The notes under the pieces: model-generated
What the model saw: only the letters and a program-made list of their open reading frames with translations
What the model was told of the DNA's origin: nothing
Database searches by the model: none
Made by a program: the position numbers and the translations under genes
Origin: a virus
Lineage: Duplodnaviria; Heunggongvirae; Uroviricota; Caudoviricetes
Virus record (IMG/VR): IMGVR_UViG_2563366800_000001
DNA: 15,498 nt
Direction: 5' to 3' (one strand)
Shown here: positions 1 through 15,498 of the stretch, one piece after another
Numbering within the stretch: the stretch's first letter is position 1
Layout of the letters: the number at the start of each line of letters is the position of its first letter

Positions 1-168
1 GCAATGGCTTCCATTAGTCTGATTCAACTGAAATTGCAGGCCGGGCGGAAGCTGATGCAGGCAGAGACCACCCGACTTAACACTGTGCTGGATTACATTG
101 ACGCGGTGACGGCAACAGATACCAGCACCGCGCCGGATGTCATCTGGCCTGAACTGCCGGAGGCGTAG
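1..168 (+). CDS. tail fibre assembly protein, C-terminal fragment (5' end lies left of the window)
   Basis: Frame +1 is open from base 1 to TAG at 166-168. Translation ends ...DTSTAPDVIWPELPEA, which matches the conserved C-terminal motif of lambdoid Tfa proteins. It converges on the opposite-strand tfa and overlaps its 3' end by 29 bp. Confidence 0.55.
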   Translation, partial: AMASISLIQLKLQAGRKLMQAETTRLNTVLDYIDAVTATDTSTAPDVIWPELPEA

Positions 169-559
169 GCCATTCAATATCGAGTGCTGTTAAAGTATTA
201 ATACGCATCAATAGCACGCGATATTTTTTCCATGCCAGTAACAGTTTCGTTTCATCATCTGTTGCCATACCTAAATCAACCGCATCCTGAAGCGGCGCTA
301 TTACATTCGTTGCCTCTGCTATCAGTGCAGATTTCTTTTCATCATTTATTAAGGCTAATTGTTCTGGTGTTGGAGAAGGACGGTCAACAATGACAGGGTG
401 ACCGTTCTCACCACAGGTAATCATTTTTGTTACACTCTGTGAGTTAATCAGTGTTTTCCACTCTGATTCCGAGATTTCCACTGCATCATCAGGAATATTG
501 GTGCCGTGAAATTCAGTCGAATAAAATCCGTTTGTCGATGCAGAATAAAAATATGACAT
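140..559 (-). CDS. tfa: tail fibre assembly protein (Tfa/U family)
   Basis: Track ORF 140..637 (-). Contains the Tfa-type N-terminal MSYFYSAS..GFY and C-terminal IAPLQDA..AWKKYRVLL..IEWP motifs. Start placed at the internal Met (557-559), 4 nt after the stop of the upstream tail-fibre cassette. Confidence 0.75.
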   Translation of the reverse strand: MSYFYSASTNGFYSTEFHGTNIPDDAVEISESEWKTLINSQSVTKMITCGENGHPVIVDRPSPTPEQLALINDEKKSALIAEATNVIAPLQDAVDLGMATDDETKLLLAWKKYRVLLMRINTLTALDIEWPTPPAVQAR

Positions 560-563
560 TTCG

Positions 564-974
564 TTAATATCCCATTGCAATGTAATACGCATCAGAAGAT
601 GCACCATATACTGAACCGGGCGACACTGTAATATCAAATCCAGTGTTATGGATATTTGTCGCCGATACAGTCGGCTGCCCTGACGCGCCAGTAACGTTCA
701 ATGTAACTACGACAGCAAGGACTCTTGAGAACGTCATCGGGAACGTCATCCCGTATGTTGAAGATGCATTCGGGGGGCTATTCAACATACCGCACTGTAA
801 AATTAATCCAGACGGAAATTTTTGCGCAGCAGCCGTTGCGGTATTACTTGACGCGAACAGGCTCATATCAGGTATCTGATTCGCCCCTGTACCTACATTC
901 CTTTTAGCTGCTTCTCCCAAACCAACGTTTTCGATAATGATCGTTAGTCGCTCAAATGGCATTATTCCCGCCAT
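564..974 (-). CDS. tail fibre C-terminal variable cassette (S'v-type, promoterless, inside the invertible segment)
   Basis: 136-aa ORF directly 5' (on the - strand) of tfa, with Gly/Ser/Thr/Ala/Asn-rich fibre-tip-like composition. An in-frame TAA lies immediately 5' of its first Met (975-977) and a crossover site (912-937) sits inside its first ~20 codons, as expected for a cassette that is only expressed after fusion to a constant fibre segment. Confidence 0.55.
   Translation of the reverse strand: MAGIMPFERLTIIIENVGLGEAAKRNVGTGANQIPDMSLFASSNTATAAAQKFPSGLILQCGMLNSPPNASSTYGMTFPMTFSRVLAVVVTLNVTGASGQPTVSATNIHNTGFDITVSPGSVYGASSDAYYIAMGY
912..937. other. site-specific recombination crossover site of the hix/gix/pix family (26 bp, two imperfect 12-bp half-sites around a central AA)
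   Basis: TTCTCCCAAACC AA CGTTTTCGATAA. Compare hixL as I recall it: TTCTTGAAAACC AA GGTTTTTGATAA. The reverse complement of the right half-site (TTATCGAAAACG) matches the family half-site TTATCaAAAACC at 11 of 12 positions. It lies 55 bp upstream of the invertase start, the position gixR/hixR-type sites occupy. Confidence 0.7.
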
Positions 975-991
975 TTAAAGTGAGTTTAACC

Positions 992-1546
992 ATGCTTATT
1001 GGCTATGTACGTGTATCAACAAATGACCAGAACACGGCATTACAGCGTAATGCGCTGGAATGTGCAGGATGTGAGCTGATTTTTGAAGACAAGATAAGCG
1101 GCAGAACCTCAGACAGACCCGGACTAAAACGGGTACTCAGAACGCTATCTGAAGGTGACACCCTCGTGGTCTGGAAGCTTGATCGCCTCGGACGCAGCAT
1201 GCGTCATCTGGTTGGACTGGTGGAAGAACTACGCGAGCGAGGTATCAACTTTAAAAGTCTGACTGACAGCATAGATACTTCATCGCCAATGGGGCGCTTC
1301 TTTTTTCATGTTATGGGGGCATTGGCCGAGATGGAACGTGAACTGATTGTTGAACGTACACGTGCAGGTCTGGCTGCTGCGCGAGCTGAGGGGCGCGTGG
1401 GAGGTCGAAGACCTAAGTTAACACCTGAACAGTGGGCGCAGGCTGGAAGATTGTTAGCGGCTGGCGAAACTCGTCAGAGGGTGGCCCTAATTTATGACGT
1501 CGGAATCTCAACTCTGTACAAACGATTCCCAGCATCTGACATATAA
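992..1546 (+). CDS. pin: serine DNA invertase of the Pin/Gin/Hin/Cin family
   Basis: Translation MLIGYVRVSTNDQNT...GDTLVVWKLDRLGRSM...SPMGRFFFHVMGALAEMEREL... is the canonical resolvase/invertase catalytic domain with the Ser-10 nucleophile context and a C-terminal helix-turn-helix. The track ORF starts at 956, but the family N-terminus begins at the Met at 992. Confidence 0.9.
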   Translation: MLIGYVRVSTNDQNTALQRNALECAGCELIFEDKISGRTSDRPGLKRVLRTLSEGDTLVVWKLDRLGRSMRHLVGLVEELRERGINFKSLTDSIDTSSPMGRFFFHVMGALAEMERELIVERTRAGLAAARAEGRVGGRRPKLTPEQWAQAGRLLAAGETRQRVALIYDVGISTLYKRFPASDI

Positions 1547-1873
1547 ATCATGATCACAAACGCGATCCAATGTTAGTTGTCAATGTGTCGCGTTTTGATT
1601 GGCGCGCGGCATCCAGGGTATTGAAGTTGTGCGTAATCATTGAGATCCCGTTATTTTTATCAATTTTTGTTGCTATCCGATCGCAAAAAAGCCACGTCAT
1701 ATGATCAGATAATTCTGATAATGATAGACGCTATTTAACACTTCACACGGTTTGTATACGGAAAAGCATTTTGCTTTTTGTATTCAATTTAGACAGAATT
1801 TTATTAATCATTTCAGGGTAATGGGGTGATGAGATGTTGCGTAACAGGGCCAGAAGGCTAGACTACAAAATAA

Positions 1874-2878
<1,005 letters not shown>

Positions 2879-3067
2879 CAAAAGCAATTTTTCCGGCTGT
2901 CTGTATACAAAAACGCCGCAAAGTTTGAGCGAAGTCAATAAACTCTCTACCCATTCAGGGCAATATCTCTCTTGCAGGTGAATGCAACGTCAAGCGATGG
3001 GCGTTGCGCTCCATATTGTCTTACTTCCTTTTTTGAATTACTGCATAGCACAATTGATTCGTACGAC

Positions 3068-3095
3068 GCCGACTTTGATGAGTCGGCTTTTTTTT
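3068..3095 (+). terminator. rho-independent terminator (7-bp GC-rich stem, 6-nt loop, T8 tract)
   Basis: GCCGACT-ttgatg-AGTCGGC followed by TTTTTTTT, about 190 bp downstream of the zntB stop. Confidence 0.55.
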
Positions 3096-3152
3096 GCCTG
3101 TTATTTATCAGCGTCTACCCTTTAAGAGTCCACCCAATGACCAGAGGGAAAT

Positions 3153-3326
3153 ATGACGACACTTATTTATTTGCAAATTCCTGTCCCTGAACCGATTCCT
3201 GGCGATCCTGTTCCAGTGCCCGATCCGATCCCTCGCCCGCAACCCATGCCTGACCCACCACCCGATGAAGAACCGATTAAATTGTCGCATCGTGAGCGTA
3301 GATCTGCGAGGATACGCGCCTGCTAA
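3153..3326 (+). CDS. candidate small protein / upstream ORF, proline-rich (57 aa; not in the ORF track, presumably below its size cut-off)
   Basis: ATG at 3153 preceded by AGAGGG at 3143-3148; TAA at 3324-3326. Own translation: MTTLIYLQIPVPEPIPGDPVPVPDPIPRPQPMPDPPPDEEPIKLSHRERRSARIRAC. Ends 30 nt before the dbpA start. Confidence 0.3.
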   Translation: MTTLIYLQIPVPEPIPGDPVPVPDPIPRPQPMPDPPPDEEPIKLSHRERRSARIRAC

Positions 3327-3355
3327 CTTTGCGTCGATGACCACGAGAATAGATT

Positions 3356-4729
3356 GTGACCGCTTTTTCTACCCTGAATGTTTTGCCTCCCGCCCAACTC
3401 ACGAACCTTAATGAGTTGGGTTATTTAACCATGACGCCGGTGCAGGCCGCCGCGCTTCCGGCGATCCTTGCCGGAAAAGATGTTCGCGTGCAGGCGAAAA
3501 CCGGCAGCGGCAAAACGGCGGCTTTTGGCCTCGGCTTGTTACAGCAAATTGATGCGTCGCTATTTCAAACCCAGGCTTTAGTGCTGTGTCCTACGCGTGA
3601 ACTGGCGGATCAGGTGGCAGGTGAATTGCGTCGGCTGGCGCGTTTTCTGCCAAATACCAAAATTTTGACGTTGTGCGGTGGTCAACCGTTCGGTATGCAG
3701 CGTGATTCGTTGCAACATGCGCCGCATATTATCGTGGCAACGCCGGGGCGTTTGCTGGATCACCTGCAAAAAGGCACGGTATCACTGGATGCGTTGAATA
3801 CGCTGGTGATGGATGAGGCCGACCGCATGCTGGATATGGGATTTAGCGATGCCATTGATGATGTCATCCGTTTTGCGCCTGCATCTCGACAGACGCTTCT
3901 GTTTTCGGCAACCTGGCCGGAAGCCATCGCTGCAATCAGCGGACGAGTGCAACGCGATCCTTTGGCGATTGAAATTGACTCAACAGATGCTTTGCCACCC
4001 ATTGAACAACAATTTTATGAGACATCCAGCAAAGGCAAAATTCCTCTGTTGCAACGGTTATTAAGCTTGCATCAGCCATCCTCTTGCGTGGTGTTTTGCA
4101 ATACCAAAAAAGATTGCCAGGCTGTCTGCGACGCGCTGAATGAAGTAGGGCAAAGTGCATTGTCATTACACGGCGATTTGGAGCAACGCGATCGCGATCA
4201 GACCCTGGTACGTTTTGCTAACGGTAGCGCCCGTGTACTGGTCGCGACTGATGTTGCTGCGCGTGGTCTGGATATTAAATCGCTTGAGCTGGTGGTGAAC
4301 TTTGAGCTGGCGTGGGACCCTGAAGTTCATGTACATCGCATCGGTCGTACAGCTCGTGCAGGAAATAGCGGTCTGGCGATCAGTTTCTGTGCTCCGGAAG
4401 AAGCACAGCGGGCCAATATCATTTCTGACATGTTGCAGATAAAACTTAACTGGCAAACGCCGCCAGCTAATAGTTCCATTGCGACGCTGGAAGCAGAAAT
4501 GGCAACGTTGTGTATCGATGGCGGGAAAAAAGCCAAAATGCGCCCGGGTGATGTATTAGGTGCACTGACAGGAGATATCGGGCTTGATGGCGCAGATATT
4601 GGCAAAATCGCCGTGCATCCGGCGCATGTCTATGTCGCGGTCCGTCAGGCTGTTGCTCATAAAGCATGGAAACAGTTACAGGGCGGGAAGATTAAAGGAA
4701 AAACGTGCCGGGTGCGGTTATTAAAATAA
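3356..4729 (+). CDS. dbpA: ATP-dependent RNA helicase DbpA (DEAD-box, 23S rRNA-dependent)
   Basis: 457-aa ORF with GTG start. Carries the Q motif, Walker A (AKTGSGKT), DEAD (VMDEAD), SAT and HRIGRTAR motifs plus the C-terminal RNA-binding domain. Confidence 0.9.
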   Translation: MTAFSTLNVLPPAQLTNLNELGYLTMTPVQAAALPAILAGKDVRVQAKTGSGKTAAFGLGLLQQIDASLFQTQALVLCPTRELADQVAGELRRLARFLPNTKILTLCGGQPFGMQRDSLQHAPHIIVATPGRLLDHLQKGTVSLDALNTLVMDEADRMLDMGFSDAIDDVIRFAPASRQTLLFSATWPEAIAAISGRVQRDPLAIEIDSTDALPPIEQQFYETSSKGKIPLLQRLLSLHQPSSCVVFCNTKKDCQAVCDALNEVGQSALSLHGDLEQRDRDQTLVRFANGSARVLVATDVAARGLDIKSLELVVNFELAWDPEVHVHRIGRTARAGNSGLAISFCAPEEAQRANIISDMLQIKLNWQTPPANSSIATLEAEMATLCIDGGKKAKMRPGDVLGALTGDIGLDGADIGKIAVHPAHVYVAVRQAVAHKAWKQLQGGKIKGKTCRVRLLK

Positions 4730-4776
4730 TGAAATGTTGAATTGCCGGGTGCAAGAGTAAACATCTTATTCGGGAT

Positions 4777-4850
4777 TGCCGGATGCGACGCTGGCCGCGT
4801 CTTATCCGGCCTCCATAAGAGTAGCCCGATACGCTTGCGCATCGGGCGCT
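4777..4850. repeat. two REP (repetitive extragenic palindromic) units forming a BIME-like element between the convergent dbpA and ttcA genes
   Basis: Unit 1 (4777-4814): TGCCGGATGCGACGCTGGCCGCGTCTTATCCGGCCTCC with stem GCCGGAT/ATCCGGC. Unit 2 (4823-4850): GCCCGAT...ATCGGGC palindrome. Confidence 0.6.
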
Positions 4851-4857
4851 ATCCTGG

Positions 4858-5793
4858 TTATTTCACTTCAACCACATTCAGCCGTAACTCATCCAACTGA
4901 TTTTCATCTTCTTCTGGCTGCCAGCCCGCCGGTTGTAGTGGGATCTCTTCGCGATCAAACGCCAGATCACCCCCGTTAACCACTTCAGAACCGTGGGTGA
5001 TGCCTTTGAAATCGAACAGGTTGGTATCGCACAGATGCGACGGCACCACATTCTGCATCGCGCTGAACATCGTCTCGATACGCCCTGGATAACGTTTATC
5101 CCAGTCACGCAACATGTCAGCAATCACCTGACGTTGCAGGTTAGGCTGTGAACCGCACAGGTTGCACGGAATAATCGGGAACGCTTTTGCATCGGCAAAT
5201 CGCTGAATATCTTTCTCGCGGCAGTAGGCCAGCGGACGAATAACGATATGTTTGCCATCATCGCTCATCAGTTTCGGAGGCATACCTTTCATCTTACCGC
5301 CGTAGAACATATTTAAGAACAACGTTTGCAGGATATCGTCACGATGGTGACCCAACGCGATCTTCGTCGCCCCCAGTTCCGTTGCGGTACGATAAAGGAT
5401 ACCGCGACGAAGGCGAGAACACAGTGAGCAAGTGGTTTTGCCCTCTGGAATCTTCTCTTTCACGATACCGTAAGTATTCTCTTCAACAATCTTGTACTCA
5501 ACGCCCAGCTTTTCAAGATACTCGGGCAGAACGTGTTCCGGGAAGCCCGGTTGCTTTTGATCGAGGTTAACAGCCACCAGCGAAAAATTGATTGGCGCGC
5601 TTTGCTGCAAATTGCGCAGAATCTCCAGCATGGTATAGCTGTCTTTACCCCCGGAGAGGCAAACCATGATGCGATCGCCTTCTTCAATCATATTGAAGTC
5701 AGCAATGGCTTCGCCCACGTTACGACGCAGACGTTTTTGTAATTTGTTCAGGTTGTATTGTTCTTTCTTTGTAATTTGTTGATTTTCTTGCAT
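4858..5793 (-). CDS. ttcA: tRNA 2-thiocytidine(32) synthetase TtcA
   Basis: 311-aa ORF with the PP-loop ATPase motif (CLSGGKDS) and paired CxxC cysteines (CSLC, CNLC) typical of TtcA. Confidence 0.9.
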
Positions 5794-5844
5794 TATTTCA
5801 GTTCTCTGGTACTAAATGGGGCAAATTGGGGGCAAACTTTGCAA

Positions 5845-7080
5845 CTACGATAACCGCGCATTCAACATGGCTATCTGTTCGTCGTTCATGTCATCAATCC
5901 ACATACCGTAAATTTCATACACCATCTGCGCAGTTTCATGCCCCATTTGGCTGGCTATAAATGCCGGGTTCGCTCCTGCCGTCAACAGCCAGCAGGCAAA
6001 AGTATGCCGCGTATGGTACGGATTACGGCGGCGAATACCAGCACGTTTTACTGCTGCATTCCACCTTGCCCCCAAACTGCTTACCGAGTAATAAGGTTTT
6101 TGTTTTCCGTTACACACCCTGGGCATGAAAACAAAATGCAGTTTTTGCTTTTCGGTTCTGCCGTACTCCCGATGATAAAAGGTGATTTCGCTTTTGCGAT
6201 GATGCCCGGTCAGTTTGTATTGCTCCTTCAGTGCTTCAAGAGCAGGCTGCAGTAGTGTTACTGTTCGGATCCCGGCATTTGTTTTTGGGGGACCGAACAT
6301 ATCAAGTATCGTCAGGTTTCTTCTGACATTCACTATTCCCTTTTCGAGATCCACATCCTCCCACGCCAGAGCTGCCAGTTCCCCGTGACGAAGTCCTGAG
6401 TAAACGGCAAATTTCCACAAGTTCTGGCTCTGTCCTTTTTCACTTTCCATTAATGCATTGAATTCTGTTTTAGATAACGGATCAGGCTTTATTCTGTTTC
6501 GCTGTAATTTTTTTACTCCTTCAAATGGTTTGGTTGATATAAATCCCGACTGATACGCAAAACGCAACAGCGAACAGAGCAGGGCGATATAGTTATCAAC
6601 TGTGCGCACGGTTCTTCCTTTTTTGTTGGATCTTGGATTATCCAGGTAAAGCGTTTCTCCATGCAGCAGTTCATTCCGGTAGTTTAAGATATCGCTATAA
6701 CGAATATGTGATATCGGGGTACTTTCACAAATTATTATTCTGAGTGTTTTTAATTGTGATTTCGTTTTCTTCATTGTGTTTGTTGTTAACTCTGTCTCTT
6801 TAATTTTTGTCCAGATATCACAAAGCTCTCCGAACGTTTTTATGACTCTCGTTGTCACCATTTTTGCCCCAGTGCTGGACTGGGGAAAACGTCTTAAATA
6901 CTCAAATTCACCGGAGTTTATTTCATGAACTATCAGCGCTCTTAAATTTCCGGCCTTTTTAATATTACTGTTTGTAATCTCCCAGCCTTTTAATGTTTCC
7001 CGACATCGTTTTCCTCGAAACATGAACCAGATGCGAATGTATCTACCTCTAATCTCGACACCTGTTGGTAATTTAGACAT
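5845..7080 (-). CDS. intR: prophage tyrosine integrase (Rac-type IntR)
   Basis: 411-aa ORF with the C-terminal catalytic region (...RHTFACWLLTAGANP...HETAQMVYEIYG...) of lambda-family integrases, immediately beside the ttcA 5' end. Its AT-rich N-terminal half contrasts with the flanking core genes. Confidence 0.9.
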   Translation of the reverse strand: MSKLPTGVEIRGRYIRIWFMFRGKRCRETLKGWEITNSNIKKAGNLRALIVHEINSGEFEYLRRFPQSSTGAKMVTTRVIKTFGELCDIWTKIKETELTTNTMKKTKSQLKTLRIIICESTPISHIRYSDILNYRNELLHGETLYLDNPRSNKKGRTVRTVDNYIALLCSLLRFAYQSGFISTKPFEGVKKLQRNRIKPDPLSKTEFNALMESEKGQSQNLWKFAVYSGLRHGELAALAWEDVDLEKGIVNVRRNLTILDMFGPPKTNAGIRTVTLLQPALEALKEQYKLTGHHRKSEITFYHREYGRTEKQKLHFVFMPRVCNGKQKPYYSVSSLGARWNAAVKRAGIRRRNPYHTRHTFACWLLTAGANPAFIASQMGHETAQMVYEIYGMWIDDMNDEQIAMLNARLS

Positions 7081-7081
7081 A

Positions 7082-7297
7082 TCATGAGTCTTTGATAAAC
7101 TGATTTATCTTTGGATAGTTGTACCAGATAATCCCTCGTTTGCTGTCTGGCTTACCTAAAGGAGATACTCGTTTGAAGTGGAAGCCCTCCACCCAACAGT
7201 TCTGGCGGTATGCTTCAATTTGTCTGGCCCCCAGACCAGTGCGAAGCATCAGGCCGTATTCAACCATCCACTCTTCATTAAAGATTACTTGTGCCAT
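7082..7297 (-). CDS. xisR: excisionase (Rac XisR/YdaQ-like)
   Basis: Small ORF directly upstream of int, ending 1 nt before the int start. Start placed at [10 protein letters not shown]... (71 aa); the track ORF begins further upstream at 7321. Confidence 0.7.
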
Positions 7298-7375
7298 CGC
7301 ATCACCTCTGGCAGGTGCCAATGTTAGACTGAAATTGACGCCCGATGTTGATTATTAATAATCAGCTATGAAGTT

Positions 7376-7597
7376 TTAATTTGAATACAATGCAATTCTC
7401 GAGGACTGAAGTTTCTCGCAATTAAAATTTATCAGTTTTACTTTCTGCTCTCTGGAAACGCCTGCTTCTTTTTTACCTGAGAGCATTTTTTCGCATTCTG
7501 ATTTCGTTAGTTTAGATTTTGAATATCTTGTCCAGTTAGTAGGAGTGCCACCTTCCTTTTCAATAGTGGCGGTAATTTTATACATGAACACCTCCAT
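7376..7597 (-). CDS. ydaC: small prophage protein of unknown function (YdaC-like)
   Basis: Track ORF 7376..7657 (-), Lys/Glu-rich. The true start is uncertain: candidate Mets give 7585, 7597 or 7657; the longest overlaps ralR. Confidence 0.45.
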   Translation of the reverse strand: MEVFMYKITATIEKEGGTPTNWTRYSKSKLTKSECEKMLSGKKEAGVSREQKVKLINFNCEKLQSSRIALYSN

Positions 7598-7772
7598 TAT
7601 TATTTCCAGTGGTTCGTTTATTCCATCTTTCGAGTGCTTCTTTTTCACTTCCACCATAACCGGTTCGGGATTCGCATCCGTTACACTTCGCTCGGTAATA
7701 TCCTGAAATGGCTTTCACCGTTACTGATGGACAACCACAAAATGGACATGGTTTAACATTGTCATATCTCAT
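7578..7772 (-). CDS. ralR: RalR/Lar restriction-alleviation protein (reported DNase toxin of a type I toxin-antitoxin pair)
   Basis: 64-aa product MRYDNVKPCPFCGCPSVTVKAISGYYRAKCNGCESRTGYGGSEKEALERWNKRTTGNNNGGVHV with a four-cysteine zinc-ribbon-like pattern. Start at the internal Met of track ORF 7578..7811. Confidence 0.8.
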   Translation of the reverse strand: MRYDNVKPCPFCGCPSVTVKAISGYYRAKCNGCESRTGYGGSEKEALERWNKRTTGNNNGGVHV

Positions 7773-7800
7773 AATTTTTCTCATAAAAAATATTTCAAGT

Positions 7801-7819
7801 TGGCGGTGCATTACACCGC
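7801..7819 (-). terminator. stem-loop downstream of recT (possible weak terminator or processing site)
   Basis: GGCGGTG-catta-CACCGCC perfect 7-bp inverted repeat located 10 nt after the recT stop. On the - strand the T-run begins about 12 nt after the stem, so terminator geometry is marginal. Confidence 0.3.
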
Positions 7820-7828
7820 CAGGCTGAA

Positions 7829-8638
7829 TTATTCCTCTGAATTATCGATTACACTGTATTCCCCGGTTAATACAGAGGAATCTGCAGGATCGATTGTCAG
7901 TGGTTCCTTTTCATCCATTGATACTGCACGCTGGATCTCAATTGATACGGGCAGATATTTGAACAGGCGACGAATAGCCGTTTTCTTTGCCATTTCTTCC
8001 CAGTGAGTTACCCACGGCCCGTTATTACCAGCTTTACTCAGGCTGCGCACCAGCTCAATCTGTTTGCGCGTCATAACTTCAAACTGAGTACCTCCGTCTT
8101 TCAGTCTTGCGACAGCATAGACGTGGGTAACCGGGGCATCTTCGTTTTCTCCCGGGCGGTGTATTAACTTTTCATCAAGGCCAAATTCGAAGCTAAACTC
8201 GTCACCTTCACGGACAACACGGGCTGACAGGCTGGCGATTTGACCAGAACGGCGAGCCAGATCAATCATGCCGCGATAGCCAATGATTAGCTGAACGTTC
8301 TTTTTACCGCTCTTTTCGTTTTTATTACCAAAAGGCAGTAAATATGCATGACCGAGGGCGCTACCTGGCTCAAGTCCGAGCTGTGAACACTGTACGATCG
8401 CACTGACAAAACTCATAGTGTCACAGTTTCCTAACGCCGGAACTTTACGAATTTCTGTGGTGGCGATACGGATCATACGTTCAGCCGTCATATGGCGTGG
8501 AAGAGCTGCTGCCAGTTGCTCTTTCATTGATGGCTGGTTAATAAAACTAATCACGTCGCTATTTTTAACTGCTGCTGGTGCACGGTTTCCCTGAGTTTTT
8601 TGCAGATCGGCTTTTGCGATTGGTGGTTGCTTAGTCAT
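7829..8638 (-). CDS. recT: RecT single-strand annealing protein
   Basis: 269-aa product starting [18 protein letters not shown]... The start overlaps the recE stop by 8 nt, the known recE-recT coupling arrangement. Confidence 0.9.
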
Positions 8639-10814
8639 TTGCATATTCCTTAGCCCAGCGGGGCAGTGATAATGTCTTAATAGCTGGCCATTCATCGGTA
8701 TTCAGGCAGTCAGACAGGGTTCGCAGATTGCGGTGATATTCCTGTTGACCTGCCAGTTTTGCTTCTTCGCCCATCATGAAAATTTCAACCGGATAACGTC
8801 CGCATTCAATAGTTGTGCTGGCAACCAGAAAAACGAAAGTTGGCTGCACTCCAAACTGTGCTTCATAACCGTCACTGTAGAATGCATCCTGAACGTGATA
8901 GCGGTAGTCGTAATAAGCGGTTTTGAATCGTTGAATATCCGCCGTAGTTTTCACGTCCATGATCCAGTGAAATTCAGGGATAATTTTGTCCGGACGGCAC
9001 CGACACAAAATTCCTGTTTCAGGATCTTCCCAGTAAATTGATGATTCAGCGTGTCCGGCGCTTTCAACAAGCCATTGCCCCAGCGGCAAAGCCATAACGC
9101 TTTGATACATGAGTTCAATTTTCCGGCCTTCTTCCGCAGTGATAACCGTTTTTCCTGTGCTTGCGCATTCCATCAGAAACGCTTTCTCTTCTTCTTTTCC
9201 GGCGTTTGTACGGCGGTTAAATTCAGGTGCTACGATAAAGCGGTTACTGAATTCTTCCGGTTCAAGTACCCGGCAGTGGAAAGCAGTTCCTAAATCGAGC
9301 GTTTTTGTCTTTGTGGTGTCCACGGGGGCATTTTTACGCCACAAATATAGTGCAGGAGTATCAGCAATGTCATCGAGCTGAGACTTACTGATACCGGGAC
9401 CCGCGTGGTAATTCTCATTCGAAATTCCGTAATAAATACCTGGCTCTATGTCTTCTACGATTACGGGATCTGCGACTTCGCCAGTTTCATCACTGCAATC
9501 GCGATGCGGATCGCTGCCAGCATTCTCATTGTGCGGATGTTCAGCGCCTTCCATTTCCTCCGGATCATTTTCCTTAGCTTCAACCTGACTCTCTTCATCG
9601 AATGTTTCCTGGTATGTTGCGTCGCCCATCACCGCACCACAGTCAGGGCAGTTATCCCCGCCAGTCTGGCCGCAGGCATTGCAGGCTATTTCCGGTTCCT
9701 GTTGCACTACTGGCTCAGGTTGATTCATATCTGGGCTGGTTTTTTCCGTTTCTGGCTGGTTCTGGTACACACAATCGCGAGTCTGGATCCCCTTTACCCA
9801 TTTCGGATCGTTCGGGTCGCTAATTCCGTCAACAAATTCACCACGTGATGCAGCAAGCAATTTATCGGCATCGACAGGATTTTTTGATGGAATGTTTTTC
9901 CGGGCTTCATGGAGTTCTGCCCGCAGTTCCTGATATTTCGCATCAACAGAATTTACCTGTGACTGAGCATCCAGCGGCTGCGTGTCCTGATGATGTTCAG
10001 TTGCGTCCGGTTCCATTGTTTCAGCCTCTCCCTGTTCAACTGCCGTTGTTCCAGATGGTTGCGGTTTTTCTTCATCATCCTGTTTTCCTTCTTCTGTTAC
10101 TCGCTGCGGCATCGGGGCAGAGGAGCGACCGCAGGCAATATCCACGATTTCCGGATCAGGGTTGGCATGATCGGTTTCAGTCAGTACTTTGTTCAGATAT
10201 TCAGTGACGTGCGCGGGGATGACCTCGATCCCAATTGGTGCTTCTTTTACGGACGCAACCACGATGGCGCGGGAATAATCCAGCCCGCCAGGCATGGTGA
10301 TGAATTTGTCGCGGAAAACAGAAAAGGGCGGTTTATTTTCAGCGATAATTTCCTCAATGCGTTTAGCGTGTGCCGGATGAAGGTTATAGATGTCCAGATC
10401 CATTGAACGGGCCAGTACGCCAGTGGCTACGTCGCGCGCCAGTGACGTCAGATCGTGTACGAAACCTTCGCCGCGATCGGTGAGGTTTCCGCCGCCAGCA
10501 TTAGCACCGGAAGCCGTGCGAGTGATGTGTGAAACACGATTACCCTTCATCCACTCTTTTGTCAGCAGTCCTCGATCGGTGTAGTCAGCGTTCAGGTATG
10601 CTTCGAAAAAAGCAGTTATCAGTCCCAGGTTTGAATTACCAGGATTAGGGAAAACTTTGTCAGTGTCACGAACCAGTTTGTGGAGTTCGCGAATTTCCAG
10701 CGGGTCGAGCAGGCTGGTTTTGTGGGAAACAGCCAGGGCAGTAACAGCCGGTAGTTCTTCAGCCCGAGCAATGTGTAATGCCTGGAGTCCGTCGCGTGAA
10801 ACGTGCGTTACAGG
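8631..10814 (-). CDS. recE: exonuclease VIII RecE, 5'-truncated (no native start; about 140 N-terminal codons missing relative to the 866-aa reference as I recall it)
   Basis: RecE-like translation runs from ...[21 protein letters not shown]... to ...[12 protein letters not shown]. The first 34 codons of track ORF 8631..10916 (TTG start) are simply the antisense of the endolysin fragment. Confidence 0.8.
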
Positions 10815-11142
10815 AAAAGACATCATGCTCGGTAAAACGTATACCAAAGCAGAATGCAAAACACTCTTGAATAAAGACCTTGCCACTGTCGCCAGACAAA
10901 TTAACCCGTACATCAAAGTCGATATACCGGAAACAACGCGCGGCGCTCTTTACTCATTCGTTTACAACGTGGGTGCTGGCAATTTCAGAACATCGACGCT
11001 TCTTCGCAAAATAAACCAGGGCGATATCAAAGGCGCATGTGATCAGCTACGTCGCTGGACATATGCTGGCGGTAAGCAATGGAAAGGTCTCATGACTCGT
11101 CGTGAGATTGAGCGTGAAATCTGTTTGTGGGGTCAGCAATGA
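10798..11142 (+). pseudogene. phage endolysin (lysozyme), 5'-truncated fragment
   Basis: Homology starts mid-protein at ...[59 protein letters not shown]...CLWGQQ, which I recall as the C-terminal two-thirds of a P21-type endolysin. Upstream residues of track ORF 10657..11142 are antisense recE. Confidence 0.7.
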
Positions 11143-11603
11143 ACAGAGTAACCGCGATTATCTCCGCTCTGGTTATCTGCATCATCGTCTGCCTGTCATG
11201 GGCTGTTAATCATTACCGTGATAACGCCATTACCTACAAAGCCCAGCGCGACAAAAATGCCAGAGAACTGAAGCTGGCGAACGCGGCAATTACTGACATG
11301 CAGATGCGTCAGCGTGATGTTGCTGCGCTCGATGCAAAATACACGAAGGAGTTAGCTGATGCGAAAGCTGAAAATGATGCTCTGCGTGATGATGTTGCCG
11401 CTGGTCGTCGTCGGTTGCACATCAAAGCAGTCTGTCAGTCAGTGCGTGAAGCCACCACCGCCTCCGGCGTGGATAATGCAGCCTCCCCCCGACTGGCAGA
11501 CACCGCTGAACGGGATTATTTCACCCTCCGGGAACGACTGGTAATGATGCAGGCCCAACTTGAAGGTGCTCAGCAATACATAACCGAGCAGTGTTTAAAG
11601 TAA
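11139..11603 (+). CDS. rzpR: Rz inner-membrane spanin (i-spanin)
   Basis: ATG overlaps the endolysin stop (ATGA). Product has an N-terminal transmembrane helix ([20 protein letters not shown]) followed by a coiled-coil-rich periplasmic domain. The track ORF starts 12 nt upstream at GTG. Confidence 0.85.
11359..11544 (+). CDS. rzoR: Rz1 outer-membrane lipoprotein spanin (o-spanin), embedded in the +1 frame of Rz
   Basis: 61-aa ORF wholly inside Rz. Signal peptide with lipobox VVGC, followed by a proline-rich mature region ([16 protein letters not shown]). Confidence 0.8.
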
Positions 11604-11685
11604 AATCTTAACTACAATATGATTCATTTTGATGATTGTTTCATAAGGAACAGTGAAGTAAGATCTAAGAGGAGTTAAATTTTAT

Positions 11686-11722
11686 ACAGTATAATCATAA
11701 TATTGCAGCAAGGTGGTTATAA
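11686..11722 (+). promoter_or_regulatory. candidate sigma70 promoter region upstream of trkG (AT-rich, two TATAAT-like hexamers)
   Basis: cagTATAATcataat and ggtTATAATtg lie within 60 bp upstream of the trkG ATG. No clear -35 element, so this is pattern-only. Confidence 0.25.
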
Positions 11723-11740
11723 TTGAAAGAATATTTAGAT

Positions 11741-13198
11741 ATGAATACATCTCATGTAAGAGTTGTTACTCATATGTGTGGGTTCCTGGTTTGGCTCTAT
11801 AGTCTTTCAATGTTGCCACCAATGGTTGTAGCATTGTTTTATAAAGAAAAAAGCCTGTTTGTTTTCTTTATAACTTTCGTTATATTTTTTTGCATTGGTG
11901 GCGGAGCGTGGTATACAACTAAGAAATCTGGTATTCAATTACGTACCCGTGATGGGTTTATTATAATTGTAATGTTTTGGATTTTGTTTTCTGTTATTAG
12001 TGCATTCCCTTTATGGATTGACTCAGAACTTAATTTAACGTTCATTGATGCTCTGTTTGAAGGGGTTTCTGGAATAACAACAACAGGAGCAACTGTAATT
12101 GATGATGTTAGTTCATTACCTCGGGCATATTTGTACTATCGGTCACAGTTAAATTTTATAGGTGGTTTAGGAGTTATTGTTCTGGCGGTTGCTGTATTGC
12201 CATTATTGGGTATTGGTGGTGCAAAGCTTTATCAGTCAGAAATGCCGGGGCCATTTAAGGATGACAAACTCACTCCCCGCCTGGCCGATACGTCACGGAC
12301 ACTGTGGATAACTTATTCTTTATTAGGTATTGCTTGTATTGTCTGTTATAGACTTGCAGGAATGCCTTTGTTTGATGCTATTTGTCACGGGATTTCCACA
12401 GTTTCGCTTGGTGGTTTCTCAACTCATAGCGAGAGTATCGGATATTTTAATAACTATTTGGTTGAGCTGGTGGCTGGTTCTTTTTCCCTGCTATCGGCTT
12501 TCAACTTCACTCTTTGGTATATTGTTATTAGCAGGAAAACGATAAAACCTTTAATCAGAGATATTGAACTTCGTTTCTTTCTGTTAATAGCCTTAGGGGT
12601 GATCATTGTTACCTCTTTCCAGGTCTGGCATATAGGTATGTATGACTTGCATGGAAGTTTTATTCATTCGTTTTTTCTTGCCAGCTCCATGCTCACTGAT
12701 AATGGTTTAGCTACGCAGGATTATGCAAGTTGGCCCACGCACACGATAGTGTTTTTGCTGTTGTCAAGTTTCTTTGGGGGATGTATAGGTTCAACTTGTG
12801 GTGGAATTAAGTCACTTCGATTTCTTATACTTTTCAAACAAAGCAAACACGAGATAAATCAGCTTTCTCATCCCAGAGCGTTGTTGAGTGTAAATGTAGG
12901 AGGGAAGATAGTTACAGATCGTGTAATGAGGTCTGTATGGAGTTTCTTTTTTCTTTATACTCTCTTCACGGTGTTTTTTATACTGGTGTTAAATGGTATG
13001 GGATATGATTTTCTTACATCATTTGCAACAGTGGCTGCATGTATTAATAATATGGGATTAGGTTTTGGGGCTACTGCATCGTCATTCGGAGTGCTTAATG
13101 ACATTGCAAAATATTTAATGTGCATAGCTATGATTCTTGGTCGCCTTGAAATTTATCCTGTTATTATATTGTTTTCAGGTTTTTTTTGGCGCTCCTAA
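11741..13198 (+). CDS. trkG: potassium uptake protein TrkG (TrkH/TrkG family), prophage cargo
   Basis: Start at MNTSHVRVVTHMCGF... (track ORF begins 18 nt upstream at TTG). Polytopic membrane protein with repeated glycine-containing selectivity-filter-like segments (TTTGATV, GGFSTH, GLGFGA). Strongly AT-rich compared with its neighbours. Confidence 0.85.
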   Translation: MNTSHVRVVTHMCGFLVWLYSLSMLPPMVVALFYKEKSLFVFFITFVIFFCIGGGAWYTTKKSGIQLRTRDGFIIIVMFWILFSVISAFPLWIDSELNLTFIDALFEGVSGITTTGATVIDDVSSLPRAYLYYRSQLNFIGGLGVIVLAVAVLPLLGIGGAKLYQSEMPGPFKDDKLTPRLADTSRTLWITYSLLGIACIVCYRLAGMPLFDAICHGISTVSLGGFSTHSESIGYFNNYLVELVAGSFSLLSAFNFTLWYIVISRKTIKPLIRDIELRFFLLIALGVIIVTSFQVWHIGMYDLHGSFIHSFFLASSMLTDNGLATQDYASWPTHTIVFLLLSSFFGGCIGSTCGGIKSLRFLILFKQSKHEINQLSHPRALLSVNVGGKIVTDRVMRSVWSFFFLYTLFTVFFILVLNGMGYDFLTSFATVAACINNMGLGFGATASSFGVLNDIAKYLMCIAMILGRLEIYPVIILFSGFFWRS

Positions 13199-13335
13199 TA
13201 TATGGCTGATTTATAATTGTGAGTTTAATATTATGTTGACTCACTCATTGATCCAATACCTAACTTTACCAGCAACACCTCCGCCCCCAGTAGCACTGGC
13301 TGCTGGGGTGCGTTTTATTCATAAAGCAAGGCTGT

Positions 13336-14130
13336 ATGAGCGAGAAATTAAAGATAGTCTATCGCCCATTACAAGAATTGTCACCGTATGCGCACAATGC
13401 CAGGACGCACAGTACTGAGCAGGTGGCACAACTGGTAGAAAGTATTAAGCAATTCGGCTGGACTAATCCGGTGCTGATTGACGAAAAGGGCGAAATTATT
13501 GCGGGTCACGGTCGTGTTATGGCGGCTGAAATGCTCAAAATGGATTCTGTTCCGGTCATTGTTCTGTCTGGCCTGACGGATGAGCAGAAAAAGGCGTACC
13601 GCCTGGCAGATAATCGCCTGCCGATGAATGCTGGCTGGGATGAAGATCTGTTGCGGATGGAGCTGTCGGACCTAATCAATGCTGATTTTGATGTCTCCCT
13701 GACAGGCTTCATCCCGACAGAAATTGATGAACTGTTGACGGATGTTTTGCCCGGTACAGGAAATGAGGAGGAGCCGTATACGACGAAAATTGATACGCCT
13801 GTTTATGAGCCGTCGGGCGGTAAACCGGATATCAGTGAACTGTACGACGATACGAAAACTCAGGAGCTGATCAGCCGGATACGTTCGGCGTCCCTTGATC
13901 CTGATATTGAGAAATTCCTCCTGTGTGCGGCAGAACGTCACACAGTGTTTAATTTCAGCAGAATTGCGGACTATTACGCTCATGCCCCCGCTGAAATTCA
14001 GTGCCTTTTCGAGGAGTCGGCGCTGGTGATCATTGATTATCAGCAGGCTATTGAAAATGGATTTGTCCGAATGACGCAGCGCATGGTGGAGATCATGCAT
14101 GGCGGGGAGGAGGAGGAGGAATATGCGTGA
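13336..14130 (+). CDS. ynaK: ParB-like nuclease-domain protein (ParB/Srx N-terminal fold, YnaK-like)
   Basis: 264-aa ORF. N-terminus has the ParB-box-like region (NPVLIDEKGEIIAGHGRVMAA) followed by ...YRLADNRL. The C-terminus is acidic and ends in EEEEEYA. Confidence 0.7.
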   Translation: MSEKLKIVYRPLQELSPYAHNARTHSTEQVAQLVESIKQFGWTNPVLIDEKGEIIAGHGRVMAAEMLKMDSVPVIVLSGLTDEQKKAYRLADNRLPMNAGWDEDLLRMELSDLINADFDVSLTGFIPTEIDELLTDVLPGTGNEEEPYTTKIDTPVYEPSGGKPDISELYDDTKTQELISRIRSASLDPDIEKFLLCAAERHTVFNFSRIADYYAHAPAEIQCLFEESALVIIDYQQAIENGFVRMTQRMVEIMHGGEEEEEYA

Positions 14131-14569
14131 TGATTTTTGCGCCTTTATTCTGACTCACGGGCGACCGGACAAAGTTCTGACTTACCGGACGTTGCGTCGT
14201 GCTGGCTATACCGGGAAAATTTTTATCGTTGTTGATGATGAAGATAAGACACGGCATCAGTACATGGCTGAATTTGGTGAACAGGTGGTGAAGGGCGTGA
14301 GCTTCCTGCTCCGTCTGACCGTAACAGCGGATGACGGCAGTGAGCGGCTGGTCAGCACGGCCCGGACGACGGAAACCACATACCGCTTCACGCAACTGGC
14401 GCTGGGGAACTACAGGCTGACAGTCCGGGCGGTAAATGCGTGGGGGCAGCAGGGCGATCCGGCGTCGGTATCGTTCCGGATTCCTGAAGCGCCTGACAGC
14501 CCCCACCATTACCAGCGGTGGCAGTCCTCCGGTATTTTCCCTGACATCAGACGGAAAGCTGACCGCTAA
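14123..14569 (+). pseudogene. composite remnant: about 57 codons of an unknown gene (YdaY-like) fused in frame to an internal fragment of a lambda J-like tail-tip gene, then frameshifted
   Basis: MRDDFCAFILTHGRPDK...GEQVV, then (from about 14290) KGVSFLLRLTVTADDGSERLVSTARTTETTYRF...[22 protein letters not shown], which I recall as lambda J internal sequence. After about 14481 the frame runs into non-J sequence and stops at 14569. Confidence 0.6.
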
Positions 14570-14804
14570 AAATGCGGATATCAGTGGTAGTGTGAATGCG
14601 AACTCAGGAACGCTCAACAATGTCACGATTAACCAGAACTGTACGATTAAGGGCATGCTGGAGGCGACTCAGGTCAGAGGTGACTTCGTTAAAGCTGTAT
14701 CCAAATCATTTCCGAAACAGGCTGGTACGTGGGGTAACACGGAAACACCAAACGGGACGGTTAACCGCGCTGACAGACAATACACAGGGGGCAACAGGTC
14801 TTGA
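14481..14804 (+). pseudogene. second lambda J-like fragment (C-terminal region) in a different frame
   Basis: [50 protein letters not shown]... matches lambda J near its C-terminus as I recall it. It is in the frame of track ORF 14436..14804, shifted relative to fragment 1 at about 14481. Confidence 0.6.
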
Positions 14805-15498
14805 GTTATACGAGGTGTATAACAACGGATATCCAACAGCGTATGGAAATATCATTCACCTGAAAGGGATGACAGCCGTTGGCGAAGGTGAGTTACTCAT
14901 CGGCTGGAGGGGGACAAGCGGGGCTCATGCTCCGGCATTTATTCGTTCACGACGGGATACGACCGACGCAAACTGGTCGCCGTGGGCGCAGCTTTACACC
15001 TCGGCTCATCCTCCTGCAGAGTTTTATCCAGTCGGTGCACCAATCCCGTGGCCATCAGATACCGTTCCGTCTGGCTATGCCCTGATGCAGGGGCAGACTT
15101 TTGACAAATCTGCATACCCGAAACTTGCAGCGGCTTATCCGTCAGGCGTGATCCCTGATATGCGTGGCTGGACGATTAAGGGCAAACCTGCCAGTGGTCG
15201 GGCCGTATTGTCTCAGGAACAGGACGGCATTAAATCGCATACCCACAGCGCCAGCGCATCCAGTACGGATTTGGGGACGAAAACCACATCGTCGTTTGAT
15301 TACGGCACTAAATCCACGAATAACACTGGTGCGCATACCCATAGTTTAAGTGGTAGCACGAATGCAGCTGGTAATCACAGCCATAGAGATGGCCGTCGAT
15401 TTAACCCCAGTGTTTTTAAAGATACTTATCAATATGGTTATACAAGCTCAGGTCAAAATACCTGGGGTGTACAAGGCTCAGTAGGTATGTCTACGGGG
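14770..15498 (+). CDS. side tail fibre protein, C-terminal region (partial; runs past the window end; 5' boundary approximate)
   Basis: Own translation of the frame starting at 14791: ...[39 protein letters not shown]...[24 protein letters not shown]...[15 protein letters not shown]...[19 protein letters not shown]..., with repeated His-x-His boxes typical of lambda Stf / T4 gp37-type fibres. Open to base 15498; incomplete ORFs are not in the track. Confidence 0.65.

Follow-up and report, generated by a model that had tools for sequence, protein, structure and literature searches.

The proline-rich open reading frame (ORF) at 3153..3326 on the + strand of the window (the whole 15,498-nt stretch of DNA that was analysed) is the known, annotated gene ynaL, and we found that its 3' end carries an extremely conserved DNA/RNA element upstream of the helicase gene dbpA. 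The ORF itself is not new, but the element, which is frozen even at synonymous sites, is a new observation. Taking the evidence as a whole, the best explanation, to which we give a probability of roughly 60%, is that ynaL is a functional small-protein gene whose 3' end overlaps a cis-acting control element of dbpA.

The identity of the ORF was given by a full-length match to Pfam PF23677 (136.9 bits against a cut-off of 27, E 2.1e-40), in which YnaL residues 1-57 lie on profile positions 1-57 of 57, and no difference was seen between the YnaL family and the window ORF. The gene starts with ATG and encodes 57 aa (MTTLIYLQIPVPEPIPGDPVPVPDPIPRPQPMPDPPPDEEPIKLSHRERRSARIRAC); among the matches listed, the RefSeq label reads 'ynaL: proline-rich small protein YnaL', and the E. 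coli K-12 YnaL sequence in VanOrsdel 2018 is identical to the window ORF (PMC6001520). In the position fnrS-ynaL-dbpA, the locus was found in 5393 of 5426 complete E. coli genomes, and the family is small and confined to Enterobacteriaceae and Erwiniaceae. Under an older label, the locus was the non-coding RNA C0343, which has since been reclassified as coding for a 57-aa protein and is reported as taken out of Rfam (PMC5331693); RNAcode also led to its reclassification as coding (PMC4152356). A paper match to 'c0343' in CFT073 was discarded as an unrelated locus tag.

The earlier note, made from the letters alone, had described a proline-rich ORF of 57 codons, and this frame is real, being intact in all 80 related Enterobacteriaceae dbpA loci. 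The prolines number 16 of 57 residues (28%) rather than the 18 counted there, and no other six-frame ORF of 50 aa or more in the window contains a stretch as rich as the 32 residues that hold 16 prolines. Variation is nearly absent from codon positions 1 and 2 and close to saturation at position 3, which is the pattern of a coding gene. In the proline-rich core (3189..3272, + strand; residues 13-40, EPIPGDPVPVPDPIPRPQPMPDPPPDEE), pS is 0.685, equal to that of dbpA (0.68), and pN is 0.118, giving a pN/pS of 0.17; the N-terminus has a pN/pS of 0.79. According to per-codon entropies, purifying selection spans many non-proline residues, and an acidic proline-rich core of about 35 residues (DP.P.PDPIPRPQPMPDPPPDEEPIKLSHR) is held by selection at the protein level. 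Frame conservation and the synonymous-site comparison, which had been proposed as checks, thus exclude a by-product of CCN-rich sequence. In published work, YnaL with a chromosomal SPA tag was detected by immunoblot, with accumulation of the full-length tagged protein, and ynaL was positive in tetracycline ribosome profiling (TetRP) (PMC6001520, VanOrsdel 2018); a ribosome coverage value of 2.49 was reported for EHEC (PMC5331693). The ribosome occupancy that the earlier note had asked about is therefore on record, and the ORF is translated. These data leave a vanishingly small chance that the region encodes only a non-coding RNA, as in the old C0343 entry, or is CCN-rich sequence in which the ORF is accidental. 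The former listing of C0343 as a non-coding RNA and the historical detection of transcripts (PMC5331693, PMC3318445) would fit such a reading, but the codon-position pattern, the low core pN/pS and the frame kept in every dbpA locus argue against it, as do the tagged protein, the ribosome coverage and the RNAcode result, together with the lack of an Rfam match at E <=10 and of conserved structure. We regard it as effectively refuted.

The AF2 model of YnaL is an extended chain without DSSP elements or a fold (pTM 0.23), with a pLDDT of about 90 at residues 21-40, and the core is predicted to form an extended rod of the polyproline-II type. YnaL may thus be an extended peptide of this type that works independently as a small protein. 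In the literature searched, neither a biochemical function nor a partner was found for it; overexpression of 'C0343' left motility and fimbriae unchanged and gave a relative biofilm of 73% (PMC4606813). A TonB-like small protein had been suggested as an alternative, that is, a proline-rich protein spanning the envelope, and the alternating X-Pro acidic stretch with its predicted extended rod does resemble the TonB spacer (PF16031, NF008084), with weak compositional matches to NF008084 (E 2.9e-4, 20.8 bits) and Pfam TonB_N (11 bits). However, these scores are far under the curated cut-offs (NF008084 315, TonB_N 33 bits), and YnaL, at just 57 aa, has neither the C-terminal domain of TonB nor a membrane anchor: its N-terminal hydrophobic stretch covers about 9 residues and is poorly conserved, and there is no run of at least about 18 residues. 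The likeness is compositional only, and a TonB-like role is highly improbable.

Within the core, the D-PPP-D motif noticed earlier is found at residues 34-38 (3252..3266, + strand). It belongs to a motif class with EF-P-dependent translation, the dependence of XPPX motifs on EF-P being attributed to Ude 2013, Doerfel 2013 and Peil 2013 as cited in PMC13393375 and PMC5299641, and because of this motif the synthesis of YnaL should need EF-P. Of 81 loci, 74 retain the PPP, three have PP only and four lack consecutive prolines; the rest of the peptide is retained in these seven. DPSPD is one natural variant of the motif. With 44% C and 20% G, the core also has a higher excess of C over G than any other 78-nt stretch on the + strand of the window, and its RNA would be rut-like if naked.

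Upstream of ynaL lies the FnrS sRNA gene (2974..3091, + strand), which matched Rfam RF01796 with 134.8 bits against a gathering score of 60. A terminator had been noted before the ORF; it is real (stem at 3068-3087 followed by a U run, + strand, by terminator scan), but it belongs to FnrS. The FnrS core precedes ynaL in 79 of 81 loci and likewise in the Phytobacter and Erwinia loci. A candidate ynaL promoter (3094..3121, + strand) consists of TTGCCT (3094-3099), a 16-nt spacer and TACCCT (3116-3121), with the -35 adjoining the U tract of the FnrS terminator. Although only 7 of 12 consensus positions are matched and the consensus scan of 2800-3500 called no sigma-70 promoter, the pattern TTGNNN-N16-TAC(C/G)CT, with a spacer of invariantly 16 nt, is present in 78 of 81 loci, and similar patterns occur in Phytobacter (TTGCCT-N16-TACCCT) and Erwinia (TTGCCA-N17-TATGCT). 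From this pattern, ynaL would be transcribed from a weak conserved promoter that begins at the end of the FnrS terminator. A Shine-Dalgarno (SD)-like AGAGGGA is read at 3143..3149 (+ strand), 3-4 nt before the ATG, as the earlier note had supposed, and its GGAGG/AGGG is kept across the alignment. Pairing of FnrS with the ynaL-dbpA leader was rejected since RNAduplex energies were no better than those of shuffles, the fraction of shuffles scoring as well being 0.97 for the whole leader and 0.20 for blocks A and B (see below).

Downstream, dbpA (3356..4729, + strand) encodes an ATP-dependent DEAD-box RNA helicase of 457 aa. It follows ynaL immediately and starts with GTG, as the earlier note had it, with a spacer of 29 nt instead of 30. 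The initiation region (3344..3369, + strand) contains a weak SD (CGAGA, 3344-3348), the GTG at 3356 and conserved first codons (ACCGCTTTTTC), and Erwinia dbpA has a similar one (GAGAGTAATTTGTGAGCGCTTTTTC). No terminator-like site was detected on the + strand over 3100-3480, and in all 80 Enterobacteriaceae loci ynaL lies directly upstream of dbpA without a terminator between them. Because no terminator follows ynaL in Escherichia, Salmonella, Citrobacter, Enterobacter and Klebsiella, ynaL would be the first cistron of a ynaL-dbpA transcript in these genera, and we infer co-transcription from this arrangement. The supplements of Adams 2021 contain no mention of ynaL or dbpA.

The gene order is different in some relatives. 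In Phytobacter (L082), Mixta (L087), Scandinavium (L089) and a further locus (L090), zntB-fnrS-ynaL is followed by a convergent ttcA and no dbpA is adjacent, and two Erwinia loci (L083, L088) have the order ynaL, ttcA, dbpA. A stable hairpin lies within 70 nt after ynaL in four of the five loci folded (L082, L083, L087 and L089; L088 is less clear), and a classic intrinsic terminator (GGCCGGTT..AACCGGCC-TTTTT) is seen only in L083 among them. The constant neighbours of ynaL are thus zntB and fnrS, not dbpA. Since YnaL is conserved as a protein where dbpA is not adjacent, it is probably more than a leader peptide.

The 3' end of ynaL behaves differently from its core. Block A (3273..3290; CCGATTAAATTGTCGCAT, codons 41-46) and block B (3300..3320; AGATCTGCGAGGATACGCGCC, codons 50-56) are frozen at all three codon positions, with a pS of 0.023 in block A and 0.002 in block B against a background of 0.68, and with entropies of about 0 in block A. 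Together, they form a bipartite 48-nt element with a fixed spacing of 9 nt, and block A lies at an invariant distance of 6 codons from the PPP. The element occurs exactly where dbpA follows, in Escherichia, Salmonella, Citrobacter, Enterobacter and Klebsiella, and the block sequence occurs in one place per E. coli genome. In L090, the one relative without an adjacent dbpA that retains this end of the peptide, the sequence P-Y-K-L-S-R of block A is kept with other nucleotides (CCGTATAAACTATCGCGG) and block B was not seen, whereas L091, with dbpA, retains both blocks. Block B was also absent from the Phytobacter L082 and Erwinia-type L083 loci when up to 3 mismatches were allowed. Furthermore, block B is equally frozen in at least 13 species whose ynaL ends before it (...SHR*), and therefore ribosomes translating ynaL do not traverse block B there. 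In Lelliottia and some Enterobacter, ynaL has its stop at codon 48. Because the blocks are found only where dbpA follows, they are probably a cis-acting control element of dbpA. Such an element could act in the RNA, as a site within the leader of dbpA, or could be a promoter or operator of an unusual, internal kind, and the E. coli C-terminal tail ERRSARIRAC would then be largely read-through of it.

Several other explanations for the frozen sites were rejected. An overlapping +1 frame would rely for its ATG at 3265 on a variable GAT/GAC wobble base, and the linker between the blocks varies freely and even carries stop codons, which does not fit an overlapping frame. On the antisense strand, the variable sites are the first codon positions of the ORF 3108..3344, so this ORF is not coding. 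Mimicry of, or antisense pairing with, 23S rRNA (for example, the helix-92 region on which DbpA acts) was not borne out: the local alignment score was 17, below the mean for shuffles (19.1), and 91% of the shuffles did at least as well. No known RNA family matched the ynaL-dbpA leader (Rfam, E <=10, 3090-3420), and a manual check at ynaL for sigma-32, sigma-E, sigma-28, sigma-54, CRP, IHF and CsrA-like patterns gave no convincing match; where a CsrA-type hairpin loop would be possible, two Klebsiella species have CGA in place of its GGA. A possible mini-hairpin in block B, AUCU-GCGA-GGAU, is just 4 bp long, with a few species in which it is disrupted; a loop change from GCGA to GAGA retains a GNRA tetraloop. 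For the leader as a whole, the only consensus pair set returned by RNAalifold joins GUCGCA (3284-3289, block A) to UGUGAC (3355-3360), covering the dbpA GUG (consensus energy -3.9 kcal/mol). Its 6 bp are invariant (78-79 of 79 identical) and the covariation term is about 0; because the columns are invariant, covariation is uninformative for the structure of the leader. The E. coli leader folds no better than shuffles (z = -0.23), and no conserved attenuator, anti-terminator or alternative hairpins were found in it.

The earlier note had favoured a leader peptide whose translation sets the expression of dbpA, and in its strict form this is an EF-P-sensing leader ORF in which the progress of ribosomes through D-PPP-D controls dbpA. 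In such a scheme, blocks A and B might be exposed or covered, the pairing that hides the GUG might be opened, or Rho might load on the C-rich RNA whenever translation falls behind. The idea finds weak support in the gene order and the PPP. Three features recall known arrest or leader peptides, so that ynaL may have a regulatory role: the N-terminus varies ahead of about 30 conserved distal residues, block A always lies 6 codons from PPP, and 74 of 81 loci retain PPP. The terminator-free position directly upstream of dbpA, the GUG start with its weak SD, the 6-bp pairing over this start and the rut-like composition of the core when untranslated all agree with such a role. There are also two precedents: mgtP, the 18-codon PPP leader of Salmonella mgtCBR with EF-P-dependent attenuation (PMC5299641), and the prevention by EF-P of Rho-dependent termination after polyproline stalls (PMC5021804, Elgamal, Artsimovitch and Ibba 2016). 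The likeness to mgtP lies in a short upstream ORF with consecutive Pro codons, and by analogy EF-P-dependent ribosome progress would be expected for ynaL. However, mgtP acts via two alternative stem-loops beside the ORF, of which ynaL has no conserved counterpart (PMC5299641); the mgtP peptide sequence is not the selected feature, whereas some 35 residues of YnaL are held by purifying selection; and, unlike an mgtP-type leader, ynaL persists without its supposed target gene. With the polarity system of Elgamal 2016, ynaL shares a C-rich, G-poor RNA and a PPP with another gene behind it in one transcript, but that system consisted of artificial PPPPPP constructs and cadA, dbpA was not among its candidate genes (PMC5021804), and no Rho site is known or predictable at ynaL.

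A leader as the primary role is countered by the selected peptide and the dbpA-less homologues, in which the same core is kept and mostly followed by a hairpin, and ynaL is probably not merely a regulatory leader. Many of the selected residues are not prolines, four species do without consecutive prolines and three have PP only, and the ynaL stop shifts across loci from about 60 nt upstream of dbpA to overlapping it. No conserved alternative hairpins or intrinsic terminator accompany the ORF, and the full-length tagged protein accumulates. Arrest peptides such as SecM, TnaC and MifM come together with the gene that they regulate and with a hairpin that sequesters its RBS. YnaL resembles them in its variable N-terminus, its conserved distal segment of tunnel length, its prolyl motif and the weak initiation downstream, but it occurs without the downstream gene, its candidate pairing comprises 6 invariant bp, and its full-length product accumulates. 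Our literature search found no paper linking EF-P, ynaL and dbpA, and the EfpL/EF-P profiling paper does not list ynaL in its retrievable supplement. We judge the EF-P-sensing leader unlikely. A related proposal gives the gene two roles, with YnaL functional in its own right and the gene later recruited in Enterobacteriaceae to serve ahead of dbpA as a translation-coupled cistron, the blocks being an RNA switch read by the ribosome that translates ynaL. It would account for a peptide that is independent of dbpA in outgroups, for the absence of a ynaL terminator wherever dbpA follows, for the position of the frozen blocks partly within the ORF and for the GNRA tetraloop preserved in the mini-hairpin. 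In contrast, at least 13 species stop ynaL before a block B that is just as frozen, no covariation is seen, and the 4-bp mini-hairpin is not always intact, so that this proposal appears quite doubtful. With ynaL as a small-protein gene overlapping a dbpA control element, a secondary, EF-P-dependent polarity effect of its translation on dbpA is possible; any such effect, including that of pausing at PPP, would be ordinary operon polarity or coupling, not the work of a dedicated sensor.

In conclusion, the comparative data narrow the options for YnaL to a peptide selected for itself, with fnrS and zntB as its neighbours, and not simply a leader of dbpA. If translation of ynaL affects dbpA, the locus would provide a natural example, on the chromosome, of EF-P-dependent polarity, for which the evidence to our knowledge has so far come mainly from artificial constructs and the mgt leaders. 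The DbpA helicase remodels the 23S region around helix 92 at the peptidyl-transferase centre. We consider it a long shot that, in Enterobacteriaceae, the 3' end of ynaL acts with the dbpA leader as a sensor of translation performance; if this were true, slow Pro-Pro bonding, through low EF-P or an impaired peptidyl-transferase centre, would alter the ribosome cover of blocks A and B, and DbpA synthesis would be adjusted, which would be a feedback from catalytic performance to the assembly of the catalytic centre. To the best of our knowledge, the regulation of this ribosome-assembly helicase is essentially undescribed. The frozen blocks may in themselves represent a cis-regulatory RNA or operator of a new type, and as a bipartite element upstream of dbpA they offer a concrete, mutable target for the study of DbpA regulation.

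The 57-codon ORF on the + strand at 3153-3326, which begins with ATG and exists as the earlier note had described it, is ynaL, a gene that is already known. RefSeq names it 'protein YnaL' or 'proline-rich small protein YnaL', and the Pfam model YnaL (PF23677) aligns to it from end to end at 136.9 bits. Of 5426 complete E. coli genomes, 5393 contain a match to a 601-nt query spanning the ORF. The peptide contains 16 prolines rather than the 18 first counted, its D-PPP-D motif occupies residues 34-38 (3252-3266), and 29 nt, not 30, separate the stop codon from the GTG of dbpA at 3356. The intrinsic terminator noticed upstream does exist, but it belongs to the sRNA FnrS (2974-3091; Rfam RF01796, 134.8 bits). 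The gene order, dgcM / ynaN-zntB / fnrS / ynaL / dbpA / ttcA / intR, is that of an E. coli K-12-type locus. The 'protein YnaN' annotation is a 15-codon tiny upstream ORF at about 1834-1881 (+), 13 nt 5' of zntB (transferred from 1435-1482 of compared locus L001), and because the tyrosine recombinase gene intR comes after ttcA, from about 5845 onward on the - strand (from L001 5446-5601), the window probably runs into a prophage on its right-hand side. The prophage entered at intR in K-12 is presumably Rac.

We take the ncRNA C0343, under which the locus was once listed, to be ynaL, since C0343 lies in the ydaN(zntB)-dbpA intergenic region and the 57-aa length also agrees. RNAcode (Washietl 2011, as cited in PMC4152356 and PMC5331693) reclassified C0343 as coding for a 57-aa protein, and Neuhaus et al. 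gave it a ribosome coverage value of 2.49 (PMC5331693). Overexpression of 'C0343' had no effect on motility or fimbriae, with relative biofilm at 73% (PMC4606813). VanOrsdel et al. 2018 detected YnaL by chromosomal SPA tagging and immunoblotting, gave a sequence identical to the window ORF between fnrS and dbpA, pointed out that a screen by tetracycline ribosome profiling had picked ynaL up, and remarked on a possible ynaL-dbpA operon (PMC6001520). Our literature search found no paper giving YnaL a function or tying it to EF-P.

Selection on the reading frame was examined in 80 dbpA loci, one per species, from Escherichia, Salmonella, Citrobacter, Enterobacter, Klebsiella, Raoultella, Leclercia, Lelliottia, Kosakonia and other genera, using Nei-Gojobori counts against E. 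coli and per-codon entropies. A proline-rich ORF occupies the same position in all 80, which together with the constraint on its core bears out a real coding gene. In the core (residues 13-40, 3189-3272; pS 0.685, pN 0.118, pN/pS 0.17), amino acids are held while synonymous saturation equals that of dbpA (codons 11-457, from 3386; pS 0.680, pN 0.065, pN/pS 0.095), and therefore proline richness as a by-product of CCN-rich sequence is excluded; that the ORF is non-coding has a negligible chance. The N-terminus (residues 2-12, 3156-3188) is nearly neutral (pS 0.696, pN 0.552, pN/pS 0.79). Two overlapping ORFs, the antisense frame at 3108-3344 (-, 78 aa) and the 48-aa frame at 3265-3411 (+, other frame), were rejected as artefacts on the codon-position pattern and an unconserved start codon; in the antisense frame it is the first codon positions that vary. 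Some gene callers annotate long fnrS-ynaL fusion frames, and several species (L013, L014, L034, L046-L048, P0154) have a frame open from within fnrS into ynaL (MQRQAMGVALHIVLL...); these are most likely artefacts of stop codons missing in the sRNA.

The YnaL family, which does not extend beyond Enterobacteriaceae and Erwiniaceae, is very small, with 228 clusters in a set of 5.8 billion proteins and 32 representatives in one of 1.84 billion. The AF2 model lacks secondary-structure elements and a fold (pTM 0.23) but has high local confidence at residues 21-40, which fits an extended polyproline-II-type rod. The earlier alternative of a TonB-like protein we consider very improbable. A 70-aa Salmonella enterica variant (P0053) carries a 10-residue internal duplication, PDPRPHPQPM, of the core, so the proline-rich repeat is able to expand.

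Divergent homologues found by profile search also lie after zntB and fnrS. In Phytobacter (L082), Mixta (L087), Scandinavium (L089) and an Enterobacter-like contig (L090), convergent ttcA comes next and no dbpA adjoins; in Erwinia (L083, L088), ttcA is inverted, and ynaL is followed by ttcA (+) and then dbpA (+). The proline-rich core is kept in all of these loci, and therefore selection on the peptide does not depend on dbpA. When the 70 nt 3' of the ORF were folded, a stable hairpin was found in L082, L083, L087 and L089, with L088 less clear-cut. A classic intrinsic terminator is seen in L083 (GGCCGGTT-agcac-AACCGGCC-TTTTT), and L090 has an inverted repeat that, judged by eye, could form a hairpin. 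In Phytobacter, Mixta and Erwinia the peptide ends in ...DPPPH(R/M) or ...DPPPYR, with only two residues between PPP and the stop.

The 3' end of ynaL contains a different kind of constraint. Block A (codons 41-46, 3273-3290, CCGATTAAATTGTCGCAT) and block B (codons 50-56, 3300-3320, AGATCTGCGAGGATACGCGCC) are invariant at all three codon positions, with pS of 0.023 and 0.002 (pN 0.034 and 0.019; pN/pS not applicable) against a background of 0.68 across the 80 species. The 9-nt linker between them (3291-3299; pS 0.730, pN 0.383, pN/pS 0.52) is free in sequence and constant in length. The linker holds the ynaL stop (...SHR*) in at least 13 species, in which block B is equally conserved, so the constraint acts on nucleotides and not on the tail ERRSARIRAC. 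The blocks were found only where dbpA adjoins: L090 retains the peptide ending ...DPPPEEVPYKLSRV but spells block A with other codons (CCGTATAAACTATCGCGG) and shows no block B, and in L091, which has dbpA, both are intact, a natural experiment that ties them to dbpA. Block B, sought at up to 3 mismatches, was not found in the loci of Phytobacter and Erwinia, including the region upstream of Erwinia dbpA.

This element, single-copy in each E. coli genome, had no match in Rfam and no sigma-70-type promoter; pairing with FnrS was not significant, and similarity or complementarity to 23S rRNA did not exceed chance. Covariation is uninformative because nothing varies. A possible 4-bp hairpin, AUCU-GCGA-GGAU, keeps a GNRA loop in the only lineage with a loop change (GAGA) and is weakened in a few others. 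Codon 44 (3282-3284) is TTG in 53 loci and ATG in 27, and no other Leu codon occurs there. Either triplet could serve as a start codon; the restriction probably belongs to the nucleotide-level constraint on block A and does not mark an internal start. Candidates for the nature of the two-block element are an RNA site, a promoter and an operator.

The earlier note proposed a dedicated EF-P-sensing leader whose translation controls dbpA, which would place ynaL with mgtP-type leaders or cases of EF-P-dependent polarity. We consider this unlikely. Such a leader is expected to travel with dbpA, and homologues are kept at loci with no neighbouring dbpA. Of 81 loci, 74 have PPP and 3 have only PP, and in E. 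albertii and three Citrobacter species the motif is gone (DPSPD) with the rest of the peptide unchanged; the ynaL stop ranges from about 60 nt upstream of the dbpA start to overlapping it. No terminator-like or attenuator-like structure separates the two genes, the E. coli RNA folds no better than shuffles (z = -0.23), RNAalifold gives a single 6-bp helix of invariant bases, and full-length tagged protein accumulates (PMC6001520). Some coupling is nevertheless favoured by several features: wherever dbpA comes next ynaL lacks its own terminator, the dbpA GTG has a weak SD, and no other 78-nt stretch of the window's + strand is as C-over-G-rich as the ynaL core, making the core rut-like if left untranslated. 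Precedents are the mgtP PPP leader under EF-P-dependent control (PMC5299641) and the prevention of Rho-dependent polarity by EF-P (PMC5021804). A dual role as functional peptide and regulatory cistron is somewhat more doubtful still than the dedicated leader.

A likely weak ynaL promoter, TTGCCT-N16-TACCCT (3094-3121; 7 of 12 consensus positions), lies directly after the FnrS terminator U tract, so that the putative -35 abuts the sRNA terminator. TTGNNN-N16-TAC(C/G)CT, with invariant spacing, is found in 78 of 81 loci, and the Erwinia counterpart is TTGCCA-N17-TATGCT. Transcripts of FNR-activated fnrS might conceivably also read through into ynaL-dbpA.

In conclusion, ynaL is a translated, selected and independent small-protein gene. 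We give a probability of roughly 0.6 to a composite that combines this gene with a ynaL-dbpA transcript, a 3' cis-control element of dbpA and, if ynaL translation affects dbpA, ordinary polarity or coupling. YnaL would be an acidic polyproline-II rod with a partner, and making it should require EF-P. In E. coli and close relatives, a joint transcript with dbpA would have ynaL as its first cistron, any effect of its translation on dbpA would be ordinary polarity or coupling, and its 3' third may double as a cis-control element of dbpA. As far as we searched, this dbpA-linked element, frozen even at synonymous sites, is undescribed, and we believe that it is what deserves follow-up.

Follow-up and report, generated by a model that had tools for sequence, protein, structure and literature searches.

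Architecture of the recE–lysozyme junction

The locus described here raises a question of origin: how did two genes on opposite strands of a Rac prophage come to lose their 5' ends at the same point, and what did the prophage lose with them? The window—i.e., the whole 15,498-nt stretch of DNA that was analysed—is recognizable as Rac, with the attachment-site gene ttcA (4858–5793) followed by intR and xisR at the left end, as in Escherichia coli K-12, and with recE–recT and trkG sequences near-identical to those of the K-12 prophage. The left-arm block adjoining ttcA (5845–7772, minus strand) retains intR (5845–7080) and xisR (7082–7297), both intact, as well as rcbA (7376–7585) and ralR (7578–7772), with coordinates transferred from the locus annotation of strain PCP06171 at an offset of 1701. 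An intact recT gene (7829–8638, minus strand) overlaps the 3' end of a truncated recE (recE', 8631–10811, minus strand), which meets, head to head, a fragment of an RrrD-type lysozyme gene (rrrD', 10809–11142, plus strand). To the right of the scar, the window carries a full-length, rzpD-type Rz spanin gene (11139–11603, plus strand), with Rz1 (rzoD, 11359–11544) embedded in it, and an intact gene for the potassium transporter TrkG (11741–13198, plus strand), a conserved, host-useful component of Rac. Further scars were observed to the right of trkG.

The preliminary description had placed the loss of the 5' parts of both divergent genes at a single point between 10780 and 10840, and did so correctly: both are truncated at 10809–10811. 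In a base-by-base comparison with the Rac prophage of strain APEC_AN-25, in which both genes are intact, the match on the recE side stops at 10811 and the match on the lysozyme side starts at 10809; the two truncated genes thus abut with no spacer and with three nucleotides in common. This trinucleotide, TAC, is the sole sequence common to both reference sides, so the crossover lies within it (with flanking bases, the match is 5/6, TAC[C/A]GG). On the recE side, codons 1–140 are gone and the 3' 2,181 nt (codons 141–866 plus the stop codon) are kept, and on the lysozyme side codons 1–55 are gone, leaving codons 56–165 and the last nucleotide of codon 55. The join contains no inserted bases, with both flanks collinear with the intact reference and one contiguous interval absent, and neither foreign DNA nor an IS element—as would mark an IS-mediated adjacent deletion—was found between 10780 and 10840.

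The sequence shared at the join had conditionally been put at about 15 nt; the exact base comparison reduces it to the 3 nt of TAC. Taken alone, so short a match argues only weakly for a microhomology-mediated mechanism, because random junctions in the same sequence reach at least 3 nt in 5.3% of cases (P = 0.053). Microhomologies of similar length occur at other Rac junctions discussed below (3 nt in allele C, 4 nt in allele B and 2 nt in K-12). Replication slippage, end joining and topoisomerase error are all candidates for the joining reaction.

An active endolysin of this type would possess a complete domain, the catalytic Glu/Asp/Thr residues and a SAR segment. The plus-strand frame ending in WGQQ corresponds to the C-terminal 110 aa of the lysozyme and starts at T56—without the N-terminal membrane (SAR) segment and without E35, D44 and T50, which we take to be the catalytic residues by analogy with R of phage P21. 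Consistently, the Pfam Phage_lysozyme match (PF00959) begins only at profile position 26 of 125, positions 1–25 being absent.

Extent and content of the lost interval

The preliminary description placed the scar within Rac, and the alignment to K-12 across 10780–10840 is indeed not collinear. Strain MG1655 shares 99.94% identity with the window over 1612–10814 and 99.5% over 11159–13589, and it lacks the 344 bp in between (10815–11158), which comprise the 3' part of the lysozyme gene and the 5' end of Rz. K-12, which had served as the reference Rac, carries an independent deletion of its own, and these 344 bp rule it out as the ancestral template. The K-12 and KTE107 lineages (the window is identical to strain KTE107; see below) instead descend, each through a deletion of its own, from a larger Rac whose lysis cassette was complete, and inferring from K-12 what is 'missing' understates the loss.

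We turned to Rac copies in which both genes are intact, to which both flanks of the window align at 99.87–99.92% identity, with one interval absent. Positions 1612–10814 align to 3670–12872 of the APEC_AN-25 locus and positions 10809–13272 to 33338–35801, such that the difference between the flank offsets gives an absent interval of 20,471 bp. The equivalent interval measures approximately 13.5 kb in SW07091 and 19.9 kb in LR-03, i.e., 13.5–20.5 kb across the three intact references. The loss is thus larger than the 'several kb' initially proposed, because K-12, itself deleted, is not the template. The IS copies present in the references (IS1 and IS421) sit inside this interval.

Within the window, racC, ydaE, kilR, sieB, ydaF/G, racR, ydaS–V and the ydaW fragment, as well as the holin gene essD and the N-termini of RecE and RrrD, were undetectable by blastn and by tblastn (E ≤ 0.01). 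The absence of racC, kilR, sieB, racR and ydaS–ydaW, noted earlier, is hence borne out, and so is the conclusion that the remnant has no repressor or immunity region and no Kil, since no such gene is detectable. The interval in the references, whose Rac copies carry two different immunity modules, also holds replication, cargo, antiterminator-region and holin genes.

A single deletion as the probable origin of the scar

The scar is a real, routine product of prophage decay, most likely one deletion of roughly 13–20 kb. We favor, with a probability of about 88%, a single intra-prophage deletion by illegitimate recombination that left an inert Rac remnant. In this scenario, homology-poor recombination would have fused codon 141 of recE with codon 55/56 of the lysozyme gene at TAC, and the one event would have removed the center of Rac, including the 5' end of recE, racC, ydaE, kilR and sieB. 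The same deletion would have taken the repressor and the cro/cII-like immunity module, the replication, cargo and antiterminator-region genes, the holin gene and the first 55 endolysin codons. The lysis cassette no longer works: the holin is gone, the endolysin has been cut off from its catalytic N-terminal part and, of the lysis proteins, the Rz/Rz1 spanins alone survive. What is left is a fixed, inert remnant without immunity, Kil, ydaS/T-type early genes, replication genes or a working lysis cassette, which keeps int/xis, ralR, recT, trkG and the nuclease domain of RecE, and the scar has since been inherited in a lineage now seen in dozens of assemblies.

Published work on Rac fits such an event. 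The racR gene is essential unless ydaS–T are removed, and most strains no longer carry the Rac toxin genes (PMC5700373). Since racR is not losable while ydaS–T stay, deletion of the whole immunity region is a viable kind of event, and the window offers a natural example consistent with the published constraint that loss of racR requires the simultaneous loss of ydaS–T. In the same survey, recE and trkG are conserved, kilR and ydaS have been lost from most strains and ydaS never occurs without racR (PMC5700373).

The most serious alternative, although we consider it unlikely, is that at least two deletions, one after another, led to the present junction, e.g., with a K-12-like loss occurring first. 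Only the final joining event leaves its mark at a junction, and any succession of deletions ending at these two points would look identical; moreover, Rac decays repeatedly and independently, as the 14-kb ydaW'/rzpR' scar of K-12, the additional scars that the window carries rightward of trkG and a possible secondary 33-nt loss in strain CFSAN061772 illustrate, and in more than 50% of strains half of the prophage is gone (PMC5700373). Against this, a K-12-type intermediate is excluded because lysozyme and Rz sequence absent from K-12 persists in the window, and searches of 5,426 complete genomes returned no intermediate. In addition, a first step removing racR would have needed the removal of ydaS–T too (PMC5700373).

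Inheritance of the junction and its relation to other alleles

The window is 100% identical to the sequence of E. coli KTE107 over all 15,498 nt. An identical junction (hereafter, junction A, the recE'–lysozyme' join of the window) was found in the complete genome of PCP06171, which differs from the window in positions 1–1611 and at three SNPs, in the metagenome contig SKEU01002638.1 and in ten further assemblies sampled, and the junction-specific, 730-aa RecE' protein is encoded on 39 contigs and listed in 59 index blocks. In the PCP06171 chromosome, the order abg–ttcA–Rac–uspF-ompN is kept. The survey of related genomes suggested in the preliminary description thus located the junction in complete, scaffold-level and metagenomic assemblies. 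Carriers lie up to 6 SNPs apart in 13.2 kb and differ in downstream structure, and the deletion therefore predates their divergence. The junction is inherited, not a product of chance or of assembly, and the scar is carried by a lineage of dozens of assemblies.

We found no prior description of junction A in a literature search. As a single-locus marker, the scar cleanly identifies one E. coli lineage, that of KTE107, PCP06171 and their relatives, for which both the junction string and the RecE' protein beginning MSFPVTHV are diagnostic.

Two further recE–lysozyme junction alleles were identified, one clearly independent (junction C, in E. coli 18AR0366 and HVH 98) and one a singleton (junction B, in CFSAN061772). 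Junction C, like A, is a head-to-head recE'–lysozyme' fusion in Rac with a 3-nt microhomology (TAT in C), inherited in tens of assemblies (its 657-aa RecE was found on 37 contigs and its chimeric lysozyme on 32). Compared with A, its breakpoints are shifted 212 nt further into recE and 108 nt upstream in the lysozyme gene, and neither allele is thus derivable from the other. The lysozyme of C also retains the catalytic region, unlike that of A, and annotation shows it as an intact protein of 159 aa. Gene callers make plausible proteins from such scars—the 730-aa 'exodeoxyribonuclease 8' at junction A and the 159-aa 'lysozyme' of allele C being cases in point. Homeologous in-register recombination between recE and lysozyme was rejected as the process behind the three alleles, whose offsets differ (20,471, 20,504 and approximately 20,575 bp).

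Junction B bears on whether recE breaks repeatedly at one hot spot, with B arising independently of A at a break- or pairing-prone site at codons 140–141. The recE boundary of B coincides with that of A to within 1 nt, with lysozyme joined 33 nt further on, at TACC; B is a singleton, and it lacks two markers common to the ten sampled A carriers, i.e., 9354 A (synonymous) and 4926 C. Among local SNPs, compared for strains that are all at least 99.9% identical in the chromosomal flanks, A and B differ at approximately nine sites in 8.4 kb, with no shared derived alleles and with site 4926 conflicting. A 731-aa RecE' of allele B, read from an alternative start codon, had no match in an exact-protein look-up in the collection. 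Yet removing from A the 33 nt that lie between two TAC repeats (10809–10811 and 10842–10844) gives B exactly, as expected from a secondary slippage deletion, and two independent events with left ends within 1 nt and right ends 33 nt apart in 13–20 kb would be very improbable. Only two SNPs oppose common descent, and recombination could account for them; furthermore, the clearly independent allele C breaks recE 212 nt away. We therefore regard independence of B as improbable, and slightly more doubtful still is the broader proposal that the recE site (GTTAC/CGG) is a recurrent breakpoint at which some non-chance cause repeatedly yields recE'–lysozyme' fusions in Rac. In the third lineage, C, recE was independently fused to the same lysozyme half. 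Should A, B and C all be independent, possible causes would be a break-prone site, selection, or the early-left and late-right arms lying physically side by side; selection, if real, would favor a repressor-free, N-terminally truncated RecE'–RecT module.

Coding capacity and expression of recE'–recT

A minus-strand reading frame (8631–10916) encodes RecE from PVTHVSRDG onward, and from V141 on the product is identical to the RecE of SW07091. RecE' keeps a complete PDDEXK nuclease domain at its C-terminus (PF12684, positions 1–222 of 233, E = 3e-28), whereas the N-terminal Exonuc_VIII domain (PF06630) is matched only at profile positions 165–203 of 203. Relative to the full-length, 866-aa RecE, both the N-terminal domain and the native expression signals—including the promoter and operator region—are missing, and in the near-identical locus of PCP06171 the PGAP/RefSeq annotation marks recE and the lysozyme gene as pseudogenes ('incomplete; missing N-terminus'). 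The frame has acquired a new 5' end (10812–10826, minus strand) antisense to lysozyme codons, where in-frame ATG ATG codons (10826–10821) fuse MMSFP to V141 and where gene callers start 'exodeoxyribonuclease 8' proteins of 730 and 731 aa (EOW25293.1 and PAS61443.1). No recognizable Shine-Dalgarno sequence precedes either ATG, and RecE' proteins from alternative starts (761, 760 and 749 aa) had no match in the exact-protein look-up. A crude consensus scan that included terminators returned three promoter-like sites facing recE', no excess over shuffled sequences (1.6 ± 1.3). Two weak leftward promoter-like sites were observed at 11209–11181 and 11544–11515. The recT gene relies on transcription through recE', and because the repressor and the native leftward early promoter are both lost, recE'–recT is most likely silent.

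These features weigh on the possibility that the deletion was kept as a natural sbcA-like allele, freeing recE'–recT from RacR and providing a new ATG for constitutive RecET, a reading that we consider quite improbable. The antisense lysozyme sequence does create the in-frame ATGATG, recT is intact, the nuclease domain (residues 564–866) suffices genetically (PMC11611040), sbcA mutations activate recET (PMC9504249) and recE ranks among the best-conserved Rac genes (PMC5700373). Nevertheless, the native early promoter was deleted along with the repressor, upstream promoter-like sites are no more frequent than in shuffles, neither ATG has a recognizable Shine-Dalgarno sequence and the 33-nt loss in allele B removes the ATGs altogether. 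Finally, inter-prophage recombination bringing in the lysozyme arm of another lambdoid prophage (DLP12 or Qin type), or an assembly error spanning a repeated lysis cassette, is scarcely credible: rrrD-like lysozyme genes are multi-copy in E. coli (a median of 2–3 matching places per genome) and several short-read contigs stop inside the lysozyme fragment, but the arm runs unbroken into Rz and the Rac trkG—as in 718 genomes with lysozyme–Rz–trkG at this locus—the flanking chromosome is syntenic in the closed PCP06171 genome, and independent assemblies, whether complete, scaffold-level or metagenomic, show the junction again.

Comparison with known Rac deletions and prophage decay

Laboratory sbcA mutations resemble the window in that they alter the recE 5' region, or sequence upstream of it, and thereby free recET from prophage repression; some sbcA alleles are deletions or fusions, and N-terminally shortened RecE can be functional. 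However, sbcA alleles are defined by expressed ExoVIII, whereas in the window the native promoter is deleted. The ydaW'/rzpR' junction of K-12 is a further counterpart, as it resides in the same prophage at the same ttcA site and arose by an internal deletion that removed approximately 14 kb, left a 2-nt overlap, truncated two unrelated genes and destroyed the lysis cassette. Its endpoints are not those of junction A, and it arose independently: K-12 retains full recE, racC, kilR, sieB, racR and ydaS–V, all lost from the window (recE only in its 5' part), and it lacks the lysozyme gene and the first 20 nt of Rz, whereas the window keeps the 3' part of the former and all of the latter. Viewed more broadly, cryptic lambdoid prophages decay by losing toxic and lytic genes while keeping those useful to the host; the pattern in the window is the same, with nothing qualitatively different, and its scar is one specific allele of this general process.

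Structure of the recE-lysozyme junction

The window is a segment of the E. coli chromosome in which the Rac prophage occupies ttcA: scaffold KE137202.1 of strain KTE107 matches all 15,498 nt at 100% identity, and the complete genome of PCP06171 differs at 3 positions over window 1612-15498. With gene coordinates taken from the PCP06171 annotation (shift -1701), zntB is followed by dbpA, ttcA (4858-5793, minus strand), intR (5845-7080, minus), xisR, rcbA, ralR, recT (7829-8638, minus), recE' (8631 to about 10814, minus), the lysozyme gene rrrD' (about 10810-11142, plus), Rz/Rz1 (11139-11603, plus) and trkG (11741-13198, plus)—with recE' and rrrD' each flagged by PGAP as 'incomplete; missing N-terminus'.

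Beyond the Rac core, window 1-1611, where dgcM would be expected, belongs to a Mu-like transposable prophage and forms its right end, with a Gin/Pin-type invertase (956-1546) and two tail-fibre-assembly genes in an invertible-segment layout. Its terminus (...GGCA) lies at 1611 and the insertion is 29 nt into dgcM, the surviving 5' end of which occupies 1612-1640 (minus strand). A Mu-like prophage was found at this dgcM site in none of the 5,426 complete genomes; in strain EC09, a 98.6% identical prophage end is located in yiiF, adjoining baseplate and DNA-circularization genes. More decay scars occur to the right of trkG (13272-15498), where ynaK is annotated as truncated and the tail-fibre genes survive only as fragments that are 90-93% identical to other Rac copies; APEC_AN-25 has no equivalent of 13757-14761, and 13745-14290 matches SW07091 and LR-03.

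A single reference was used for both flanks of the join, i.e., the fuller Rac prophage of APEC_AN-25 (L006), in which recE (10689-13289) and rrrD (33174-33671) are both intact. The recE flank aligns L006 3670-12872 with window 1612-10814, and the lysozyme flank aligns L006 33338-35801 with window 10809-13272. Base by base, identity to the reference stops at window 10811 on the recE side and begins at 10809 on the lysozyme side. The window reads ...GTGCGTTAC|AGGAAAAGAC... at the join, against GTTACCGGTTT in the reference recE and CATACAGGAAA in the reference lysozyme gene, leaving a microhomology of 3 nt, TAC (5/6 with one mismatch allowed), rather than the ~15 nt conditionally estimated in the preliminary description. 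The overlap seems to be 5 nt at the protein level because RecE Pro140 is accidentally recreated as CCT. Among 200,000 simulated random joins in the same two regions, 5.3% had a microhomology of at least 3 nt (1.7% at least 4 nt), so this junction (allele A), taken by itself, supports a microhomology-dependent mechanism only weakly; such a join is typical of illegitimate recombination. The join contains no IS element, which rules out an IS-adjacent deletion. The best-supported account is that one illegitimate-recombination deletion produced allele A; the scar itself is passive. A multi-step deletion history is possible, as a junction keeps a record of the last join only.

The deletion removed codons 1-140 of RecE (K-12 RecE reads ...E138 K139 P140 V141 T142 H143 in this region) and codons 1-55 of RrrD. 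Both truncations are confirmed by Pfam: the lysozyme fragment spans profile positions 26-125 of 125, and RecE' retains a whole PDDEXK nuclease domain with its N-terminal Exonuc_VIII domain reduced to positions 165-203 of 203. The missing lysozyme portion includes the N-terminal hydrophobic segment and E35, D44 and T50, which we take to be catalytic residues by analogy with the phage P21 endolysin. No part of the interval in K-12 or APEC_AN-25 was found anywhere in the window by blastn, and tblastn (E<=0.01) detected in it neither RacC, YdaE, KilR, SieB, YdaF/G, RacR, YdaS/T/U/V or the YdaW fragment, nor the holin EssD or the N-termini of RecE and RrrD; the reported absence of racC, kilR, sieB, racR and ydaS-ydaW thus holds.

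K-12 Rac as a sister form

Pairwise alignment with K-12 MG1655 (L002), proposed earlier as a check, revealed a 6,230-bp interval (L002 14516-20745) missing from the window. K-12 in turn has no counterpart for the 344 bp at window 10815-11158, comprising the 3' part of the lysozyme gene and the first 20 nt of Rz, and, when compared with LR-03 (L010), its ydaW'/rzpR' boundary (L002 20740-20750) proves to be the scar of a 14.0-kb deletion, with L010 position 6340 joined to 20345 and a 2-nt overlap. This deletion is separate from and independent of that in the window. It follows that each of the two Rac forms arose independently from a larger Rac whose holin-endolysin-spanin cassette was complete, which makes K-12 a sister derivative. 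How much is missing varies with the reference Rac chosen: the interval is 20,471 bp in APEC_AN-25, where it includes cargo genes and three IS copies, about 13.5 kb in SW07091, and about 19.9 kb in LR-03, whose racR-ydaS-ydaT module is of the K-12 type. The preliminary description was accordingly right in kind—base-level comparison and Pfam bear out a deletion scar with mutually truncated recE and endolysin genes—and wrong on the microhomology length, on the loss ('several kb', against 13-20 kb in Rac copies with both genes intact) and on K-12 as the ancestral template.

A complete lysis cassette adjoins trkG in 718 of the 5,426 complete genomes, and 1,435 have an intact recE 5' end adjoining racC. 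In many genomes the match to the recE-5'/racC query is confined to its first 328 nt (L002 14300-14627, recE codons ~103-211), at 83-93% identity and annotated as 'exonuclease', which suggests a mosaic module boundary inside recE, ~115 nt from the window breakpoint and not coincident with it. In one genome (EC06), recE homology ends 49 nt into this query, in what looks like yet another truncation.

Distribution of the junction and related alleles

Among the complete genomes, the exact junction occurs in PCP06171 only; it is also present on metagenome contig SKEU01002638.1, which has 1 mismatch over 7,185 nt. The minus-strand recE' frame gains ATG ATG (10826-10821), antisense to lysozyme codons Asp-Ile-Met, and gene callers therefore annotate junction-specific proteins of 730 aa (EOW25293.1 of E. 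coli KTE107, beginning MSFPVTHV...) and 731 aa (PAS61443.1). In the public collection, the 730-aa form is on 39 contigs and in 59 index blocks. In all ten carriers with DNA read, the junction is identical and the alleles 9354 A (synonymous), 4926 C and 13113 A are shared, while carriers differ by up to 6 SNPs in 13.2 kb and in structure right of trkG. The deletion is thus inherited and older than their diversification, and the survey of related genomes suggested earlier recovered the same junction in many assemblies. Over 13.9 kb, GCA_002284655.1 differs from the window solely by three G-to-T changes within 13 nt (14910-14922), which may reflect a sequencing artefact or a small patch of conversion.

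Two further recE-lysozyme joins were identified. Allele B, a singleton from CFSAN061772 (L004 6480-6550, corresponding to window 10809-10844) whose Rz contains an IS2 element, shares the recE boundary of A, but the 33 nt that separate two TAC triplets in the window (10809-10811 and 10842-10844) are missing, with a TACC overlap relative to the references. The simplest reading is that a secondary slippage deletion turned A into B. Independent origins of A and B at one and the same recE nucleotide would fit the lack of A-clade marker alleles in B (9354 C, 4926 A) and flanks no closer to A than those of K-12, but the SNPs are few and recombination is possible, and we consider recurrence unlikely. 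In allele C (18AR0366), recE is joined 212 nt deeper and the lysozyme gene 108 nt further upstream than in A, at TAT; neither A nor C is derivable from the other. Its products are a 657-aa RecE (37 contigs) and a 159-aa chimeric lysozyme (32 contigs), the latter (L005 6260-6739) annotated by RefSeq as an intact 'lysozyme', WP_044501964.1. The first ~13 residues of this protein are antisense recE; it has lost most of the N-terminal membrane segment and retains the catalytic region. A and C affect the same pair of genes, a mild coincidence that is not treated as significant because the search could detect only junctions resembling the query.

Functional consequences and tolerance of the deletion

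The functional consequences are in part inferred: the Rac locus would provide no immunity or superinfection exclusion, no Kil protein, no prophage replication and no lysis. That it has no immunity region and cannot express Kil, as previously proposed, agrees with the lack of tblastn matches to racR and kilR in the window (E<=0.01). Excision may still be possible, since int and xis are retained. The nuclease domain of RecE (residues 564-866) suffices genetically (PMC11611040) and is kept in recE'-recT, which have lost the native leftward promoter and the repressor. A consensus scan gave 3 promoter-like sites facing recE' against 1.6 +/- 1.3 in shuffles, i.e., no excess, and no Shine-Dalgarno sequence precedes the new ATGs; on these grounds, recE'-recT are most likely silent. 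A natural counterpart of the sbcA mutations that activate recET (PMC9504249) appears very improbable.

Published Rac genetics explain why deletion of this span is tolerated: deletion of racR requires that ydaS(-T) and the intergenic region they share be removed with it, natural genomes carrying ydaS always carry racR as well, and the Rac toxin genes are lost in most strains, recE and trkG being best conserved (PMC5700373). Two rivals, a chimeric assembly and recombination with the lysis cassette of another prophage, are dismissed, as the lysozyme-Rz-trkG arm is unbroken, as in 718 genomes, synteny in the closed PCP06171 chromosome extends from abg to ompN, and the junction was recovered independently in many assemblies. 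The phenomenon is very well known, and junction A, whose two pseudogenes RefSeq had already flagged, is an allele of it not described before.
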